Shown: positions 1-59,175 of the stretch, piece by piece
How the letters are laid out: each line of letters begins with the position of its first letter
Numbering within the stretch: the first letter of the stretch is position 1
Assembly: GCA_045590875.1 (NCBI GenBank)
Contig: JAZNRT010000048.1
Coordinates: 1 to 59,175 of the forward strand
Direction: 5' to 3'
Source: Acutalibacteraceae bacterium
Lineage (GTDB): Bacteria > Bacillota > Clostridia > Oscillospirales > Acutalibacteraceae
DNA: 59,175 bases
Made by a program: the position numbers and the translations under genes
The notes under the pieces: model-generated
Database searches by the model: none
Seen by the model: the letters and a program-made list of their open reading frames with translations, nothing else
Told to the model about the DNA's origin: nothing

Positions 1-147
1 GGCGAGACCTGGGGTAAAATTATTTATTTAGGCTGTAACGACAGTGCAGAAACTTGGCGGGAAATTACCGATGAAGAAGCCCAAAGGTTGCAGGAAGAGC
101 TTAATGAAGAGGAGCCAATCCTTGAACCGGAGAGGGAGGAGCTATGA
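1..147 (+). CDS. 3' end of a phage protein of unknown function (partial, runs in from the left edge)
   Basis: Frame 1 is open from base 1 (...ETWREITDEEAQRLQEELNEEEPILEPEREEL*). The TGA at 145-147 overlaps the next ATG (ATGA coupling). Lies directly upstream of the holin/endolysin genes. Confidence 0.4.
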   Translation, partial: GETWGKIIYLGCNDSAETWREITDEEAQRLQEELNEEEPILEPEREEL

Positions 148-371
148 CGGATATAGTAGTGGCTTTAATCGCCCTTTTCGGCACAATGCTTGGCTCATTC
201 GGCGGTATTCTTACCTCGTCAAAACTCACCAATTACCGCATACAACAGCTTGAAAACAAGGTGGAAAAGCATAATAATTTCGCCGAGAAGATACCTCTGA
301 TGCAGGCGGAATTGCACGACCACAAGGAAAGAATAGAACATCTGGAATCCTATCATCAGGAAAAGGTTTGA
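144..371 (+). CDS. small lysis-cassette membrane protein (N-terminal TM helix plus coiled-coil tail)
   Basis: 75 aa. Hydrophobic N-terminus IVVALIALFGTMLGSFGGIL followed by a heptad-like QQLENKVEKHNNFAEK...HKERIEHLE tail. Translationally coupled to both neighbours. Position immediately before the holin. Confidence 0.55.
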   Translation: MTDIVVALIALFGTMLGSFGGILTSSKLTNYRIQQLENKVEKHNNFAEKIPLMQAELHDHKERIEHLESYHQEKV

Positions 372-385
372 AGGAGCATAAAAAA

Positions 386-580
386 ATGAAAGAAATGTTA
401 AACCGTGCGTTCCGCACGTTTTTGCAGGCCTTTGTGGGCTTTGCGGCGGCAAATTTAACCGCATATTTTACAGGGGTTACAGATGGCGAAGCCTTTAAAA
501 AAACTGCAATGGGCTTTTTGGCTTCTGCCATTGCTGCCGCATTAGCGGCTGTGATGAATATGCCCAAAAAGGGGGAATAG
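386..580 (+). CDS. phage holin (r1t-type-like)
   Basis: N-terminus LNRAFRTFLQAFVGFAAANL and a second hydrophobic segment GFLASAIAAALAAVMN resemble r1t-family holins. The ATG at 386 is preceded by GAAGGAG; the ORF-track start at 368 is a TTG inside the RBS. Confidence 0.6.
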   Translation: MKEMLNRAFRTFLQAFVGFAAANLTAYFTGVTDGEAFKKTAMGFLASAIAAALAAVMNMPKKGE

Positions 581-582
581 GC

Positions 583-1314
583 TTGTCTAATGCTGAATTT
601 ATAAAAAAGCTTGGTAATGCAGCAGTAAAACATTACAAAACCTATAAAATACTCCCTAGCCTCACAATTGCTCAGGCGATATTGGAAAGCGGTTGGGGAA
701 AAAGCGACCTTGCTAAAAAATGCCATAACTATTTTGGTATGAAATGGGTTGAGGGCTGTGGCTGTGGCTATAAGGCCTATAAGACCTTGGAGCAGAAAAG
801 CGACGGCACCTATTATACTATTACGGCAAAATTCAGAAAATATTCCACCCTTTCAAAGGGCATTAAGGGGTATTACGAATTTCTGCAATACCCGCGCTAT
901 GCAAAATTAAAGGGTGTAACTGACTATCGGCGCGCCTGTGCTCTTATAAAAGAATGTGGCTGGGCAACCTCTCTAAGCTACACTCAAACCCTTATTACTC
1001 TTATAGAGCAGTATGGACTTACTGCATACGACAAGAAGGCTTTAGATACCGAAACACAGAAGAGCAGTAGCGCCAAAACCAGTACAACAAAGACCCAGAA
1101 ATGGACCCCGAAAATCGGTGAAAAGGTTATCGTTAGCGGTAAAATCTATGGCAACGGTGACGGTAGCGGTGGCTGCCTAAAAAAAGGCAAGGAAACAATG
1201 TACATAGTAGATATGGTTGATAAAAATCATTATAAGTATTACATTGGAGTTTCTGCCAAGAAAAACGGCATAAGGCAGGGATGGGGCAACACAAATAATA
1301 TTAAAAAAGCATAG
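583..1314 (+). CDS. endolysin: GH73 N-acetylglucosaminidase domain plus a C-terminal SH3-like wall-binding domain
   Basis: LPSLTIAQAILESGWGKS...NYFGMKW is the mannosyl-glycoprotein endo-beta-N-acetylglucosaminidase signature. S/T/K linker, then a Gly-rich beta-type C-terminus. TTG start 7 nt after AAGGGGG. Confidence 0.85.
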   Translation: MSNAEFIKKLGNAAVKHYKTYKILPSLTIAQAILESGWGKSDLAKKCHNYFGMKWVEGCGCGYKAYKTLEQKSDGTYYTITAKFRKYSTLSKGIKGYYEFLQYPRYAKLKGVTDYRRACALIKECGWATSLSYTQTLITLIEQYGLTAYDKKALDTETQKSSSAKTSTTKTQKWTPKIGEKVIVSGKIYGNGDGSGGCLKKGKETMYIVDMVDKNHYKYYIGVSAKKNGIRQGWGNTNNIKKA

Positions 1315-1510
1315 TTTTTTGACAATTCAATACAAAACAAATTTGCCGCTTGAGAGAGTTTTCAGGCGGCGAAATTTATTACAAAAATTTAACTTTTTTC
1401 GACAAAAAATTTATTTTATGTTGTGTTTGGAGAAATATATGAAAAAACAATTATACATTTTGTAAACCTCATTGCGTTTACGGACAAGTTTAAATTTTAT
1501 GTAAAGTGAA

Positions 1511-1628
1511 TTATCCACACACTTATACACTTTATCCACATTTTTTTGCTTCAAAAAACCTAAAAAGCCGATGAAAACTGAGTTTTGCTCAAAAAATATG
1601 TGCATAACTATGTGGATAATGTGTATTA
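1511..1628. promoter_or_regulatory. DnaA-box cluster (4 matches to TTATNCACA plus 2 one-mismatch boxes)
   Basis: TTATCCACA at 1511-1519 and 1532-1540 (forward). TGTGCATAA at 1599-1607 and TGTGGATAA at 1611-1619 (reverse). Near-boxes TTATACACT at 1523-1531 and TGTGTATTA at 1620-1628. All lie in an AT-rich, apparently non-coding stretch. Confidence 0.55.
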
Positions 1629-1831
1629 CTTTTTGTATAATTTTGGGTTTATTGTAAACCAAAACCACGCATTTTTTACCGTCAAGAAAGGAGAATTTCT
1701 AAAAAAATTACAGATTTTCAGATAATTTGCAATGGAAATTTTCGCAATTTTTTAGTATGGGAATTTATGGGATTTCACGGTTACGCAAAATTTAGAATTG
1801 ATACAAATTTGTAAACTTTATGAAAAAATAA

Positions 1832-1860
1832 TTGTATAGAGAAGCCAAGTGTGGTACAAT
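1832..1860 (+). promoter_or_regulatory. sigma-A-type promoter for the YesL-like gene
   Basis: TTGTAT (1832-1837), 17-nt spacer, TACAAT (1855-1860). Confidence 0.4.
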
Positions 1861-1921
1861 TCAAAAAGTAACCTATATTATATGTGTAAACATAATAAAA
1901 TTTTTAAGGATTGAAGTTTAA

Positions 1922-2710
1922 ATGTCACTATTCAAATCTCCCTATGTTGAGGGTCACGGTGTATCAAAAAACGCTGCCGAAAAACGTGGCTTTGTGCGTT
2001 TCTTTGAATTGTTAAAGGGTAACTATTGGAAGCTACTTCTTTCGGGGCTTATATCCACCCTATGCGGAGCATTGATTATTCCCTATGGCTTGGGCGCTGT
2101 GGGCTCTGCCCGAATGGCGCGGCTTGCGGTGCGTGACCGCCACCTTTTTAATTCAGACTATTTCGACGCTATAAAGAATAACTGGCGGCAGGCACTAGCT
2201 ATGGGCATAATAAATAATATATTGCTTTTCCTCACCGCATTTACTACCTACTATCTTTATAACGCACAGCAGGATGGTGTTAATTTTATAATACTTGGCT
2301 TTTCGGGTGCTTCGCTGATTATTGTAACCTTCATCCGCTATTACACCCCCGCCATTGCGCTAACCTTTAATGTAACTCTTCCTCAGCTTTATAAAAATGC
2401 ATTGGTACTAAGCTTTGCAGGGCTTGTGCGAAATTTCGGCATATTGGTTATTCATCTTGTTACATATGCAATTGTGCTTTCTCCAATGCTTCTTGATTTA
2501 TATATAGGGCTTGGTATTTCCATTTGCTTAGGGCTTTTAGTAATTCCGCCCCTTCATTATTACACCACACAGTACCATATCTACCCCGTAATGTTTAAGT
2601 ATATGATAGAGCCTTTTATGAAAAATCACCCCGGCGAGGGGGAAAATACCCTTAGGGAATTAGGGCTTCTGCAAAGTAGCTCAGAGCCCTTGATGGAAGA
2701 TTTGATTTAA
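1922..2710 (+). CDS. YesL-family (DUF624) integral membrane protein
   Basis: The N-terminus F..FFELLKGNYWKLLLSGLI and multiple TM segments are typical of the YesL family. Confidence 0.7.
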   Translation: MSLFKSPYVEGHGVSKNAAEKRGFVRFFELLKGNYWKLLLSGLISTLCGALIIPYGLGAVGSARMARLAVRDRHLFNSDYFDAIKNNWRQALAMGIINNILLFLTAFTTYYLYNAQQDGVNFIILGFSGASLIIVTFIRYYTPAIALTFNVTLPQLYKNALVLSFAGLVRNFGILVIHLVTYAIVLSPMLLDLYIGLGISICLGLLVIPPLHYYTTQYHIYPVMFKYMIEPFMKNHPGEGENTLRELGLLQSSSEPLMEDLI

Positions 2711-2724
2711 ATACAAACGCAAAA

Positions 2725-2757
2725 ACGGAGACAATTCTTTTAGGAACTGTCTCCGTT
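2725..2757. terminator. bidirectional rho-independent terminator between convergent genes
   Basis: ACGGAGACAATTC / GAACTGTCTCCGT stem, flanked by A-run and T-run. Confidence 0.6.
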
Positions 2758-2791
2758 TTATTTAGAATCAATTATGACGGTTAATGCCTAG

Positions 2792-4099
2792 CTAAAACCT
2801 CTTATATCTTTTCACAGTGCCGTAGCGTTTCTTTTTGGAATTGAGGCGGATGGTGATGATAATGAACACTATAAGTAAAAAGAACAGCCCCGCCAGACCA
2901 AAGAAAAAGTAAACCTTATATTTGATTAGGAAATTTTTTACAGCATCTGAAATTTTAAGCAGCTGTGAGCCCTCAACAGATTCGGCAATCACCGCACCCG
3001 TTGAGCCTATTTTTTCATCGGCATAATAAAGGTTAACCGTGCCCACAACGTCACCCTTTCGCACAGGCGCCTCGGCGCGGGGATTCTTGTAGTCTACCTT
3101 TATTTCCACAGTGCTTGTGTCGGCATCCTTTGGTATAAGGGCATAAACTTCCTTTTCGGGGCGGATGTTGACCGCATCGTAATCCCAAGAATAATCTATG
3201 GGTATGCTGTCGATGGTTTCGGAACTATCAAGTATAGAACGGTAGGTAAAGTTGTTGAAAGCCCAGCGGAAAAGCTCGGCGGTGTCAATAAACTCATAAC
3301 GATTTTCCACCGAATTGTCTTGGGGAGGACAGCCCGTGAGAATGCTGATATAGGTCATTCCCTCGTAGGTGGCGGTGGCGGCAAGACAACGGCCTGCCTC
3401 GGTGGTGTAGCCTGTTTTAAAGCCTGTGGCATATTGGTAATGATAGCCACTGTTGGGGTCTATAAGGAAATTGGTGGCGGCAAGGGTGATATCGTCTTTA
3501 GTAACATATCTTGCCACATTAACAATGTCGGTTATCACGGAATACTGCATAGCATATTTTGTTAGTATACATAAATCTCTTACTGTGCTATAATGATTAG
3601 GGTCGTGCAGACCGTGACAGTTGGTGAAATGGGTGTTCTGCATACCGATTTCTTTAGCCTTCTTATTCATCATTTCCACAAACTCAGCTTCGCTGCCTGC
3701 TATGTGGTCGGCAATAAGAGCAGAGGCATCGGCGCAGGATTTAACCATAGTGTATGCTAAAAGGTCGTGACCGTTAACCTTATCTCCCGCTTCAAAGCCT
3801 GCAATAACCGCTTCGGAATAGCGGTATTCAAGGTATATTTCCTCAGAAACGGTAAGGGTGAGGTCTTCAAGGTTTGGCTCTTCCTCTACAAGCATAATTG
3901 CAACCAGTATCTTGGTTAGGGAAGCGGGGTAAACCTTTTTATCAATATTATCTGAATAAACAATTGTATCGGTATCTACATTATATAAAATTCCCGCTTT
4001 TGCGTGAGTTTCAAAGGTGGGCTTATAGGCATATGCATTGGAAAATGGGATTATCAGCGCAAAAATCAAGGCAAAAGAAAGACTTAATAATTTTTTCAT
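2792..4099 (-). CDS. D-alanyl-D-alanine carboxypeptidase (serine peptidase S11, PBP5-like) with a C-terminal membrane anchor
   Basis: Signal peptide, SLTK (SxxK) and KTG (FKTGYT) motifs, C-terminal TM helix plus a basic tail. GGAGAG RBS. Confidence 0.85.
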   Translation of the reverse strand: MKKLLSLSFALIFALIIPFSNAYAYKPTFETHAKAGILYNVDTDTIVYSDNIDKKVYPASLTKILVAIMLVEEEPNLEDLTLTVSEEIYLEYRYSEAVIAGFEAGDKVNGHDLLAYTMVKSCADASALIADHIAGSEAEFVEMMNKKAKEIGMQNTHFTNCHGLHDPNHYSTVRDLCILTKYAMQYSVITDIVNVARYVTKDDITLAATNFLIDPNSGYHYQYATGFKTGYTTEAGRCLAATATYEGMTYISILTGCPPQDNSVENRYEFIDTAELFRWAFNNFTYRSILDSSETIDSIPIDYSWDYDAVNIRPEKEVYALIPKDADTSTVEIKVDYKNPRAEAPVRKGDVVGTVNLYYADEKIGSTGAVIAESVEGSQLLKISDAVKNFLIKYKVYFFFGLAGLFFLLIVFIIITIRLNSKKKRYGTVKRYKRF

Positions 4100-4227
4100 A
4101 GCATTCTCTCCGAAAATGTAGTATTATATAATTAACATTAGTAACATTCTATAATATTAGTATAATCCCTTTGGCTGTGTTTGTAAAGCGAAAGAAGAAA
4201 TTTTTAGAAAAAAAGGCGTGGTTTTAA

Positions 4228-4911
4228 TTGGTATATGTAACGGGTGATATGCACGGCGACGAAAACCGTTTATACGATGCGCAGTGGCGCAAGCTTAAAT
4301 CGGGGGATACCCTTATAATCTGCGGTGACTTTGGCTTTCTTTGGGACGGCAGCCGCAGAGAAAAGGAAGCGTTGGAATATTTAGGTAGCAGGAAATTCAA
4401 CGTTGTATTTTTAGACGGTACCCACGAAAATTTCGGTCTGCTTTCCAAATGCCGTGAAACGGTGTGGAAAGGTGGGCACGTGCGCCGAGTTTCGGGAAAT
4501 CTGTTTAACCTTATGCGCGGGCAGATATTTAATATAGAAGGTCATAAAATTTTCACCTTTGGCGGCGGCGAAAGTGCCGATAGAGATATAAGAAGTGAGC
4601 AGGGAAAATGGTGGCGCGAGGAGCTGCCCACAGCAACGGAATTCAAGGTGGGGGCCGAAAATCTCGATGAAATCGGCTGCAAGGTAGATTACATATTAAC
4701 CCACGAGCCGCCACAGCTAGTGAAAAGTGCTATGCAGCTAAGGGCGGGCGCTGAGCAAAAGGTTTCCAAGCTAAACGGATTTTTGGAGGAGGTTTCAAGA
4801 ACCTGTGAATTCAAGCACTGGTATTTTGGCTCAATGCACGAGGACAGAACGTTGACCCCAAAATTCACCTGTGTTTTCAATAAAATTTTGCCCATAACTG
4901 GCGAGCGGTGA
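4228..4911 (+). CDS. calcineurin-like metallophosphoesterase
   Basis: GDMHGD, GDFG and GTHEN motifs. TTG start. Confidence 0.75.
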   Translation: MVYVTGDMHGDENRLYDAQWRKLKSGDTLIICGDFGFLWDGSRREKEALEYLGSRKFNVVFLDGTHENFGLLSKCRETVWKGGHVRRVSGNLFNLMRGQIFNIEGHKIFTFGGGESADRDIRSEQGKWWREELPTATEFKVGAENLDEIGCKVDYILTHEPPQLVKSAMQLRAGAEQKVSKLNGFLEEVSRTCEFKHWYFGSMHEDRTLTPKFTCVFNKILPITGER

Positions 4912-4923
4912 GGAAAAATTATA

Positions 4924-5424
4924 ATGGAGATAAGAAGAGCAACGGAAAACGATTTAGAGGGTGCGGTGTCCCTTCTGGAAATGGGTAGAAAAAATATTCT
5001 GGAATTAGGCATTGACCAATGGCAAAATGGAGACCCGTCGGCAGAGGATATAAAGCGGGATGTAGAAGATGGCAACTGCTATGTAGCGGTGGAGGATAAA
5101 ACCTACTACGGTACCCTTTATATCGGTTTTGAGGGTGAGCAGACCTATAAGGAAATAGACGGCGAATGGTTGCAGTCGGGGGAATATGCCACACTGCACA
5201 GAGTTGCCGTAAATACCGACTATCGGGGCAAGGGAATTTTTGCAGCCCTTGTGGATTATGCAACCCTGCTTAGCATTTCTCGCGGTATTCATGCTCTTAG
5301 AATTGATACCCACAGAGGTAACACCCCTATGAGGGCGGCGCTTGTAAAAAACGGCTTTCATCCTTGCGGTGTAATAAAGCTATTAAACGGTGATGAACGG
5401 GTAGCATACGAAAAAATTGTTTAA
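4924..5424 (+). CDS. GNAT-family N-acetyltransferase
   Basis: 166 aa. V..DYRGKGIF acetyl-CoA-binding-type motif. GAGGAAAA RBS. Confidence 0.8.
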   Translation: MEIRRATENDLEGAVSLLEMGRKNILELGIDQWQNGDPSAEDIKRDVEDGNCYVAVEDKTYYGTLYIGFEGEQTYKEIDGEWLQSGEYATLHRVAVNTDYRGKGIFAALVDYATLLSISRGIHALRIDTHRGNTPMRAALVKNGFHPCGVIKLLNGDERVAYEKIV

Positions 5425-5464
5425 AATTCTAAGATAAACACCCAGTCAGTTCCCCCTTTTTCTA

Positions 5465-5494
5465 TTGACAATTAACCTATAGTGGGGTTATACT
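5465..5494 (+). promoter_or_regulatory. sigma-A-type promoter of asnA
   Basis: TTGACA (5465-5470), 18-nt spacer, TATACT (5489-5494). Confidence 0.45.
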
Positions 5495-5527
5495 AATATA
5501 TCATATTTTTTAAAGGAGACCTTCTTT

Positions 5528-6535
5528 ATGAAAGGTTTAAAAATGGTAGAGGGTTATCGCTCAACCCTGTCCCTTCGCGACACGCAAAAAGCTATAAAAT
5601 TTGTAAAGGATACCTTTCAGCACGAAATAAAGCCTGCTCTTAATTTACAGCGCATCAGCGCACCCCTTTTTGTAACTAAAGAGAGCGGAATTAACGACGA
5701 CCTGAACGGAGTAGAAAGAAAGGTGCATTTCACCATTCGTGAAACAGGCTGTGAGGCTGAGGTTGTGCAGTCTCTTGCTAAGTGGAAGCGTATGGCACTT
5801 TACCGCTACGGCTTTATGCCCGGCGAGGGCCTTTATACCGATATGAGCGCCATCCGTCGCGATGATGATATGGATAATATCCACTCAATATATGTAGACC
5901 AATGGGATTGGGAAAGGGTAATCACTAAGGAAGACCGTAATATAGATTTTTTAAAGGATGTTGTTCGCAAAATAGTTCACGCTATTGCTGAAACAAGCCG
6001 CAAGGTGCAGTATGAATATCCCAGCCTTAAAAATACCATTACCGACGAGGTTAATTTTATAACCGCGCAAGAGCTGGAGGATATGTACCCACAGCTTACT
6101 GCAAAGCAAAGGGAATACGAAATCACAAAGAAGCATAAAACGGTATTTTTAATGCAGATAGGCGGAATTTTAAAGAGCGGCAAAAAGCACGACGGCAGAG
6201 CCCCCGATTACGACGATTGGTCTTTAAACGGCGACCTGCTTCTTTGGAACCCTGTTTTGGAGGAACAGCTTGAGGTTTCCTCTATGGGCATTCGTGTAGA
6301 TGCCGAAACCCTACACCGTCAGTTGGAATTGGAAAACTGCTTAGAGCGCAAAGAGTTCCCCTATCACAAGGGAATTTTAGAGGGAACTTTACCCCTTACC
6401 ATCGGTGGAGGTATAGGTCAGTCAAGGCTTTGTATGCTTCTTCTCGAAAAGCTGCACATTGGCGAGGTGCAGTCTTCAATCTGGCAACCTGAGGTAGAAG
6501 AGGAGTGCAGAAAGCATTCTATAAATCTGCTGTAA
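5528..6535 (+). CDS. asnA: aspartate--ammonia ligase (asparagine synthetase A)
   Basis: 335 aa with full-length resemblance to AsnA (class II aaRS-like fold: ...ISAPLFV..., DWSLNGDLL, SSMGIRVD, GGGIGQSRL). Confidence 0.9.
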   Translation: MKGLKMVEGYRSTLSLRDTQKAIKFVKDTFQHEIKPALNLQRISAPLFVTKESGINDDLNGVERKVHFTIRETGCEAEVVQSLAKWKRMALYRYGFMPGEGLYTDMSAIRRDDDMDNIHSIYVDQWDWERVITKEDRNIDFLKDVVRKIVHAIAETSRKVQYEYPSLKNTITDEVNFITAQELEDMYPQLTAKQREYEITKKHKTVFLMQIGGILKSGKKHDGRAPDYDDWSLNGDLLLWNPVLEEQLEVSSMGIRVDAETLHRQLELENCLERKEFPYHKGILEGTLPLTIGGGIGQSRLCMLLLEKLHIGEVQSSIWQPEVEEECRKHSINLL

Positions 6536-6555
6536 AAATCTAAAGGCAAAAGTAT

Positions 6556-6580
6556 AGGCACTTCGATTTTCGAAGTGCCT
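6556..6580 (+). terminator. rho-independent terminator after asnA
   Basis: AGGCACTTCG attt tCGAAGTGCCT stem followed by GTTTAT. Confidence 0.6.
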
Positions 6581-6609
6581 GTTTATATAATTATTCCGTA
6601 CACTAAAGG

Positions 6610-8475
6610 TTAAAGCCTGTAAACCGCAAAGCCCAGCGCGGGAACGGTAATTTCATCTCCACCCCCTGCACTGCCGAAAACAGGGGATAGACCTCGAAAC
6701 TCTTTGGGCATAGCTAAGCTTTGAGGATAATGGGCGGTGTTCACCGCAACCCACAGCTTAGAGCTCTCATTTTCACGAAGGTATGCTACAAGTCCCTTTT
6801 CGGCAAAGGTGAAATATATAGTGCCATTTGAAAGACTTTTAGAGGAATGGCGAAGCTTTCCAAGACCTTTGTAAAATTCCAACAGCTCTACATTTTCCTG
6901 ACCCCAAGGGTAACAGCCTCTGCAAAATGGGTCGCCCCAGCCCTCCATACCCGCCTCGTCACCATAGTATATCGAGGGTACACCGGGTAGTGTATATTGC
7001 AGCACGGCGGCGCATTTAAGAAGCTTTACACCCGTGATGTATTCCGCAAGGGTTAGCCTTGAAACCGCCTGAATATCACGGTCTCCACTATCGGTGGTGG
7101 TACTTCCCAAAAGGGTTAAGATCCTAGGGGTATCGTGGGTGCCGATGTGATTCATAAGAAGTGTGAGGGCGGGCTTAGGATAATTTTCGCATACCGTGAG
7201 TATTTCCTCGGCAAATTCACCGCCGTTGCCCCATTTCACAAAATTGATTATAGCGTTGCTGAAGGGGTAGTTCATAACCGAATCTAACTGATTCCCCAAC
7301 AGATATCGGCGCCTTGCATTGTAGCTTATTTTGTTAGTGGCATCCTCCCAGACCTCGCCTAATATAAAGGCATCGGGATTTTCACTTTTCACAGCGCATC
7401 TGAGCCTGTCTAAAAACACATCGGGCAGTTCGTCCGCCACATCTAGTCGCCAGCCGTGGGCTCCTAATTTCAGCCAACGCCTTGCAATTCCCTCTGTGCC
7501 ACAGATGTAGTCGAGAAAGCCCTCGTCGTCCTCGTTAACCTCAGGCAGGGTGTCAATACCCCACCAGCTGTGGTAATCGTCGGGCCAGTTTTTGAATTTA
7601 TACCAGCTGTAAAAGGGGGAAGCCTTTGTACTGTGGGCGCCCGATTCGCCGAATTTTTTATAGCGATCGAAATAGCGGCTGTCATCACCCGTGTGGGAAA
7701 ACACACCGTCTAAAATAATGTGAATTCCAAGCTTTTTGGCAGCAGAGCAAAGCTCTTTAAAATCCTTTTCAGTGCCCAAAATCGGGTCGATTTTCTCGTA
7801 GTCAGCGGTGTTGTAGCGGTGGTTTGAGGCTGAGAAAAAAATGGGGTTAAGGTAAATACAGCTAACCCCTAAGTCCTTTAAATAGGTTAGTTTTTTAATT
7901 ATGCCTTTTAAATTTCCGCCGAAAAAGTCGTTGCCCAACACCCGCTTTTCGCCCTTAACCCAGCGGTGTTCGGGCTTTTCGCCCCAACCGGAGTGTATGA
8001 ACCTTTCGGGGAAATCTTGGACTTTAACATTTCCCGATTTGTAAAATCTATCGGGAAAAATCTGATAAATAATTCCACCTTCAAGCCAAGCGGGAGTTTT
8101 GTAATCGGCGTCATATACCGTAAGCTGCCAGCGTCCGCCAGCACCCACTCTGCCAACCGAGCGCTCCTGACGGTTAATATAAAAGCTGTTATGCTCTGTT
8201 TTATATAAAAATGCATACCAATAAAGCCCCACGTTGGCAGAAATTTCAACCGAGTAGAAAAGCCAGCCGTCACGGGTGTATTCATATAGCATTTCATATG
8301 CTGTGTCCTCAGCCTCACCGTCGCGGCGGAGAAGCAAAAAGCAATTCCAAACGCCGCAGTTTTCTTTTAGGCGTAGGCGGAATTTAATCCTTTCGTGGCT
8401 CTTTACCGCCCCGAAGGGGGATTTATATAAGGGGTTTCGCGAATCAAAATTTATATTGTCCAGTGTTTTCACCAC
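6610..8475 (-). CDS. GH13 alpha-amylase-family glycosidase (neopullulanase / cyclomaltodextrinase-like)
   Basis: GH13 conserved regions DGVFSHT, GWRLDVADE, GEVWE and NHIGTHD. GTG start with no obvious SD, so the start is uncertain. Confidence 0.85.
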   Translation of the reverse strand: MVKTLDNINFDSRNPLYKSPFGAVKSHERIKFRLRLKENCGVWNCFLLLRRDGEAEDTAYEMLYEYTRDGWLFYSVEISANVGLYWYAFLYKTEHNSFYINRQERSVGRVGAGGRWQLTVYDADYKTPAWLEGGIIYQIFPDRFYKSGNVKVQDFPERFIHSGWGEKPEHRWVKGEKRVLGNDFFGGNLKGIIKKLTYLKDLGVSCIYLNPIFFSASNHRYNTADYEKIDPILGTEKDFKELCSAAKKLGIHIILDGVFSHTGDDSRYFDRYKKFGESGAHSTKASPFYSWYKFKNWPDDYHSWWGIDTLPEVNEDDEGFLDYICGTEGIARRWLKLGAHGWRLDVADELPDVFLDRLRCAVKSENPDAFILGEVWEDATNKISYNARRRYLLGNQLDSVMNYPFSNAIINFVKWGNGGEFAEEILTVCENYPKPALTLLMNHIGTHDTPRILTLLGSTTTDSGDRDIQAVSRLTLAEYITGVKLLKCAAVLQYTLPGVPSIYYGDEAGMEGWGDPFCRGCYPWGQENVELLEFYKGLGKLRHSSKSLSNGTIYFTFAEKGLVAYLRENESSKLWVAVNTAHYPQSLAMPKEFRGLSPVFGSAGGGDEITVPALGFAVYRL

Positions 8476-8521
8476 ACATTTACAAATTGCCGACGGATTT
8501 TCTACCCGTCGGCTTTTAAAT

Positions 8522-10918
8522 TTATATTATCGGCTTTGAGTTCCAGATTCCCTTTGAATAATCCTCAATTGAGCGGTCGGCGGCAAATCTGCCCGCCTTC
8601 GCAATGTTTACAAGGGACATTTCCTGCCAACGGGAGCTGTTGTTATAAAGCTCTTCTGCCTTAAGCTTTGCACGGCAGTAGTCGGCATAGTCTGCCAAAG
8701 CCATATAACTGTCGTGGTGGCGAAGCATATCCGAAAGAATATAACCGTTGGTGAGATTTTCTAAAATAAAATCTAAAACCTCATGAAGCTCGGCGTTGTT
8801 GTTATAGTATTCATAAGGATTGTAGCCCTGAGCCTTCAGGCGGTTTACTTCGGGAGTTTCCATACCGAAGATGATGATATTATCATCCCCCACAGCCTCG
8901 TGAATTTCTACATTAGCGCCGTCTTCAGTGCCGATAGTTACAGCGCCATTCAGCATCATTTTCATATTACCCGTGCCGCTTGCCTCTGTGCCCGCAAGGG
9001 AAATCTGCTCGCTGATATCGGCGGCGGGTATCATAAGCTCTGCTAAGGTTACGCGATAGTCCTCCATAAAGAGTATCTTTAATTTATCCTTAACCTGTGG
9101 GTCGTTTTGAAGTAGCTTTTGCATGCTGTAAATTATGCTGATTATCTGCTTAGCAAGCAGGTATCCCGGCGCCGCCTTTGCGCCGAAGATGTAGGTTTTT
9201 GGTGTGAACTCCATATTCGGGTTATTCTTAAGACGGAGATATTCCGTAACAATATTAAGAAGATTCAGGTGTTGGCGCTTGTATTCGTGCAGACGCTTAA
9301 CCTGCATATCAACGATTGAATCGGGATCCAGTGCCACACCGTAGAGGTTTTCTGTATATTTTGAAAGTCTTAATTTATTGTTGCGTTTTATCTGTTTAAG
9401 TGCTTCTTTTACCGCCGCATCATCTTTGTATTTCAGCAGCTCTTCGAGCTTTGAGGCGTTGTATTTAAAATCGTCGCCTATAAGCTCTGTAATATAGCTT
9501 GAAAGCTGGGGGTTAGCACCGCAAAGCCACCTGCGGTGGGCAATGCCGTTGGTAACATTAGTGAACTTTTCGGGCTCTAATTTGTAATAGTCGCGGAAAA
9601 GGTCGTCTTTAAGGATATCGCTGTGAAGCCTTGAAACACCGTTCACACTGTGGCAGGTGATGGTACAGAGATTTGCCATTTTCACAACCCCGTCTTCTAT
9701 AATGGCGGTTCGGTAAATCAAATCGGCATCCTTTGTTTTTTCCCAAGTTTCATAACGGTAGCGGTTGTCAATTTCCTTGACAATATCGTAAATTCTCGGC
9801 AACCTCTGGCGGAATAAATCTATCTGCCAGCATTCAAGTGCTTCCTTCATAACGGTGTGGTTGGTGTAGGCTGTGGTGCGCTTAACTATATCCCAAGCCT
9901 TATCCCAGCTGTAGCCACATTCGTCAAGCAAATGGCGCATAAGCTCAGGAATAACCAAGGCGGGGTGGGTGTCGTTAATATGAATAGCCGCCTTTTCGGG
10001 CAGATTGTCAAGAGTTCCGTATTTTCTCAAATGTCGATTGAGAATATCCTGAATAGAGGCAGAAACTAAGAAGTATTGCTGACGAAGTCTTAAGGATTTG
10101 CCCTCCATATGGTTATCTTCAGGGTACAGCACCTTGCTTATAACTTCGCTCATAGCCTGACGCTCAAGGGCGCGAACATAGTCGCCCTGATTAAATGCCG
10201 CCATATCTATAGAGGGGGATTCGGCACTCCAAAGCCGTAAAACGTTTACAGCCTTACCGTCGCGCCCCGCAACCATAAGGTCATAGGGCATAGCCTTTAC
10301 GGGGGTGTAATCCTTATGCTCTACCGAGTGATAGCCCTCGTGCCAAGCCTCTTCAATTCTGCCGTCGAAACGAACCTCCACCGCATTTGCGGGCTTTTGC
10401 TCCAGCCATACACTGCCGCCGGGCAGCCAAAAATCGGGCATTTCGGTTTGCCAGCCGTCAACAAGCTTTTGGCGGAAGATGCCGAATTCATATTTAATGC
10501 AGTAGCCCATAGCGGGGTAGCCGCCTGAGGTAAGCCCATCTAAAAAGCAGGCGGCAAGGCGACCGAGTCCGCCGTTGCCAAGCCCTGCGTCGGGCTCTAA
10601 TTCGTACAAATTTTCAATTTTTACACCGAAGCCTTTCAAAGCCTCGGTCATAGCCTTTTCAAGACCAAGGTTAAATACGGTGTTTTTAAAGGAACGGCCC
10701 ATTAAAAATTCCATACTGAGGTAGTAAACCTGCTTGGCTTCCTTTTCGCCTGTTTTCTTTCTGAATGCCTGACGGTTTTCCCTCATTATATCCATAAGCA
10801 CAAGCGCTGAGGCTTTATAAAAAAGGTCGTCGGAAGCCTGTTCGGTGGAAACACCCAGATTGTGAGAGAGCTTTTGCTCAATTAAAGCGGACAGCTCACG
10901 GGTTGATAGTTTTTTCAT
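8522..10918 (-). CDS. glgP: glycogen/maltodextrin phosphorylase
   Basis: GT35 family, including the PLP-lysine motif EASGTGNMK. The ATG at 10918 has AGGAGG upstream; the track start at 10945 is TTG. Confidence 0.9.
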   Translation of the reverse strand: MKKLSTRELSALIEQKLSHNLGVSTEQASDDLFYKASALVLMDIMRENRQAFRKKTGEKEAKQVYYLSMEFLMGRSFKNTVFNLGLEKAMTEALKGFGVKIENLYELEPDAGLGNGGLGRLAACFLDGLTSGGYPAMGYCIKYEFGIFRQKLVDGWQTEMPDFWLPGGSVWLEQKPANAVEVRFDGRIEEAWHEGYHSVEHKDYTPVKAMPYDLMVAGRDGKAVNVLRLWSAESPSIDMAAFNQGDYVRALERQAMSEVISKVLYPEDNHMEGKSLRLRQQYFLVSASIQDILNRHLRKYGTLDNLPEKAAIHINDTHPALVIPELMRHLLDECGYSWDKAWDIVKRTTAYTNHTVMKEALECWQIDLFRQRLPRIYDIVKEIDNRYRYETWEKTKDADLIYRTAIIEDGVVKMANLCTITCHSVNGVSRLHSDILKDDLFRDYYKLEPEKFTNVTNGIAHRRWLCGANPQLSSYITELIGDDFKYNASKLEELLKYKDDAAVKEALKQIKRNNKLRLSKYTENLYGVALDPDSIVDMQVKRLHEYKRQHLNLLNIVTEYLRLKNNPNMEFTPKTYIFGAKAAPGYLLAKQIISIIYSMQKLLQNDPQVKDKLKILFMEDYRVTLAELMIPAADISEQISLAGTEASGTGNMKMMLNGAVTIGTEDGANVEIHEAVGDDNIIIFGMETPEVNRLKAQGYNPYEYYNNNAELHEVLDFILENLTNGYILSDMLRHHDSYMALADYADYCRAKLKAEELYNNSSRWQEMSLVNIAKAGRFAADRSIEDYSKGIWNSKPII

Positions 10919-11109
10919 AAAGATATGGTCCTCCTGATTTTCCAAAGCGAAGATATCGCACTGCCGCAGCCCGCAGCAGGGAAAATATAAAAATTAGAAA
11001 TAAATAAAACCGCCTTTGGTACGAGGTGCATAAAGCTACACCTGAAGTGCCGAAGAGGCGGCTGAAATTCAAATTTAGAAAATGGGTTGATAATCCATTA
11101 AAATTTTAG

Positions 11110-11310
11110 TTATATTGCAGCAGGGCAGTCGGGCTCGTCGATGAGCTCTTCTTTTTCCTCTTCACAATCGCACTCGATGTAGAACTTTTCGCTTTCCTTT
11201 TTGTTAAGGAGTTTTTTAACAATAACCACAATGCCTGTTACAGTGGCGGCTGCGGTTACAATAGCGCCGATTATGATTAGGATTTTTTTAACAGTCCCGT
11301 CTTTAAACAT
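11110..11310 (-). CDS. small single-pass membrane protein with an acidic Cys-containing tail
   Basis: 66 aa. TM helix ILIIIGAIVTAAATVTGIVVIV, then a tail ECDCEEEKEELIDEPDCP. Weak RBS; a terminator-like structure lies downstream. Confidence 0.4.
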   Translation of the reverse strand: MFKDGTVKKILIIIGAIVTAAATVTGIVVIVKKLLNKKESEKFYIECDCEEEKEELIDEPDCPAAI

Positions 11311-11405
11311 AAGGTTAATACCGCCTTTCGCAATACTATTATATATATTCTAACTTATTTTTATTCGATTGTCAACCATTGCAAAAGGGGGAAATAATAC
11401 CAAAT

Positions 11406-12221
11406 TTAATGGATATTTAATTTCTTATCCATACATCTTGTGGTTTTTTTCTGTCGGATAAAAACTGCAGAACCCCACACAAAAAGCACAATGCTTACCC
11501 ATTGAGAAGTGGAAAGGGGACCCCAGAAGCCCCGTATGTCGTCACCTCTGAAAAATTCGGTACAGAACCGAAGCGGCGAATACATAAGCATATATGCATA
11601 CACAAGCTTACATTTTAGATGTTGTCTTTTAAAAAGAAAGAGCAAAATTAAGAATATAACAAGGTTAAAGAAAGCCTCTATCAATGAGATGGGCAATCTT
11701 CTGACTCCGTTAAGCAGAGGAACCAAATGATTGTTTGTAATGATAAAGCCGAATCTACTCTCTATTCCGTAGCAGCAGCCTCCAAAAAAACAGCCAATTC
11801 TACCGAAGGTGTGAAAAAGAGGAACACAAATTCCGAATATATCCAAAAGAGCCCCACTGTTTTGAATTTGCGCAAGCTTAGTGTAAATTTTCAACGATAT
11901 AAGAGCGCCGATAAAACCGCCATAAAATACCATACCCCCAAATATTTTTGAAAGGGTATGGAATGTATTCTTAATATTGAGAGTGTTTATGTTTTTGAAT
12001 AGAAACACTATGTTTTCAGTATTGGTAAGGGCATACAAAATATGTCCGCCCACAATAAGCCCCAGAACTATTGCAAGCACCACTAAAATCAAATCCTCAA
12101 AAAGAAAATTATATTTTTTACCCAATTTTGTTGCCCCGTAGGTGCAGGCACCAAGCCCAAGAAAACTGCAAAGCGCATAAACTCCTATACTTCTGCCAAA
12201 AATTTCTATAACAGGAAACAA
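11406..12221 (-). CDS. lgt: prolipoprotein diacylglyceryl transferase (paralogue 1)
   Basis: Polytopic membrane protein with an Lgt-type motif FGRIGCFFGGCCYG. TTG start after AAGGGGTGA. Confidence 0.75.
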   Translation of the reverse strand: MFPVIEIFGRSIGVYALCSFLGLGACTYGATKLGKKYNFLFEDLILVVLAIVLGLIVGGHILYALTNTENIVFLFKNINTLNIKNTFHTLSKIFGGMVFYGGFIGALISLKIYTKLAQIQNSGALLDIFGICVPLFHTFGRIGCFFGGCCYGIESRFGFIITNNHLVPLLNGVRRLPISLIEAFFNLVIFLILLFLFKRQHLKCKLVYAYMLMYSPLRFCTEFFRGDDIRGFWGPLSTSQWVSIVLFVWGSAVFIRQKKTTRCMDKKLNIH

Positions 12222-12292
12222 AAAAATTCACCCCTTAAAAAAATAATCGCCAACCCGATAGCACCAGATTGGCAATTATGTGTTTTTTGGAA

Positions 12293-12607
12293 TTATAATC
12301 CCATACCTAAAAGAGCGGTTTCTGCAGCGTCTGCTGTTCCTGCTACGCAGAGTACGCAGAGTGTGCAAGAGAAGAAACCGATGCCAGCAAGACAAGTACC
12401 TATTATTGAAAGTACTAAGCCTGCCGTGCCAAGACCTGTAGGAGCCGAAGCTGCAACAGCTGCCTTTTTACCCTTTGCGGCACAGATAATACCTACTATA
12501 CCGCATGCTAATGCTGCGATGTTAATCATATAGAACCAAGCCAAAACAGCAGAAACTATACCCAAAACTAAACCAGCAACTGATAAACCTTTTCCTGTAC
12601 TTTGCAT
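12293..12607 (-). CDS. small polytopic membrane protein (DUF4190-like)
   Basis: GLVLGIVS...GIVGIICA Gly-zipper-like TM segments. The ATG at 12607 is preceded by GGGGGGTG. Confidence 0.5.
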   Translation of the reverse strand: MQSTGKGLSVAGLVLGIVSAVLAWFYMINIAALACGIVGIICAAKGKKAAVAASAPTGLGTAGLVLSIIGTCLAGIGFFSCTLCVLCVAGTADAAETALLGMGL

Positions 12608-12724
12608 AATTACACCCCCCATACACAAAAGTGCAATATTAGTATACTAAAGTATTTTTATATTGTCAAGTAATATTTTACAATGGTATTGTAATTTTGA
12701 GCGAATATTTAAGGAGAAAAAATT

Positions 12725-13006
12725 ATGCTTAATGAGAGAATTCGCGAAATCAGATTGGCTCGAAAATTAAGTCAGGTAGAGCTTGCCAAAATAATAGGAG
12801 TAACCAAGCAGAGCGTTTCAAATTGGGAAAATGATAATATTCAGCCCTCTATAGAGATACTTGTAAAGCTTTCAAAAGCGTTGTCGGTTTCTGCCGATTA
12901 TCTGCTAGGAATTGAAAATAAACGCCAGCTTGATGTTAGCCAGCTGAGTAATGAAGAAATTCAGCACATACAGTTTATAATTTCAGATATACAAAAATCC
13001 AAATAG
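12725..13006 (+). CDS. XRE-family helix-turn-helix transcriptional regulator
   Basis: LSQVELAKIIGVTKQSVSNWEN is a classic Cro/CI HTH. AAGGAGA RBS. Confidence 0.8.
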   Translation: MLNERIREIRLARKLSQVELAKIIGVTKQSVSNWENDNIQPSIEILVKLSKALSVSADYLLGIENKRQLDVSQLSNEEIQHIQFIISDIQKSK

Positions 13007-13017
13007 TATAAATTAAC

Positions 13018-13052
13018 GGCACCGCGAGAAAAACCTCGGGTGCCGTTGTGTT
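13018..13052. terminator. bidirectional terminator between the XRE gene and cls
   Basis: AACGGCACC(G)CGAG / CTCGGGTGCCGTT stem followed by GTGTTTT. Confidence 0.55.
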
Positions 13053-13081
13053 TTAGATTTAAATATAGTATAAAGCTGACG

Positions 13082-14626
13082 CTACATAAAGGGTGCGAAT
13101 ATGTGCAGAATAAACTGCTTGAATTTTAGCAGCAATGGTCTGCGGGACCATTCTTCGGGAAGAATTTCGCGGCTTATTTTAATGGTGTTCACTAAATTCT
13201 CCTTGATTTCGGGCACTGAGGGTGTGGAGCACATCCAAACACCGCACTCAAAGTGGAAATTAAAGCTTCGGTAGTCCATATTCACAGTGCCAACCGAGGC
13301 ATAGAGGTCGTCCACACAGAAAAGCTTTGAATGAATAAAGCCTGGGGTGTATTCGTATATCTTAACTCCCGCCTCCAGAAGCTGAGAGTAGTGATACTGA
13401 GTCACAGGGTGAACATACCATTTATCGGGTATGCTGGGGCAGATTATTTTTATATCCACACCCGATTTTGCCGCACGCTCCAAAGCGTCTATCATAGTAT
13501 TATCAATAATAAGATAAGGTGTGGCAATGTAGATATAATCCCTTGCGGAGTTAATCATTTGCAAATATATACCCTCGGCGGTGCGATGCTCGTCGAAGGG
13601 ACCGTCGCAATAGGGCTGTACAAAGCCTGCAGCAAGGGGGAGCTTATTATCCACAAGATAATCCTCAACGTTCATTTCCGCTTTATTGTTGGTGAAATTC
13701 CACATTGTGGTAAACATAGCAGTAAAGCTGCGCACTGCTTCACCTTTAAGCCGTATTCCGCAATCTGCCCAGTGTCCGTGTAATTCAACCTTGTTGATAT
13801 ATTCGTCGGCAATGTTAAATCCGCCTGTGTAGGCAACGGTGCCATCAATTACAATAATCTTTCGGTGGTTTCTGTTGTTAAGAAAAACATTTGAAGAGGG
13901 TTTAATGGGGTTGAAAACAGAAACCTTTATGCCGTTTTTCCTTAAATCCTCCACAAATCCCTTGTACTGCCTGTTGGCAGAGCCGAAATCGTCGAAAAGA
14001 ATTCTAACCTCAACACCTTCGACCATTCGACGCTTTAAAACGTTGTAAATCTCCTGCCACATAAATCCCTCGGCAAGGATAAAGAATTCAATAAATATAA
14101 ATTTCTCAGCCTTTTCCAAATCCTTAAGTATTGAAGCAAACACCGCTTCCCCTGAGGGGAAAAATTCGGAATCGGTGGCGTTGTAGAGTGGGTATCCGCT
14201 TTCGCGATAAAGATAGCAGGATTGCTTTTCACCCATCAGCACATGGGAGGCAAGCTGACCTACCGTATCGGGATTTTGGGGTAGCTGCTCCAAGGTCTCT
14301 TTTTCAAAAAGGCGGTATCTTTTTTTTAGGTATGGTAGCACACGGTTGCCACCGAAGGTCATAAAGAATAGCCAGCCTGCGCTAAATGGGATGAGAAGAA
14401 TAAAGGCCACCCACATTATTTTATAACTGGGGTTTCCACGACGGTTTACAATGTAGATAACCGAGAATATACTTAAAAATTCAAAAAGCACATATGCCCA
14501 GTACACATTTTCAAAAATATATTTGGCAATAAATCCAATTAGCCCTACTTGCAAAAGCAAAAGTAAGGCTGTAATGATAAATCTTCTTGGAATTTTGTGA
14601 CCGCGTTTACTTCCCTGTTTCGGCAT
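13082..14626 (-). CDS. cls: cardiolipin synthase
   Basis: Two N-terminal TM helices. Two PLD HKD motifs (HRKIIVIDG and HSKLFCVDD). Confidence 0.9.
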   Translation of the reverse strand: MPKQGSKRGHKIPRRFIITALLLLLQVGLIGFIAKYIFENVYWAYVLFEFLSIFSVIYIVNRRGNPSYKIMWVAFILLIPFSAGWLFFMTFGGNRVLPYLKKRYRLFEKETLEQLPQNPDTVGQLASHVLMGEKQSCYLYRESGYPLYNATDSEFFPSGEAVFASILKDLEKAEKFIFIEFFILAEGFMWQEIYNVLKRRMVEGVEVRILFDDFGSANRQYKGFVEDLRKNGIKVSVFNPIKPSSNVFLNNRNHRKIIVIDGTVAYTGGFNIADEYINKVELHGHWADCGIRLKGEAVRSFTAMFTTMWNFTNNKAEMNVEDYLVDNKLPLAAGFVQPYCDGPFDEHRTAEGIYLQMINSARDYIYIATPYLIIDNTMIDALERAAKSGVDIKIICPSIPDKWYVHPVTQYHYSQLLEAGVKIYEYTPGFIHSKLFCVDDLYASVGTVNMDYRSFNFHFECGVWMCSTPSVPEIKENLVNTIKISREILPEEWSRRPLLLKFKQFILHIFAPFM

Positions 14627-14726
14627 AGTAACCCTTCTTTATCAATATAACTAAAGCTTTATAAACTAATTATACACAATTATGTTACCATATTTTTTAA
14701 TAATTTGCAAATTTTTATCAATACTA

Positions 14727-14754
14727 TTGACAATTAACACCTATAGAGTATAAT
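14727..14754 (+). promoter_or_regulatory. sigma-A-type promoter of the marR-ABC operon
   Basis: TTGACA (14727-14732), 16-nt spacer, TATAAT (14749-14754). Confidence 0.5.
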
Positions 14755-14807
14755 AATTAACATATTAACGATTAACAAGTTAACTTTTTCCAAAAGGAGG
14801 AATTAGA

Positions 14808-15275
14808 TTGGAAAAACCAAACAATGCAGTACATAACTTTATCTGCACCCATCGGATGCACCGACGAGTTGTGGATAAAACCGTTATAACTGCAGGCATA
14901 GATTTACATCGTAGCCAGCATATGCTGCTAATGCATCTTGACCGATGCGGCGGCTCATTTTCTCAACGGGAGCTGGCAGAGCACCTTAACATAAGCCCAG
15001 CGGCGCTGGCGGTAAAAATCAAAAAGCTGGAAAGCGACGGATTGGTAACAAGAACAAAGGCTAAAAATGACAGCCGCATAAACTCGGTCGATATTACCGA
15101 AAAGGGCAGGAATATTTTAGATAAAACTCATAAGCTTTTTGCAGATATTGACGAGAAAATGATACAGGGAATAGACAAGGCAGAGCTTGATGTTTTTATA
15201 AATTGCCTTAATAAAATGAGAGAAAATCTAGAAAAGATTTATAATAATCCTAAGCTTTTAGAGGAGGGGATTTAA
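14808..15275 (+). CDS. MarR-family transcriptional regulator
   Basis: Winged-HTH core QRELAEHLNISPAALAVKIKKLESDGLV. TTG start 7 nt after AAAGGAGG. Confidence 0.85.
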   Translation: MEKPNNAVHNFICTHRMHRRVVDKTVITAGIDLHRSQHMLLMHLDRCGGSFSQRELAEHLNISPAALAVKIKKLESDGLVTRTKAKNDSRINSVDITEKGRNILDKTHKLFADIDEKMIQGIDKAELDVFINCLNKMRENLEKIYNNPKLLEEGI

Positions 15276-15276
15276 T

Positions 15277-17058
15277 ATGAAATGGTCTAGATATATAAAA
15301 CCATATCTACCATATTTTATAATAGGGCCGCTTTGTATGATAGTTGAGGTTGTAGGCGAGGTTTTAATGCCTAAGTTCTTAGCCCTTATTGTGGACTACG
15401 GTTTGGATCAGGCACCGATAGAAGAAGCTCCAGCCGTTGTTCGCTGGCTGTTGGAAAAAATAGACGCCCCCGCTTATATTGTTGCCATTATGGTGTCTAT
15501 GATTATCACCGCAGTGCTTATGATGATTGGCGGTGTAGGTGGCGCATATTTCGGCTCAAAAGCGGCGGTTAACTTTGCCGCAGACTTAAGAGCAGATGTT
15601 TACAGAAAGGTTCAGACCTTCTCCTTTTCTAACATTGATAAATTTTCCACAGGCTCTTTGGTAACCCGTCTTACCAACGATATTACTCAGCTGCAGAATT
15701 TTGTTAATATGCTGCTTCGTATGTGTTTGCGTTCACCGGGTATGATGATTGGTGCGCTTATAATGGCATTTACCTTAAGTCCCCGCTTAACCGCTGTGCT
15801 TGCCATAACGATGCCCTTACTGATTGCGGCATTGGCATTAGTAATATCCAAAGGCTTTCCTAAGTTTTCTAAAATGCAGGATAAAATCGACGGACTAAAT
15901 TCTACCGTTCAGGAGAGCATTACAAATGTGCGGGTTGTAAAATCCTTTGTTCGGGAAGAAAGAGAAAAGGAAAAGTTCACAACCGCCAACAGCAACCTAA
16001 AAAAAGCAGGGCTCAGCGCTATGGGTACTATGATGTTTATCAATCCGATTACCTGCTTCTTTTTAAATGTTACCACAATTTTGGTTGTGTGGTTCGGTGG
16101 AAATATGGTTGTAAGCGCAGAAATGTCTTCGGGTGACCTTATTGCCTTTATCACTTATATTAACCAGATCCTTTTGTCTTTAACCATGATAACAATGATG
16201 TTTGTTATGTTTTCCAGAGCACTTGCCAGCGGCAAGCGAGTGAAGGAAGTGCTTGAGGAGGATGTTGATATTAAGGACAAAGAATTAACTGATACACAAC
16301 TCTCTGCCACAGTAGAAAAGGGTGAGATAGAGTTTAAAAATGTAGGCTTCCGTTATTATAAGAACAGCGAAGACGAGGTACTCAAAAACATCAACCTTAA
16401 AATCCCAGCCAAGGCAACTGTGGGAATAATCGGCTCTACGGGATGTGGAAAAACCACATTGGTTTCCCTTATCCCAAGGCTTTACGACCCCGATTGCGGT
16501 GAAGTGCTGATAGACGGCAAAAATGTGCAGGACTATTCTCTTTATAAGCTTCGTGAGGGTGTGGGAATGGTTCTTCAGAAGAATGTGCTTTTCTCAGGCT
16601 CGATAGAGGATAATCTGCGTTGGGGTGATAACGAGGCTACCGACGAGGAAATTTACACCGCCGCAAGCCACGCACAGGCGGATAAATTTATACGGGAGTT
16701 TACCGATGGCTACAAATCCGATTTGGGGCAGGGCGGCTCTAATGTTTCAGGGGGACAAAAACAGCGCCTTTGTATAGCACGTGCACTTCTGAAAAAGCCA
16801 AAAATAATAATTCTTGACGATTCCACCAGCGCGGTTGATACCGCCACAGAGACTCAGATACGTCGTGCCTTCCGCGAGGAGCTAGGGGATTCTACAAAGA
16901 TTATTATTGCCCAGCGCATTTCCTCAGTTATAGATGCAGATATGATAATAGTTATGGATGATGGCGCTATAACCGGTGTGGGCACACATAAGGAGCTTTT
17001 GGAAAGCAACGAAGAATACAGAGAAATTTATTATTCTCAAAACGAAAAGGAGGCATAA
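15277..17058 (+). CDS. ABC exporter, fused permease/ATPase (heterodimer subunit 1)
   Basis: Six-TM domain, Walker A GSTGCGKTT, signature VSGGQKQR, Walker B IIILDD. Confidence 0.9.
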   Translation: MKWSRYIKPYLPYFIIGPLCMIVEVVGEVLMPKFLALIVDYGLDQAPIEEAPAVVRWLLEKIDAPAYIVAIMVSMIITAVLMMIGGVGGAYFGSKAAVNFAADLRADVYRKVQTFSFSNIDKFSTGSLVTRLTNDITQLQNFVNMLLRMCLRSPGMMIGALIMAFTLSPRLTAVLAITMPLLIAALALVISKGFPKFSKMQDKIDGLNSTVQESITNVRVVKSFVREEREKEKFTTANSNLKKAGLSAMGTMMFINPITCFFLNVTTILVVWFGGNMVVSAEMSSGDLIAFITYINQILLSLTMITMMFVMFSRALASGKRVKEVLEEDVDIKDKELTDTQLSATVEKGEIEFKNVGFRYYKNSEDEVLKNINLKIPAKATVGIIGSTGCGKTTLVSLIPRLYDPDCGEVLIDGKNVQDYSLYKLREGVGMVLQKNVLFSGSIEDNLRWGDNEATDEEIYTAASHAQADKFIREFTDGYKSDLGQGGSNVSGGQKQRLCIARALLKKPKIIILDDSTSAVDTATETQIRRAFREELGDSTKIIIAQRISSVIDADMIIVMDDGAITGVGTHKELLESNEEYREIYYSQNEKEA

Positions 17059-17061
17059 CCG

Positions 17062-18930
17062 ATGGCAAGGTCATTAGAAGAATTACAAAAACAATATGCC
17101 AGAGCAGTTAAGCCTCAAAGAGGCGGACCTATGGGTGGCGGTCCTCGTGGAAGAATGGGCCCCCGCGCCAAAGGTAAGCCAAAAAACACCAAGGCGACAG
17201 TAATGAGAATGCTTTCGTATGTAAAGCCATACAAAGCGCATTTGATGTTTGTAGCATTCTGTATGTTGCTCACAAATGCCTCAGCCCTTGCGGGCTCGCT
17301 AATCCTAAGACCTATAATAAACAATATAGCCTCTGCTCAAACCTCTGCTACAGAAAGAATCACTTACTTAGGCGGAATGCTGGGTGTGTTGGGCTGTGTT
17401 TACCTTGTAGGTGTTTTCACAAGTTATTTTCAGGCGAAATTGATGCTAAAGGTTTCACAGGGCGCATCTGAAAAAATCAGAAACGACCTTTTTTGCAGGC
17501 TACAGACCCTGCCTGTCCGTTTTTTTGATACTAATACCACAGGCGAAACTATGAGCCGATTCACAAATGATGTAGATAATATTGATATGATGCTGAACAA
17601 CTCCCTTGTAAACATTGTTTCGGGTGTTGTATCCTTAGTGAGCACATTTGTTGCAATGCTGAGTATGAATATTTGGCTAACCCTTATTACTATTGTGTTT
17701 ATTCCTTTGTTTATATGGGGCGGCGGGGCTATCGCAAAGGCATCGTCTAAGTACTATGGCGGTCAGCAGTCGGCTTTGGGCGCTGTTAACGGATATATTG
17801 AGGAATCTGTTACAGGTCAAAAGGTGGTAAAGGTGTTTAACCACGAAGAAACCTGCGTGGAGGAATTCTCCCTTCTTAACGACGACCTACGCACAAAGCA
17901 GTTCAGCGCTATGTTTTACGGCGGTATTATGGGACCTGTAATGGGTAATACTTCACAAATCAGCTATGCCGTAACTGCGGGTGTGGGTGGACTTTTGTGT
18001 ATATTCGGCGGCTTTGATATAGGCGGACTTTCGGTGTTTGTAAACTTCTCCCGCCATTTTTCACAGCCCATAAATATGCTGGCTCAGCAAACCTCAACCC
18101 TGTTTGCCGCTTTGGCAGGCGCTGAGCGTGTGTTCAATATAATGGATATGGACCCCGAAGAGCCTGATAAAGAGGATGCCTTAGAAATGGAAAATATGCA
18201 GGGTATGGTGGAGCTGAAGAATGTTACCTTTGGCTACAATCCCGATAAGGTAATTCTCAAAAACATTTCGCTTTACGCGAAGCCGGGTCAGAAAATTGCT
18301 TTTGTGGGCTCAACGGGTGCGGGTAAAACTACGGTTACAAATCTTCTTAACCGTTTTTACGATATAGATTCGGGCGAAATTACCATAGACGGAGTTAATA
18401 TAAAGGATATCCAACGGGACGGACTTCGCCGAAATATCGCAATGGTGCTGCAGGACACCCATTTGTTCACAGGCACGGTTATGGAAAATATCCGCTACGG
18501 CAGACTTGATGCTACCGACGAAGAGGTTATAGAAGCCGCAAAAACCGCCAGTGCACACAGCTTTATAATGAGGCTTGAAAAGGGCTATGATACCCTTATT
18601 ACCGGGGACGGTGCAAATCTTTCTCAGGGTCAGCGACAGCTACTTAATATTGCCCGTGCGGCAATCTCTAAAGCACCTATATTGGTGCTGGACGAAGCCA
18701 CCAGCTCGGTGGATACCAGAACCGAAAGGCATATAGAGCACGGTATGGATAGACTTATGAAAAATCGCACTACCTTTGTTATTGCCCATCGTCTTTCCAC
18801 CGTCCGCAATGCCAATGCGATTATGGTGCTGGAAAACGGTGAGATTATAGAGCGCGGCGACCACGAGGACCTGCTTCGTCAAAAGGGCAGATACTATGAG
18901 CTTTACACAGGCAAAAAGGAACTGGATTAG
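17062..18930 (+). CDS. ABC exporter, fused permease/ATPase (heterodimer subunit 2)
   Basis: Gly/Pro/Arg-rich N-terminus, TM domain, Walker A GSTGAGKTT, signature LSQGQRQL, Walker B ILVLDE. Confidence 0.9.
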   Translation: MARSLEELQKQYARAVKPQRGGPMGGGPRGRMGPRAKGKPKNTKATVMRMLSYVKPYKAHLMFVAFCMLLTNASALAGSLILRPIINNIASAQTSATERITYLGGMLGVLGCVYLVGVFTSYFQAKLMLKVSQGASEKIRNDLFCRLQTLPVRFFDTNTTGETMSRFTNDVDNIDMMLNNSLVNIVSGVVSLVSTFVAMLSMNIWLTLITIVFIPLFIWGGGAIAKASSKYYGGQQSALGAVNGYIEESVTGQKVVKVFNHEETCVEEFSLLNDDLRTKQFSAMFYGGIMGPVMGNTSQISYAVTAGVGGLLCIFGGFDIGGLSVFVNFSRHFSQPINMLAQQTSTLFAALAGAERVFNIMDMDPEEPDKEDALEMENMQGMVELKNVTFGYNPDKVILKNISLYAKPGQKIAFVGSTGAGKTTVTNLLNRFYDIDSGEITIDGVNIKDIQRDGLRRNIAMVLQDTHLFTGTVMENIRYGRLDATDEEVIEAAKTASAHSFIMRLEKGYDTLITGDGANLSQGQRQLLNIARAAISKAPILVLDEATSSVDTRTERHIEHGMDRLMKNRTTFVIAHRLSTVRNANAIMVLENGEIIERGDHEDLLRQKGRYYELYTGKKELD

Positions 18931-18966
18931 TAAAAAATAAAGCTTATATAATTCTATAAAATAAAT

Positions 18967-19018
18967 AATCGGTGTGTTGGCATAATGTTTAATGCCTAAC
19001 ACACCGATTGTGTTTTTT
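18967..19018. terminator. strong bidirectional terminator
   Basis: A ~16-bp stem AATCGGTGTGTTGGCAT / ATGCCTAACACACCGATT followed by GTGTTTTTT. Confidence 0.7.
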
Positions 19019-19022
19019 ATAT

Positions 19023-19454
19023 TCAAACCGTTACCTTGAAATCCACTCGGCATTTTGGGCAGGTGCAGGTATGCTTGCCCTTTTTTCTTGGTAATTTTAT
19101 TGTGGCGCGGCAATTAGGGCAGGTGCGGTAAACGTGGGTTTTGTGGTTGCGCCATTTTTCCTTTTGCAATCTGCATTTTGCCCAAAGAAGGGTTTTAATA
19201 TTAAGGAATTTCAGATTCTCCTGTTGCCGTTTGTAGATATTTCGGGAAAGAGTTCTGAAAAGGAATAAAAACATAGCAGCAAGGGTTAGAAGATAAATTA
19301 TTAAATATGGGATCCCCGCGTTTGGAATTCTTCTCACTATAGAGCCCGCTATAAAAAGAACAAAGTATACAATAAACAGGAATTTGTTAAGGCTGTCGGA
19401 GCCGTAGCGCCCGTACATAAAGCGTTGTAATGCCATTCTTATTCTGTACCACAT
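19023..19454 (-). CDS. membrane protein with a C-terminal zinc ribbon
   Basis: Two TM helices, then CPNC...CTCPKC (a 4-Cys ribbon). Confidence 0.55.
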   Translation of the reverse strand: MWYRIRMALQRFMYGRYGSDSLNKFLFIVYFVLFIAGSIVRRIPNAGIPYLIIYLLTLAAMFLFLFRTLSRNIYKRQQENLKFLNIKTLLWAKCRLQKEKWRNHKTHVYRTCPNCRATIKLPRKKGKHTCTCPKCRVDFKVTV

Positions 19455-19615
19455 AAACTAAAGTACCTCCAAACACAGATGGAAAAGTTTTATTATAATA
19501 TACACCATATTTTATAACAATATTTTAGAAATTAGTGAATTATTTATTAAATTTTCTTGCCCAGAGCAAAAGGGTGTGGTATACTGAAATCAGAAAACAA
19601 CAAAAGGGGTAGCTT

Positions 19616-20275
19616 ATGAGAACAGATACCATAAAATGTATAGAAGATAACAAGCTTATTGTTAATATGAAGGGATTTTCCGCCGATACACTGCTTTACT
19701 CGGTAGAGGCGCTTATAAAGGGTGGAATAAAGGCTGTGAAAATTCCCTTTAGCTCTGTTTCCAGCGAAGATGCTGAGAGGGAGTGTATTTTAAAAATCGC
19801 TGCGCTTAAAAAATGCTTTGGTAAGGATATAAAGGTGGGCGCAGGAAATGTGCTCAGCGACCGTGCTGTAAAGCTGGCTAAAGGTGCAGGTGCGGATTTC
19901 ATTTCTGCCCCTAATGTTTGCCGCGAGGTGATAGAGCGTGCAGCGGCTGTGGATGTGGCAATAATTTCTGCCGGATATACCGTTTCCGAAATGGTTAATG
20001 CCAATGCACTAGGTGCGGATTTTGTTATGCTTTATCCCACTATGGGCTCTAAAAATATCGACTATGTTCGGGCAGTTTCATCTGCACTGCCCCATATAAA
20101 AATAATGGCGGCAGGAGAGGTTGGTTACGATGATATCGTTCCTCTTAAGAAGGCAGGTATAGAACTCTTTTCCATTGGTGGCAGCCTTGCAAATGTCACC
20201 CTTGCTAGTAAGCAGGAATACGGAATTATGGAAATGGAAGCCAAACGATATGTAGAACTGCTTGCATCACTGTAA
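19616..20275 (+). CDS. KDPG/KHG aldolase (Eda)-like TIM-barrel protein, probably catalytically divergent
   Basis: Collinear by eye with Eda (VGAGNVLS, GADFISAP, SIGGSL). The positions of Eda Glu45 and Lys133 appear to be Lys and Met. Confidence 0.6.
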   Translation: MRTDTIKCIEDNKLIVNMKGFSADTLLYSVEALIKGGIKAVKIPFSSVSSEDAERECILKIAALKKCFGKDIKVGAGNVLSDRAVKLAKGAGADFISAPNVCREVIERAAAVDVAIISAGYTVSEMVNANALGADFVMLYPTMGSKNIDYVRAVSSALPHIKIMAAGEVGYDDIVPLKKAGIELFSIGGSLANVTLASKQEYGIMEMEAKRYVELLASL

Positions 20276-20339
20276 AAAATGCATATTCATAAAATTCAAA
20301 AGCGAGTTACACCTATTTGATGTAATTCGCTTTTTGTTT

Positions 20340-20975
20340 TCAGTTTTTAACAAGAACAATATATCCGTTATTGTCTGTGTTTGAAATATAAAGCCTTGTA
20401 TCATCGCAGTACCAATATTCATACTTGCTGCTGGAAAAATTGTCGAGATTACTGCTCCAATGATAGGTAGTGGTATCTACAATAAGACGGTTTCCTTCTA
20501 CCTTCCAGCAATAGCTTGCAAGAGTTTCATCATTACCTAATATAGGGTTTTTGATAAAAACAAAACCGTCGTCTGAAAAGGTGTAGGTATAGCCGGCAGA
20601 CCAGGCATCTTCGGTTTCCACTGTCCATTTGCCCATGATGTCTGCCACAGCGGCTTTGGAATTAGAAAGCTCAATGCTGAGTAACACAATTGAGAGAGTG
20701 AGAAGCACCGCGATTATAATTGATGAAACCTTGAGCATACGCGTACGACGGCGGGAGCGCCTACGCTTTTTGTTACCTCTTCTGTGAGAATGGGGAAGCT
20801 TATGAGGGCGGTAAAATTCACTAGCTTTATTATCGTATGCCTTGTTGGGGTTTTCGTAGACGGTATCTTTATCATATATTTCGCAGCTTGGTGCCGAATA
20901 TTCGGTGGCGGGCTTTCGCGACGGGAGTGCCGAGCTGTCGTTATTATTTGCTTCGTCGCATTTTGGGCAGTGCAT
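20340..20975 (-). CDS. membrane-anchored protein, paralogue 3 (N-terminal Cys pair, Arg-rich stretch, TM, conserved C-terminal domain)
   Basis: MHCPKCDE..., NKKRRRSRRRTR, TM helix IIIAVLLTLSIVLLSI. The C-terminal domain is shared with the two upstream ORFs. Confidence 0.6.
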   Translation of the reverse strand: MHCPKCDEANNNDSSALPSRKPATEYSAPSCEIYDKDTVYENPNKAYDNKASEFYRPHKLPHSHRRGNKKRRRSRRRTRMLKVSSIIIAVLLTLSIVLLSIELSNSKAAVADIMGKWTVETEDAWSAGYTYTFSDDGFVFIKNPILGNDETLASYCWKVEGNRLIVDTTTYHWSSNLDNFSSSKYEYWYCDDTRLYISNTDNNGYIVLVKN

Positions 20976-20999
20976 TGGTATGTAGGTCCTTTCTAATTT

Positions 21000-21458
21000 C
21001 TAATCACGCTGGTAGGTTTCACAGTAAAGCGAAGTGCTTTGACCGATGTAAAGAGTGTTTTTTGAAACAAACCAATATTTTTTAGCGGTTTTGGAGTTTT
21101 CATTGTAATAGTTTTCGTAGTCGGGGTCCCAAGTGTATTTAATTCGGTCGTTAATCACCAGTGTTTTATTCGGTGTAACATACCACGTAAATTTCTTTTC
21201 GGCGCTGTATCCGTCGGGGTGCAGGTAGGTTTTGGTACCGTTACCATCTTCGGAAAACACATAGCTTTCGGTGTATTTATTGCCCGAATATATGCCGCTG
21301 CGCATACGGGACCATTCCCCCGACACCTTTTCGGCAGGAGAAAGGAAAAATCCGTTGTGGTTCAGTATAAATAGGGTTGCGGCAACAATTACAACGGTGG
21401 GTATAATAATGGTCGTAAGCCTTATTAAAGGCTTAGGAGATTTAACATTCTTCTTCAT
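21000..21458 (-). CDS. membrane-anchored protein, paralogue 2 (no zinc ribbon)
   Basis: N-terminal TM helix. The C-terminal domain GEWSR...YVFSEDGNG...FTWYV..NKTLVI...YTWDPDYENY...YWFVSKNTLYI is alignable to its neighbours. Confidence 0.6.
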   Translation of the reverse strand: MKKNVKSPKPLIRLTTIIIPTVVIVAATLFILNHNGFFLSPAEKVSGEWSRMRSGIYSGNKYTESYVFSEDGNGTKTYLHPDGYSAEKKFTWYVTPNKTLVINDRIKYTWDPDYENYYNENSKTAKKYWFVSKNTLYIGQSTSLYCETYQRD

Positions 21459-21461
21459 AGG

Positions 21462-22001
21462 CTATTTAGTGTATACATAGTAACCCGTTTGAGAGGCAGT
21501 AGAGCTGAGATACAGCTTGTCTCCCTTAACAAACCAGTTATATTCGTTTGCAGAAAGGTTGTAGCTATTGTAATCGGGATTCCAGATGTACCTATGACAG
21601 CTGGTGTTACTCCAGAGCAGAATAAGCTCGTTATCTTCGGTGATGTACCAATCAAAAGCGGCTTCGCCTGCGGGTTGGTTTTGATTTTGAGAATTATATG
21701 TGTTGGTGCCGCCCTTTGAAGTGAATGTATAAACCACTGTGTCTGTAACGGAGGAGTCGGAATTATTCCGTACCCAAACACCCTTGATTTGCGATTCAGG
21801 GCTGTTGGTTAACTGATTTACCGCAAAAAACACAGCAAAGCAAACAGCCAAAACAGCTAGCACAGCTGCTATAAGCACTGTTTTGCGTCGGGGTTTCACT
21901 GTTCCATTACCACTGGAAACAACATCAAACAGGGGTTGCCCGCATTCGTTGCAGAATTTTGCACTGTCGGCATTTGCGGTACCACAGTAATTACAGTTCA
22001 T
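21462..22001 (-). CDS. zinc-ribbon, membrane-anchored protein, paralogue 1
   Basis: MNCNYCG...FCNECG ribbon, TM helix, C-terminal domain GVWVR...YTFTSKGG...FDWYI..NELIL...YIWNPDYNSY...NWFVKGDKLYL. The ATG at 22001 follows GGAGGAAA; the track start at 22019 is an extension. Confidence 0.65.
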   Translation of the reverse strand: MNCNYCGTANADSAKFCNECGQPLFDVVSSGNGTVKPRRKTVLIAAVLAVLAVCFAVFFAVNQLTNSPESQIKGVWVRNNSDSSVTDTVVYTFTSKGGTNTYNSQNQNQPAGEAAFDWYITEDNELILLWSNTSCHRYIWNPDYNSYNLSANEYNWFVKGDKLYLSSTASQTGYYVYTK

Positions 22002-22183
22002 AACTATTTCCTCCATCATATATTAACAAAGAGCATATTCATTATAACATTTAATATCATCGGTTTCAATAAATTTTTCAAATATTCCGAAATTTAAAAA
22101 TAATAGTAATCGCGGTATTGCACTGTAAAAAATTTGTGGTAAAATATAACTAGAAAAGCAAAATTATTTTTAGGGGAATTGAA

Positions 22184-22828
22184 ATGAAGGTATCACCATC
22201 TGTGCTCACGGCAGACTTTTTAAATTTAGAGGAGAAGCTCAGGGAATTCGAAAGACTAGGCATTGATTATTTACATATTGATGTTATGGACGGTGCCTTT
22301 GTGCCGAACATTTCCTTTGGTGTCCCTGTAATAAAATCCATAGCCGCCCACACTTCGCTTCCGCTGGATATTCATTTAATGATAGATAGCCCCAGCCGTT
22401 ACATTAAGGATTTTGCCCCTTATGCACATTTTCTTAATATACATTTCGAGGCAGAAGCTAACCCCCAAAAAACCCTTCGGGAAATAAGAGAGCTGGGCTG
22501 TCGCCCCGCAATAACCATAAAGCCGGGCACTGATCCTACCGAAATTTTCCATCTGCTGCCTTTAGTGGATATGGTGCTGGTTATGTCGGTTGAGCCGGGC
22601 TTCGGCGGTCAGAAATTTATGCCCTCAGCACTGCAGAAGCTAAGGGCGCTCAAAGCAGAAGCCGAGCGTTTAGATATAGAAATTGAGCTTGAAGTAGATG
22701 GGGGAGTAAATACCGAAACCGCCCCGCTTTGTGCTGAAGCAGGGGCTACTGTGTTGGTTGCGGGAAGCTTTTTATTCAATGCAGACGATACCGCCTCTGC
22801 CGTAAAATCATTAAAATCATTATCCTAG
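22184..22828 (+). CDS. rpe: ribulose-phosphate 3-epimerase
   Basis: HIDVMDGAFVPNISFG, VEPGFGGQKF and VDGGV motifs. Confidence 0.9.
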   Translation: MKVSPSVLTADFLNLEEKLREFERLGIDYLHIDVMDGAFVPNISFGVPVIKSIAAHTSLPLDIHLMIDSPSRYIKDFAPYAHFLNIHFEAEANPQKTLREIRELGCRPAITIKPGTDPTEIFHLLPLVDMVLVMSVEPGFGGQKFMPSALQKLRALKAEAERLDIEIELEVDGGVNTETAPLCAEAGATVLVAGSFLFNADDTASAVKSLKSLS

Positions 22829-23401
22829 TTTACTGCCGATTTCCATAATTGCATTTTCGCCCGTGAGCGCTTTACCGTGCTCGCGGGTGTACTTGTTTAT
22901 GTGCCTGCCCATAAGGAACAAATCCGAAAATTCCTTAGCCCTTATAAGCGGAGTTAGTTGGGGGTTGCCCTCCACAGTAAGTACAAATTTATCTTCAATG
23001 CTGTATAAACAGCTTGTAAGCTTCAGGGTGTCTTCATTTGCATAAAGCAGCTTGATTGCCTGCAAAAGAGCCTCTCCCTCTTTAAAAATGTAATTATAGC
23101 AGTTGTCGGTACCTGCCTTCACCTGTTTCAGCCTAAGCCGTTTTTTTGCGGTACTTTTTTCAAGGGGTGTGAAGTATAAAACTCCACCGCCGTCAAGGGA
23201 GGGGTATGCCTCAATAAGCAATCGGCCTGAGTCTAGATTTTTCCCTATTCTATAGGAAGCCATTTTAAAAACCGCACGCAGTAAAAGCCTTGTGTCGGGG
23301 TCTGAGCAATCTATTTCTTTTATGGAAATACCTAAATTCTCAACATCGCTTGAACTCAGTATAACCTTAATCCTGCCCATATTGTCGGGAACAACTGTCA
23401 T
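22820..23401 (-). CDS. MecA-like adaptor protein
   Basis: By-eye collinearity with B. subtilis MecA: N-terminal ...IKVILSSSDVENLGI, mid LLIEAYPSLDGGGVLYFT, C-terminal ...YTREHGKALTGENAIMEIGSKL. I chose the start at ATG 23401 (AGCGAGG upstream). The track start at 23512 adds a hydrophobic, poorly supported extension. Confidence 0.5.
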   Translation of the reverse strand: MTVVPDNMGRIKVILSSSDVENLGISIKEIDCSDPDTRLLLRAVFKMASYRIGKNLDSGRLLIEAYPSLDGGGVLYFTPLEKSTAKKRLRLKQVKAGTDNCYNYIFKEGEALLQAIKLLYANEDTLKLTSCLYSIEDKFVLTVEGNPQLTPLIRAKEFSDLFLMGRHINKYTREHGKALTGENAIMEIGSKLG

Positions 23402-23667
23402 AAAGCAAAACCTCGCTTTCTTTATTATTATATTACGACCCGATTTGTCCGTGTGCAAGCGGAAAAGCTTGGATGTAAAAAATATGCAGAATAGAAGGAA
23501 TAGAAGCGGCATTTGCCAAAGCTGACGGTATTTACTGGTGCTTATTGGTTATTTTTTGGCAGTGTTTTGGTCTTGAAAATAATGTTTCAAAGAGATATAA
23601 TAAAAGTAAAGACAGCATATTCTTAAATTAGCAAGTTGTTAAATTTCCTTTAGAAGGGAGTATTTTT

Positions 23668-24555
23668 ATGAAAAAACCTATTTTTTCGGGTGTTGCAACG
23701 GCACTTATAACCCCATTTGACAAGGAAGGAAATGTGGATTTTGCCAGCTTTGAAAGGCTTGTGGAATGGCAGATATCGGAGGGTATAAACGGTCTGGTAA
23801 TCTGTGGCACTACAGGTGAAAAAGCCACCCTCAACGACGAGGAGCATTGCGATGTTCTGCGCTGTGCCGTAAAGACTGCTCGCGGCAGAGTGCCCATTAT
23901 TGCGGGAACAGGCTCCAACGATACCGCCCACGCAGTTTGGATGACCGCTAAGGCGGCTGAAATAGGCTGTGATGCGGTGCTGGTTTGCACACCTTATTAC
24001 AATAAAACCACTCAGGAAGGCTTGGTGGAAATGTACCGCGTTATAGCCGATGCCTCGAAGCTTCCTATTATAGTGTATAATGTTCCGTCGAGAACGGGTG
24101 TGGAAATAGCTCCCGAAACCTATTTACAAATTGCCCAACATCCAATGATTTGCGGCATAAAAGAGGCAAACGGCGATATTTCAAAAATAGTTAAAACTCA
24201 GCATCTGGTAGGTGATAAGCTGGCGATGTATTCGGGCAACGACGACCAGACAGTGCCCATTATGAGTGTTGGCGGTATCGGTGTTATTTCAGTGCTTTCC
24301 AATGTTTGTCCAAAATTAACCCTTAATATGACCAATCTCGCGCTTGAGGGCAAATGGAAAGAGGCGGCGGCTCTGCAGTTAAAGCTTGTTCCGCTGATTA
24401 ACGCACTGTTCAGCGAGGTTAACCCAATACCTGTAAAGGCGGCTATGCATGAGCTTGGCTTCTGCGAAAATAAGCTTCGGCTGCCCCTTATTCCTATGAG
24501 CGCGTCTAAATTTGAAATATTGCGCAAATGTATGGGCGAACTGAATTTAATTTAG
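23668..24555 (+). CDS. dapA: 4-hydroxy-tetrahydrodipicolinate synthase
   Basis: GTTGE motif, YNVPSRTG, and the Schiff-base lysine context GIKEANGD. Confidence 0.92.
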   Translation: MKKPIFSGVATALITPFDKEGNVDFASFERLVEWQISEGINGLVICGTTGEKATLNDEEHCDVLRCAVKTARGRVPIIAGTGSNDTAHAVWMTAKAAEIGCDAVLVCTPYYNKTTQEGLVEMYRVIADASKLPIIVYNVPSRTGVEIAPETYLQIAQHPMICGIKEANGDISKIVKTQHLVGDKLAMYSGNDDQTVPIMSVGGIGVISVLSNVCPKLTLNMTNLALEGKWKEAAALQLKLVPLINALFSEVNPIPVKAAMHELGFCENKLRLPLIPMSASKFEILRKCMGELNLI

Positions 24556-24570
24556 ACAAACGGTAATTAT

Positions 24571-24638
24571 ACCCTCTTTTTAGCCAGGTGTCTTGTATTG
24601 AGTTACAGCACCTTCAACTAAAAGGAGGGTGTTTTTTT
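24571..24638 (+). terminator. long-hairpin rho-independent terminator after dapA
   Basis: ACCCTCTTTTTAG...CTAAAAGGAGGGT outer stem with an inner AGGTG/CACCT stem, followed by TTTTTTT. Confidence 0.65.
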
Positions 24639-24729
24639 GTATAAAAATGATACTTGTTCTAAGGCTGGTGGTATTGTATAATAAAGGTGTATAGGTGGCT
24701 TTATGCCAAAAATAATGGAGGAAGCATAT

Positions 24730-27000
24730 ATGAAAACACAAGCCAAAGGATTTACAGCACTGTTTTTATGCATGGCAATTTCTCTTTCCACACTCACTCT
24801 TTCGGTCTTTGCCAATACCGAAGCTGTGGAATACACAGATATCTCAACCGTAGAGCAGCTACTTAGTATAGAAGATAATTTATCGGGTAATTATCGCTTG
24901 GTAAACGATATAATATTCGGCGAAACAGATACTTTTTCTCCAATCGGAGACGGCACAGCAAAATCCGGTTGGTTTACAGGCACTCTCGACGGCAACGGTT
25001 ATACTATCAGAAATTTACATATTGCGCCCCCCGATGCCACAAGTAGCACAACCTTCGGTGGGTTGTTTGAATATGTTTACCAAGCTACAATTCAAAATCT
25101 TATAATCGAAAACGTATCTGCCACCATAGGTGATTTTCAGTATCTCAATTTAGGAGCCCTCGGCGGTACTATATCAAAAAGCACTATTGAAAACTGTTAT
25201 GTCAGCGGTAGCTTTAAGCTTACAACAGGCGGCAGCTCCGTATTTGTAGGCGGCATATGCGGCGTAGGTGCAAACACCACCATTAAAAATGTCGGCTCCG
25301 ATGTGGATTTAAGCTACAGTGACGTGGTTAATAACAACATATATGCAGGCGGTCTGTCGGGTAATTTCGACGGTCAGATAATCTCCTGCGGTAACGAGGG
25401 CAATTTTGCCGTAACGGGAACCACCAATGATTTTTCTGCAATTCTTGGCGGTATGGTAGGAATGACAGATACAAGGTCACTTCATATAGAAAACTGTATT
25501 AACAGAGGTAATATAAGTGCCGACACAAAGGCAACCGCAATTGCGGGTGGTATGGTGGGAAAAAGCTCTGTTACTACCACACTTGTAGGCAATATGAATT
25601 TTGGCACAATTTCTGCAGTATCCACCTTTGAATCAGGCTTTAACCCCGATGCTCATAAAATAGGTTCAGGTGCTATTGCCGGAATTGCCGATGCAACCTG
25701 TACCGACAACTATTATTTAAGCGGCAGTAATTCTTCTGCTTGTAGTAGCGGAAATACTACAGCAGCGGCTAAAACCTTACTGGAGCTTCGGGAAATAGCA
25801 GCAAATAATGAATGTTTTTATCTTCCCAAAAGTGCCACCGAAACCCCTTGGATAGCTGCTTGGCAGTGCTATTCTTCGGGCCACACCGAGGTTATCGACG
25901 AGGCAGTTGCCCCCGATTGCGATAGCACAGGTCTTACCGAAGGTAAACACTGCTCAGTTTGTAACGAAGTTCTTGTAGCTCAAGAAGAAGTTGCGGCACT
26001 CGGTCATACCGAGGGCGAAGCAGTAACAGAAAATGTAGTTAATGCAGACTGCGATACAGATGGCTCTTACGACACCGTCATATACTGCTCGGTATGTGAC
26101 GAAGAACTCTCAAGAGTGACCACACCTGTTGCGGCACTTGGTCATAGCTATGATGACGATTTCGATACCGATTGTAACGTTTGCGGCGAAACCCGTGAAG
26201 TTCTTATAGCAACCTTTGTTGACAAAAACGGCAACGAAATTTTCAAGGCTATCATTGGTGCCGACGGCAAGATTTCTGCCGACGATATAGCTGCCGCTGA
26301 AGCAAAGGCTCCCGTAGAGTTCGGTTACGACCGCGATGGTTGGGATAGGGATCTAGACCTTGTATACACCGAAAGCTTCACAATTAAGGCTCGGTACATC
26401 AAGAGCACCGAAACCTATACAGTTACTCTTACCGATACAAACCATAATGTTGCCACAAGTGAAATCGCATTAGATCAACGCTTCACTATTGAAGACGAGA
26501 ATGCACTTTCCTTCATCGTTAACGGTCAGGTGATCGGCGGTGCAGGCGAAGTAACACTTTACGGCTGTGGTGAACTCGAAATCGTTGCTTCTGATGAAGC
26601 TGCTCCCACAACACCTGTTGTAGCAATCCTTAAGAGCGATATCTTAAAGATGGCTGACGGCACAAATGCCCTTCGTATTTTCACAAATGTTTACAATCCT
26701 GAAGATGCCGCTATCACCGATCAGGGCGTTATCTTCATCTCCGGCACCGACTATAATAATTACGGATTTGAAAATGATGCTACTAACTTCACCAAGGATA
26801 AGATTGAGGGAGTATGGGCGGCTAACAGATATGTAATATTAAATAGCACAAAAGACGCAGACCAGATGCTTGCAACTCTCGAAGGTATTGCTAACATAAA
26901 TGGTCTCAAGCGCGTTGCTCGTGCGTACGCAGTTGTAAGTGGAGAAACAATCTACAGTGATTACGTTTCAGTTAACGATATGTACATTGCTAATAACTAA
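24730..27000 (+). CDS. secreted GLUG-motif repeat protein with Cys/His repeat modules
   Basis: Signal peptide [28 protein letters not shown]. Repeated GG(L/I/M)xG GLUG-like motifs. Three GH-x-C-x-G-x-C-x2-C modules. The ATG at 24730 lies 8 nt after GGAGGA. Confidence 0.75.
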
Positions 27001-27045
27001 GAAAAAAGCTTCCGTTTTGGGCACCCTCCGTAAGGAAGGTGCCCC

Positions 27046-27144
27046 AGTTATATTCGCCTTGACACGCGAGTGATATTGCTTCGCAGTGATATGATACTTC
27101 GTATCGTGATATTGTCCTTCGGACAGTTTAAGGGCGAATATAAT
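27046..27144 (+). repeat. internal array: 5 units of AGT(T/G)ATATT, each followed by a short GC hairpin
   Basis: 9-mers at 27046, 27069, 27085, 27106 and 27125. Closed by GGCGAATATAAT (27133-27144), which is complementary to the first unit. Confidence 0.8.
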
Positions 27145-27285
27145 ACCACTGAAACCGCAAGGTTTCAATATCACTTTTGCATGATAAGGCAAAAATAAAA
27201 CTGTGAGCCCTGTCTCGCAATATCACTATTAAAGATTGAGTTTAGATTCTTTGAGATAGGTATTATTCAAAGTATGTAACCCACT

Positions 27286-27317
27286 ATGACACTTTCAAAC
27301 TGAAAGTGTCATTTTTA
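27286..27317 (+). terminator. rho-independent terminator (plus strand) inside repeat copy 1
   Basis: 12-bp stem ATGACACTTTCA / TGAAAGTGTCAT followed by TTTTTAT. Confidence 0.6.
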
Positions 27318-27319
27318 TA

Positions 27320-27361
27320 TTAAAAAAACAAATGGAGAGCACTTCTTTACGAAGTGTCTCC
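27320..27361 (-). terminator. rho-independent terminator of the ior-paaK-ACT operon (minus strand)
   Basis: GGAGACACTTC gtaaa GAAGTGCTCTCC followed by ATTTGTTTTTTT on the minus strand. Confidence 0.65.
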
Positions 27362-27416
27362 ATTTTGACGGAAGCTTTTTTAAAAATTTCTGCTAATAAA
27401 AGTGTGTAGGTTGTTA

Positions 27417-27845
27417 TTAAAGCTTGGCAATATCGTTGCCGCTGAGCAGAGTTACACCTGCATTTTTGAGTGCTGTTTCAGCGCCCTCGGAATCGTCTAC
27501 ACGGATTACTACATATGCCTCTTTGCCTGATTTTGCAACGAAAGCGTAGAGATATTCAAGGTTAATGCCTGCATCTGACAGCACCTTAATTTCGCTTGCA
27601 AGTCCGCCGGGACGGTCGCTGGTGCAAACTGCAATAACATCTGTAACAGTGCTTATAAAACCACCCTCAGCAAGGGCAAGCGCTGCCTTTTCATTGTTAT
27701 CGGTAATCATTCTTAAAATTCCGAAATCCTTTGTATCTGCAATAGAAAGTGCGCGGATTTCGATGTGCGCCTCAGCTAGGGTGTTAAGCACCTCTACAAG
27801 GGCGCCCTTTTCGTTTTGAACAAAAACTGAAATCTGCTTAACCAT
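27417..27845 (-). CDS. ACT-domain protein (tandem ACT)
   Basis: 142 aa with two ACT-like beta-alpha-beta-beta-alpha-beta halves. AGGAGG RBS. Typical last gene of ior/paaK clusters. Confidence 0.8.
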   Translation of the reverse strand: MVKQISVFVQNEKGALVEVLNTLAEAHIEIRALSIADTKDFGILRMITDNNEKAALALAEGGFISTVTDVIAVCTSDRPGGLASEIKVLSDAGINLEYLYAFVAKSGKEAYVVIRVDDSEGAETALKNAGVTLLSGNDIAKL

Positions 27846-27859
27846 TTATAAGTACCTCC

Positions 27860-29170
27860 TTAATCGTGAAGCTTACGCTTGTCAATAATGCGAACGGCCT
27901 TACCCTCGCTACGGGTAATGGTCTTGGGTGCAACAAGGTGCACCTTGGGTTTGATGCCAAGCATAGTTGTAATTGCTGATTCCAGTGCATGCTCGGCATT
28001 TGCAAGGTCCTTCACGGTATCCGAGAACTGATCGGGAGCAATTTCAACATTAACATCAAGTGTGTCGTTATTCTTCACGCGGTCAACAATAATCTGATAG
28101 TTGGGGGTGTAGCCCTCTTTAAGAAGAACTGTTTCAATCTGAGAGGGGAACACATTAACACCGCGAATAATCATCATATCATCGCTTCTGCCCATAGGTT
28201 TGCTCATTTTAACAAGAGTTCTGCCGCAGCTGCACTTTTCGCGGGTCAGCACGCAGATATCGCGGGTGCGGTAACGAAGCAGGGGGAAGCCCTCTTTAGT
28301 GATGGATGTAAACACGAGCTCGCCCTTCTGTCCGTAAGGAAGCACCTCCTCGGTTTCGGGGTCGATAATTTCAGGAATAAAGTGGTCCTCGCAAACGTGC
28401 ATACCTGTTTGCTCCTCACATTCAAAGGAAACACCGGGGCCGGTGGTTTCGGTAAGTCCGTAAATATCGTATGCCTTAATTCCGAGACTCTTTTCGATAT
28501 CACGGCGCATTTCCTCAGTCCAGGGCTCTGCACCGAAGATACCCGCTTTCAGCTTGTTGTCGCTGGGCTTGTAGCCTGCTTCCTTTAAGGACTCACCAAT
28601 GTATGCGGCATAAGAGGGAGTACAGCAAAGAATGGTTGCGCCTAAATCCATCATAAACTGAATCTGACGCTCTGTATTACCCGAAGACATAGGCAGTGTT
28701 AAACAGCCAACCTTGTGGGAACCGCCGTTAAGGCCGGGGCCGCCTGTGAAAAGACCGTAGCCGTAGCAAACCTGACAAACATCTTCATTAGTTCCACCTG
28801 CCGCAACAATAGCACGGGCACAGCATTCTTCCCAAAGGTCAACGTCCTTTTGGGTGTAAAATGCAACCACACGTCTGCCTGTTGTACCTGAGGTAGATTG
28901 AATTCTAACACAGTTCTTAATATCGGTGCCGAGAAGACCGTAGGGGTATTGGTCGCGAAGGTCTGCCTTTGTTAAAAAGGGTAGCTTGTGAAGGTCGTCA
29001 ACGCCCTTTATATCGTCGGGGGTAACACCCTTCTTTTCCATAAGGGAACGATAGTAAGGAACATTGTCCCACACATGGCGAACCTGTTTCACCAAGCGCT
29101 CGCTTTGTAGCTTTTTCATTTCCTCATAAGACATAGTCTCAATTTCTTTTTGATAGTAGTTTTTGCTCAT
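27860..29170 (-). CDS. paaK: phenylacetate--CoA ligase family protein
   Basis: STSGTTGR AMP-binding motif, PaaK-type length and C-terminus. The ATG at 29170 follows GAAAGG; the track start at 29188 is a TTG within the RBS. Confidence 0.88.
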   Translation of the reverse strand: MSKNYYQKEIETMSYEEMKKLQSERLVKQVRHVWDNVPYYRSLMEKKGVTPDDIKGVDDLHKLPFLTKADLRDQYPYGLLGTDIKNCVRIQSTSGTTGRRVVAFYTQKDVDLWEECCARAIVAAGGTNEDVCQVCYGYGLFTGGPGLNGGSHKVGCLTLPMSSGNTERQIQFMMDLGATILCCTPSYAAYIGESLKEAGYKPSDNKLKAGIFGAEPWTEEMRRDIEKSLGIKAYDIYGLTETTGPGVSFECEEQTGMHVCEDHFIPEIIDPETEEVLPYGQKGELVFTSITKEGFPLLRYRTRDICVLTREKCSCGRTLVKMSKPMGRSDDMMIIRGVNVFPSQIETVLLKEGYTPNYQIIVDRVKNNDTLDVNVEIAPDQFSDTVKDLANAEHALESAITTMLGIKPKVHLVAPKTITRSEGKAVRIIDKRKLHD

Positions 29171-29196
29171 CGGTATCAGACCTTTCAAACGTTATA

Positions 29197-29769
29197 TTAA
29201 GCTTCGCAACCAAGCTCAAAGGCTTTTTTGTTTATCTCTAAAAACTTAGGGTTAACAACCGCCTCCAGAGCTTTCAGCCATTTATCCTTATCAATATCCC
29301 AATGCTTTGCAAGCCGACCCATAAGCACTATGTTTACAGCCTTTGAGGTGCCCGCCTCTTCGGCAAGAGAAAGCGCGTCCACAGCCTCAACTGAGCAGCC
29401 CTTGGCTTTTAACTCTTCTAAAATATCTGCGGGATATTCTGCAACACCTGTTATAACAGGCATTGGGTCGATTTGCTGAGTGTTGGTGATAATCATACCC
29501 TTTTTCTTTAAATAAGGTGCATATCGAGCCGCTTCAAGCTTTTCAAAGGAAATAATGTAGTCTGCTTCGCCTAAGTCAACTATAGGGGAGTAAACCTTTT
29601 CGCCAAAGCGAACATAGGTTACAACCGAGCCTCCGCGCTGACTCATACCGTGCACTTCGGAAACCTTAACATCGTAGCCCTCGTTAAGGAGTAAATTTCC
29701 AAGCAGTTTACTCGCAAGAAGTGAGCCCTGACCGCCAACACCAACTATCATAATACTTGTTGTTTTCAT
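29197..29769 (-). CDS. iorB: indolepyruvate:ferredoxin oxidoreductase subunit beta
   Basis: 190 aa. GVGGQG N-terminal motif. Directly downstream of iorA. Confidence 0.88.
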   Translation of the reverse strand: MKTTSIMIVGVGGQGSLLASKLLGNLLLNEGYDVKVSEVHGMSQRGGSVVTYVRFGEKVYSPIVDLGEADYIISFEKLEAARYAPYLKKKGMIITNTQQIDPMPVITGVAEYPADILEELKAKGCSVEAVDALSLAEEAGTSKAVNIVLMGRLAKHWDIDKDKWLKALEAVVNPKFLEINKKAFELGCEA

Positions 29770-29785
29770 TTAAAGCCTACCTCCC

Positions 29786-31513
29786 TTAAACTATTGCATC
29801 GAATGCACACATTTGTTTACAAACACCGCAACCAACACAAAGGGTGTTGTCGATAACCGCTTTGCCGTCTTTAAAGCTTATGGCGGGACAGCCAAGCTTC
29901 ATACATTTACGGCAAGCACGGCACTTGTCACTATCAACACTGAGTGAGGGCAGTGCCTTAACGGTTTTAAGCAGCACACAAGGTCTGCGTGAAATAATTA
30001 CCGAAGGCTCGCTCACGCTGAGCTCCTCTTTAATCACACGGTCGCACTCCGCTAAATCATAGGGGTCAACAACCGTTACACGGTTTATGCCAACCGCATG
30101 GCATAGCGCTTCCAAATCAATTTTACCTGCAGGGTCGCCCTTAATGTTAAAGCCTGTGGTGGGGTTTTGTTGATGGCCTGTCATACCTGTGATTGAGTTA
30201 TCTAAAATAATTACGGTGGAATTAGAGCCGTTGTAAGCTATATCTACAAGGCCTGTAATTCCCGAATGCATGAAGGTGGAATCACCAATCACGGCAACCG
30301 ATTTGCCTTCAGTCTCAGCACCGCCCGCAACATTAAATCCGTGAAGTCCCGAAACCGAAGCACCCATACAAAGGGTTGTGTCAACAGCCGAAAGGGGCGG
30401 TTGAGCACCCAAGGTGTAACAGCCGATGTCACCGATAACAGTGATTTTGTTTTTGGCAAGTGTATAGTATACACCTCTGTGGGGACAGCCTGCGCACATC
30501 ATGGGCGGACGAACAGGCACGGTTGTGTCTGCAGAGACACCGCAAGCGGTTTCTATACCAAAGGCAGCGGCAATAGTATTCTGTGAATATTCACCGATGG
30601 GGGAGAAAAGGCTTTTACCCTCTACTTGAAGCCCTAAATTGCGGCAGAAGCTTTCTATAATTCCGTCCAACTCCTCAATAACCACAAGCCTTTCTACCGA
30701 CTTTGCAAAATCGGTGATCATTTTCGGGGGCAGGGGGTTCACCATACCAAGCTTCAGCACCGAAACTTTATCTCCAAACACCTCTTTAACATATTGATAA
30801 CAGGTGCCGGAGGTTATAATACCAAGGCTTTTATCCTCAGCTGATTCTACCTTGTTGAATTCACAGCTTTCTGCAAATTCAGAAAGCGCCTTAGTGCGTT
30901 CTTCAACAAAGGGGTGGCGCTTTTTGGCATTGCCCGGCATCATAACGTATTTGGCAATATCCTTATTGTAGGGCATTTCGGGAGCATTATCACGCTCGCC
31001 TAAATTCACAACACTTTGTGAGTGGGCAATTCTTGTGCAGGTGCGCATAAGAATGGGGGTGTCAAAATCCTCCGAAAGCTTAAAGGAAGCTTTTGCAAAG
31101 CTTAGAGCCTCCTTAGAATCAGCGGGCTCAAGCATGGGAATTTTTGCCGCGATTGCATAGTGGCGGGAATCCTGCTCATTTTGCGAAGAATGCATTGCGG
31201 GGTCGTCTGCCACACAGATAACAAGACCCGCATTAACACCTGTATATGAAAGGGTAAATAATGGGTCGGCGGCAACGTTAAGCCCAACGTGCTTCATACA
31301 GCAAACCGCACGCTTTCCGCCTAAAGCCGCACCGAAAGCTACTTCGGCAGCAACCTTTTCGTTGGGTGCCCATTCACTGTAAATATCGTCGTATTTTGCT
31401 AAAAATTCAGTTATCTCTGTTGAGGGTGTACCTGGGTAGCTGGAAACTACACCGATTCCGCCCTCCCAAAAGCCACGAGCCAGAGCCTCGTTGCCTATCA
31501 TTAACTTTTTCAT
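29786..31513 (-). CDS. iorA: indolepyruvate:ferredoxin oxidoreductase subunit alpha
   Basis: TPP-binding region GDIGCYTLG...GDSTFMHSG. C-terminal 2x[4Fe-4S] motifs CRACRKCMKLGCP and CVGCGVCKQMC. Confidence 0.9.
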   Translation of the reverse strand: MKKLMIGNEALARGFWEGGIGVVSSYPGTPSTEITEFLAKYDDIYSEWAPNEKVAAEVAFGAALGGKRAVCCMKHVGLNVAADPLFTLSYTGVNAGLVICVADDPAMHSSQNEQDSRHYAIAAKIPMLEPADSKEALSFAKASFKLSEDFDTPILMRTCTRIAHSQSVVNLGERDNAPEMPYNKDIAKYVMMPGNAKKRHPFVEERTKALSEFAESCEFNKVESAEDKSLGIITSGTCYQYVKEVFGDKVSVLKLGMVNPLPPKMITDFAKSVERLVVIEELDGIIESFCRNLGLQVEGKSLFSPIGEYSQNTIAAAFGIETACGVSADTTVPVRPPMMCAGCPHRGVYYTLAKNKITVIGDIGCYTLGAQPPLSAVDTTLCMGASVSGLHGFNVAGGAETEGKSVAVIGDSTFMHSGITGLVDIAYNGSNSTVIILDNSITGMTGHQQNPTTGFNIKGDPAGKIDLEALCHAVGINRVTVVDPYDLAECDRVIKEELSVSEPSVIISRRPCVLLKTVKALPSLSVDSDKCRACRKCMKLGCPAISFKDGKAVIDNTLCVGCGVCKQMCAFDAIV

Positions 31514-31534
31514 CTGAATCCTCCTGAAAAAAGG

Positions 31535-33178
31535 TTAGTTTGTAGTTGCTTCTTCAACAAGCCTTACACCGCAGTAAATTTCGCGAAGCTTTGGCTTTTC
31601 AATTTTACCTGTGGGGTTTCTCGGTACGTCGGCAAAAATAATTTTCTTGGGACGCTTGTATCGTGGCAGGTCACTGCAGAATTCGTTAACCTCGTCTTCT
31701 GTAAGGCTGCATTCGGGCTTTACTTCGATAATAGCGGTGGCAATTTCACCTAAGCGTTTATCGGGCAGACCTATAACCGCAACGTCTTTAATCTTGTCGT
31801 TAGCCCTTAAAAAGTCCTCAATCTGTACGGGGTAAAGATTTTCACCGCCGCTGATAATAACATCCTTTTTGCGGTCTACAAGGTAAATAAATCCGTCTTC
31901 ATCCTCCCTTGCCATATCTCCTGTGAGTAACCAGCCGTCGCGAAGCATTTCGGCTGTGGCTTCGGGATTTTTGTAGTAGCAAAGCATAACACCGTTGCCC
32001 GCAACTGCCAATTCACCGACCTCGCCACGCTTAACGTCGGCTCCGGCTTCGTCTAAAATCCTTGTTTTCCAACCATAGCCCGCTTTACCTATGGCGCCAA
32101 CCTTGTGTATATTTTCAACACCCAGATGCACGCAACCCGGACCTATGGATTCCGAAAGTCCATAGTTCGTATCGTATTCGTGGTGGGGGAAACGCTCTTT
32201 CCAACGTCTTATAAGGCTGGGGGGCACAGGCTGTGCGCCAATGTGCATAAGCCGCCACTGAGAAAGGCGGTAATCCTCGGTGTTGATTTCCCCGCTGTCG
32301 ATAGCGTCGAGAACGTCCTGAGCCCAGGGAACAAGTAACCATACAATGGTGCATTTTTCTTCCGATACGCATTGGAGTATCCATTCAGGGCTCACACCCT
32401 TAAGAAGCACAGCTCTAGAAGCAGAAACAAGGCTTCCAAACCAGTGCATTTTAGCCCCTGTGTGATAAAGGGGAGGTATGCATAGAAATACATCGTCACG
32501 GGTTTGGGAGTGGTGATTCTGCTCGGTAAGGCAGGAGTGAACAAGGGCGCGGTGGTTATGTAAAATAGCCTTTGGAAAGCCGGTTGTACCCGATGAAAAA
32601 TATATAGCGGCTTCATCGTCGTCGGTAATTTTTACAGGTGGTGCAACGCTTGAGCAATAGGTTACCATTTCACCGTAGTTATCTGAAAATTCGGGTGTTT
32701 TATCGCGAGTGCCAACAAAGAAAAAGTTGCTGATTTTTTCTTGAAGCTTCGGGCGGATTGCCTCAATTCGCTCAGTGAATTCAGGGCCGAAAACCATCAT
32801 AGAGCAATCGGCTAATTCGGAGCAGTAGAGTATTTCGTCGGAATCGTAGCGATAGTTCATAGGAACAACTATGGCACCCGATTTAATAATACCGAAGTAT
32901 ATAGGCAACCACTCAATGCAGTTCATAAGAAGAATTGCAACCTTGTCGCCCTTCTTAATTCCCCTTGTGAACAGAAGGTTCGCAAAGCGGTTGGCATAGG
33001 TGTCGAACTGACGCCAGGTAATCTCTCGGCGGTATTCAGCACCCTCGGCGGCTTCAATTAGATTGTATTCCCGCCAGGTGGTAGCCTTATCGGGCTGATT
33101 TTGAGGGGTGATTTCGGTAAGCGCTCTGTCGTTTGGGTACAGGCGCGAGTTGTTTTCAAGAAAATCTGTAATGGGCAT
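31535..33178 (-). CDS. AMP-forming acyl-CoA synthetase (ANL superfamily)
   Basis: SSGTTGFPK, YGLSE, GWLLTGD and PRNPTGKI motifs. Confidence 0.85.
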   Translation of the reverse strand: MPITDFLENNSRLYPNDRALTEITPQNQPDKATTWREYNLIEAAEGAEYRREITWRQFDTYANRFANLLFTRGIKKGDKVAILLMNCIEWLPIYFGIIKSGAIVVPMNYRYDSDEILYCSELADCSMMVFGPEFTERIEAIRPKLQEKISNFFFVGTRDKTPEFSDNYGEMVTYCSSVAPPVKITDDDEAAIYFSSGTTGFPKAILHNHRALVHSCLTEQNHHSQTRDDVFLCIPPLYHTGAKMHWFGSLVSASRAVLLKGVSPEWILQCVSEEKCTIVWLLVPWAQDVLDAIDSGEINTEDYRLSQWRLMHIGAQPVPPSLIRRWKERFPHHEYDTNYGLSESIGPGCVHLGVENIHKVGAIGKAGYGWKTRILDEAGADVKRGEVGELAVAGNGVMLCYYKNPEATAEMLRDGWLLTGDMAREDEDGFIYLVDRKKDVIISGGENLYPVQIEDFLRANDKIKDVAVIGLPDKRLGEIATAIIEVKPECSLTEDEVNEFCSDLPRYKRPKKIIFADVPRNPTGKIEKPKLREIYCGVRLVEEATTN

Positions 33179-33214
33179 AAGCTTACCTCTTTTATATATG
33201 TACTAATACACTTT

Positions 33215-33243
33215 ATAATATCACACAACTACATATTTCGCAA
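33215..33243 (-). promoter_or_regulatory. sigma-A-type promoter of the acyl-CoA synthetase-ior operon
   Basis: On the minus strand: TTGCGA, 17 nt, TGaTATTAT (extended -10). Confidence 0.5.
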
Positions 33244-33295
33244 GAATTATCTACAAATAAAAACATTTTTTTGCAAACAGCTTAATATAGCCCTA

Positions 33296-33331
33296 TAAAA
33301 ACAGCGATGAGCCATCTGCTCACCGCTGTTT
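33296..33331 (-). terminator. rho-independent terminator after the ECF S-component gene
   Basis: AACAGCGGTGAGC agat GGCTCATCGCTGTT followed by TTTTAT on the minus strand. The structure is symmetric, with a T-run on the plus strand as well. Confidence 0.7.
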
Positions 33332-33334
33332 TTG

Positions 33335-33850
33335 TTATTTTGTTGTGTATCTCTCAGAGCATTTTAATATTGCTACAATGGGGCAAATCAGAATCCCGCA
33401 AATAAAATTGCTGACACCGTGAATGCAGTCCCAAGGAAGCCCTGCAATAATCCAGGTAATCATTCCGTTAAAATCTAGTCCAAAAAGGAGTGCTTGCGCC
33501 GGTGCGTACAATGTGCCGTATAAAAAGCCGTGCAAAGCGCACAAGCTCATATACACAATAGGTTTGATTTTGGGTGGTATTTTTTTGGGCAAAAGTAATG
33601 TTGCAAAGCACAAAACTGCCCATAAATACAGGTGGGGAATCCACCAGGTGGCAAAGCCTGAAAACAAACCGAGTATAAGCACATATATGCAAATCGGATA
33701 TAAAGCCTTTTTTCTGTATACAAGCGTTATTGCAATGGTAAAAACTCCCAGCAAATGGATGTTAGGCAATAATTCCATAAGTAGTTTGGAGGCATACATC
33801 AAGGCTCCGAGCATACCAAAAACGGTAATTTCTTTTACGCTTAATCTCAC
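33335..33850 (-). CDS. ECF-transporter S-component-like membrane protein (candidate cobalamin-specific)
   Basis: 171 aa, about 5-6 TM helices. GTG start overlapping the upstream stop (GTGA). Lies under the putative B12 riboswitch. Confidence 0.6.
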   Translation of the reverse strand: MRLSVKEITVFGMLGALMYASKLLMELLPNIHLLGVFTIAITLVYRKKALYPICIYVLILGLFSGFATWWIPHLYLWAVLCFATLLLPKKIPPKIKPIVYMSLCALHGFLYGTLYAPAQALLFGLDFNGMITWIIAGLPWDCIHGVSNFICGILICPIVAILKCSERYTTK

Positions 33851-34311
33851 GCCTTTTCCGCCTTAAAGGAATAGGTGGAGCCCGCAGTGATTTCGGTGGT
33901 ATCAACACCGCTGGTGGCATAGCTTCCATCTACATAAAATGCCCAGTATTTTCCGTCGGTGTTGTAGTCGAGCGTAAGTCCGTTTACAGTTTTCACATAC
34001 AAACCGTAATCGCTGACTTCACCTGCTATAAGCTTTAGTTCCAGCAGTGCTTCACCCACAGTAGTTTTGTTTGTGTGGATTTCGAAGATGGTTTCGTTGC
34101 CGTCGGCATCGGTTACAGTGAAGGGAAATTCTGTTTTTCCTTCACCGAGAACGGTGATGTCGGACTGCGAAAGGGTGGACGACCCCTGAGAAGAAGGGGT
34201 AGAGGTGGTTTTGTTGTCGCTGCAACCGATTGTAAGAAGCGCCATAGCCGCAATAAGCACCATACAAACGCTGAGGGACAACGATTTTTTAAAAAATCGA
34301 GTCTTTTGCAT
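33847..34311 (-). CDS. DUF4430-type (transcobalamin-like) lipoprotein
   Basis: Lipobox LLTIGC. C-terminus ...YGLYVKTVNGL...DGKYWAFYVDGSYATSGVD is typical of DUF4430. The ATG at 34311 lies 9 nt after AAGGAGA. Confidence 0.7.
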   Translation of the reverse strand: MQKTRFFKKSLSLSVCMVLIAAMALLTIGCSDNKTTSTPSSQGSSTLSQSDITVLGEGKTEFPFTVTDADGNETIFEIHTNKTTVGEALLELKLIAGEVSDYGLYVKTVNGLTLDYNTDGKYWAFYVDGSYATSGVDTTEITAGSTYSFKAEKA

Positions 34312-34334
34312 TGTTTGCATTCTCCTTAAAATTT

Positions 34335-34545
34335 ATTTCCTCTAAACCGGCTACCGCAGTTCACTTTGAGGAGTTTATCATTCGGGTATTTCGACTTGAT
34401 GCTTTTGCTTTCACCTTCTCAAGATAGGCTCTCAATGGCTTGTCCCCGATTTGCGGCATCGGGCAAGAAAACAAAATATTAAACTGCATCTCACGGCGAC
34501 GGGCTCGTACAGGATTTGCACCTGTTTCCCCGAAAAGATAGACGT
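34335..34545 (-). promoter_or_regulatory. putative cobalamin (B12) riboswitch
   Basis: Minus-strand core GGGGAAACAGGTGCAAATCCTGTACGAGCCCGTCGCCGTGAG resembles the conserved GGGAA..GGTG.AAATCC...CCCGC..CTGT core. A degenerate B12-box-like AAGCCATTGAGAGCCTATC follows. The downstream genes are typical B12-regulated cargo. Confidence 0.6.
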
Positions 34546-34571
34546 TTTATGTATATTTCAACAATTGGATA

Positions 34572-35183
34572 TTATTTATTTTTCCTTTTGCGCTTTATTC
34601 TGAGTTTAGACCACATAAGAATAATTATTTGCGCGGGAATTCCCAAAATAAATATCTGCCAGATATAGGTGCCAAAGGGCAGAAAGGTTATAAAGAAAGC
34701 GGAAAGAAAACTCCAGACGAGCAGAGAAATTATAAGGAAATTTCGGTGGCGGTTGAACCATATCGAATTGAAAACCAGCCAAACCACCATAGATATAGGC
34801 ACAGCCCATAAAAATGCCAGCCAGTGCGCCTTTACATTTGCCACAGCAATATCTGTCGTAACAAAACAGAAGGTTGCCACAAACCACACAAGCAGTATGC
34901 TCATGCCTGTAATAAGGGCGCGGTTGCGCAGCTTTCTGACCGATTGGCGGCTGACCTGAGGCTCTTCGTCGTGCTCGGTATTTACAAGATAGTCCAGAGA
35001 AACGCCGAACAGGTCTGCAATTTCCTTTAGCACTGCCACGTCGGGTATAGCCTCGGCGCGTTCCCATTTGGAAATAGCCTTGTCGGAATAGTTGAGTTTT
35101 TCGGCAAGCTCCAATTGTGTGAGCTTGTTATTTTTTCGCAATTCTGCTATGTTATTCGCAATAATATTCTTAATTTCTTCCAT
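34572..35183 (-). CDS. XRE-family HTH regulator fused to a multi-TM membrane domain
   Basis: LTQLELAEKLNYSDKAISKWER HTH, then about 4 TM helices. The ATG at 35183 follows AAGGTGAAG. Confidence 0.7.
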   Translation of the reverse strand: MEEIKNIIANNIAELRKNNKLTQLELAEKLNYSDKAISKWERAEAIPDVAVLKEIADLFGVSLDYLVNTEHDEEPQVSRQSVRKLRNRALITGMSILLVWFVATFCFVTTDIAVANVKAHWLAFLWAVPISMVVWLVFNSIWFNRHRNFLIISLLVWSFLSAFFITFLPFGTYIWQIFILGIPAQIIILMWSKLRIKRKRKNK

Positions 35184-35318
35184 TAGCTTCACCTTGAATA
35201 TGATATTACTCTAAAATTATACTATTTAATTTTTAAAAAGTCAATCGACAAGACTATAAGTTGGTGGGGAAAAACAGAAAAAATATTTCAGAAATGCTAC
35301 CATAAAAGTGATATAGCC

Positions 35319-35347
35319 TTGATTTTAGGGAATGTTTGTGATAAAAT
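35319..35347 (+). promoter_or_regulatory. sigma-A-type promoter of serS
   Basis: TTGATT, 17 nt, TGaTAAAAT (extended -10). Confidence 0.5.
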
Positions 35348-35380
35348 GTTACAAGAAAATTTTGATTCGAGGGAAAACAA

Positions 35381-36673
35381 ATGCTGGATATTAAATTTTT
35401 AAGGGAAAACCCCGATATTGTTAAGGAAAATATTAAAAAGAAGTTTCAAGAGGATAAGCTTCCCCTTGTAGACGAGGTTATTAAGCTCGACAGTGATAAC
35501 CGCGCAATAATTAAAGAGGCTGAGGCTCTTAGAGCCAACCGTAATAAGGTTTCTAAAGGCATAGGCGCTCTTATGGCTCAGGGCAAGCGTGAAGAGGCTG
35601 AGGCAGAAAAGATTAAGGTTACACAGTTCTCAGAGCGCTTGGCAGAGTGTGAAAGGTTAGAAACCGAATATGCGGAAAAAATCAAAAGCATAATGATGGT
35701 TATTCCAAATATTATCGACCCCAGTGTGCCCATCGGCGAGGACGACAGCAAGAACGTTGAAGTCCAGCGTTATGGCGAGCCTGTGGTTCCCGATTTTGAG
35801 GTGCCATACCACACCGAAATTATGGAAAAATTCGATGGTATAGACCTTAATGCAGCGGGCTCAGTAGCGGGCAACGGCTTTTATTATATGATGGGTGATA
35901 TTGCCCGTCTTCACTCGGCAATCCTTTCCTATGCCCGTGATTTTATGATCGACAGAGGCTTTACTTATGTAATACCCCCTTATATGATTAGAAGAAACGT
36001 TGTAGAGGGTGTTATGAGCTTTGCCGAAATGGATGCTATGATGTATAAAATTGAGGGTGAGGACCTTTATCTCATCGGCACCAGTGAGCATTCTATGATA
36101 GGTAAGTTTATAGATACCGTAACCCCTGAATCAAAATTACCCATAAAGCTCACAAGCTATTCCCCATGTTTCAGAAAGGAAAAGGGTGCTCATGGTATAG
36201 AGGAGCGAGGGGTATACCGTATACATCAGTTTGAAAAGCAGGAAATGATAGTGGTTTGTAAGCCTGAGGAAAGCCCCAAATTTTTCGATATCCTTTGGCA
36301 GAACACTGTGGATTTCTTCCGTTCTCTTGATGTTCCCGTGCGCACTCTCGAATGCTGTTCAGGCGACCTTGCCGACCTTAAAGTTAAATCTATTGACGTT
36401 GAGGCTTGGTCCCCCCGTCAGAAAAAATATTTCGAGGTTGGCTCCTGCTCAAATCTTGGCGACGCACAAGCTCGCCGTCTTAAAATTCGCGTAAAGGGCG
36501 ACGATGGCAAGCCCTATCTTGCCCACACTCTTAACAACACCTGTGTAGCACCTCCAAGAATGTTGATTGCATTCCTTGAAAACAACCTTCAGGCAGATGG
36601 CTCGGTGCTTATTCCTGAAGCCCTCAGAATGTATATGGGCGGTAAGGACAGAATAGTTCCCTCACAGAAATAA
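35381..36673 (+). CDS. serS: serine--tRNA ligase
   Basis: 430 aa. N-terminal coiled-coil arm (MLDIKFLRENP...). Class II core with FRKE, GVYRIHQF.K.E and TLNNT.VA.PR motifs. Confidence 0.93.
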   Translation: MLDIKFLRENPDIVKENIKKKFQEDKLPLVDEVIKLDSDNRAIIKEAEALRANRNKVSKGIGALMAQGKREEAEAEKIKVTQFSERLAECERLETEYAEKIKSIMMVIPNIIDPSVPIGEDDSKNVEVQRYGEPVVPDFEVPYHTEIMEKFDGIDLNAAGSVAGNGFYYMMGDIARLHSAILSYARDFMIDRGFTYVIPPYMIRRNVVEGVMSFAEMDAMMYKIEGEDLYLIGTSEHSMIGKFIDTVTPESKLPIKLTSYSPCFRKEKGAHGIEERGVYRIHQFEKQEMIVVCKPEESPKFFDILWQNTVDFFRSLDVPVRTLECCSGDLADLKVKSIDVEAWSPRQKKYFEVGSCSNLGDAQARRLKIRVKGDDGKPYLAHTLNNTCVAPPRMLIAFLENNLQADGSVLIPEALRMYMGGKDRIVPSQK

Positions 36674-36747
36674 TGAGTTCTAATATAGGTAAAATTTAGA
36701 AAAATAGATTGAAATAATTGCATTTTTCCTTTCTAACTGGAGAGTTG

Positions 36748-36776
36748 TTGACAATCTTGTACAATTATGATAAAAT
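36748..36776 (+). promoter_or_regulatory. sigma-A-type promoter upstream of the sugar transferase gene
   Basis: TTGACA (36748-36753), 17 nt, TAAAAT (36771-36776). Confidence 0.5.
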
Positions 36777-36880
36777 TTGTATGAATATTTGCATTTTGTT
36801 ATTATAAGTTGCTGTATATACTTACTGTCAACTCGAAATTGGATGTGAAAAAAGTGGTAGTTACAGAAGATGAGGTAAAA

Positions 36881-37597
36881 ATGGCTGCAGACGAACTCTA
36901 TCGAGAGCCTGAAGCCAACGTTTACATAACAACCGAACCTACTGTAAAATTAAATAAGTTTTATCTTTTTATTAAAAGAGCCTTCGATTTGTGTGCGGCA
37001 TTGGTTGTAACCGCAATTCTTTTGTTGCCAATGGCTGTTATTTCCCTTATAATCTGCCTTGAATCTAAGGGAAAGCCGATCTATTCGCAAATTCGTATGG
37101 GTAGACACGGCAAGCCTTTTACCTTCTATAAATTCAGAAGCATGTATCTTGACGCACCTGTTTGTGCCACCCGCGATTTGGAGGATGCAAACCAATACAT
37201 AACTAAGGTTGGCGCTTTTTTAAGGATAACCAGCTTAGACGAATTGCCTCAGCTTATCAATATCATCAAGGGTGATATGAGCTTTATAGGCCCGCGACCT
37301 GTAATATTAGCAGAGACTGAGCTTATAAATAAGCGGCGCGCTTGCGGTGTTTACGATGTTCGCCCCGGTATCACGGGCTATGCTCAGGTAAACGGCAGAG
37401 ATTTTGTGAGTATCGACAGCAAGGTTGAATACGACAGTTTCTATGCCCACAATGCGTCGGTTTTGTTCGATGTAAAATTGTTTTTTAAAACTGTAAAATG
37501 TGTTTTGAAAAGCGACGGAATTCACGAGGGAACAATTGACGACTCTTCGAATGATATCACTAAAGAAGAAAAAGAAACCGTAGGCACAGGGCGATAA
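36881..37597 (+). CDS. polyprenyl-phosphate sugar-phosphate transferase (bacterial sugar transferase family, small monotopic type)
   Basis: FKRAFD...KFRSM...DELPQLINIIKGDMSFIGPRP signature. I chose the ATG at 36881; the track start at 36809 is TTG. The start is uncertain. Confidence 0.8.
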   Translation: MAADELYREPEANVYITTEPTVKLNKFYLFIKRAFDLCAALVVTAILLLPMAVISLIICLESKGKPIYSQIRMGRHGKPFTFYKFRSMYLDAPVCATRDLEDANQYITKVGAFLRITSLDELPQLINIIKGDMSFIGPRPVILAETELINKRRACGVYDVRPGITGYAQVNGRDFVSIDSKVEYDSFYAHNASVLFDVKLFFKTVKCVLKSDGIHEGTIDDSSNDITKEEKETVGTGR

Positions 37598-37640
37598 TTT
37601 GTGATATAGAGGTTTAATACATAAACGGAATTTTTAGCAA

Positions 37641-37671
37641 AGGGCTTCCTATTAGATAGGAGGCTCTTTTT
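37641..37671 (+). terminator. rho-independent terminator after the sugar transferase gene
   Basis: AGGGCTTCCTAT tag ATAGGAGGCTCT followed by TTTTTGTG. Confidence 0.6.
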
Positions 37672-37803
37672 GTGTTAAGATGAATATTAAAAAATATTTA
37701 GATGGTAACAGGAAAAACTTTACAAAAACCGTAGAGATTGTTATTAAAGTGTGATATAATAACTGTGTATATATGTTAATAAATAAATTATTGGAGGCAT
37801 AGT

Positions 37804-39072
37804 ATGAAGATTAAAACCGTAAAATCGGGTGTAACCTTAGGCTTTATAAAAAACAGCCGTTTTAAAGCGTCATTACTTACGGTAAGGTTTATTCTGCCAT
37901 TAAACAAATATGAAGTAACCGAAAATGCTATGGCGGCGGATATTATCTCGGAGTGTTCTTTGGATTATCCCACCCCCGAAGCCTTGCAGCTGGCACTTTC
38001 TAAGCTATACGGTGCCGACATTTACTGCAGTTTGGAAAAATCAGGGGATAATCAGGTTATATCCTTTTCCTTAAAATGCCTTGACGATAAATATGGAATC
38101 GATGGTGAAGAGTGCTTTCGCGAAGCTACCCATATTTTAAAGGGTATGCTTTTTTCTCCCGATTTAGAGGGCGGAGTTTTCAAAAAGGCTGCCGTGGATA
38201 GGGTGCGCCGCAGACAAATAGATATAATAAATTCTGAAATTAACGACAAGCGAGTATATGCTAAAAACCGATTGGAAGAGGCTATGTTTCAAGGTGAGGC
38301 ATATGGTGTGCCAAGGCTAGGATATGCCGAAAACGTAAAAAGTGCAACCCCGGAGCAGCTTATAAGCGCCTACAAACGCTTGATAGAAAGCTCAGAGGTA
38401 CGCATTACCTACGTTGGCTCGGAATTGCCACAGTATATAACCGATTTTGCAAAAAGCTTTCCCGATACCGTAAGGGAAAAGCCCGTTTCCTGCACCTATA
38501 CAGAGCCTAAAGAGGTGCGGGAGCTTCACGAAAAGCTTGATGTAACTCAGGGCAAGCTTGTGATGGGATTTAGAACCTCAGAAATTGGTAGCGACAGAGA
38601 CACCGTTTCCACCGCTGTGGCTGTGGATGTTTTTGGCGGAGGTCCATACTCAAAGCTGTTTTCAGAGGTTCGGGAAAAGCAGAGCCTTTGTTACTACTGC
38701 TCGGCAAGAGCCTTGCGCAAAAACGGCTTCATAACCGTTGAATCTGGGGTTGAAGATGCAAATGCCCAAAAGGCTAAGCAGGAAATCCTAGCGCAACTAG
38801 AAGCAATAAAGCAGGGCGATTTCTCGGAAGAACTGATTGAAGCCTCAAAGCGCAGTATTTGTGACAGCCTGAATTCCGTAGAGGATTCTATTGGCTCTAT
38901 TGATTTTTGGTACGGTGCGCGTTTGGGCGAAGAAAAGCCCTTGTCACCCAAAGAATTTGCTCAGCTTGTTAATTCGGTAACCCGCGAACAAATTATATCC
39001 TCTGCCAAAAAAATCAAGGCAGATACATTTTATTTTCTAGAAAGCCAAAAGGCAGGTGACGGGAATGATTAA
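37804..39072 (+). CDS. M16-family peptidase-like protein lacking the HxxEH motif (probable non-catalytic partner)
   Basis: Insulinase-fold length and architecture, but no HxxEH in the N-terminal domain. Overlaps the next M16 gene. Confidence 0.75.
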   Translation: MKIKTVKSGVTLGFIKNSRFKASLLTVRFILPLNKYEVTENAMAADIISECSLDYPTPEALQLALSKLYGADIYCSLEKSGDNQVISFSLKCLDDKYGIDGEECFREATHILKGMLFSPDLEGGVFKKAAVDRVRRRQIDIINSEINDKRVYAKNRLEEAMFQGEAYGVPRLGYAENVKSATPEQLISAYKRLIESSEVRITYVGSELPQYITDFAKSFPDTVREKPVSCTYTEPKEVRELHEKLDVTQGKLVMGFRTSEIGSDRDTVSTAVAVDVFGGGPYSKLFSEVREKQSLCYYCSARALRKNGFITVESGVEDANAQKAKQEILAQLEAIKQGDFSEELIEASKRSICDSLNSVEDSIGSIDFWYGARLGEEKPLSPKEFAQLVNSVTREQIISSAKKIKADTFYFLESQKAGDGND

Positions 39073-40339
39073 AAAAAGAATCACCTCAAAGGTTACGGGA
39101 GATTCCTATTTACTGTGTGAACACCCATCAGGGCTAAAAATATATCTTATGAGGAAAGAGGGCTTTTCTTCATCCCACGCGATTTTCGGTACAGCCTACG
39201 GCTCTGTTGACACCGTCTTTTCCCGCGATGGCGGTGAAATGCTTTGCGTGCCGGAGGGCATTGCCCACTTTTTGGAGCACAAGCTTTTTGAATCCGAAGA
39301 GCTTGATGCCTTCCAGCAGTTTGCAAAAACAGGTGCCTACGCCAATGCATACACAAGCTTCGACCGCACCTGCTATCTCTTCGGTTGTTCTTCAAATTTA
39401 AAGAAAAACCTTGAAATACTTCTGAACTTTGTGCAGTCACCCTATTTCACCAAGGAAACGGTGGATAAGGAGCAGGGCATAATTGGTCAGGAAATCGAGA
39501 TGTATCTTGATAGTCCCGACTGGCGAATAATGTTCAATCTGTTTTCTGCGCTTTATCATAATAACCCCGTTAGAATAGATATTGCAGGCACACGGAAATC
39601 TATTGCAGAGATAGACCATAACCTTTTATACGAATGCTATAACACCTTCTATAATCTTTCCAATATGTTCATATGTGTTGTGGGAGATTTCGATGAAGAG
39701 GATATTTTAGAGCTGATAGACCGCAATCTTAAACCTCAAAAAAGCACACGCTTCGAAAGGGGAGTTATTGCCGAACCGAGTGAAGTAAAGCAGCATTATA
39801 TTGAGCAGTCTTTAACCGTTTCAAAACCTATGTTTATGCTGGGATTTCGGGATAATTTTGGTACAGGATATCCCACACTTCGCCGCAGAAAGGCTATGGA
39901 GATGTTTTTGGAAACCGTGGCAGGCAAGGCTTCCCCCCTTTATCACGAGCTTGTTGAATCAGGGGACATAAGCACCGATTTTGAATTTGAATATTTTTAC
40001 ACAAGAAATGCCGCCACGGTAATTTTTGCAGGAGAATCTGAGAATTACAGTTCGGTTTGCGAAAAAATATTCCGTGAAATAGAGCGGGTAAAAAGAGAGG
40101 GCCTTTCACCAGAGCTTTTTGCCGCCACCAAAAAAGCCGCATACGGAGCAGGGCTTATGTGCTTCGATAACGTAAGAAGCATTGCCTCACTGTTTGTAGA
40201 GAGCTTTATTACAGGCAACGACATTTTCGATACTGCTGAGGTTTTAAGCGAGATTACTTTGGAAGAGGCGGCAGCCTGTGCCGAGCTTTTCACAGAAGAA
40301 AACCACGCACTGTCGGTAATTAAAAATAAGGAAGGGTGA
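39065..40339 (+). CDS. M16-family zinc metallopeptidase
   Basis: HFLEH zinc-binding motif (GIAHFLEHKLFE). The ATG at 39065 follows AGGTGA. Confidence 0.85.
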   Translation: MIKKRITSKVTGDSYLLCEHPSGLKIYLMRKEGFSSSHAIFGTAYGSVDTVFSRDGGEMLCVPEGIAHFLEHKLFESEELDAFQQFAKTGAYANAYTSFDRTCYLFGCSSNLKKNLEILLNFVQSPYFTKETVDKEQGIIGQEIEMYLDSPDWRIMFNLFSALYHNNPVRIDIAGTRKSIAEIDHNLLYECYNTFYNLSNMFICVVGDFDEEDILELIDRNLKPQKSTRFERGVIAEPSEVKQHYIEQSLTVSKPMFMLGFRDNFGTGYPTLRRRKAMEMFLETVAGKASPLYHELVESGDISTDFEFEYFYTRNAATVIFAGESENYSSVCEKIFREIERVKREGLSPELFAATKKAAYGAGLMCFDNVRSIASLFVESFITGNDIFDTAEVLSEITLEEAAACAELFTEENHALSVIKNKEG

Positions 40340-40344
40340 TTATT

Positions 40345-41316
40345 ATGGTCAGTAACACCGTAACATTTTTTGGTTTTACATTTAATTTAAATCCTGTTGC
40401 ATTTACCCTGCCAATCGGAGAAGGCTGGAATGTATATTGGTATGGCATAATGATAGCACTGGGCTTTCTGTTGGCATTTATTTACGGATTGAAGCGCTCT
40501 CAAAAACTGGGTATCAATTCCGACCGCCTTTTAGACGGCGTGCTCATTACTACACCTATTGCAATTATTTGTGCCCGCGCCTACTATCTTTTGTTTTACA
40601 GCCCGCAAAATTTCTTTAAAGACTTTATAAATATTCACGACGGCGGTCTTGCAATTTACGGAGGAATAATCGGCGCGTTTATAGGAATAGTAATCTCATG
40701 CAAAACAAGGAAAATTAACTTTTTAGACTGCCTTGATTTAGTGGCACCCTGCTTCTTTATAGGTCAGGCAATAGGCCGTTGGGGCAATTTCTTTAACCAA
40801 GAGGCATTCGGCACAAACACCACCCTGCCTTGGGGAATGTATTCTGAAGGCTACAGCGGTACATACGAGCATATCGCTTTTATGAATGATTCCGCTCTGG
40901 ACCCTAATTTGCCTGTACACCCTTGCTTTTTATATGAATCACTTCTTTGTATTGTAGGATTCATTATACTTCACATTGTTTCTAAAAACCGCAAATTCCG
41001 CAGTCAGTTAATACTGCTTTATGGCATAATCTACGGCACGGGCAGATTCTTTATTGAGGGAATCAGAACAGACAGCCTTATGATAGGCTCCCTCAGGGTT
41101 TCGCAGGTGCTTTCGGCTGTTATAGTGGTGGCTTGTGTTATAACATATGTGGTGCTGCGAAGTCGTACTAAGGAAAAGGACGAGCGTGAAAGCGGCTACA
41201 CACCCATGTTTGAGGGTGATAAATACGATAATCTCACCTTGAGTTTAGAGGATGTAGAGAATGAGCCGATAGACGGTGAGAATCCCCAACCCCAAGAAAA
41301 CGAAACGGAGAGCTGA
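40345..41316 (+). CDS. lgt: prolipoprotein diacylglyceryl transferase (paralogue 2) with an acidic C-terminal tail
   Basis: Canonical GRWGNFFNQEAFG motif, polytopic. About 45-aa Glu/Asp-rich C-terminus. The ATG at 40345 follows AAGGAAGGGTGA. Confidence 0.88.
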   Translation: MVSNTVTFFGFTFNLNPVAFTLPIGEGWNVYWYGIMIALGFLLAFIYGLKRSQKLGINSDRLLDGVLITTPIAIICARAYYLLFYSPQNFFKDFINIHDGGLAIYGGIIGAFIGIVISCKTRKINFLDCLDLVAPCFFIGQAIGRWGNFFNQEAFGTNTTLPWGMYSEGYSGTYEHIAFMNDSALDPNLPVHPCFLYESLLCIVGFIILHIVSKNRKFRSQLILLYGIIYGTGRFFIEGIRTDSLMIGSLRVSQVLSAVIVVACVITYVVLRSRTKEKDERESGYTPMFEGDKYDNLTLSLEDVENEPIDGENPQPQENETES

Positions 41317-41321
41317 TTATA

Positions 41322-42173
41322 ATGTATAAATTGATAGACGGAAAGGCAATATCCACAGCCCTTAAAGCACGAATTGCAAACGAGGTTGAAGAGCTAAAAA
41401 AACAAGGTGTGGTACCTGGGCTTGCGGTTATAATCGTGGGTGCGGACCCCGCCTCTCAGGTTTATGTAAGAAATAAGGAGCTTGCCTGCGCCGCTTGCGG
41501 TATGTACAGCGAGAAAATAGAACTTCCCGAAAGTACAACCGAGGAGGAGCTTATCGGTCTTGTGAAGAAGCTTAATTCAAGAAAGGAAATTAACGGAATA
41601 CTCTGTCAGCTTCCTCTTCCTCGCCATATAAATGAGGAAGCGGTTATTGATGCAATCGACCCCGCAAAGGATGTAGATGCATTTCACCCTCAAAATGTTG
41701 GCAGAATTATGATAGGCGACTTTGATTTTCTGCCCTGTACACCTGCGGGAATTATGGAGATGCTGAGATATGAAAATATAGAAACAGAGGGCAAAAACTG
41801 TGTGGTAATCGGTCGTTCCAACATTGTGGGCAAGCCTATGGCTATGCTTATGCTCCACAAAAATGCCACCGTTACCATCTGCCACAGCAGAACTCAGAAT
41901 TTAAAGGAAATCTGTAAAATTGCGGATATTCTTATTGCCGCAGTGGGTAAAGCGGATTTTATTACCGCCGATATGGTGAAAGAAGGTGCCGTTGTAATTG
42001 ATGTAGGTATGAACCGAAAGGACGGTAAGCTCTGCGGTGACGTTGCCTTCGAGGAAGTAAAGGAAAAAACCTCGGCAATAACCCCTGTACCTGGTGGAGT
42101 TGGACCTATGACAATAGCAACCCTTATGCAAAATACCCTTACTGCGGCAAAGCGCCACAATAATATCGGTTAA
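41322..42173 (+). CDS. folD: bifunctional 5,10-methylene-THF dehydrogenase / methenyl-THF cyclohydrolase
   Basis: 283 aa with FolD-typical motifs: PGLAVI.VG.DPAS..YV..K, LPLP.HI, GRS.IVGKP, TPVPGGVGPMT. Confidence 0.93.
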   Translation: MYKLIDGKAISTALKARIANEVEELKKQGVVPGLAVIIVGADPASQVYVRNKELACAACGMYSEKIELPESTTEEELIGLVKKLNSRKEINGILCQLPLPRHINEEAVIDAIDPAKDVDAFHPQNVGRIMIGDFDFLPCTPAGIMEMLRYENIETEGKNCVVIGRSNIVGKPMAMLMLHKNATVTICHSRTQNLKEICKIADILIAAVGKADFITADMVKEGAVVIDVGMNRKDGKLCGDVAFEEVKEKTSAITPVPGGVGPMTIATLMQNTLTAAKRHNNIG

Positions 42174-42186
42174 GGGTGGGTGTAGA

Positions 42187-42963
42187 ATGAAGCTTAAAGG
42201 TAAAATAATCCCTGTGCTTATTTTCGCTGCTGCACTGCTTTTTGCGGGAATACTAATTCTATACTCTACCAAAACTGCACCTAGCACAGTTTCGGTTAAA
42301 TACCCCGATGGGTATACCGTTATAACTGCAGATAATGCAGAAAGCAACGAGGAATATATCGAAAAGCTGGGCTACGGTGTAGCCTCCTTTAAAAAATATT
42401 TAGAGAAAAAGTATATAGTTTCCTTTGCAGGTAATAAGGATAATAGCAGTCAGTTCAGGCTTATTTCAAGAAAAACCGAATTTACCGCACAGCTGGGGGA
42501 TATTTCGGGAGCCACAGATTCGGAGCTGAAAACTGTGGCTAGCGAGCTTCTTCCAAATGGCTATGACTATATATACCGAATTGGCAATCTTGTGTTTTTC
42601 GAAATAGACACGGTCGTTAAAAGTGAAGAGGGCGGCTACAACTCAATTCAATTTATAACAGTTAAAAACGGCAGTTATTATTCTCTTGTTTTTTACGGCT
42701 CTGATTTAGAGATAACCGATAACCAACGCGCCCTTGCGGAGGATACCTTAAAAACTATGAAAATTCCCGAATCAGGCGGTGTTATGGGGGCGGACAAGGG
42801 TAACGGAATTAAAAGAATCGTTTACCTAACCATTATTACATTGGTAATTGTGGCGGGTGTTGTGCTGATTGTACTGCACACAATTTCCCTTATAAGGGAT
42901 ATAAGGGGCAGAAAAAAGCGCAGTGATTATGCCGATTTTGTAATAAAAAGAAGAAAAAAATAG
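42187..42963 (+). CDS. hypothetical bitopic membrane protein (TM helices at both the N- and C-termini)
   Basis: Good RBS (GGGTGGGTG). TM helices at both ends, basic C-terminal tail. No family recognised. Confidence 0.5.
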   Translation: MKLKGKIIPVLIFAAALLFAGILILYSTKTAPSTVSVKYPDGYTVITADNAESNEEYIEKLGYGVASFKKYLEKKYIVSFAGNKDNSSQFRLISRKTEFTAQLGDISGATDSELKTVASELLPNGYDYIYRIGNLVFFEIDTVVKSEEGGYNSIQFITVKNGSYYSLVFYGSDLEITDNQRALAEDTLKTMKIPESGGVMGADKGNGIKRIVYLTIITLVIVAGVVLIVLHTISLIRDIRGRKKRSDYADFVIKRRKK

Positions 42964-43096
42964 CATATAAAAATTTTTATTAGTTGCTTTTATTATTGCA
43001 TATAACAGTAAATACTAATTATAGATTACCTGTAAAAATTTTGCAGAGTTTTCACAATAAAACGGAGGTTCGGCAAAATTATTGCCAAAGTGAAGT

Positions 43097-44395
43097 ATGA
43101 GTAAAACTGTTTATATGTGTGTATCTGCCGATATGATTCACAGCGGTCATATTGCAGTTATAAAAAAAGCATCGACATTAGGTGAATTAACTATAGGGAT
43201 ACTGTCCGACGAGGCAGTGGCAAGCTATAGGCGTTTTCCCATTATGCCTTTTGAAGAGCGCCGAGCACTTTTTGAAAGCATCGAAGGTGTGAAGAACACC
43301 GTTGAGCAAAAAACCTTAAGCTATAAGGATATTCTTAATGAATTAAAGCCCGATTATGTTGTTCACGGTGACGATTGGAAGGAGGGCTTTCAAAAGCCTG
43401 TGCGCCAAGAGGTTTTGGAGATACTCGCCCTCTATGGTGGAGAGTTGGTAGAATTCCCTTATTCAAAGGATGATAAATATAAGGCTTTGGACCGAGCAGG
43501 CAAAGAACATTTATCAATTCCCGACATCCGTAGAGGCAGGCTCAGGAAACTACTTTCTATGAAGCCCACCTTAAGCATAATCGAAGCCCATAGCGGCATC
43601 ACCGGTCTTATTGCCGAAAAAACCACAGTATATCAAGAGGGTAAGGCATATCAGTTTGATGGTATGTGGGTTTCCTCTCTCTGTGATTCTACCGCCAAGG
43701 GCAAGCCTGATATTGAGCTTGTGGATATGTCTTCAAGGATGCGAACAATAGATGATATTATGGAGGTTACCACCAAGCCCATTATTTTAGACGGCGACAC
43801 GGGCGGTCTCACCGAGCACTTTGTTTACACCGTGAAAACCCTTGAGAGAATGGGAGTTTCAGCGGTTATTATTGAGGATAAAACAGGGCTTAAGAAGAAT
43901 TCTCTGTTTGGCACAGAGGTAGAGCAAACTCAGGATTCCATAGAAAGCTTTTCGGCTAAAATTGCCGCAGGCAAAAAGGCGCAGAAAACTAAGGAATTTA
44001 TGATAATTGCCCGAATTGAAAGCCTTATTTTGGAACGGGGTATGGACGATGCGCTGAAGCGCGCCTTTGCCTTTGTAGAGGCGGGGGCAGATGGAATTAT
44101 GATTCATTCCAGAAAGAAAAGTCCGGATGAGATATTTGAGTTTGTAGAGAAGTTCAGAAGTGCCGATTCGGCAACCCCGATTGTGGTTGTGCCCACATCA
44201 TTTAATACAGTTACCGAAGAGGAATTTGCCAAGCGTGGGGTAAATATAGTTATATATGCTAATCAGCTTACCCGCAGTGGCTTCCCTGCAATGCAAAAAG
44301 CGGCAACCGAAATCCTGAAAAATCATAGGGCTAAGGAAGCCGACGATATGTGTATGTCGATAAAGGAAATACTGAACCTTATTCCTGAGGAATAA
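43097..44395 (+). CDS. aepX: cytidylyltransferase-like domain fused to phosphoenolpyruvate mutase
   Basis: N-terminal HxGH nucleotidyltransferase motif (MIHSGHI). The C-terminal ICL/PEPM-fold domain has DGDTGG and IEDKTGLKKNS; the spacing matches PepM residues E114, K120, N122 and S123. Confidence 0.75.
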   Translation: MSKTVYMCVSADMIHSGHIAVIKKASTLGELTIGILSDEAVASYRRFPIMPFEERRALFESIEGVKNTVEQKTLSYKDILNELKPDYVVHGDDWKEGFQKPVRQEVLEILALYGGELVEFPYSKDDKYKALDRAGKEHLSIPDIRRGRLRKLLSMKPTLSIIEAHSGITGLIAEKTTVYQEGKAYQFDGMWVSSLCDSTAKGKPDIELVDMSSRMRTIDDIMEVTTKPIILDGDTGGLTEHFVYTVKTLERMGVSAVIIEDKTGLKKNSLFGTEVEQTQDSIESFSAKIAAGKKAQKTKEFMIIARIESLILERGMDDALKRAFAFVEAGADGIMIHSRKKSPDEIFEFVEKFRSADSATPIVVVPTSFNTVTEEEFAKRGVNIVIYANQLTRSGFPAMQKAATEILKNHRAKEADDMCMSIKEILNLIPEE

Positions 44396-44434
44396 CAATT
44401 TAGCTCGAAGTAAAGTTAATCAGAGGAAATAAAA

Positions 44435-45373
44435 ATGAATTTACCCGAAAATATCACAGCCTTGTTAGAAGACCTTGCCGAAAGGGAGGGTGTAGTTCGT
44501 CTTAAATCCGCTTATGAAGGATTGAGCTTGCGTTATAGGGGAAGTGGACGAACGGGTGCTAGCATGCTGAACACACAAACAGAGGCGGTGGCTTATGCCA
44601 TTGCCCGAATGCCTGCAACCTACAGTGCTGTTTATACAGCACTAAAATACATAAATGAGGTATTTGATTTAAAAGGCATCGCTTCCCTTTGCGATGCAGG
44701 TGCGGGAACAGGTGCCGCCACCTTGGCTGTACAGCAGTATACGGACACACTGCAAAAAACCTGTATAGAGCGGGAGTCTGTAATGCGGGCATTGGGTTCA
44801 GAATTTGTGAATGCCTTGTGGCTGGCGGCTGATATAAGTGAGGTTAAAAAACACACAGCGGATATGGTTATAGCCTCATATGTTTTAAATGAATTGGCAC
44901 CAAGCAGTCGGTTGGACACCGTAAAGGAAATGTGGCAAGCATCAAAAAAGATGTTGGTTATCATAGAAAATGGCACCCCTGAGGGCGCCGCTGTAATAGG
45001 CGCAATACGAAATTGGGCATACGACATCGGCGCACATATTATAGCGCCCTGCCCAAATTCCAATGCTTGCCCTATAAAGGGTGAGGATTGGTGCCACTTT
45101 ACCTGCAGGGTACAACGAAGCAAAATCCACAAGCTTTTAAAGGGTGGAGATGCCCCTTATGAAGACGAAAAGTTTTCCTACATAGCACTGTGCAAAGAGC
45201 CTGTAGAGCAGGTATCGGCGCGTATTCTTCGCCACCCTAAAATAGAAAGCGGAAAGATTACACTGACCCTTTGCACCCAAAACGGAGTTAAAACAGCAAT
45301 CAAAACCAAAAAGGAAAAAGAAGCTTTTAAAGCCGCCCGAAAAGCCTCGGCGGGAGAAAGCTTTAGTTACTAA
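44435..45373 (+). CDS. Rsm22-family SAM-dependent methyltransferase
   Basis: ARMPATYSAV, SAM-binding motif LCDAGAGTG, C-terminal Cys cluster CPNSNACP...CHFTC. Confidence 0.7.
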   Translation: MNLPENITALLEDLAEREGVVRLKSAYEGLSLRYRGSGRTGASMLNTQTEAVAYAIARMPATYSAVYTALKYINEVFDLKGIASLCDAGAGTGAATLAVQQYTDTLQKTCIERESVMRALGSEFVNALWLAADISEVKKHTADMVIASYVLNELAPSSRLDTVKEMWQASKKMLVIIENGTPEGAAVIGAIRNWAYDIGAHIIAPCPNSNACPIKGEDWCHFTCRVQRSKIHKLLKGGDAPYEDEKFSYIALCKEPVEQVSARILRHPKIESGKITLTLCTQNGVKTAIKTKKEKEAFKAARKASAGESFSY

Positions 45374-45406
45374 AAACAGTATATAAGAAAAAAGGAGGGG
45401 AAATAA

Positions 45407-47518
45407 ATGATATTGATAATTGCCGAAAAGCCAAGCCTTGCCCGTAATATTGCCGATGCAATTGGGAAATTACAGCGGCGGCAAGGCTATTTGGAGGGCG
45501 AGGGCTATATAGTCACCTGGGCGTTTGGACATTTATTTTCCCTTTGTGATATAGAGGATTACACAGGGCCTACCTCTACGGGTCGTTGGTCTATGGAAAA
45601 CATTCCCTGCTTTCCCGAAAGCTTTAATTTTAAGCTTCGACGGGGTGCCGGTGGGGAAGAGGATGCAGGTGTATCCCGCCAGTTTGGAGTAATTAAAGAC
45701 CTTTGCAATAGAGCAGATGTAGAAAAAATAGTAAACGCAGGAGACGCAGACCGCGAGGGTGAAATTATAATTCGTTTGTGTATTACCAATGCACTAAAAA
45801 CCGAGAAGCCTCAATTCAGACTTTGGCTACCCGACCAAACTCCCGAAACCATACGGTCAGCGTTAAGGGATATGAAGCCGGCGCAAGAATATGTTTCATT
45901 AGCAGACGAGGGCTATGCCCGTACATATATCGACTGGCTCTACGGTGTAAATCTCACTCGCTATGCCACCTTAAAAACAGGAACTCTGCTTCGTGTAGGC
46001 AGGGTGATTATACCCATTGTAAAGGCAATTTACGACAGAGATATGGCAATTCGAAACTTCACCCCCGAAACCTATTTTACCCTTTTCAGTGCAGAAGAAA
46101 CAAAGGGGGAAAAGGTAGAGCTTCAGAGCAAAATAAAATTAGATAAAAACAAAAAGGCTCAGATTGCCGAAATGCAAAGAAAATATAACGAGGCTGAGGC
46201 AAAGGTTACGGATAAAAAAACTAAAAAGGATACCCTTAAGCCTCAAAAGCTTTTCTCTCTTTCAAAGCTTCAGAATCTGCTTGGCAAAAAATATAAAATG
46301 TCTATGGACCAAAGCTTAAAAATAGTGCAAAAGCTTTACGAAGAGGGTTATCTTACCTATCCCAGAACCAACTCGGAATATCTTGCAACTGCAGAAAAGG
46401 ATAAAATTAAAAAAATCCTATCAGGCGTTGCGGCACTTGGATATCCTGTAAAATTCAAGGACAGTAAATCTATTTTCGACGATAAAAAGATAGAATCCCA
46501 CTCAGCCCTTACCCCAACCTATAAAATTCCTAAAAAAGAGCACCTTTCCCCTGAGGAGTTTCAGGTTTACAGCACAGTTCTCCGCCGTTTTGTTGCAGTT
46601 TTCTGCAGTGAGGAATGTGTGGCGCAAAAAACCGAGATAACAATAAAGCTGGGAGAGCTTGAGGAATTTACCCTAAAGGGCACGGTGATTTTAGAAAAGG
46701 GCTGGACAAAATACGACGACTACACTCAAAAGGATAAAATTTTGCCAAGTCTCGAAATTGATGACCTTGTTAATACGGATTTTAAACCAAAGGAAAAGCA
46801 GACAACACCACCCAAGCACTATACAATAGAAACCCTTAACAACTATCTTAAAAATCCGTTTAAAGAGGATAAACAACAGGCGGCAGAGACGGCTGCTGAT
46901 ACCTACGAAGAAGATGACACTGAGGATTACCGCGCTATTTTCGAGGGCTTGGAGCTAGGAACCGAGGCAACAAGAACAGGCATTATAGATAATGCCAGAA
47001 AAAGCGGGTATATAGAGCTTAAAAAGGATGTTTATCATATCCTTTCAGGGGGCGAATACCTTATAGAATCCTTAAGACGTATGAATATTTCTATGGATAA
47101 ATATAAAACCAGCACCTTGGGTCAGGCGCTAAAAAAGGTGTTTCGCGGTGAGCTTTCGGTTATGGGCAGCGTAGAGCTGGCAAAGGCGGAAATAGGGGAG
47201 GTTTTTCGAAGGGAAGAAGAAGCCCTTGAAACCGATACCGACGATGGCTTTTACGGTGATGAGGTAGGCGTTTGTCCACTTTGCGGCAAGCAGGTCTTAA
47301 AGGGCAGATATGGCTACGGTTGTTCAGGCTGGAGAGAGGGCTGTAAATTTAAAATTTCGGGTGTAATATGTCAGCGCGTAATTTCAATAGCCAATGCAAG
47401 AATGTTGCTTAAAGAGAAAAAGACCGCAAAAATAAAAGGCTTTATTTCCAAAAACGGCAAGCCTTTTGACGCATCTTTGCGTTTAGAGGGCGACCGCGCT
47501 GTTTTTGATTTCAATTAG
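45407..47518 (+). CDS. topB: DNA topoisomerase III
   Basis: TOPRIM N-terminus ILIIAEKPS, DxDxEGE, catalytic Tyr context GYLTYPRTNS, C-terminal zinc ribbon CPLCG...GCSGW..GC. Confidence 0.9.
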   Translation: MILIIAEKPSLARNIADAIGKLQRRQGYLEGEGYIVTWAFGHLFSLCDIEDYTGPTSTGRWSMENIPCFPESFNFKLRRGAGGEEDAGVSRQFGVIKDLCNRADVEKIVNAGDADREGEIIIRLCITNALKTEKPQFRLWLPDQTPETIRSALRDMKPAQEYVSLADEGYARTYIDWLYGVNLTRYATLKTGTLLRVGRVIIPIVKAIYDRDMAIRNFTPETYFTLFSAEETKGEKVELQSKIKLDKNKKAQIAEMQRKYNEAEAKVTDKKTKKDTLKPQKLFSLSKLQNLLGKKYKMSMDQSLKIVQKLYEEGYLTYPRTNSEYLATAEKDKIKKILSGVAALGYPVKFKDSKSIFDDKKIESHSALTPTYKIPKKEHLSPEEFQVYSTVLRRFVAVFCSEECVAQKTEITIKLGELEEFTLKGTVILEKGWTKYDDYTQKDKILPSLEIDDLVNTDFKPKEKQTTPPKHYTIETLNNYLKNPFKEDKQQAAETAADTYEEDDTEDYRAIFEGLELGTEATRTGIIDNARKSGYIELKKDVYHILSGGEYLIESLRRMNISMDKYKTSTLGQALKKVFRGELSVMGSVELAKAEIGEVFRREEEALETDTDDGFYGDEVGVCPLCGKQVLKGRYGYGCSGWREGCKFKISGVICQRVISIANARMLLKEKKTAKIKGFISKNGKPFDASLRLEGDRAVFDFN

Positions 47519-47589
47519 GGTAACGGCTTCGGATTATCTAGCTGCAAAGGAAATTCAAAGAGCTTTGCTTATAACATCGAGGTGATATT

Positions 47590-48078
47590 TTGCAAAACAC
47601 AACACTGTGTTATATCGAAAAGGATAATAAATATTTAATGCTCCACCGAGTAAAAAAGGAAAATGACCTTAATCGGGATAAATGGGTAGGAATTGGCGGA
47701 AAGTTTTTGTTTGGCGAAAGCCCTGAGGAATGCATTTTAAGAGAAGCAGAGGAAGAAACGGGGCTTACCCTCACGGAATATAAATATCGCGGAATAGTTA
47801 CCTTCCTTTCAGATAAATGGGGCGGAGAATATATGCACCTGTTTTCGGCGTATAAATTCAGTGGCAGCGTAAAGGAATGTGACGAGGGAAACTTAGAATG
47901 GGTAGAAAAATCAGAGGTTGAAAATCTGCCTATCTGGGCGGGAGATAAGATATTTCTGCGCTTAATTTCCGACCCCGACACCCCTTTCTTTTCCTTAAAG
48001 CTTGAATATAAAGGCGAGGAGCTAATAAAAGCAGTGCTGAACGGCAAAAATATTGATATAAGCGAGGCAACAAAATGA
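47590..48078 (+). CDS. NUDIX hydrolase (MutT-like)
   Basis: Complete Nudix box GGKFLFGESPEECILREAEEETGL. TTG start 6 nt after GAGGTG. Confidence 0.85.
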   Translation: MQNTTLCYIEKDNKYLMLHRVKKENDLNRDKWVGIGGKFLFGESPEECILREAEEETGLTLTEYKYRGIVTFLSDKWGGEYMHLFSAYKFSGSVKECDEGNLEWVEKSEVENLPIWAGDKIFLRLISDPDTPFFSLKLEYKGEELIKAVLNGKNIDISEATK

Positions 48079-48608
48079 ATATATGCGTATATGGTGCGGC
48101 ATCTCCCGACGTGCCGCAGGAAATGATAGAAAAAACCGAAGAGCTGGGCAAGTTTTTAGCAACTCGCGGTCATAGGGTAGTTTTTGGAGGAGGCGCCAAT
48201 GGAATGATGGGCGCTATCGCTAGAGGAGCAAGGGCTGAAAGCGGCGAGATTATAGGTATTGTACCTAAGTTTTTCAATGTCGACGGTGTGCTTTTCAACG
48301 ATTGCACAGAAATATTCTTTACCGAAACTATGCGTGAACGCAAACAGCTTATGGAGGAAAAGTCAGCAGCCTTTATAGTAACCCCCGGTGGCATAGGCAC
48401 CTTCGACGAGTTTTTTGAAATTCTCACCCTGCGCTCCCTTGGCAGACATAATAAGCCTATTGCGGTTTTTAATGTAGGCGGATACTATAATGCAATGGAA
48501 ACAATGCTGGATAAAGCTATAGAAGGCGGATTTATGAAACCTGCCGCAAAGGAGCTTTGCGGATTTTTCCAAGAGCCTCAGGCTTTGGTGGCTTATTTAG
48601 AGGGTTAG
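48075..48608 (+). CDS. LOG-family nucleotide 5'-monophosphate N-glycosidase (TIGR00730-type)
   Basis: GGGANGMMG and PGGIGTFDEFFE motifs. The ATG overlaps the NUDIX stop (ATGA). Confidence 0.85.
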   Translation: MNICVYGAASPDVPQEMIEKTEELGKFLATRGHRVVFGGGANGMMGAIARGARAESGEIIGIVPKFFNVDGVLFNDCTEIFFTETMRERKQLMEEKSAAFIVTPGGIGTFDEFFEILTLRSLGRHNKPIAVFNVGGYYNAMETMLDKAIEGGFMKPAAKELCGFFQEPQALVAYLEG

Positions 48609-48827
48609 GGTAACGAGAGTTGAACACATTGCGGTTTCTCTCGTCGCCTTTTCCCGCCTTTCTTGCGCTTATTTTTGTAAGGCGAAACGCCTACAAATGA
48701 CGACAAGCCAAAAAGTGCCGAAATTATGCTTATTTTGGGAAGGTTCGGATTATTCGTGTTTGCTTATAACGGCTATACTGCAAAAGTTGAGGATATGAAG
48801 AGTGTAAAATAAATATAGGAGTATTTT

Positions 48828-50051
48828 ATGAAGAGTGATATATTAAAAAGCTATGCCGAGCTTATAGTTAAGGTTGGCATAAATTTAAAGCCACAGCAAG
48901 AGGTGGTAATACGCGCAGATTTAGATCAGCCCGAATTTGTAAAAACGGTGGTAGAAGAGGCATATCTTTCAGGTGCAAGCAAGGTTGAGGTTGAATGGAG
49001 CTATCAGCCCTTAACAAAAATCCACGTAGAGCATCGTAGTGAAGAGGTGCTACAAAGGGTTGAGGATTATGAGGTAGCAAAATTAGAGCACCGCAAAAAC
49101 ACCCTGCCAGCTATGATTTATCTGCTGTCGGAGGACCCCGACGGCTTAAACGGTATCAATCGGGAAAAGCAGGCTTTACAGGTGGCAGCGCGATACAAAA
49201 AATTAAAGCCCTTGCAGGATGAAATGGAAAATAAATATCAGTGGTGCATAGCGGCTGTGCCGGGTAAAGCGTGGGCGAAAAAGATGTTCCCAAAGCTTTC
49301 GCAAGAGGAGGCAGAGGAAAAGCTTTGGCAAGCAATTCTCTATACCTCCCGTGCTGAGGGCAATGCCATTCTTAATTGGGAAAACCATAATAAAACCTTA
49401 AAAAACAAGTGTGATTATCTTAATAGTCTTAATCTTCGTGCTTTGGAATTTAAAAGTGCCAACGGCACCGATTTGCGGGTTGGTCTAATGGAAAACGCAC
49501 TGTTTTTAGGCGGAGGTGAATACACCCTTTCGGGCAATTTCTTTAACCCCAATATTCCCTCAGAGGAAGTGTTTATAACCCCAAAGCGGGGAGAGGCAGA
49601 GGGCATAGTATATTCCTCCCGACCCCTTTGCTATAGAGGTGAGCTTATTGAGGATTTTTACATCCGATTTGAAGGCGGCAGAGCAGTAGAGGCAAGGGCG
49701 AAGAAAAACGAAGAGCTACTGAATATTTTAATCAATATGGATGAGGGCTCTCATTATTTGGGCGAATGTGCCTTAGTGCCCTATGATTCCCCTATTCGTA
49801 GAAGCGGACTTCTGTTTTATAACACTCTTTTCGACGAAAATGCCGCCTGTCACTTAGCACTTGGCGAGGGCTTTTCAAACTGTATTAAAGATTATGAGAA
49901 ATATACTTTGGAGGAATGCCGAAAAATGGGTGTAAACGAATCGATGGTGCATGAGGATTTTATGATAGGTACCGAGGATATGGAGATTTTCGGCATCACT
50001 GAAAGCGGCGAAAAAATAGAAATTTTCAAAAACGGCAACTGGGCTGAATAA
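48828..50051 (+). CDS. M29-family aminopeptidase (AmpS/PepS-like)
   Basis: 407 aa. YAELIVKVGINLKPQQ N-terminus; C-terminal ...CHLALG....HEDFM motif region. Confidence 0.85.
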   Translation: MKSDILKSYAELIVKVGINLKPQQEVVIRADLDQPEFVKTVVEEAYLSGASKVEVEWSYQPLTKIHVEHRSEEVLQRVEDYEVAKLEHRKNTLPAMIYLLSEDPDGLNGINREKQALQVAARYKKLKPLQDEMENKYQWCIAAVPGKAWAKKMFPKLSQEEAEEKLWQAILYTSRAEGNAILNWENHNKTLKNKCDYLNSLNLRALEFKSANGTDLRVGLMENALFLGGGEYTLSGNFFNPNIPSEEVFITPKRGEAEGIVYSSRPLCYRGELIEDFYIRFEGGRAVEARAKKNEELLNILINMDEGSHYLGECALVPYDSPIRRSGLLFYNTLFDENAACHLALGEGFSNCIKDYEKYTLEECRKMGVNESMVHEDFMIGTEDMEIFGITESGEKIEIFKNGNWAE

Positions 50052-50068
50052 AATTTTATGTACAATAT

Positions 50069-50097
50069 AAAAAAGCAAGGCGAGAGCCTTGCTTTTT
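50069..50097. terminator. bidirectional terminator between convergent genes
   Basis: AAAAAAGCAAGGC gaga GCCTTGCTTTTT. Confidence 0.7.
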
Positions 50098-50101
50098 CAG
50101 T

Positions 50102-52978
50102 TTATTTGGTTTTCTTACTTTTAACCTTAGACCAACCTGAATAAATTCTTTTGCCCTTGACGGTTTTAAAGGTGCGTATGCGAACATAGTAGGTCTTTTT
50201 CGCCTTTAATTCTTTTATGGTTTTTGATGTGGTTTTGGTTTTCTTTACCGTAATTTTTTTAGCGTTTTTAAACTTCTTAGAGGTGCTGTACTGAAGCTGA
50301 TAGCCTGAAGTATCCTTTTCCTGCTTCTTCCATTTCACCTTAATGCTTTTTGTTTTAGCAGTAAGCTTTGAAAGTGAGGTGGCTTTTGGGGTTATCTTGA
50401 ATGTTAAAACCTCTTTGCCTTTATACTTGCCTCTGAAATTCACAGTTACTTTGTATTCACCAATCTTTTTGCGCCCTGAGGAATATTTAACTGTGTAATC
50501 TGTGCCTTTAATAAGCTTTTGACCCTTTGTGTTTTTCACTGTAACGGTGGGCTTTCGTGATTTCCCGTTATAAGTGTAAGAGGTTTTTGAGAGCTTAACT
50601 GATTTTATTTTCCTTATAGTGCTGTTGGAGATGTTGCCGCATACCGAACAGGCTTTTTCTAGATTTCCTGCCGATTTCATTGTGGCTTTTTTAGTTATCT
50701 TTTCGGTGTAGGAGTGACCCAGAGCGGAGATAATCTGCTGTTTTTCTAAAACTGTGCCACAAACTCCGCAGCTTAAGCCCTCGCTTTTTCCAGGTGTTGT
50801 GCAGGTGGGCGGGGTGGTAGAAACCACAACTGCGGTGTGGGGAGTAGTTTCTTTATTACTAAGCTTTATTCCTCCACACTGATTGCAAACCGATTTGACC
50901 TGACCCTCATTTTTGCAGGTGGCATTTGTGAGTATAGTTTCGGAGAGGGTAGGGTGTGTGCAATTTTTAAAGTTAAGGTCTTCGGTAGCGCCCACAGTAA
51001 CATTAAGGGTAGTTTCCTTGCCGCCAAAGGCAATAGTAACTATTTGTTTGCCCACAGCTTGTGAATTGAAACCCTTTATCTGGAAACCGTCGGTAATAGT
51101 TTTTTTGGTGCCGTCGCTGTAAGATGCGGTGAGGGTAAGACCAACAGAGTTAAAGGCTTGCCTCACAGAATAAAGGGTAATGGGTTTGGTCGCAACAGTT
51201 ACATCAGTCACTTTAGGTGCAGTGCTTTCCCACACAGCATATAGCACACTTATACAATTTCCCTTAACGGCATTTGGATTTATGCTTGAGGAAAGCAAAT
51301 TTTTATCATCTTGGCTAAATACTGTGCCGCCTTGTGGCTTGGTGCTCCAGCCCTTAAAAGTATAGCCGTCGCGAACAAGTCCAAAGGTGGATGCATTGTT
51401 AAGTCCATTTGATTTTTTTGCACCGTATGTCCACACTTGATTGTGTTTTTTACCGTCGGCCACCTTGTAAATCATATTATTGGAAAGTGTATGCTTGTCC
51501 TTTTTGAGTGTACCGCCGTTTGCATTATAATAAACGATGAGCTTGTGTGGGGACCAAACCGGGTAGAAGGTAATGGTATCGTTTGTGGTGGCGTTAGCAA
51601 ACCAAGATTTGTTGAACGTATAGCCTATGCCGCTTTTATAAACGCTTTTCTTATAGCCAAAAAGGTTGATTTCTTCTTGGGTTTTCCAGCCAACACCTGC
51701 GCAGTACCAAGTTCTATCGGAATTTCGGTAGGCATTCCAACCACCGAAAAGATTGCCCACCTTAGTAAAGGTGTTGGGACTTAAAGTAAGGATATCGCTG
51801 TATTTGGCGGTGGTCCCCGTCATGTTGCCGATGCCACCGTTTGAGTTGTAGTTAATTTTAAGACTTAGCGCCGAAAGAGGTATCCAGGCGGCTCTGTAAT
51901 AGCCCCCTGAAACGGGGTAAAGCAGTTGTGCCGCCACCGAGTTGTGATCCACAATAAATGAAACATCACCTTGGGCGGTATAGCCGATTTCTTCTTTCAG
52001 GTCACCGCGAGCGTAGGTTTCAATAAGCCTGTCCGCCTTTATGCTAAAGGCGTTGTAATCAGGATTAAAGAAAACAGAGGTCTTAACATATCCCTGGGTG
52101 TTCTTCCCGCCTGACTGGGGATATGTAACCTTGCACCAACCATTGCTTAAAAGCTCGGTTATATAGCAAATGTCATTTCCACCGATTTTTTGCGGCTTTG
52201 CCTTTCCGCCCACCGATTCGTAGGCTACGGTGTCCTGACCCGATAGGGTGATTGCTTTTATTGAATTTGGGAAGCTCACCTCAGGCCTACCTAGGCATTC
52301 ACTGCAATTTGGTATAGTCTTGCTGTTACCTGTATAGTAATAATAACCGCAAGAGGAGCATTTGTTATACTGATTGTGTGGGTGGTCACTGTCGTAGCCC
52401 GATACATAACTGTGGTTGTGGGATTCTGCAAGGGAATAGGGGGCAATTGCAACCGAGGTAAAGGATTCCTTTAGCCTCGATTTAGTCATTGTGGCACCCC
52501 AACGGATAACACAGTTGTTCTGATAATTGCAATCGGCATAGGTTATGGTATCACCGCTTACACCGTATACAAATGCAGAGTGGCCGTTAAAATTATAACG
52601 GATTACATCGCCGGGCTTTAAAGAGGTGTCTATATAGTTTTTATCATAAGAAACATTCCATTGAATATAGGGCTCGCCGCCGTATGCGGTATATGCCAGC
52701 TGAAAAGCAAAGCCCATACATTGAATGGCATAGTTTTTGTATGTGTTGCAACCGCAGGAGCCGTTGTAGGTGCATTCGTTTCTGTGATGTGTGCAAGGGG
52801 TGGAGGTGTAGCTCTCAGAATTCCCGCCGTTCCAAAACTTTCCGTGAGGATATTTTTCCTGCATATCCGAAAGGCTCATAACCGCCGCATGTGTTTCGGT
52901 TAAAACATATGGACAAAAGGGAAGCAGAAAGGCAAAACAAAGCAAAACTGATATAATTCTTACAACTTTTTTGCTCAT
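50102..52978 (-). CDS. large secreted multidomain protein: papain-like (CHAP/NlpC-type) amidase, SH3-like domain, Listeria-Bacteroides (Flg_new) repeats, Ig-like domain, Cys/His repeat modules, Lys-rich Ig/Fn3-like C-terminus
   Basis: Signal peptide MSKKVVRIISVLLCFAFLLPF. QCMGFA...GHSAFV Cys/His pair. GWNAY / GYTFKGW / FYPVW repeats. C..C modules. A C-terminal ~200 aa very rich in Lys. The ATG at 52978 lies 7 nt after AAGGAGA. Confidence 0.8.
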   Translation of the reverse strand: MSKKVVRIISVLLCFAFLLPFCPYVLTETHAAVMSLSDMQEKYPHGKFWNGGNSESYTSTPCTHHRNECTYNGSCGCNTYKNYAIQCMGFAFQLAYTAYGGEPYIQWNVSYDKNYIDTSLKPGDVIRYNFNGHSAFVYGVSGDTITYADCNYQNNCVIRWGATMTKSRLKESFTSVAIAPYSLAESHNHSYVSGYDSDHPHNQYNKCSSCGYYYYTGNSKTIPNCSECLGRPEVSFPNSIKAITLSGQDTVAYESVGGKAKPQKIGGNDICYITELLSNGWCKVTYPQSGGKNTQGYVKTSVFFNPDYNAFSIKADRLIETYARGDLKEEIGYTAQGDVSFIVDHNSVAAQLLYPVSGGYYRAAWIPLSALSLKINYNSNGGIGNMTGTTAKYSDILTLSPNTFTKVGNLFGGWNAYRNSDRTWYCAGVGWKTQEEINLFGYKKSVYKSGIGYTFNKSWFANATTNDTITFYPVWSPHKLIVYYNANGGTLKKDKHTLSNNMIYKVADGKKHNQVWTYGAKKSNGLNNASTFGLVRDGYTFKGWSTKPQGGTVFSQDDKNLLSSSINPNAVKGNCISVLYAVWESTAPKVTDVTVATKPITLYSVRQAFNSVGLTLTASYSDGTKKTITDGFQIKGFNSQAVGKQIVTIAFGGKETTLNVTVGATEDLNFKNCTHPTLSETILTNATCKNEGQVKSVCNQCGGIKLSNKETTPHTAVVVSTTPPTCTTPGKSEGLSCGVCGTVLEKQQIISALGHSYTEKITKKATMKSAGNLEKACSVCGNISNSTIRKIKSVKLSKTSYTYNGKSRKPTVTVKNTKGQKLIKGTDYTVKYSSGRKKIGEYKVTVNFRGKYKGKEVLTFKITPKATSLSKLTAKTKSIKVKWKKQEKDTSGYQLQYSTSKKFKNAKKITVKKTKTTSKTIKELKAKKTYYVRIRTFKTVKGKRIYSGWSKVKSKKTK

Positions 52979-53028
52979 ATATATCTCCTTCAAGAGTGGC
53001 ATTAACATAATATAGTGTATACATTTTT

Positions 53029-53057
53029 AATATACCATATTCCTCAAAATTAGTCAA
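53029..53057 (-). promoter_or_regulatory. sigma-A-type promoter of the large secreted protein gene
   Basis: On the minus strand: TTGACT, 17 nt, TATATT. Confidence 0.5.
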
Positions 53058-53127
53058 TAAACGACAAGGCTCGTAACACAAAAAAAGAACTACCCGAAGA
53101 GGCGCACTCCGTAAGGAAGTGCGCCTC

Positions 53128-53223
53128 AGTTATATTCGCCCAAGGCGAGTTATATTGCTTCGCAGTTATATTTGGACGTTGTCCAAGTTATATTCGCTTC
53201 GCGAGTTTTATGGCGAATATAAT
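53128..53223 (+). repeat. internal array: 5 units of AGTTATATT, each followed by a short GC hairpin
   Basis: 9-mers at 53128, 53148, 53164, 53186 and 53204 (the last is degenerate). Closed by GGCGAATATAAT at 53212-53223. Confidence 0.8.
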
Positions 53224-53414
53224 ACAACTGAAACTGAAAGTTTCAATATCACTTTCCTTTTTAAAATATCTCGCCACAGGCGAGGAATTTTAAAAAGAAA
53301 ATATCACTGTGAGACCCGTCTCACAATATCACTAATATTTTTATCTCTGAGATAGGTATAAATTCAAAGTATGTAACCCACTATGACACTTTCAACTTGA
53401 AAGTGTCAATTATT

Positions 53415-53460
53415 ATGTAAAAAGAAAATTGGGAGAACACTTCTTTATAAAGTGTCTCCC
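53415..53460 (-). terminator. rho-independent terminator of the dnaK operon (minus strand), part of repeat copy 2
   Basis: GGGAGACACTT tataa AGAAGTGTTCTCCC followed by AATTTTCTTTTT on the minus strand. Confidence 0.65.
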
Positions 53461-53495
53461 AAAGAGTTTCGAGTAGTCCTATTAAAATTCACACG

Positions 53496-54641
53496 CTAGA
53501 ACAAATCCTTTAGCTTGTCGAAAAAGCTTTTCCGCTTGCCGTAGTTTTTGTCGTCGGTCTCATCGTCGAATTTTTTAAGTAGTTCCTTTTGGTCTTTGGT
53601 TAAGTTTTTAGGTACTTCCAATATGATTTTAACATACTGATCACCAAAGCCCGAATAGTTAAGCCTTTTTATGCCCTTGCCCTTAAGCTTGAATTCATCA
53701 CCGGGCTGGGTGCCCTCGTGAATAGTGAATTTAACCTTGCCGTCTAAGGTTGGCACAGTTATTTCATCGCCTAAAGCCGCTTGGGTAAAGGTAACGGGAA
53801 TTTCGCAGAAAACGTCGAAGCCGCTTCTCTCAAAGATGGCATGGGGACGAACATTTACATTAACCCTAAGGTCGCCTGCGGGACCGCCGTTTGCTCCTGC
53901 ATCACCGCCGCCGCGTATGTTGATAATCTGACCGTCATCAATTCCTGCAGGAATGTCGATTTTCCGTTCGATTGCCCTGCGAACTCTGCCCTTACCGCCA
54001 CAAGAACGGCAGGGATTGTCAATAATCTTACCCGTACCATGACAGTGGTCACAAACGCGGGAGGTTTGCATAGCGCCAAAGGGTGTCTGCTGAGTAATTC
54101 TCACCTGACCTGTGCCTCTACAGTGGCTACAGGTTTTAGGCGAGCTGCCCTTTTCGGCACCGTTTCCTCCACAGTCGGAACAGGTTTCAATTCTTGTTAC
54201 CTTTATGGTTTTTTCACAGCCCTTTGCGGCTTCCTCAAAGGAAAGATTAACAGTGGCAGAGGTGTCATTGCCTCTTCTTGGTGCGTTGGGGTTTGAACGA
54301 GCACCGCCGCCAAAACCGCCGCCAAAAAATGAGCTGAATATATCACCTATATCACCAAAATCACCGAAACCGCCAAAACCGCCGCCACCGGCACCACCTG
54401 CGCCATAGTTGGGGTCAACTCCCGCGTGGCCGAATTGGTCGTATCGGGCACGTTTGTTCTGGTCCGACAGCACCTCATATGCTTCACCTGCTTCTTTAAA
54501 GTGGGCTTCTGCTTCGGCATCTCCCGGATGCAGGTCGGGGTGATATTTTTTTGCCGCCTTACGATAGGCTTTTTTTATTTCATCTTCGCTGGCACTGCGG
54601 TCTACACCCAGCACCTCGTAGTAGTCTTTCTTGTCAGCCAA
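53496..54641 (-). CDS. dnaJ: molecular chaperone DnaJ
   Basis: J-domain with HPD, G/F-rich region, four CxxCxGxG zinc-finger repeats. Apparent TTG start after GAGGAG. Confidence 0.93.
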
Positions 54642-54679
54642 AGTTGTACGCTCCTCACGTAGTATAAGTAACGGCTAGA

Positions 54680-54705
54680 GTGCAGAGCGGAATTCCACTC
54701 TGCAC
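54680..54705 (-). other. intercistronic hairpin between dnaK and dnaJ (possible partial terminator or processing site)
   Basis: GTGCAGAG(T)GGAATTCC(G)CTCTGCAC palindrome. No clear T-run. Confidence 0.4.
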
Positions 54706-54717
54706 CTTGCATCACAA

Positions 54718-56544
54718 TTAGTTGCCCTCGTCGGCATCCTTAAAATCCGCCTCGTAAACATTGGGGTCGCCCTGAGGCTGACCTTCTGCACCGGGGGCAC
54801 CCTGTGCTTCTGCAGTAGCCTTGTAAATCTTTTCGCTAACTGCATATACAGCCTTCTGAAGCTCTTCCTGCTTCTGCTTTATTGCTTCAATGTCTGTGCC
54901 CTTAAGAGCCTCTTTAAGTTCGTCAACAGCCTTTTGGATGTTAGATTTTTCTTCCTCAGTAATCTTATCACCAAAGTCAGCAATGGTCTTTTCAGATGTA
55001 TAAACCATCTGGTCGGCAGCGTTTCTAATATCTATTTCTTCTCTGCGCTTTTTGTCTTCAGCGGCATACTGCTCAGCTTCCTTAACAGCCTTGTCAATAT
55101 CGTCTTTAGACATATTTGTGTTAGAAGTGATGGTGATTGACTGCTCCTTGCCTGTGCCAAGGTCTTTAGCAGAAACGTGAACAATACCGTTGGCATCTAT
55201 ATCGAAGGTAACTTCAATCTGAGGAATTCCGCGAGGTGCGGGAGCGATTCCGTCGAGATGGAACACGCCGAGAGTCTTGTTGTCGCGGGCAAACTCACGC
55301 TCGCCTTGAAGAACGTGAACCTCAACAGAGGTCTGACCGTCTGCGGCGGTGGAGAATATCTGACTTTTCTTTGTAGGAATGGTGGTGTTACGGTCGATAA
55401 CCTTTGTGCTTACACCGCCCATTGTTTCAATGCCTAATGAAAGGGGAGTAACGTCGAGAAGGAGAAGACCCTTAACATCTCCGCCTAAAACACCGCCCTG
55501 AATAGCGGCACCGATAGCAACACACTCGTCGGGGTTAATTCCCTTAAAGGGGTCGCGGCCGATGAAGCTCTTAACAGCTTCTTGAACGGCAGGAATACGG
55601 GAAGAACCGCCAACCATAAGCACCTTGTTTATATCGTCTTTAGAAAGGCCTGAATCGGCAAGAGCCTGACGAACAGGTGCCATTGTAGCCTCAACTAAAT
55701 CAGCGGTAAGCTCATTGAATTTTGCACGGGTAAGGGTGGTTTCGTAGTGCTTAGGACCTGTGTTATCAGCAGTGATAAAGGGAAGATTGATATCGGCAGT
55801 TGTCATACCGCTAAGGTCAATCTTAGCTTTTTCAGAGGCTTCCTTAATTCTCTGCATAGCCATTTTATCAGTGCTGAGGTCAATGCCGTTTTCAGCCTTA
55901 AAGCCTGCAACAACCCAGTCCATAATTCTCTTGTCGAAATCGTCACCGCCAAGTTTGTTGTTACCTGCAGTTGCAAGAACCTCCTGAACTCCGTCGCCCA
56001 TTTCAATAATAGAAACGTCAAATGTACCGCCGCCGAGGTCGTAAACCATAACCTTTTGGTCATCTTCCTTATCTACGCTGTATGCGAGAGCTGCAGCAGT
56101 GGGCTCGTTGATAATACGCTTAACGTCAAGGCCTGCAATTTTACCCGCATCCTTTGTTGCCTGACGCTGTGCGTCGGTGAAGTAGGCAGGAACTGTAATA
56201 ACAGCTTCGGTTACAGGCGAGCCGATATATGCCTCAGCATCAGCCTTGAGCTTTTGAAGAATGATAGCTGAAATTTCCTGAGGAGTGAACTTTTTGCCGT
56301 CGATTTCAACGGTGTGGCTTGTGCCCATCTCACGCTTGATAGAGCTTATGGTTCTGTCGGGGTTTGTAATAGCCTGACGCTTTGCAACCTGACCAACCAT
56401 TCTTTCACCTGTTTTAGAAAAAGCAACTACCGAAGGAGTTGTACGTGCGCCCTCGGCGTTAGCAATAACAACCGGTTCGCCGCCTTCTATAACAGATACG
56501 CAAGAGTTTGTAGTACCTAAGTCAATACCAATAATTTTTCCCAT
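54718..56544 (-). CDS. dnaK: molecular chaperone DnaK (Hsp70)
   Basis: [17 protein letters not shown] and other Hsp70 signatures. The ATG at 56544 lies 8 nt after GGAGGA. Confidence 0.97.
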
Positions 56545-56591
56545 GATAAATTCCTCCAAATTTAATATAAATTGATTTGTTTATTTATTGA

Positions 56592-57116
56592 TTAGTTAGC
56601 AACCTGAACCATTGCAGGTCTTATAACTGTATCGCCTATTTTGTAGCCCTTTTGCAGAGTCTTTACAATTATGTTTTCTCCCACACTTTCGTCTTCAATG
56701 TGAAGCACTGCTTGGTGTAGCTGTGGGTCAAATTCCTTGCCTTCGTCGTTAATTTCTGAAAGGCCAAGCTTTACCATAACATCGGTAAGCTGTTTGGATA
56801 TCATTTCTATGCCCTTCTGGAAGTCCTCACCGTTGGGGTCAGCTTCAAGCGCTCTTCCAAAGTTATCGAGAACGGGCAAGAAGGTTTTTAAAATATCCGC
56901 CTTCATAAATTCTAATGAAGCTATTTTATCCCTTTCGGTGCGTTTTTTGTAGTTGTCGAATTCGGCGGCTGTGCGAAGGGCTAAATCCTTTTGTTTTTCA
57001 AGTTCTTTTTTTGCCTTTTCTAGTTCGCCGTCTTCAATAGAAACGTCAACCTCTTTTGTTTCCTCTGCTTCAGAAATTTCTTCTTCGGCGGTTGTCTTCT
57101 TTTCTTCTTTTGCCAT
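56592..57116 (-). CDS. grpE: nucleotide exchange factor GrpE
   Basis: Acidic N-terminus, RT.AEFDNYKKR motif, C-terminal beta domain ...GYK.GD.VIRPAMV.V. Confidence 0.93.
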   Translation of the reverse strand: MAKEEKKTTAEEEISEAEETKEVDVSIEDGELEKAKKELEKQKDLALRTAAEFDNYKKRTERDKIASLEFMKADILKTFLPVLDNFGRALEADPNGEDFQKGIEMISKQLTDVMVKLGLSEINDEGKEFDPQLHQAVLHIEDESVGENIIVKTLQKGYKIGDTVIRPAMVQVAN

Positions 57117-57118
57117 TT

Positions 57119-58156
57119 TTAATCCTCCATATCGCGAAGCGCCTTAGTCATAAGTGTGCCAAGTCTTGTTGCAAAATATTCAATGCTTGGAATCAGCTGT
57201 TCGTAGGCCAATCTCACAGGTCCTATAACACCGATTCGTCCAAGCTCTCGGTCGCCCGTTTTGTATTTTGCCACAACCATACAAGAGGGGGTTGCGGCAA
57301 TTCCGTGACCGTAATCGTCACCGAATATAACTCCTACAGGTGAATTCATATGGGAGATAACATCAAGAACAGCCTCTTTTTGAGAAATCAGCTCACCGAT
57401 TCTCATTGCATCCTCGTGCTGTCTGTAGCCTGTAAGCAGTTTGGATTCGCCCCGAAAATGCAACTGAGGCTCGAACATTTCAGCAACTATTTCAAAAAGT
57501 GTTGAAAGCAGAGGCATAACGGTTAGCCCGAAATCGCCGATGCGCGCCACAATAGATTGTAAGTATGCGGTGTTAAGCTCCTGCAATCTGTGACCAACAA
57601 TGCAGGTCTTGCAAATGTTACTGTAAAGCGAGAGCAACGCCTCGTCAACAACACAGTCGCTCAGCACTATTCGGCTTCGTGCCATACCATCGGTAGAAAT
57701 CACCACCATAAGCATTGTTTTTCCGCCCATTGGAATAAGCCGTACCCTCTTTATCTTAGCATCGTTGTTTGTGAGTGATGCCGAAAAGGAGGGAAGCCCA
57801 GTAAGGTCTGCAAGTATTTGGCAGGCAAGGGTGGGCATTTGTTCAGGTGTGTGTGAGATGGTTTCCAATGTTGAGTCGATAGCTAGCTTTATTTCAGGTG
57901 TAAGAGTGGCGGGGGTCATAAGTGAATCAACATAGGTTCTGTAGCCTAAGTGGGTAGGTATTCTTCCTGCTGAGGTGTGGGGCTGTTCTAAAAAACCCAT
58001 TGAGCAAAGGTCGCTCATCTCATTTCGCAGTGTGGCAGAAGAAAGGCTGAGATTCAGCATATCGCACAGCGCCTTTGAACCAATCGGTTCGCCGGCTTCA
58101 ATATAGCTTTTAACTATAGCGGCAAGTATTGCCTGTTTGCGCTCGCTAAGCTCCAT
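57119..58156 (-). CDS. hrcA: heat-inducible transcriptional repressor HrcA
   Basis: LSERKQAILAAIV..Y...GEPIGSK winged-helix N-terminus, first gene of the dnaK operon. The ATG at 58156 follows AAAGGTGGGG; the track start at 58195 lies inside CIRCE. Confidence 0.93.
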   Translation of the reverse strand: MELSERKQAILAAIVKSYIEAGEPIGSKALCDMLNLSLSSATLRNEMSDLCSMGFLEQPHTSAGRIPTHLGYRTYVDSLMTPATLTPEIKLAIDSTLETISHTPEQMPTLACQILADLTGLPSFSASLTNNDAKIKRVRLIPMGGKTMLMVVISTDGMARSRIVLSDCVVDEALLSLYSNICKTCIVGHRLQELNTAYLQSIVARIGDFGLTVMPLLSTLFEIVAEMFEPQLHFRGESKLLTGYRQHEDAMRIGELISQKEAVLDVISHMNSPVGVIFGDDYGHGIAATPSCMVVAKYKTGDRELGRIGVIGPVRLAYEQLIPSIEYFATRLGTLMTKALRDMED

Positions 58157-58179
58157 TGATAATCCCCACCTTTCAATTT

Positions 58180-58206
58180 TTAGCACTCCTATCACACGAG
58201 TGCTAA
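58180..58206. promoter_or_regulatory. CIRCE operator (HrcA binding site)
   Basis: Perfect TTAGCACTC-N9-GAGTGCTAA inverted repeat between the promoter and hrcA. Confidence 0.92.
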
Positions 58207-58215
58207 CGTAATTAT

Positions 58216-58244
58216 AATATACACCCTAATTTGCATATTGTCAA
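58216..58244 (-). promoter_or_regulatory. sigma-A promoter of the hrcA-grpE-dnaK-dnaJ operon
   Basis: On the minus strand: TTGACA, 17 nt, TATATT, immediately upstream of CIRCE. Confidence 0.65.
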
Positions 58245-58490
58245 TAGGTAATTTATGAATAATCTGTAAACAAAACTGACCTTTTCTGACCTTTGGTAAA
58301 AGAGCTTGTTTCATAATTATAATGTACGCGCGCGTAACATTATAATATAATAACAAAACAAGACATAAAATAATTTTTGTTAACTTGAATAAATTACCAA
58401 TTTAAGTGGCACAATATATCGTGTCACTTAGCCCAAAACACACAATAAATTGAAAGCGAAAAAAAGTTTCAAAAAATTTCAAAAAAAGTG

Positions 58491-58519
58491 TTGACAAAGG
58501 GGGATAGAAGTGGTAATAT
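58491..58519 (+). promoter_or_regulatory. rRNA operon promoter with an A-rich UP-like element
   Basis: TTGACA (58491-58496), 17 nt, TAATAT (58514-58519). Preceded by AAAAAAGTTTCAAAAAATTTCAAAAAAAG. Confidence 0.6.
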
Positions 58520-58709
58520 AATCAAGCTGACCCTTTGTGGGGAGGCGAAATGGACCTTGAAAATTAAACAACGATAAGAATAAATTGGACCCGACAATTT
58601 CTTGAAGAAAGTAATTCAAGACAAACGGAAAAATAACGCAAGCGTTATTAAAGTTTAGAGCTAACAAGCTTAAATCTAAAGATTTTAACACGAAAGTGTT
58701 GAGATACAA

Positions 58710-59175
<466 letters not shown>

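What the first reader, a model, noticed from the sequence alone, without database searches (positions are those of the whole stretch)
27019..27361. Two-copy ~350-nt intergenic element with covarying hairpins: candidate novel structured RNA or BOX-like modular repeat (copy 1)
27019-27361 and 53101-53460 are collinear and in the same orientation. The right ~115 nt (...TGAGATAGGTAT...CAAAGTATGTAACCCACTATGACACTTTCAA...) is nearly identical between copies. The left ~230 nt has diverged, yet at least six hairpins occupy the same positions with different sequences.
- Hairpin 1: GGGCACC...GTAA...GGTGCCC in copy 1, GGCGCACTCC-GTAA-GGAAGTGCGCC in copy 2.
- Hairpin 2: GAAACC-GCAA-GGTTTC in copy 1, GAAACT-GAA-AGTTTC in copy 2.
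- Hairpin 3: TTTTGC...GCAAAA in copy 1, CTCGCC-ACA-GGCGAG in copy 2.
- Hairpin 4: TGTGAG...CTCGCA in copy 1 (with a U-G pair on the plus strand), TGTGAGA...TCTCACA in copy 2.

Loops are often GNRA (GUAA, GCAA) or UUCG-type when read on the plus strand. Structure conserved over sequence is the hallmark of a functional RNA, or of a hairpin-dependent mobile repeat. No ORF is conserved between the copies.

In copy 1 the element lies between the stop codon of the GLUG surface-protein gene and a plus-strand terminator at 27286-27317. It could therefore be that gene's 3' UTR.
Basis: seen in the sequence. Interest (0 to 1): 0.7.

Follow-up and report, generated by a model that had tools for sequence, protein, structure and literature searches.

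The report
Mobile hairpin-array repeat inside gene terminators
The two look-alike intergenic stretches are copies of a small non-coding repeat, common in gut Clostridia, that sits inside the terminator hairpins of ordinary genes; one arm is the database "Gut-1 RNA", but the evidence suggests its many little hairpins are kept at the DNA level, not as a working RNA.

Summary
27019-27361 and 53101-53460 are the only two copies in the window (73% identity over 375 nt). Their hairpins covary strongly: on 71 related elements 96.5% of cells pair against 75.7% in shuffles.

It is only partly novel. The left arm of copy 1 is Rfam Gut-1 (RF01706, 63.6 bits, cut-off 50); copy 2 scores 34.4.

The whole unit is larger and mirror-built. 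It has an end hairpin, four [GTKATAT + mini-palindrome] modules, a centre GGCGAATATAAT, three or four inverted modules [palindrome + ATATCAC], a conserved tail, and an inverted end hairpin. At least 120 copies occur in gut and rumen Oscillospirales MAGs. No transposase or integrase gene recurs nearby.

Copy 1 lies in the loop of the terminator of an ACT-domain gene, and relatives carry that terminator intact. At least 16 elements are bracketed by locus-specific split terminators. Other family members start 32-46 nt after a tRNA gene.

Stems are almost purely Watson-Crick, with G·T no commoner than A·C. Both strands fold equally well. Loop types are strand-specific and mirrored: C(GNA)G DNA mini-hairpin loops lie on the minus strand of the left arm and the plus strand of the right arm.

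Best reading: a MITE/BIME-like DNA repeat that targets terminators, not a cis-acting 3'-UTR RNA. How it moves, and whether it is transcribed, is unknown.

The parts
27002..27015 (.). Left half of the host's split bidirectional terminator (AAAAAAGCTTCCGT). It pairs with 27368-27381.
   Evidence: 14/14 inverted repeat. The homologous terminator is intact in relatives, as AAAGCCTTCC-AAAAC-GGAAGGCTTTT directly after the ACT gene.
27015..27019 (.). TTTTG, repeated at 27363-27367. This is a candidate 4-5 bp target-site duplication, not proven.
   Evidence: Read directly from the sequence. Other copies give ambiguous 2-3 nt repeats.
27019..27044 (.). Copy 1 left terminal hairpin hp0 (GGGCACCCTCC-GTAA-GGAAGGTGCCC).
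   Evidence: It corresponds to the family consensus GAGGCRCMCTCC-GTAAG-GAAGKGYGCCTC.
27045..27117 (+). Copy 1 left arm, a match to Rfam Gut-1 (RF01706). Linkers GTTATAT (27047) and GTGATAT (27070, 27086, 27106) are separated by mini-palindromes. A fourth hairpin lies at 27113-27125.
   Evidence: cmscan gives 63.6 bits against a gathering score of 50, E 2e-10.
27132..27144 (.). Centre GGGCGAATATAAT. It is complementary to L1 plus the 5' half of hp1 (GTTATATTCGCC, 27047-27058). It contains TATAAT on the + strand and TATTAT on the - strand.
   Evidence: RNAalifold helix 1 is invariant. A minus-strand promoter-like site, TTGAAA-17-TATTAT, runs 27168->27140.
27143..27226 (.). Copy 1 right arm, made of inverted modules. 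Linkers: ATACCAC (27143), ATATCAC (27168), ATAAAAC (27195), ATATCAC (27220). Palindromes: 27150-27167, 27175-27194, 27202-27219.
   Evidence: The equivalent arm of copy 2 and of L005 matches Gut-1 on the minus strand, at 21 bits and 52 bits.
27227..27332 (+). Copy 1 conserved tail (..TGAGATAGGTAT..CAAAGTATGTAACCCACTATGACACTTTCA..). It includes a terminator-like hairpin at 27286-27312 followed by a T run.
   Evidence: Near-identity to copy 2. The same tail occurs in L006, L018, L043, L058, L098, L104, L113, L114 and L118. Terminator scan.
27333..27362 (.). Copy 1 right terminal hairpin hpT (TGGAGAGCACTTC-TTTAC-GAAGTGTCTCCA). It resembles the reverse complement of hp0, so hp0 and hpT form a hairpin-forming terminal inverted repeat.
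   Evidence: In L043 hpT is GAGGCACACTTCCTTACGAAGTGTGCCTC, almost exactly the reverse complement of the consensus hp0.
27368..27381 (.). Right half of the host's split terminator (ACGGAAGCTTTTTT).
53087..53098 (.). Copy 2: left half of the split dnaJ terminator (GAACTACCCGAA, preceded by an A run). It pairs with 53468-53479 (TTCGAGTAGTCC), with two G.U pairs on the minus (dnaJ) strand.
   Evidence: Relatives with 83-88% identical DnaJ have plain intact terminators after the stop codon and no element.
53099..53460 (.). Copy 2 of the element. Parts: hp0 53099-53127; left arm 53127-53198, with four GTTATAT linkers; centre 53212-53223; right arm with ATATCAC at 53246, 53301 and 53326; an extra nested-hairpin module at 53253-53300; tail 53333-53430; hpT 53431-53460.
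   Evidence: (Gut-1 at 34.4 bits, below the gathering score).
53468..53479 (.). Copy 2: right half of the split dnaJ terminator.

Best explanation
The finding is one of two window copies of a ~340-360 bp non-coding interspersed DNA repeat. The family is widespread in gut and rumen Oscillospirales; the closest relatives of the window are Acutalibacteraceae MAGs.

**Build.** The element is a mirror. It has a terminal hairpin, four [GTKATAT + short perfect palindrome] modules (this arm is what Rfam calls Gut-1), and a centre GGCGAATATAAT. Then come three or four of the same modules in inverted orientation, a family-specific tail with its own terminator-like hairpins, and an inverted copy of the terminal hairpin.

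**Shown.**
- It is multicopy.
- The repeated unit is the element alone.
- It lies in the loops of pre-existing intrinsic terminators, or directly after tRNA or tmRNA genes.
- At least one occupied site is empty in related species.
- Its palindromes are kept almost perfectly Watson-Crick, and are equally good on both strands.

**Inferred.**
- It is, or was, a non-autonomous mobile element that lands in hairpin-forming terminator DNA.
- It is tolerated there because it folds back on itself on either strand and brings terminators of its own.
- The apparent covariation arises or is maintained at the DNA level. Hairpins would form in single-stranded DNA, and intra-palindrome template switching would homogenise the two arms and can flip the loop. 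Selection on one RNA strand is not the cause.
- The heptamers, mirrored in the two arms, are the recognition sites of an unidentified DNA-binding protein, possibly a transposase or recombinase.
- The functional strand of each arm is the one carrying C(GNA)G / C(GNNA)G mini-hairpin loops. That is the strand whose 3' end points outwards.
For: **Multicopy and dispersed.**
All are Clostridia / Oscillospirales-type MAGs.
- At least 10 of the 80 listed matches lie within ~400 nt of a contig end.
- L080 and L015 each carry two copies, 96-98% identical, with unrelated flanks.
- Additional Gut-1 hits occur in the same 8 kb loci.

**Insertion.**
- Copy 1 splits AAAAAAGCTTCCGT / ACGGAAGCTTTTTT.
- Relatives with an 87% identical ACT protein have AAAGCCTTCC-AAAAC-GGAAGGCTTTT intact at the same place.
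- At least 16 elements are bracketed by different 8-18 nt inverted repeats of the form A-run + stem ... stem + T-run.
- Copy 2 splits the dnaJ terminator, while relatives have plain terminators there.
- Type-2 elements were never found between divergent genes (0 of 24), and they occur in both orientations relative to the neighbouring gene.
- 34 of 129 elements start 32-46 nt after a same-strand tRNA gene, across 9 amino-acid identities. One follows a tmRNA gene.

**Mirror architecture.**
- Linker motifs and spacings are given.
- The right arm matches Gut-1 on the minus strand.
- A variant copy has RTGAAAT on the left and ATTTCAY on the right.
- hpT resembles the reverse complement of hp0.

**DNA-level palindromes.**
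- Left stems: 1352 Watson-Crick pairs, 6 G.T and 13 A.C. Right stems: 1641, 25 and 26.
- 495 cells are changed on both sides against 21 changed on one side.
- Folding is equal on the two strands: as DNA -64.1 and -63.6 kcal/mol, as RNA -114 and -119.
- C(GNA)G / C(GNNA)G loops number 199 of 314 on the minus strand of the left arm and 0 on the plus strand. In the right arm they number 109 of 261 on the plus strand and 0 on the minus strand.
- The exact mini-hairpin motif GCGN(N)AGC occurs 118 and 40 times on those strands and 0 times on the opposite strands.
- Such mini-hairpins are extraordinarily stable as DNA and much less so as RNA (PMC13037366).
- Two 96%-identical copies differ in hp0 by one compensated pair plus a flipped loop, TTCG to CGAA. 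Template switching is documented to do this (PMC8794818, PMC8604942).

**Not plasmid- or phage-borne**.
Against: - No transposase, integrase or other protein family recurs next to the copies. The largest family covers 7 of 129. No autonomous partner was found.
- The target-site duplication is unresolved. TTTTG flanks copy 1, but other copies give only 2-3 ambiguous bases, and none is visible in L080.
- The tRNA-adjacent form has no right-end hairpin, so it is not a classical inverted-repeat-bounded MITE.
- The two window copies are only 73% identical, so they are not recent insertions.
- The empty site comes from other species (87% protein identity), not from strains of the same species.
- Strand-specific loop types show that something distinguishes the strands. 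GNRA-type loops would also suit RNA.
- Promoter-like sites at the centre (minus strand, 10 of 12 matches in both copies) leave room for transcription.
- Weinberg et al. rated Gut-1 as certainly an RNA, on covariation.
Confidence: 0.6

Rival explanations
1. **Functional structured RNA(s).** The arrays are transcribed and act as RNA. One form would be one or two small RNAs driven from the AT-rich centre, each a string of GNRA/GNA-capped hairpins separated by single-stranded AAUAUCAC linkers. These could sponge or scaffold an RNA-binding protein. The terminal hairpins would serve as terminators.
For: - Gut-1 is a curated Rfam family that its authors judged to be an RNA.
- Covariation is very strong.
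- On the strands that run outwards from the centre the loops are GNRA-like (GCAA, GUAA, GAAA) or GNA.
- Both copies have a conserved minus-strand promoter-like site, TTGAAA-16/17-TATTAT. In the tRNA-adjacent type, hp0 is a good terminator for that strand.
- The tail is the most conserved part and ends in terminators.
Against: - There are almost no G.U pairs, and G.U is no commoner than A.C on either candidate sense strand.
- One-side-changed cells number 21 against 495 changed on both sides.
- Many loops are GAUA, GUCA or GNA triloops, which are special in DNA rather than RNA.
- The Rfam orientation and the GNRA orientation contradict each other.
- Two Gut-1 units face each other.
- No plus-strand promoter was found for the right arm.
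- In the variant copy the central TATAAT is not kept.
- The linker pairing L:R is not maintained. Most GTT left linkers face CAC right linkers.
Confidence: 0.2
2. **Host-domesticated DNA site cluster.** The element would be eight heptamer sites for a chromosomal DNA-binding protein, arranged as two inverted sets around a promoter-like centre. It would act as an insulator or regulatory cassette between a terminator and the next promoter, spread by recombination rather than transposition.
For: - The heptamers are mirrored and co-vary between arms at family level.
- In a tRNA-adjacent subgroup the array lies between a terminator hairpin and a conserved outward TTGCAC-17-TGnTATAAT promoter with a ribosome-binding site, serving unrelated ORFs.
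- In a subset an XRE-type HTH gene lies directly downstream.
Against: - Site spacing of 16, 20-22 and 29 bp is not in helical phase.
- Palindromes that are free in sequence but perfectly paired have no role in duplex-DNA recognition.
- The window copies sit inside terminator loops between gene ends, where no promoter needs regulating.
- No regulator gene is consistently linked.
Confidence: 0.12
3. **Remnant attachment sites of a site-specific integrative element.** The two arm-site clusters would be fused after loss of the internal genes, as in a CIME. This would explain the position at tRNA 3' ends.
For: - The element is adjacent to tRNA or tmRNA genes on the same strand, at a constant distance.
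- Arm-type-site-like heptamers occur in opposite orientation in the two halves.
- In some loci a degenerate copy of the tRNA T-arm follows the element: L020, L012, L088. L117 has a 47-nt direct repeat on both sides.
Against: - The tRNA-duplicate signal is weak overall: own tRNA scores 16.1 against 14.4 for other tRNAs.
- The window copies and 30 or more others are not at tRNAs but in the terminators of protein-coding genes.
- The terminal hairpins are in inverted, not direct, orientation.
- No integrase lies nearby.
Confidence: 0.05

Closest known systems
Rfam Gut-1 RNA motif (RF01706; Weinberg et al. 2010, PMC2864571)
   Same: The left arm of copy 1 matches the model end to end, with three hairpins separated by GUGAWAU linkers. 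The published alignment with flanks already shows the same larger layout in human-gut contigs. One example is BAAZ01000095.1, which has mirrored AUAUCAC modules and a flanking inverted repeat GGGGCUGCCG..CGGCAGCCCC.
   Different: - The family covers only 77 nt of a ~350-nt unit.
- It was described as a small RNA found only in uncultured human-gut sequence.
- Here it occurs as two facing units inside an inserted repeat, in rumen and gut MAGs of many species.
- Its pairing statistics look like DNA rather than RNA.
- Copy 2 falls below the family threshold.
Pneumococcal BOX / RUP / SPRITE interspersed repeats (Croucher et al. 2011, PMC3049150)
   Same: Both are small non-coding multicopy repeats of Firmicutes with no linked transposase. 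Both are modular with a variable number of internal modules (boxA-boxBn-boxC). Both are predicted to fold tightly, with the ends paired. Both are enriched downstream of genes, and SPRITE resembles a terminator.
   Different: There is no sequence relationship. Here the internal modules are tiny palindromes whose sequences differ between modules and copies while the linkers are conserved. The two halves are mirror images, and the insertion point is the loop of an existing terminator.
REP / BIME elements of enterobacteria (own knowledge)
   Same: Both are clusters of short palindromic units joined by conserved linkers. Units occur in both orientations, and the clusters lie in 3' regions between genes. 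Some insertion sequences (IS1397, ISKpn1) insert into the loops of such palindromes.
   Different: REP stems are conserved in sequence within a genome and are tied to RAYT (Y1) transposases. Here the stems are free in sequence and no such gene was seen nearby.
MITEs with terminal inverted repeats, such as Correia elements (own knowledge; review PMC10969869 listed, not read)
   Same: Size is similar and there is no coding capacity. The element has terminal inverted repeats, many dispersed copies, and an empty site in relatives.
   Different: The terminal repeats are themselves hairpins. The interior is an ordered mirror array rather than a decayed insertion sequence. The target-site duplication is not established, no parent insertion sequence is known, and the tRNA-adjacent form lacks the right-end repeat.
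Integron attC sites (own knowledge)
   Same: Structure is conserved while sequence is not. Function would depend on folding of one DNA strand, and pairing is maintained without G.T tolerance.
   Different: An attC is a single imperfect palindrome with a GTTRRRY core, at the end of a gene cassette and next to an integrase. None of that is present here.

Membership tests
Rfam Gut-1 (RF01706) | Covariance-model score at or above the curated gathering score of 50 bits. | tested here: met
   Copy 1, 27045-27117 (+): 63.6 bits, covering the full model 1-77. Copy 2, 53127-53198: only 34.4 bits, E 6e-5, so not met for that copy. 12 of 18 related elements pass.
Rfam Gut-1 (RF01706) | It is expressed and functions as a non-coding RNA on the modelled strand. 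| not testable with these tools
   No expression data are available. Indirect evidence leans against it: G.U is not enriched, the mirror copy lies on the other strand, and both strands fold equally well.
MITE (non-autonomous DNA transposon) | Small, non-coding, and present in many dispersed copies. | tested here: met
   The element is 343-362 nt. At least 120 loci were found. Intragenomic copies of 96-98% identity have unrelated flanks.
MITE (non-autonomous DNA transposon) | Terminal inverted repeats. | tested here: met
   hp0 and hpT are inverted relatives: GAGGCGCACTCC.. against ..GAAGTGTCTCC. The match is near-perfect in L043. This is not met in the tRNA-adjacent form, which ends at AATATCACT.
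MITE (non-autonomous DNA transposon) | Target-site duplication of fixed length. | tested here: inconclusive
   TTTTG lies on both sides of copy 1. Other copies show 2-3 nt ambiguous repeats, and none is seen in L080.
MITE (non-autonomous DNA transposon) | Occupied and empty sites among relatives. | tested here: met
   The ACT-gene terminator is intact in L124-L129 and split in the window. dnaJ terminators are plain in L132-L134. The comparison is between species, not between strains.
MITE (non-autonomous DNA transposon) | A related autonomous element that encodes the transposase. | tested here: not met
   No recurrent protein family lies within 4 kb of 129 copies. No solo hp0-like end lies next to a gene in ~1 Mb of loci. 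The search was limited to those loci.
BOX-like modular repeat | Distinct end modules enclosing a variable number of tandem internal modules. | tested here: met
   There are 4 left modules and 1-6 right modules. Copy 2 and five other loci carry an extra nested module, and L090 has tandem arrays.
BOX-like modular repeat | Sequence homology to pneumococcal boxA, boxB or boxC. | not tested
   No BOX sequences were compared. No Rfam family other than Gut-1 matched.
REP/BIME | Palindromic units of conserved sequence, associated with a RAYT transposase. | tested here: not met
   Stem sequences vary: 63 of 106 and 73 of 100 are distinct. No recurrent neighbouring gene was found.
Cis-acting 3'-UTR RNA element of the upstream gene | Fixed orientation and a fixed association with one gene family. 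| tested here: not met
   Neighbouring genes are unrelated. The orientation relative to the gene whose terminator is occupied goes both ways, 7 against 9.

The most novel reading that the evidence does not exclude
The Gut-1 'RNA' family would in fact be the arm of a previously unrecognised kind of bacterial repeat, whose working form is folded single-stranded DNA. Mirror arrays of d(C-GNA-G) / d(GCGNAGC) mini-hairpins would sit on the two outward-pointing 3' strands, flanked by heptamer protein sites. The element would home to the loops of intrinsic terminators and to the 3' flank of tRNA genes by a hairpin-dependent mechanism, with no linked transposase. Its stems would be kept perfect by intra-palindrome template switching rather than by selection on RNA.
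Probability: 0.3. Interest if true: 0.75.

Novelty: new variant of a known kind. Interest (0 to 1): 0.55.

Why it matters
- **Reclassification.** It would move a curated Rfam small-RNA family, whose function has been unknown since 2010, into the class of DNA repeats. It would also be a worked example of strong 'covariation' without RNA function. That is a caution for structure-based discovery of non-coding RNAs.
- **Annotation.** It gives annotators of gut and rumen Clostridia genomes a recognisable repeat that breaks assemblies and sits in 3' regions.
- **Targeting.** Insertion into terminator loops, and directly after tRNA genes, without any linked enzyme points to a hairpin-directed targeting mechanism that has not been described for Firmicutes.
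- **Gene expression.** A subgroup carries an outward promoter and ribosome-binding site, so the family may also rewire the expression of neighbouring genes.

Tried and rejected
- **Long-range pairing of left and right linkers** (a ladder of four-way junctions). L3/L4 against R1/R2 show an association (odds ratios 5-12). However, most GTT left linkers face CAC right linkers, so pairing is not maintained.
- **A conserved neighbouring gene** (transposase or integrase). None was found; the largest family covers 7 of 129.
- **A tRNA 3'-end duplicate after the tRNA-adjacent elements**, as a signature of integration. The signal is weak: 16.1 against 14.4, p 0.005, and convincing in only a few loci.
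- **Plasmid or phage carriage.** There were no plasmid hits, one weak phage hit, and two viral contigs with the match at a contig end.
- **Looking up the window's own ACT protein** to find strains of the same species. It is not on record.
- **A metagenome scan for the precise empty site of copy 1.** It returned 120 look-alike terminators from unrelated organisms, none sharing the window's flanks.
- **Defining a target-site duplication** from 16 split-terminator junctions. The result is ambiguous.
- **Solo terminal hairpins or half-elements next to genes.** None were found.
- **A plus-strand promoter for the right arm.** None was found, and the central TATAAT is not kept in the variant copy.
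- **Building a covariance model.** This was not done. The MAFFT alignment of 71 cores already gave clear pair counts.
Full report
**1. The observation**

Window 27019-27361 and 53101-53460 align collinearly on the same strand, with 73% identity over 375 columns (E 6e-53). No third copy exists in the 59 kb window. The last ~110 nt are nearly identical between copies. The left two thirds differ mainly by paired changes in stems. Both strands of copy 1 fold far better than shuffles: z is -7.5 to -9.7 as RNA and -8.0 to -8.7 as DNA.

**2. Part of it is a known family**

cmscan places Rfam Gut-1 (RF01706) on 27045-27117 (+), at 63.6 bits against a cut-off of 50. The equivalent stretch of copy 2 reaches only 34.4 bits.

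Gut-1 was described in 2010 as a candidate small RNA seen only in human-gut metagenomes. No function was given and there has been no later literature. The published alignment with flanks already shows the larger layout found here.

**3. Anatomy**

Reading the two copies and 127 relatives gives one plan:

- **hp0:** a long perfect end hairpin, followed by CA.
- **Left arm:** four linkers GTKATAT, each followed by a small palindrome of the form T-stem-loop-stem-A. Spacings are 20-21, 16 and 20-22 nt.
- **Centre:** GGCGAATATAAT, complementary to the first linker plus the 5' half of the first stem.
- **Right arm:** three or four modules in inverted orientation, each a palindrome followed by ATATCAC.
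- **Tail and hpT:** in the window's subtype, a conserved tail with a terminator-like hairpin (27286-27312 plus a T run), then a last hairpin hpT that resembles the reverse complement of hp0.

The right arm matches the Gut-1 model on the minus strand: 21 bits in copy 2, and 52 bits (above threshold) in L005. The element therefore contains two Gut-1-like units facing each other.

A divergent copy uses RTGAAAT on the left and ATTTCAY on the right. The two linker sets therefore change together.

**4. Distribution**

All are gut or rumen MAGs labelled Clostridia, Eubacteriales, Oscillospiraceae, Acutalibacteraceae, Ruminococcus or Faecousia.

- Many matches lie at contig ends, as expected of repeats that break assemblies.
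- L080 and L015 each hold two copies, 96-98% identical, whose flanks are unrelated.
- Further Gut-1 hits lie in the same 8 kb loci.
- The element is essentially absent from plasmid, phage and viral-contig collections.
- No protein family recurs within 4 kb of the copies; the largest covers 7 of 129.

**5. Where it sits**

*Copy 1.* It is bracketed by a perfect 14-nt inverted repeat, AAAAAAGCTTCCGT (27002-27015) and ACGGAAGCTTTTTT (27368-27381). This is the two halves of a bidirectional terminator between the convergent ORF 24703-27000 and the ACT-domain gene 27417-27845.

Relatives whose ACT protein is 87% identical carry, right after that gene, the intact hairpin AAAGCCTTCC-AAAAC-GGAAGGCTTTT and no element. 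TTTTG lies on both sides of the insert. That may be a target duplication, but other junctions are ambiguous.

*Copy 2.* It splits an imperfect hairpin after dnaJ (53087-53098 / 53468-53479), which has two G.U pairs on the dnaJ strand. Three relatives have ordinary terminators there and no element.

*The family.*
- At least 16 elements of this subtype are enclosed by locus-specific 8-18 nt inverted repeats of the same A-run/stem ... stem/T-run form.
- Such elements were never found between divergent genes (0 of 24). They occur in both orientations relative to the gene whose terminator they occupy, 7 against 9.
- A second subtype begins 32-46 nt after a same-strand tRNA gene, mostly 36-38 nt. 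This covers 34 of 129 elements and nine amino-acid identities. One follows a tmRNA gene.
- In that subtype hp0 is a GAAAAA-stem-loop-stem-TTTTTC hairpin. It travels with the element, because the L080 repeat unit includes it.

**6. The hairpins: real, but not RNA-like**

On a MAFFT alignment of 71 canonical cores:

- 96.5% of cells pair, against 75.7% in shuffles (0/500).
- 495 cells are changed on both sides, against 150 in shuffles (0/500).
- The covariation score is 0.485, against 0.11 or less for versions with the 3' partner slid.

The way the stems vary is unusual.

- Only 21 cells are changed on one side, against 495 on both.
- By direct counting, left stems hold 1352 Watson-Crick pairs, 6 G.T and 13 A.C. 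Right stems hold 1641, 25 and 26.
- G.U is therefore rare and no commoner than A.C on either strand. From general knowledge of RNA families, G.U intermediates are normally frequent.

The loops, in contrast, are strand-specific and mirrored.

- C(GNA)G or C(GNNA)G loops number 199 of 314 on the minus strand of the left arm and none on its plus strand.
- In the right arm they number 109 of 261 on the plus strand and none on the minus strand.
- The exact mini-hairpin motif GCGN(N)AGC occurs 118 and 40 times on those strands and never on the others.

A recent review states that these mini-hairpins are extraordinarily stable and nuclease-resistant as DNA. It adds that they bind SSB poorly and occur at single-strand replication-initiation sites. 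The RNA versions are much weaker, and TTC-loop hairpins are ordinary (PMC13037366).

Two 96%-identical copies in L080 differ in hp0 by one compensated pair plus an inverted loop, TTCG to CGAA. Arm homogenisation and spacer inversion are the documented products of template switching within inverted repeats (PMC8794818, PMC8604942).

**7. Interpretation**

*Shown:* a multicopy, modular, mirror-built, non-coding repeat that occupies terminator loops and tRNA 3' flanks. It has an empty site in related species, and its palindromes are symmetric between strands.

*Inferred:*
- It is, or was, a non-autonomous mobile element that targets hairpin-forming DNA.
- Its palindromes matter in single-stranded DNA and are kept perfect by a DNA-level process.
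- The mirrored heptamers are protein sites.
- It is tolerated in terminators because it folds compactly on either strand and brings its own terminators.

*Unknown:* the enzyme, the exact ends and any target duplication.

The main rival is a functional RNA. It is kept alive by the curated Rfam status, by GNRA-like loops on the outward strands, and by a conserved minus-strand promoter-like site at the centre of both copies. The pairing statistics, the facing arrangement and the loss of the central TATAAT in a variant copy count against it.

Two further rivals fit some tRNA-adjacent copies but not the window's copies: a domesticated protein-site cluster, and fused attachment sites of an integrative element.

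**8. Comparison with what is known**

The left arm of copy 1 is a member of Gut-1 by score. The whole element resembles pneumococcal BOX and SPRITE repeats and enterobacterial BIMEs in lifestyle and modularity (own knowledge). It resembles MITEs in size, inverted ends and empty sites.

It differs from all of them in four ways. It has conserved linkers with sequence-free perfect mini-palindromes. Its two halves mirror each other. Its insertion point is a terminator loop. No partner gene is known.

I therefore file it as a new variant of a known kind, the interspersed palindromic or MITE-like repeat. Its 'novel structured RNA' alternative is both partly pre-empted by Rfam and weakened by the evidence.

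Noticed in passing
L007, L019 (two copies), L041, L052, L072, L077 (downstream of the last ATATCAC): In a tRNA-adjacent subgroup, a conserved module lies 24 nt after the element. It reads TTGCAC-17-TGcTATA(A/C)T, then AGGCGGTGA, then ATG, and it precedes unrelated small ORFs. The repeat appears to deliver an outward promoter and ribosome-binding site.
   Followed up: partly
L080 169-384 and 2455-2670: Two copies are 96% identical. Their end hairpins differ by one compensated base pair and by an inverted loop (TTCG against CGAA), which is a DNA-level palindrome flip.
   Followed up: partly
window 53253-53300: Copy 2 carries an extra nested-hairpin module (TTTCCTTTTTAAAAT-ATCTCGCC-ACA-GGCGAGG-AATTTTAAAAAGAAAA) that copy 1 lacks. 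The same ATATCTCGCC..GGCGAGG module appears in L026, L027, L060, L078, L089 and L112.
   Followed up: partly
L013 2910-3283 and 3325 onward: An element of the family starts about 40 nt after a tmRNA gene (156.9 bits). tRNA-like 3' ends in general seem to be preferred neighbours.
   Followed up: no
L090 (reverse strand, 818-1142): Two arrays lie in tandem after tRNA-Ser. The second lacks the end hairpin and is joined to the first by TTAA.
   Followed up: no
L097, L045, L079, L063, L119, L089, L009: An XRE-type HTH gene lies on the same strand about 100 nt downstream of the element, with its own promoter. It is the only neighbour family seen more than five times.
   Followed up: partly
window 34364-34553 (-): A cobalamin riboswitch aptamer scores 44 bits against a cut-off of 31.5. 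It lies upstream of ORFs on the minus strand.
   Followed up: no
window 58710-59175 (+): The 5' 445 nt of a bacterial 16S rRNA gene run off the end of the window. L134, a relative, also has a 16S start a few hundred nt after dnaJ.
   Followed up: no
The 968-aa ORF 50102-53008 (-) beside copy 2 has Big_3 and fn3 domains.
   Followed up: partly
L117 1-330: A 47-nt direct repeat (..ATCTGTCAAAAACGCAAACCCATCTTTTT(C/T)GTACCCGTTTGAA) lies on both sides of the element, each time followed by a different terminator hairpin. It could be a long duplication made on insertion.
   Followed up: no

Follow-up and report, generated by a model that had tools for sequence, protein, structure and literature searches.

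What is an array of one short motif, repeated in both orientations between variable hairpins, and why does it occur at two sites in a single stretch of a clostridial genome? The question was addressed in the window (the whole stretch of DNA that was analysed, 59,175 nucleotides) and in homologues of the array. An exact-sequence look-up of the proteins encoded in the window matched no record.

The 9-mer array and the Gut-1 family

The window contains 16 matches to the motif AGTKATATT where 1.48 are expected (16 or more in 0 of 100 shuffles), and 11 of them fell inside two arrays of ∼180 nt, termed copy 1 and copy 2. Isolated 9-mers at 11108, 14644, 21536, 22143 and 57324 had no hairpin context and were taken as chance occurrences. 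The relevant positions are:

27046, 27069 (+); 27167, 27219 (−): exact AGTKATATT, copy 1
27085: sense variant AGTGATATG (8/9 matches), copy 1
27105: sense variant CGTGATATT (8/9 matches), copy 1
53128, 53148, 53164, 53186 (+); 53245, 53300, 53325 (−): exact AGTKATATT, copy 2
27133–27144 (copy 1); 53212–53223 (copy 2): GGCGAATATAAT
27045–27117 (+): match to Rfam Gut-1 (RF01706), copy 1, 63.6 bits

The two copies are 81 % identical, and the variable spacers between the 9-mers fold as hairpins that differ between the copies by compensatory changes. On the + strand a covariance model (R1, trained on 41 homologues) scored copy 1 with 155.9 bits (E = 2.4e-29) and copy 2 with 157.8 bits; the reverse strand of the copy 1 core reached only 36 bits, and no third copy was found in the window with this model.

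A preliminary description of this DNA had located the array correctly, with exact 9-mers in both copies, and had rightly proposed that the spacers of differing sequence form hairpins. It had counted five direct 9-mers per copy; copy 2 has four exact sense units, and copy 1 has two exact units and the two variants, the supposed fifth unit AGTTTAAGG being degenerate. Its antisense coordinates were off by one. Its statement that no described motif has this layout was wrong, as the 5′ half of the array is Gut-1. Copy 1 exceeds the gathering score of the family (50 bits); copy 2 scored 34.4 bits at 53127–53198, under the threshold. As in the family, the tandem hairpins are joined by conserved GUGAnAU, aligned to the consensus, and hairpins 2–4 are paired in 96–99 % of cases with changes on both sides.

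Gut-1 was first published by Weinberg et al. (2010; PMC2864571) with a model of only three hairpins over 77 positions, and was described only as "human gut only, probably a small RNA" (PMC2864571). Within the literature collection searched, no paper other than that one mentions Gut-1 or RF01706. In some sequences of the published seed the flanks contain additional AUAUCAC units and, downstream, the same GGCGAAUAUAAUAUCAC. The published motif includes neither the closing helix of 12 bp nor P0 nor the mirror-image 3′ arm reported below, and its description mentions neither terminators nor signs of insertion.

Homologues (67, of which 66 distinct sequences were used for covariation) were collected from gut and rumen Clostridia MAGs; the hosts are MAGs of Acutalibacteraceae, Oscillospiraceae, Ruminococcus and Christensenellaceae. 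Among 120 genome loci the dominant architecture is convergent, with four sense and four antisense units (4+4), and the unit spacing is 16–26 bp. Plasmid collections gave no match, phage collections one partial match, and only 2 of 40 candidate loci from IMG/VR were real; the element is therefore not typically borne by phages or plasmids. A loose three-unit pattern gave only chance-level matches on viral contigs, and a stricter pattern was then used for the genome scan.

The folded core and helix P1

27045–27227 (+): core of copy 1 (four sense units with hairpins, centre, four antisense units with hairpins), model R1
53127–53333 (+): core of copy 2, model R1
27047–27058 (+): 5′ strand of helix P1, copy 1 (GUUAUAUUCGCC), pairing with 27133–27144; alternatively 5′ strand of hairpin 1
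27133–27144 (+): 3′ strand of P1, copy 1 (GGCGAAUAUAAU), identified by covariation
53129–53140 (+): 5′ strand of P1, copy 2, pairing with 53212–53223
53212–53223 (+): 3′ strand of P1, copy 2
27142–27227 (+): 3′ arm, copy 1: antisense units AAUACCACU, AAUAUCACU, a degenerate unit and AAUAUCACU, with three hairpins between them

Across the 67 homologues the full unit is a core of 174 positions that comprises the sense units, the centre and the antisense units, and seven hairpins covary within it. In the 66 distinct sequences 89.8 % of cells are paired in the core structure (72.5 % in shuffles), with both-sided changes at 33 pairs. The covariation score was 0.42, as against 0.11 in shuffles, none of which scored as high (0/500), and 0.02–0.07 in slid controls. 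This constraint acts at the level of the single strand and thus supports the earlier proposal of an RNA-level arrangement in place of phased duplex sites.

The first 9-mer together with CGCC pairs with GGCGAAUAnAAU in a long-range helix of 12 bp (P1), which covaries (A–U 32, U–A 23 and C–G 8 at one pair) and was also predicted by RNAalifold on an alignment that had not been adjusted to the structure; the complementarity of the first 9-mer and its flank to GGCGAATATAAT, pointed out in the preliminary description, is thus a real helix. P1 and hairpin 1 share the strand AUUCGCC, and C-to-U changes in this strand are matched by G-to-A changes in both partners. Hairpin 1 and P1 are mutually exclusive, and both are kept by selection. 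The pair resembles a riboswitch-like alternative-structure element in mechanism only; neither a ligand pocket nor an expression platform was seen. The idea of mutually exclusive folds consequently holds for the first unit, in which both partners follow the shared strand, and is not supported for 9-mer:anti-9-mer helices in general, which pair at the level of shuffles.

The 9-mers had been thought to be single-stranded; most of each is in fact stem. In the 5′ arm, both in the Rfam structure and in the present analysis, AUU and AGU of every 9-mer close the flanking hairpins at their base; the third of these pairs covaries, and the unpaired remainder is a linker of just 3 nt. The units of the 3′ arm hardly vary and have a conserved C·A mismatch at each hairpin base, so that up to ∼7 nt may be exposed; the hairpins of this arm covary in the homologues and carry GNRA loops. 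The two arms are mirror images, loop preferences included.

Insertion of the element into terminator loops

27002–27014 (+): 5′ half (A-tract and stem, AAAAAAGCTTCCG) of the split bidirectional host terminator of copy 1, complementary to 27369–27381
27369–27381 (+): 3′ half of the same terminator (CGGAAGCTTTTTT)
27015–27019: left TTTTG direct repeat (target-site duplication)
27363–27367: right TTTTG direct repeat, directly after the insert
27020–27362 (+): element copy 1, 343 bp, between the two TTTTG repeats
27019–27044 (+): P0, terminal hairpin with a GUAA loop, directly adjoining the core; left one of the two imperfect inverted repeats at the ends
27266–27312 (+): right-hand module, a 33-nt block identical in both copies (27266–27298) that overlaps a 12-bp hairpin followed by UUUUUAU (27286–27312)
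27334–27361 (+): right terminal hairpin, an inverted P0 with mismatches; a − strand T-run follows
53080–53098 (−): T-run and 3′ half of the split dnaJ terminator (TTCGGGTAGTTC + TTTTTTT), pairing with 53467–53479
53467–53479 (−): 5′ half of the dnaJ terminator (GGACTACTCGAAA)
53097–53101: left AAGAG direct repeat
53462–53466: right AAGAG direct repeat
53102–53461 (+): element copy 2, 360 bp
53431–53460 (+): right terminal hairpin, copy 2, similar to inverted P0

Both copies in the window are discrete insertions in the apical loops of intrinsic terminators, with imperfect inverted terminal hairpins and 5-bp direct repeats. Copy 1 lies between convergent genes and splits a bidirectional terminator after an ACT-domain gene. 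It is absent at the same operon end in six other loci; four of these, on sister contigs (L363–L366), have at the orthologous site an intact hairpin, AAAGCCTTCC-AAAAC-GGAAGGCTTTTT, with a single copy of TTTTG. Copy 2 splits the dnaJ terminator, and removal of the insert and one repeat in silico restored a terminator with a 12-bp stem, a 4-nt loop and T7. At four sister dnaJ loci (L367–L370), one of which has conserved downstream synteny, the terminators are intact and the element is absent. At both sites of the window, sister genomes (83–91 % protein identity) lack the element and have the terminator intact, and the sister MAG JAZQCL01 has elements at other sites. Eighty metagenome dnaJ loci were also tried as empty sites and were too distant (≤66 % identity).

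The terminal hairpins align as inverted repeats over 17–29 nt with mismatches (∼70 % identity). This similarity is weak, with shuffle p = 0.002 for P0 of copy 1 against the reverse complement of its right terminal hairpin and p = 0.013 for copy 2. A hairpin of at least 7 bp occupies the P0 position in 62 of 66 homologues and joins the core without a gap in 54 of 66; the right-hand module (33-nt block and 12-bp hairpin) is common only to the closest homologues. Insertion into a terminator loop did not figure in the preliminary description.

Split terminators with direct repeats of 4–5 nt enclose the element at no fewer than ten further loci; the flanking repeats are clean at some loci and are 2–4 nt long or imperfect at others. 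Elsewhere elements reach ∼1.2 kb and carry cargo, namely a gene for a PF05635 four-helix-bundle protein and small unrelated ORFs, and two such loci (L213 and L159) are likewise enclosed by split terminators, with the PF05635 gene within. A PF05635 (Avd-like) gene stands directly downstream in ∼10 % of loci, at two of which it starts 17–23 nt past the last unit; none is present in the window.

The elements are always intergenic and lie beside unrelated housekeeping genes; no conserved neighbour gene was found among the loci compared. Their orientation follows the upstream gene (48 versus 19, plus every adjacent tRNA gene) and showed no link with the replication strand as judged by GC skew (35/67), which argues for a constraint related to transcription. 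A tRNA-associated subfamily (∼15 of 67) differs in that the element follows an intact terminator and does not lie within a split one. Two copies occur in the 59 kb of the window and at least two to three loci in several MAGs, with unrelated flanks. Small size, unrelated sites and the want of a transposase gene, together with a flanking target repeat and an empty site in relatives, are features of a MITE. In equilibrium folding the outer terminator stem formed with a probability of ∼1 for real and shuffled inserts alike; as both close, the comparison is uninformative on whether the insert favours terminator closure.

Origin and function of Gut-1

We consider it probable, at roughly 0.6, that Gut-1 is the folded core of a non-autonomous mobile element that targets terminator loops. 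Insertion would proceed via staggered 5-bp cuts of the target by a putative transposase supplied in trans, and the element, placed between the two terminator stem halves, would form the end of the upstream gene's transcript. Selection may keep a compact, self-contained bundle of hairpins with which the terminator halves still meet, and owing to the mirror layout, transcripts that enter a bidirectional terminator from either direction would take the same fold. Putative protein recognition sites are the nearly invariant 9-mers, above all AAUAUCACU of the 3′ arm; the candidate protein that reads them could be a mobility enzyme or an RNA-binding factor.

Several observations speak against this reading. 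Neither a transposase nor an autonomous partner was found among the element loci examined, and the cargo versions have no recognisable mobility gene. The terminal inverted repeats are weak, and the direct repeats at some loci are short or imperfect. The 9-mer arrays are internal, and transposase sites are usually at the tips of an element. Both within a genome and from one genome to another, the copies have diverged with compensatory changes, which points to long-term structural selection rather than recent bursts of transposition. The insertion model as it stands also leaves the tRNA-associated subfamily unexplained.

Known systems share parts of the picture. REP/BIME, BOX and Correia sequences are MITEs or extragenic palindromic repeats, and IS1397 and ISKpn1 insert in the loops of palindromic units; REP/BIME-type palindromes are present in hundreds of copies per genome together with a RAYT (REP-associated tyrosine transposase, Y1 type). 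The Gut-1 element is like these in being small, non-coding and intergenic, with several diverged copies per genome and a modular mosaic make-up, as well as in its inverted terminal hairpins, short flanking direct repeats, hairpin-loop insertion and position at the 3′ ends of transcription units. Unlike IS1397 and ISKpn1 it targets the loops of intrinsic terminators and not REP units, and unlike MITEs and REP it has an ordered 4+4 hairpin array as its interior, with deep covariation across bacterial families, and no known cognate transposase.

Class C group II introns are retroelements that target terminators; they insert after the hairpin without target duplication and are ribozymes of 0.7–2 kb with a reverse transcriptase. 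An orientation-specific association with intrinsic terminators of unrelated genes is common to both, whereas the Gut-1 element lies inside the loop between 5-bp repeats; no intron signature was found by an Rfam search of the element.

The intervening sequences of 23S rRNA occupy the loop of an RNA hairpin whose stem, supplied by the host, closes them, and some of them code for a four-helix-bundle "IVS protein" of family PF05635. Gut-1 elements share the hairpin-loop location and, at some loci, the PF05635 gene; their host hairpin, however, is a terminator and not an rRNA helix, and most elements, including both window copies, carry no gene. Both could belong to one wider, "hairpin-loop-invading" class, with the PF05635 protein (Avd-like, oligomeric, nucleic-acid-binding) as its signature factor, the 4+4 9-mer array as a platform for this protein or for a mobility enzyme, and a compact fold that keeps the invaded hairpin working; we regard this extension as distinctly doubtful.

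Since 2010 Rfam has listed Gut-1 as an orphan "gut-only" motif without host, context or function. It has now been assigned hosts, its conserved structure has been doubled in size, a pair of competing helices has been shown, and the motif was found to travel in small insertions in the terminator loops of housekeeping genes and, differently arranged, past the terminators of tRNA operons. If the mobile-element model is true, it accounts for the motif's lack of conserved neighbours, offers a clean system for studying how a terminator tolerates a loop insert of 350 nt and cautions that mobile-element modules are among the "structured RNA" families of comparative genomics. The PF05635 genes that recur as cargo are a lead on what this very widespread protein family does.

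The original reading of Gut-1 as a regulatory small RNA, free-standing or derived from a 3′ UTR, is unlikely. The four AUAUCAC copies between hairpins would here be a multivalent sponge or scaffold for an RNA-binding protein, with access gated by the hairpin 1/P1 switch and the terminator location incidental. The strong covariation and the stable tetraloop-type loops (GNRA, 3′ arm) suit such an RNA, as do the 3′ arm units, whose near invariance, uncompensated by the sense units, is expected of sequence-specific recognition. A + strand terminator lies within 130 nt downstream in 27 of 66 elements; orthologous tRNA–terminator–element loci persist across species with compensatory hairpin changes; and the PF05635 gene that follows some elements, at two loci so closely that + strand read-through is required, fits as well. 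On the other hand, no promoter is evident, P0 abutting the core directly, the gene neighbourhood is not conserved, and the flanking direct repeats, split terminators and empty sister sites are left unexplained. The sponge RNAs CsrB/RsmZ and CrcZ also repeat one short motif between the hairpins of a single RNA; there the motif is located in a loop or free linker and has a known partner protein, whereas most of each Gut-1 9-mer is stem base, the element behaves as an insertion, and there is no known partner, nor a PF05635 gene in the window.

The model of the preliminary description, in which the RNA toggles between local mini-hairpins that display the 9-mers and long-range 9-mer:anti-9-mer helices between the arms, is very unlikely. 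Sense and antisense units are complementary, the minimum free energy folds of both copies use some inter-arm pairs, and the U1:D0 helix is real. The four nested sense:antisense unit pairs, however, are paired in 89.2 % of cells against 88.5 % in shuffles, a value that reflects conservation alone, and the central base of the 9-mer is mismatched in 54, 38, 19 and 8 of 66 sequences across the four pairs; in copy 2 all four sense units have U there, and three antisense units have C. Covariation was confined to the innermost pair, U4:D1, and was weak (G–C 53, U–A 5; permutation p = 0.002). The loops of the two arms have no excess complementarity of the kind expected for kissing loops.

We judge equally improbable an antisense transcript of ∼130 nt that would start from a − strand promoter in the D2/hairpin D1/D1/D0 region (TTGAAR, 16–17 nt, TGnTATTWT), run through the 5′ arm and end at P0 as terminator. 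Promoter-like sites with 10 of 12 consensus matches occupy the same place in both copies, 53 of 67 homologues have an extended −10 TGn and 38 of 61 a −35 that matches at four or more of 6 positions, D1 varies least of all hairpins in length and sequence, and tRNA-type elements have an A-tract upstream of P0 (a T-run on the − strand). Against this, the −10 hexamer varies (TATTAT, TATTTT, TATTCT) with P1 pairing and not toward the promoter consensus, most P0 hairpins have no − strand T-run, orientation correlates with the upstream + strand gene, and the counts of G·U versus A·C in variable stems are symmetrical and favour neither strand.

A duplex-DNA array of protein-binding sites (operator, iteron or centromere-like) acting on neighbouring promoters is scarcely tenable: the one 9-mer does occur in direct and inverted repeats, and a strong sigma-70 promoter begins exactly at the end of the last unit in 14–20 of 71 loci, but duplex binding selects neither compensatory changes in spacer palindromes nor a covarying long-range helix of 12 bp, the unit spacing is variable, the neighbouring genes are unrelated, and many copies, window copy 1 among them, lie between convergent genes.

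Gut-1 membership and extended architecture

The 9-mer AGTKATATT, spaced by palindromes, forms two arrays in the window.

Repeated arrays in the window
27045-27227, + strand: 9-mer/palindrome array, copy 1; AGT(G/T)ATATT units split by short palindromes
53127-53333, + strand: 9-mer/palindrome array, copy 2; AGT(G/T)ATATT units split by short palindromes

Downstream of the 9-mers of each array lie GGCGAATATAAT and the inverted copies AATATCACT. The 9-mer occurs 16 times in the window (1.48 expected; no shuffle reached 16), and the array in two copies noticed in the preliminary description is thus real, but not its five exact copy 1 units: two match at 8/9 positions, the fifth being degenerate. 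Five lone 9-mers elsewhere in the window lack a hairpin context. Over ~400 columns the two regions share 81% identity, with compensatory stem differences (e.g., GAUAC/GUAUC versus UGGAC/GUCCA).

The Rfam Gut-1 model (RF01706; threshold 50 bits) scored 63.6 bits at 27045-27117 and 34.4 bits at 53127-53198. The array is a Gut-1 member, and the earlier claim that no such motif had been described fails because the family is catalogued. Gut-1 was first reported from 43 human-gut metagenome sequences and was graded "certainly an RNA, probably not cis-regulatory", with nothing more said; the printed flanks of the seed alignment already hold GGCGAAUAUAAUAUCAC and more AUAUCAC units, of which the published model stops short (Weinberg et al. 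2010, PMC2864571). A search of the available library of papers found no later one naming Gut-1. In the Rfam structure AUU opens one hairpin and AGU closes the preceding one; only the linker GAU or UAU is free, and the 9-mer is not single-stranded as had been proposed. The Rfam entry covers only half of the motif. Three features appear to have gone undescribed: the second structural half, the pair of competing helices, and insertion into terminator loops with occasional PF05635 cargo.

When one genome per species was scanned with an exact pattern, at least 120 loci matched. Among the matches listed, hosts were nearly all gut or rumen MAGs (Acutalibacteraceae, Oscillospiraceae, Ruminococcus, Christensenellaceae, unclassified Clostridia), and the commonest layout was four sense units (9-mers, 5' arm) followed by four antisense units (inverted copies, 3' arm), always convergent and with the arms ~36 nt apart; exactly this 4+4 layout was present in 46 of the 79 non-redundant parsed elements among them. 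An extended covariance model (174 positions, 56 pairs) was built on 41 homologues and recovered, among the matches listed, 67 full-length members at E < 1e-20. In the window this model identified the two copies and no others (155.9 and 157.8 bits). Reverse-strand scores reached only 36-53 bits; although its arms look like mirror images, the element therefore has one definite orientation. These data establish the extended 4+4 architecture. A variant on a Butyrivibrio crossotus contig (Lachnospiraceae; L219 1895-2187) has ten units in a single orientation, no mirror arm and two tandem Gut-1 matches of 66.8 bits each. At another locus (L186 911-1594) a tRNA-Ala gene, terminator and element form a tandem duplicate, ~410 bp apart.

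Hairpins, P1 and the two arms

In the alignment of 66 distinct sequences, which was fitted to the model, standard pairs filled 89.8% of cells (72.5% in column shuffles) and 33 of 56 pairs showed two-sided changes; the covariation score, from the same model-fitted alignment, was 0.42 (shuffled, 0.11; 0/500 shuffles as high; slid controls, 0.02-0.07). Covariation was seen in all seven hairpins, namely three of the 5' arm (beyond hairpin 1, its first), three of the 3' arm and P0, which abuts the core upstream; this demonstrates the hairpins.

In the 12-bp long-range helix P1, G-UUnUAUUCGCC of the first unit pairs with GGCGAAUAnAA-U. P1 is 97% paired, one position occurs as A-U (32), U-A (23) and C-G (8), and RNAalifold predicted the helix independently on an unfitted MAFFT alignment. 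Hairpin 1 (AUUCGCC with GGCGAGU) uses the same strand. Where C becomes U in this strand, both partners carry A in place of G, and both mutually exclusive helices are therefore kept. P1 is thus established, as is its mutual exclusion with hairpin 1, and the alternative folds suggested in the preliminary description hold for this one helix but not for 9-mer helices between the arms: sense/antisense pairing reached 89.2%, against 88.5% from conservation alone. Antisense units are almost invariant (AAUAUCACU), sense units vary between G and U at the central position without compensation, and the innermost unit pair alone gives a weak inter-arm covariation signal. Loop covariation between the arms was sought and not found.

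The arms mirror each other, including loop preference and a conserved wobble: loops are UUC/UAC/UUAC in the 5' arm and GAA/GUA/GUAA/GCAA in the 3' arm, and the U.G wobble of the 5' arm corresponds in position to a C.A mismatch in the 3' arm. Because of this symmetry, pairing statistics cannot show which strand is read. The C.A lies between an A-U and a U-A pair in every 3'-arm hairpin base (66/66 sequences; e.g., window 27149/27168) and mirrors an equally invariant U.G.

Insertion into terminator loops

The ACT-domain protein beside copy 1 has relatives at 87-91% identity, encoded in the same four-gene operon; the element was sought in their contigs and was absent from all. Downstream of the gene, the sister contigs L363-L366 carry an unbroken terminator, AAAGCCTTCC-AAAAC-GGAAGGCTTTTT; the corresponding window sequence is AAAAAAGCTTCCG-TTTTG-[27020...27362]-TTTTG-A-CGGAAGCTTTTTT. 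By sequence comparison, copy 1 is an insertion of 343 bp that interrupts the orthologous hairpin in its loop and is flanked by the duplicated pentamer.

At copy 2 the window reads ...ACTACCCG-AAGAG-[53102...53461]-AAGAG-TTTCGAGTAGTCC. If the insert is taken out together with one repeat, a 12-bp stem with a 4-nt loop and T7 is regained immediately downstream of dnaJ (- strand). The element is absent from four sister dnaJ loci (83-88% identity), whose terminators are of the usual uninterrupted kind; one of these loci shares the downstream promoter and fn3-domain gene. Insertion signatures and empty sister sites together show that each of the two window copies has inserted into a terminator loop. 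Just past the invaded dnaJ terminator lies a promoter (TTGACT-17-TATATT, 53029-53057, - strand) for a 968-aa surface protein gene; the syntenic promoter of sister locus L367 is TTGACT...TATAAT (~3695-3725).

The insert ends are hairpins, imperfect inverted copies of one another. At least 10 other loci have the order A-tract and half-stem, P0, core, 75-170 nt, other half-stem and T-tract; direct repeats at other split terminators are 4-5 nt, including CCCAT (L155) and TTCA (L240). The sister MAG JAZQCL01 has elements at other places (L177), and occupied sites therefore differ among close relatives. Right-hand modules are unlike between subfamilies, and a 33-nt block common to the window copies also occurs in a viral contig without arrays; the family is therefore mosaic. 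This block (TTCAAAGTATGTAACCCACTATGACACTTTCAA; 27266-27298, 53364-53396) is identical in both copies, overlaps a hairpin and has no Rfam match; its 21-nt core, at 1474-1494 of the array-free IMG/VR contig L121, belongs there to two different hairpins.

Genomic context, cargo and proposed mechanism

None of 80 elements lay inside an ORF. The upstream gene had the orientation of the element in 48 cases and the opposite in 19; the stop codon of co-oriented genes was frequently 10-60 nt ahead of P0. The genes upstream are unrelated housekeeping genes (e.g., GroEL, EF-Ts, phosphoglycerate mutase, PPDK). Element orientation did not match GC skew (35/67), and the bias therefore reflects transcription, not replication. 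A same-strand tRNA gene lay upstream in 13-15 of 67 elements, at a constant 30-36 nt and with a canonical terminator between. A + strand terminator followed within 130 nt of the last unit in 27/66 elements, and a strong promoter abutted it in 14-20/71.

Antisense RNA from the - strand of the element is possible, and a promoter-like site on that strand is conserved within it. This sigma-70-like site (27140-27168 and 53219-53246; TTGAAA, 16-17 nt, TATTAT; TG in copy 1) is composed of antisense units and hairpin D1 and is found in most homologues.

The sole enriched neighbour was a gene for PF05635 ("23S rRNA intervening sequence protein"), located immediately downstream at about one-tenth of loci. 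The gene (Avd-like four-helix bundle) starts 17-60 nt past the last unit, in varied upstream contexts; the window has none. At L213 and L159 the terminator is split around ~1.2 kb holding P0, core, promoter, PF05635 gene and a small unrelated ORF.

Features downstream of elements at other loci
PF05635 gene adjacent: L127, L128, L147, L159, L161, L162, L213, L216, L222, L236
GGGTATGGGCTTCGCCC...CATTTGTAATACAAAGGCGA stretch: L237, L203, L231 (just past the element); L161, L213 (past the PF05635 gene)

The latter stretch recurs, conserved, ahead of the following gene. It scored below threshold for every Rfam family and is possibly a leader or riboswitch-like motif not yet described.

No mobility gene was found, cargo-bearing versions included. 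We propose that a trans-acting enzyme would move the element through 5-bp staggered cuts in terminator loops, and that the upstream gene's transcript would carry the element as its tail. Selection may have favoured a dense, self-contained fold as a way to let the two parts of the invaded terminator still pair; the mirror layout could serve transcripts from both sides of a bidirectional terminator, and the invariant 9-mers are putative protein recognition sites. In mechanism, the element most resembles MITEs, REP-type repeats and IS elements entering palindrome loops; the parallel between 23S rRNA intervening sequences and Gut-1 elements is a lead, not a result. The proposal does not account for the internal, not terminal, position of the arrays, the conservation of 3'-arm units far beyond any pairing need, or the tRNA-linked subfamily, which lies downstream of an intact terminator.

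GC skew in the window is positive for the most part on the + strand. The window also contains a Cobalamin riboswitch aptamer (34364-34553, - strand; 44 bits, gathering score 31.5) and the beginning of a bacterial 16S rRNA gene (58710-59175, + strand), interrupted by the window end.

Follow-up and report, generated by a model that had tools for sequence, protein, structure and literature searches.

A small hairpin-rich element of gut Clostridia, lodged in predicted host terminators and carrying a putative MOBV-type origin of transfer

What is a stretch of some 360 bp, built of short repeats and hairpins, doing at two operon ends of one clostridial contig? The window analysed here, the whole 59,175-nt stretch of Acutalibacteraceae contig JAZNRT010000048.1, had been read in a preliminary description as containing a structured element twice, both times at the end of an operon and beside a gene for a large surface protein. 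A profile built from 31 related elements places copy 2 at 53099-53460 (E 5e-81), essentially the 53101-53460 given before, and copy 1 at 27020-27361 (E 2e-91). The two are indeed copies of one element, being 81% identical, and each does lie at the end of an operon, that of dnaJ for copy 2 and that of an ACT gene for copy 1. The element is about 360 bp long and contains no ORF, and more than 150 related loci were found in gut and rumen Clostridia. Its 9-mer repeat occurs 37 times in the window with at most one mismatch, against 15.6 expected, a count reached by none of 100 shuffles; the minus strand, folded as single-stranded DNA, reaches -79.1 kcal/mol where shuffles reach -34.3 (z = -11.7). 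Judged from sequence, the two copies most likely come from one family of mobile DNA in gut Clostridia, whose members are small and non-autonomous.

The element is modular, and its anatomy of two hairpin ends, a Gut-1 array and a putative MOBV-type oriT is shared by homology across the family. The left terminal hairpin, H1, spans 53099-53127 in copy 2 (GAGGCGCA-CTCC-GTAA-GGAAG-TGCGCCTC) and 27019-27045 in copy 1, whose annotated features run from 27019 to 27361. The lower stem of H1 covaries across the 31 elements. Read on the plus strand, H1 (ACTCCGTAAGGAAGT) is similar to the right terminal hairpin as read on the minus strand (typically ACTTCGTAAAGAAGT, but ACTTTATAAAGAAGT in copy 2), so that the element ends resemble terminal inverted repeats, each end being itself a hairpin. 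The right terminal hairpin lies on the minus strand at 53431-53460 in copy 2 (GGGAGAACACTTCTTTATAAAGTGTCTCCC) and at 27334-27361 in copy 1; in copy 2 the T-rich run AATTTTCTTTTT (53430-53419) follows it on the same strand, the whole feature covering 53419-53460. Both hairpin and T-run are kept across subfamilies, and together they look like an inward-facing terminator. The preliminary description had taken this last hairpin for the operon's own terminator. The hairpin belongs to the element, with which it is conserved whatever the genomic context, and not to the dnaJ operon, but the T-rich run on the minus strand in all subfamilies means that it may still stop read-through from dnaJ or the ACT gene.

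Between the ends, copies of a 9-mer (AGTKATATT) form an array, four in forward and three or four in reverse orientation, with mini-hairpins of variable sequence between them. The forward half in copy 2 (53128-53222) has four AGTTATATT units, at 53128, 53148, 53164 and 53186, and is closed by a covarying stem in which TTATATTCGCC (53130-53140) pairs with GGCGAATATAA (53212-53222). The reverse half (53221-53333) begins with AATACAACT at about 53221, followed by AATATCACT at 53245, 53300 and 53325. In copy 1 the forward units start at 27046, 27069, 27085 and 27105, and the reverse units at 27142, 27167 and 27219. The extra reverse unit reported for copy 2 (53300-53308) is real, its copy 1 counterpart being degenerate (AAATAAAACT), and so is the differing central hairpin, a long one at 53253-53301. 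An AT-rich spacer follows, with the small palindrome TATCTCTGAGATA at 53342-53354; its GAGATAGGT motif is kept in most copies, including variants with protein-coding cargo.

Outside the element, each window copy is bracketed by a further inverted repeat, which differs in sequence between the two copies and had gone unmentioned in the preliminary description. In copy 2 an A-run (53080-53086) is followed by the left arm GAACTACCCGAA (53087-53098), so that the minus strand reads TTCGGGTAGTTC and then TTTTTTT; the right arm TTCGAGTAGTCC (53468-53479, minus strand) begins 17 nt past the dnaJ stop codon at 53496. Of the 12 possible pairs of this outer stem, 10 form on the plus strand and all 12 on the minus strand, which is that of the dnaJ mRNA and the only one on which the two G-U pairs arise. 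A centroid fold as single-stranded DNA closes it as well. A stem just past the stop codon, with 12 minus-strand pairs and a T7 run, has the form of an intrinsic terminator, and most bracketed copies are alike in this. The T6-7 run previously seen 11-14 nt beyond the first hairpin is present, and is explained by the outer repeat bracketing the element. At copy 1 the arms AAAAAAGCTTCCGT (27002-27015) and ACGGAAGCTTTTTT (27368-27381) are complementary at 14 of 14 positions and make up a split bidirectional terminator between a 765-aa gene (ending at 27000, plus strand) and the ACT-domain gene (27417-27845, minus strand).

The same arrangement recurs throughout the family. A locus-specific, GC-rich bracketing inverted repeat of at least 9 nt was found at 28 of 35 complete copies. 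Over these 35 copies the median length of the longest perfect inverted repeat linking left and right flank is 12 nt, compared with 6 nt for mismatched flank pairs, 8% of which reach 9 nt. No two of the 30 outer stems that reach 7 nt are the same; in most cases an A-run stands ahead of the stem and a T-run behind it. Counting both sides of the element, 4-12 nt of the loop are left over; these remnants are often T-rich and show no consistent duplication. The "loop" of the copy 2 terminator comprises the 362-nt element plus 7 residual nt; this far exceeds the usual 3-8 nt and argues for insertion. Four relatives with DnaJ 83-88% identical lack the element and have a plain terminator hairpin right after dnaJ; in the window, dnaJ's own terminator would be the outer stem that the element splits. 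An exact empty site was not found, the closest relatives available (DnaJ 83-89% identical) having different terminator stems, and exact-protein look-ups of the window's DnaJ and ACT proteins returned no record and hence no same-species empty site; insertion is accordingly deduced from the many independent bracketed copies. On this sequence evidence we conclude that each copy sits in the loop of a different predicted host intrinsic terminator, that of dnaJ in the case of copy 2. Before insertion, the site would have read GGACTACTCGAA-N(3-10)-TTCGGGTAGTTC downstream of dnaJ, and AAAAAAGCTTCCGT-N(3-10)-ACGGAAGCTTTTTT at copy 1.

The right-hand part of the element contains a block that we read as an origin of transfer. 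On the minus strand of copy 2 (53373-53408), the hairpin TGACACTTTCAAGTTGAAAGTGTCA (53408-53384) is followed by TAGTGGG/TTAC, with the predicted nick between 53377 and 53376 (ATAGTGGG/TTAC); in copy 1 the hairpin lies at 27286-27312 and the predicted nick, also on the minus strand, between 27280 and 27279. The pMV158 oriT reads ACTTTATGAATATAAAGT-ATAGTGTG/TTATACTTT, with its hairpin 8 nt from the nick (PMC5863519). The window reads GACACTTTCAAGTTGAAAGTGTC-ATAGTGGG/TTACATACTTT: the nick region follows the pMV158-like ATAGTGTG/TTAT pattern, and, with the stem aligned to that of pMV158 and its GTC end as the starting point, the spacing is likewise 8 nt. Copy 1, copy 2 and a third locus (L121) have an identical 31-nt block, AAAGTATGTAACCCACTATGACACTTTCAAA. 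In L121 the complement of this block precedes a Mob_Pre gene (E 5e-39) by about 75 nt, and a large serine recombinase comes after that gene. In a viral collection, CCCACTATGACACTTTC occurs at 59 loci against roughly 7 expected by chance, and at about 43 of the 59 a relaxase-sized ORF of 400-450 aa starts 19-90 nt away on the other strand; all six such ORFs tested are Mob_Pre. The same nick region adjoins a relaxase gene in at least 28 of the 119 genome loci listed, and overall it stands directly upstream of Mob_Pre relaxase genes in more than 80 mobilisable elements. By sequence, then, the nick region is identical to that of Mob_Pre mobilisable elements, and the block is most likely an oriT of the MOBV (pMV158/Mob_Pre) type, its nick site being predicted.

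Compared with MOBV1 origins (the RSA site; pMV158/MobM and Tn4451/TnpZ-like), the element shares the hairpin 8 nt 5′ of the nick and the nick region ATAGTGKG/TTAY followed by ACTTT. It differs in having no adjacent relaxase gene, the oriT lying in a gene-less 360-bp element, and in lacking the lower "IR3" stem of the relaxase-linked versions (CCCAC pairing with GTGGG). No Mob_Pre gene was found in the 59-kb window. Among the matches listed, relaxase elements with the identical nick region occur in "Clostridium sp." and not in the Acutalibacteraceae and Oscillospiraceae genomes that bear the small element. A helper relaxase is plausible, since related Oscillospiraceae very commonly carry MOBV1 mobilisable elements (PMC12084326). 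No 9-mer clusters were found in the relaxase-bearing elements, and so there is no sign that a helper carries the same binding sites.

The element usually starts 13-30 nt past a stop codon, and the commonest arrangement is between convergent genes (14 of 24 copies with genes on both sides). In favour of mobility, the family is multi-copy, with two copies in the window, two in L246 and at least two in several assemblies. The two window copies are less alike than each is to elements of other species (85-87%); identity between elements of different species is 92% at most, so there is no sign of very recent spread. Checking further copies for a shared context, as the preliminary description had proposed, upheld the link to terminators and not that to surface-protein genes: at ten other loci, eight flanking genes are unrelated housekeeping genes (including Peptidase_S11, pseudouridine synthase, ACPS, DHDPS, IMPDH and S1) and two have no Pfam match, and the surface-protein neighbours in the window appear coincidental. 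The shared feature of context is the 3′ end of any gene.

In some variants protein genes replace most of the array on the same backbone of H1 and oriT/terminal hairpin. The cargo proteins are DUF6883, an XRE regulator and small membrane proteins, with no recombinases among them. Two closely similar 1.2-kb cargo versions (L232 and L277) lie at different loci within different outer stems. Of longer forms, the loci fetched gave only cargo variants and nothing that combines these ends with a transposase; no clear target-site duplication was found, and the plasmid collection held no match. The genome survey was seeded on the oriT block and is a biased sample. In an array-seeded survey 3 of 98 arrays carry the MOBV-type oriT, so the array has a life of its own. 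Copies bearing the oriT were also recovered without oriT bait, namely L246b and three metagenome-scan loci.

Taken together, we think it rather probable, from sequence comparison, that the element is a non-autonomous, MITE-like mobilisable element whose only mobility function is its oriT. It is small, without ORFs, multi-copy and found in varied contexts, and it has terminal inverted repeats, as MITEs do; being ORF-less, it has none of the integrase, excisionase and attachment sites of an IME. It resembles Correia elements, REPINs, BOX and bcr1 in being small, non-coding, multi-copy, modular and hairpin-rich, with terminal inverted repeats, an intergenic position at gene ends and a capacity to affect termination. 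To our knowledge, none of these MITE-like bacterial repeats carries an oriT, and none lies inside the loops of unrelated intrinsic terminators. Integrated elements with only an oriT are an existing concept (PMC11389934). Like such hitchers (iOriT/pOriT and staphylococcal plasmid oriT mimics; PMC11389934), the window element has an oriT in cis that matches those of other elements, and would need a relaxase and a pore in trans. Those described are plasmids or kilobase-scale islands with an integrase or replicon, whereas the window element is MITE-sized, multi-copy, integrase-less and placed in terminator loops. The intervening sequences of 23S rRNA are also stem-closed insertions in the loops of stable hairpins, and may carry a PF05635 ORF, a family also found after Gut-1 arrays (22 of 73 metagenome loci), but they occupy rRNA helices and are cut out of the RNA. 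Group IIC introns likewise use terminator hairpins as targets; they insert after the hairpin and encode a ribozyme and a reverse transcriptase, neither of which is in the element.

Could the locus instead encode an RNA? The array's forward half is the Gut-1 motif of Rfam (RF01706), described as a 77-nt, context-free orphan non-coding RNA and graded by Weinberg et al. in 2010 as a certain RNA (PMC2864571). On that view the element would be a longer Gut-1 sRNA of about 360 nt, made from a single strand or as a read-through 3′ UTR. It would affect neighbouring genes or sequester a protein as a sponge, with the outer stem as its closing helix and terminator; we regard this as unlikely, although it is the alternative that survives best. 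Copy 1 matches Gut-1 at 27045-27117 with 63.6 bits, above the gathering score of 50 bits, which 10 of 17 related loci also reach. Copy 2 matches below that score (53127-53198, plus strand, 34.4 bits, E 5e-05) and has the three hairpins and the repeated GUGAWAU-type linker. The published motif (PMC2864571) and the forward half share three hairpins, a GUGAWAU-like linker and a human gut origin. Here the motif makes up one half of an array that is pseudo-symmetric, some 200 nt long and set within small cassettes, and a hairpin precedes it wherever upstream sequence was examined.

The compensatory changes in H1, closing stem and terminal hairpin would suit an RNA, as would the Rfam covariance model and the GNRA-like loops of the plus strand (GTAA in H1; GCAA and GAAA in the reverse half). 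The "UUCG loops" once counted for that strand are in fact symmetric c-TTC-g triloops, which read c-GAA-g on the minus strand, GCTTCGC being the reverse complement of GCGAAGC. The conflict between strand signals that had been reported is genuine, and arises because the array is pseudo-symmetric (the Gut-1 model also matches the minus strand weakly at 53241-53343, with 21.1 bits), its mini-hairpins are almost purely Watson-Crick and both strands fold equally well. Pairs in the array hairpins number 365 Watson-Crick, 2 G-T and 2 A-C, so that wobble pairs stay below 1% on either strand. No convincing plus-strand promoter was found for the array, as the preliminary description had also noted; F1 abuts a hairpin in every case and leaves no room for one. 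Orientation is unbiased with respect to flanking transcription, 5 copies being co-directional with the genes on both sides and 4 opposed. Whereas the interior is conserved from copy to copy, the outer stems have unrelated sequences, which is not what a closing helix does in homologous RNAs. Forward and reverse 9-mers show no covariation at their K/M position, and an RNA leaves the intact relaxase nick region unexplained. Near-pure Watson-Crick hairpins, equal folding of the strands, unbiased orientation and the lack of a plus-strand promoter favour a DNA function, and the array most likely acts as DNA and probably not as RNA.

Transcription from the minus strand bears on the same question. The promoter-like site attributed to the 958-aa gene was found at 53057-53029 (minus strand). 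Promoter-like sites do occur on this strand, so that the array may be transcribed, and they could drive an antisense transcript ending at H1 and its T-run. The site in the array itself, TTGAAA-17-TATTAT, is judged fortuitous, as it is absent from 9-mer subfamilies II and III.

It could also be supposed that the 9-mers pair with the anti-9-mers, in RNA or single-stranded DNA, and that a stack of four-way junctions is the functional form, for example as a single-strand replication origin. We find this improbable. The consensus sequences of the forward and reverse units are complementary, and from one subfamily to the next the two change together (GTGATAT/ATATCAC, GCGATAT/ATATCGC, GTGAAGTT/AACTTCAC and GTTATGAG/CTCATAAC); such joint change would be expected just as much of sites for one protein. 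F1 plus CGCC does pair, with covariation, with GGCG plus AATATAA, and the minus strand has c-GAA-g and c-GTA-g loops, among them GCGAAGC, an unusually stable DNA mini-hairpin. The variable position (G/T in forward, C/A in reverse units) is uncorrelated under any fixed pairing scheme, however: L246 suits nested pairing and L255 parallel pairing, and copy 2, with T in all four forward sites and C in three reverse ones, would be mismatched on both strands. Fixed forward-reverse pairing was rejected for this lack of covariation.

Less probable again is that the element is a dead fossil, the remnant of a mobilisable element (oriT plus promoter region) fused to a repeat array, neutral and immobile, and persisting since terminator loops tolerate insertions. 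The missing helper gene in the window, the cross-species ceiling in identity noted above, and deleted or degenerate copies (L222, at 174 nt; the shortened L190 and L215; the decayed third reverse 9-mer of copy 1) would all fit such decay. Yet the hairpin with its 8-nt nick region, the terminal hairpins with their compensatory changes and the order of parts are kept across dozens of species, also in the copies recovered without oriT bait. Different intact cargo genes ride on the same backbone, and precise, repeated placement in terminator loops needs active targeting, at least recently. Also rejected were a group II intron, for want of a reverse transcriptase and ribozyme, a CRISPR array, whose repeats would not be so short and inverted, and a riboswitch, as no Rfam family other than Gut-1 matches the region.

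Returning to a mobilisable, oriT-only element, its life cycle might run as follows. It would insert into terminator hairpins by means of an enzyme supplied in trans, the target probably being recognised as a structure in single-stranded DNA. The end hairpins and inward T-rich tracts would replace the disrupted termination and insulate the element. When a MOBV1 relaxase element and a conjugative pore share the cell, the minus strand would be nicked at the predicted site and the nicked strand transferred, either from an excised circle or with adjacent chromosome dragged along as in an Hfr strain. The array would present dyad-symmetric sites for a sequence-specific protein, displayed between DNA hairpins. 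More speculatively, and as a tentative proposal that may well prove wrong, these features could be joined with the Gut-1 arrays at large into one new class of gene-less or single-cassette mobile DNA, inserted structure-specifically in terminator loops and next to tRNAs and transferred as single-stranded DNA by MOBV relaxases, in which the array is protein-bound DNA and Gut-1 is not an RNA. Such elements would travel between cells as hairpin-rich single strands on a borrowed relaxase; the array site would probably be single-stranded DNA, with an Avd-like PF05635 four-helix-bundle protein as candidate binder.

An orphan Rfam motif known since 2010 thereby gains a context and a testable function, together with a warning that it may be DNA. 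If the reading holds, this would be a new kind of hitch-hiking element in gut bacteria, and a 360-bp multi-copy oriT would mean many chromosomal origins of transfer in abundant gut Clostridia, usable by the very common MOBV1 elements, with adjacent chromosomal genes mobilised in Hfr-like fashion. Insertion into terminator loops with inward terminators of its own would be a new "safe-harbour" strategy and would imply a novel structure-specific recombination activity. Toxin-like, regulator and membrane-protein cargo on one backbone perhaps points to a cassette system, in spirit like integron cassettes.

Some smaller observations concern the motif searches. In viral contigs, the matches listed for the loose pattern GTGAWAT-gap-GTGAWAT-gap-GTGAWAT (L001-L120, set aside) are noise, and those to AAAGTATGTAACCCACT (L122-L124) are chance ones within coding DNA. 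The oriT block also contains a minus-strand promoter-like site, TTGACA-18-CATAGT with a TG. A second recurrent right-hand module (TTGTCCATAGGCACAGCGAGC...) had no match in viral contigs and was dropped as a lead; it occurs in arrays without the MOBV-type oriT, and loosely resembles the R388 nick site.

A profile built from related elements matched the window at 53099-53460 (copy 2, E = 5e-81) and at 27020-27361 (copy 1, E = 2e-91), in agreement with the preliminary description of the region. The 9-mer positions, the extra reverse 9-mer of copy 2 (53300-53308) and the long central hairpin of that copy (53253-53301) were confirmed as well. The two copies are 81% identical, with the highest conservation in the right-hand third. 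With 37 9-mers in the window against 15.6 expected, a z-score of -11.7 for the single-strand fold and more than 150 homologues outside the window, the signal of a structured element is far above chance. The loops previously read as UUCG are symmetric c-TTC-g triloops, which appear as c-GAA-g on the other strand. The two end hairpins resemble each other in opposite orientation, the left one (H1) giving ACTCCGTAAGGAAGT on the plus strand and the right one ACTTCGTAAAGAAGT on the minus strand, and their lower stems covary. Since a T-run lies 3' of the right hairpin on the minus strand and AGUUAUAUU lies 3' of the left hairpin on the plus strand, both ends of the element look like inward-facing terminators. 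Each copy is also enclosed by an outer inverted repeat, missing from the preliminary description, whose sequence differs between the two: AAAAAAGCTTCCGT pairs with ACGGAAGCTTTTTT around copy 1, and GAACTACCCGAA with TTCGAGTAGTCC around copy 2, the latter at 12 of 12 positions on the minus strand only, two of them G-U pairs. The anatomy as such is observed directly.

A 31-nt block common to both copies has an exact match in one viral-collection contig (L121), where a Mob_Pre relaxase gene begins ~75 nt downstream of its complement and a large serine recombinase comes next, the arrangement of a Tn4451-like mobilisable element. The 17-nt core, CCCACTATGACACTTTC, is present in 59 viral-collection contigs, ~43 of which have an ORF of 400-450 aa on the other strand starting 19-90 nt from the core, and the tested ORFs near it were all Mob_Pre (6/6). 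Homology of the nick region to relaxase-linked origins is therefore a direct observation. On the minus strand of the window the order is hairpin GACACTTTCAAGTTGAAAGTGTC, ATAGTGGG and TTACATACTTT; in the experimentally defined origin of pMV158, hairpin ACTTTATGAATATAAAGT is followed by ATAGTGTG, the nick and TTATACTTT, with 8 nt between hairpin and nick (PMC5863519). The relaxase-linked homologues and the pMV158-like architecture together indicate that the right-hand block of both copies is a MOBV-type transfer origin (oriT) on the minus strand. By likeness to pMV158 and the Mob_Pre-linked origins, the nick on that strand is predicted at 53377/53376 in copy 2 and at 27280/27279 in copy 1. The 59-kb window contains no relaxase gene. 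Dozens of the "viral" contigs of IMG/VR (L125-L182) hold a Mob_Pre relaxase with its oriT, and these look more like integrative mobilisable elements than phages.

The element occurs in multiple copies and in multiple species. A nick-region scan with one genome per species gave at least 119 loci; among the matches listed, all came from gut or rumen Clostridia, 28 were relaxase-bearing elements and most of the others were elements 170-410 nt long that are non-coding and built like those in the window. Identity between elements of different species did not exceed 92%. The longest perfect inverted repeat between the two flanks had a median length of 12 nt over the 35 complete copies among the matches listed and reached 9 nt or more in 28 of them; mismatched flank pairs, as a control, gave a median of 6 nt. 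Thirty bracketing stems of at least 7 nt were all different, most of them preceded by an A-run and followed by a T-run; the element usually started 13-30 nt past a stop codon, and a convergent gene pair was the commonest setting (14/24 copies with genes on both sides). Placement within split terminators is thus seen directly. A conserved interior between bracketing stems that show no relation from copy to copy points to insertion into pre-existing host terminator hairpins rather than to a helix closing the element. At the dnaJ position, four relatives whose DnaJ is 83-88% identical show a simple terminator and lack the element; an exact empty site was not obtained among the available relatives, and insertion is accordingly something we infer, though strongly. 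One locus (L246) holds two full elements, at 2350-2701 and 6027-6389, 3.3 kb apart, another (L386) has a second array ~700 nt past the first, and tandem or partly duplicated arrays at L337, L347, L370 and L373 likewise suggest local amplification or nested insertion.

The last hairpin had been taken for the terminator of the upstream operon. The link to a terminator is real, but it is the split outer stem that makes up the terminator of the host; the last hairpin belongs to the element itself and plausibly substitutes for that terminator. Large secreted-protein genes adjoin copy 1 (24703-27000, plus strand) and copy 2 (50102-53008, minus strand). The proposed association with surface-protein genes is coincidental: at other loci, those neighbouring genes that could be identified have unrelated housekeeping functions. 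Use of the predicted oriT in an integrated element would send the minus strand into the recipient in the direction of decreasing coordinates, and for both copies the adjacent large secreted protein would be the first host gene to enter; this too is probably a coincidence, the flanking genes elsewhere being unrelated.

Because AGTKATATT recurs in the array four times forward and up to four times in reverse, the two strands look alike, and the Rfam family Gut-1 (RF01706) also matches the minus strand of copy 2, weakly. Subfamilies have different 9-mers, the copies always changing together (GTGATAT, GCGATAT, GTGAAGTT, GTTATGAG), and the G/T position of the 9-mer has no forward-reverse correlation under any pairing scheme, which argues for sites each recognised by a protein, not kept by pairing. 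An exception is the first 9-mer, which together with CGCC pairs with GGCGAATATAA and covaries. Of the pairs in the spacer hairpins, 365 are Watson-Crick, 2 are G-T and 2 are A-C, in contrast to the host stem around copy 2, where G-U pairs are present on the mRNA strand only. Fold strength is equal on the two strands (36 elements), the element has no preferred orientation with respect to its neighbouring genes, and the plus strand has no space for a promoter. Promoter-like sites on the minus strand leave some probability to the alternative of an RNA; given the scarcity of wobble pairs, the equal folds, the unbiased orientation and the lack of a plus-strand promoter, we consider DNA the most likely active form of the element.

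Gut-1 is an orphan family, reported (PMC2864571) as a candidate non-coding RNA of the "human gut only" to which neither a context nor a function was assigned. It matches the left third of the element on the plus strand, above the family threshold in copy 1 (63.6 bits) and below it in copy 2 (34.4 bits). Arrays lacking the oriT occur at two loci (L234b, L215b), and scanning metagenomes with the first 9-mer as seed gave at least 98 complete arrays at no fewer than 73 distinct loci. Among the matches listed, three of the complete arrays had the oriT module of the window, 33 of the distinct loci lay directly after a tRNA gene (11 amino-acid specificities), most of these tRNA-linked loci had an A5-stem-loop-stem-T5C hairpin between tRNA gene and array, and at 22 loci a gene for a 118-121-aa 23S rRNA intervening-sequence protein (PF05635) came next. 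At the loci examined, the -35 box of the PF05635 gene begins a few nucleotides past the last reverse 9-mer, and the unit common to different tRNA loci runs from the hairpin through the end of this gene (~620 bp). The oriT-less arrays and the tRNA/PF05635 units indicate that the Gut-1 array is a module of several small cassettes, of which the kind in the window is the one bearing an oriT. Arrays at L315:4460-5266, L307, L316, L321, L346 and L396 are tRNA-linked, score above the Rfam threshold and lie just upstream of the PF05635 promoter; at L321:1167-1348 (minus strand) a 6S RNA gene, tRNA genes and the array stand head to tail within 460 nt. A different right-hand module (TTTTGTCCATAGGCACAGCGAGCTTCGGATTTTGTCACC...), ~200-330 nt past the first 9-mer and with a degenerate H1 copy in inverted orientation at its end, is common to H1 arrays that lack the MOBV oriT; it is present in metagenome loci L313, L314, L348, L364, L367, L397 and L416, and had no match in the viral contigs.

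The backbone also holds protein genes that replace most of the array. These cargo variants, again observed directly, include a 185-aa DUF6883 protein with an 82-aa partner (toxin/immunity-like; L277 and L232, both about 1.2 kb, and L291) and an XRE regulator with a 162-aa membrane protein (L282:4272-5292). A 95-aa zinc-ribbon membrane protein adjoining the oriT module in L299, where a left end was looked for and not found, appears to be cargo as well. Split terminator arms bracket the copies in L232, L277 and L282, those with both ends seen.

In the most likely mode of working, an enzyme supplied in trans would insert the element into terminator hairpins, the terminal hairpins serving as recombination sites and replacement terminators and the array as a protein-binding DNA module. 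A MOBV1 relaxase from another element would nick the minus strand, which would then be transferred either as an excised circle or with the adjacent chromosome. Related Oscillospiraceae very commonly carry MOBV1 elements (PMC12084326); among the matches listed, relaxase elements with an identical nick region were in other taxa than the small element. The way of working resembles that of the oriT-only hitcher "iOriT" (PMC11389934) and the appearance that of a MITE, while the absence of an integrase sets the element apart from integrative mobilisable elements. Our literature search turned up neither a MITE-sized element that carries an oriT nor any insertion into terminator loops, and we tentatively raise the idea, itself rather doubtful, of a new class of hairpin-targeting, single-strand-borne cassettes.

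Elsewhere in the window, a Cobalamin riboswitch (RF00174, 44 bits) lies at 34364-34553 on the minus strand. The hrcA-grpE-dnaK-dnaJ operon, also on the minus strand, comes just before a 16S rRNA gene (58710-59175, plus strand) of which the window includes the 5' part up to its end, and the closest DnaJ relatives are from Clostridia/Acutalibacteraceae genomes (83-89% identity).
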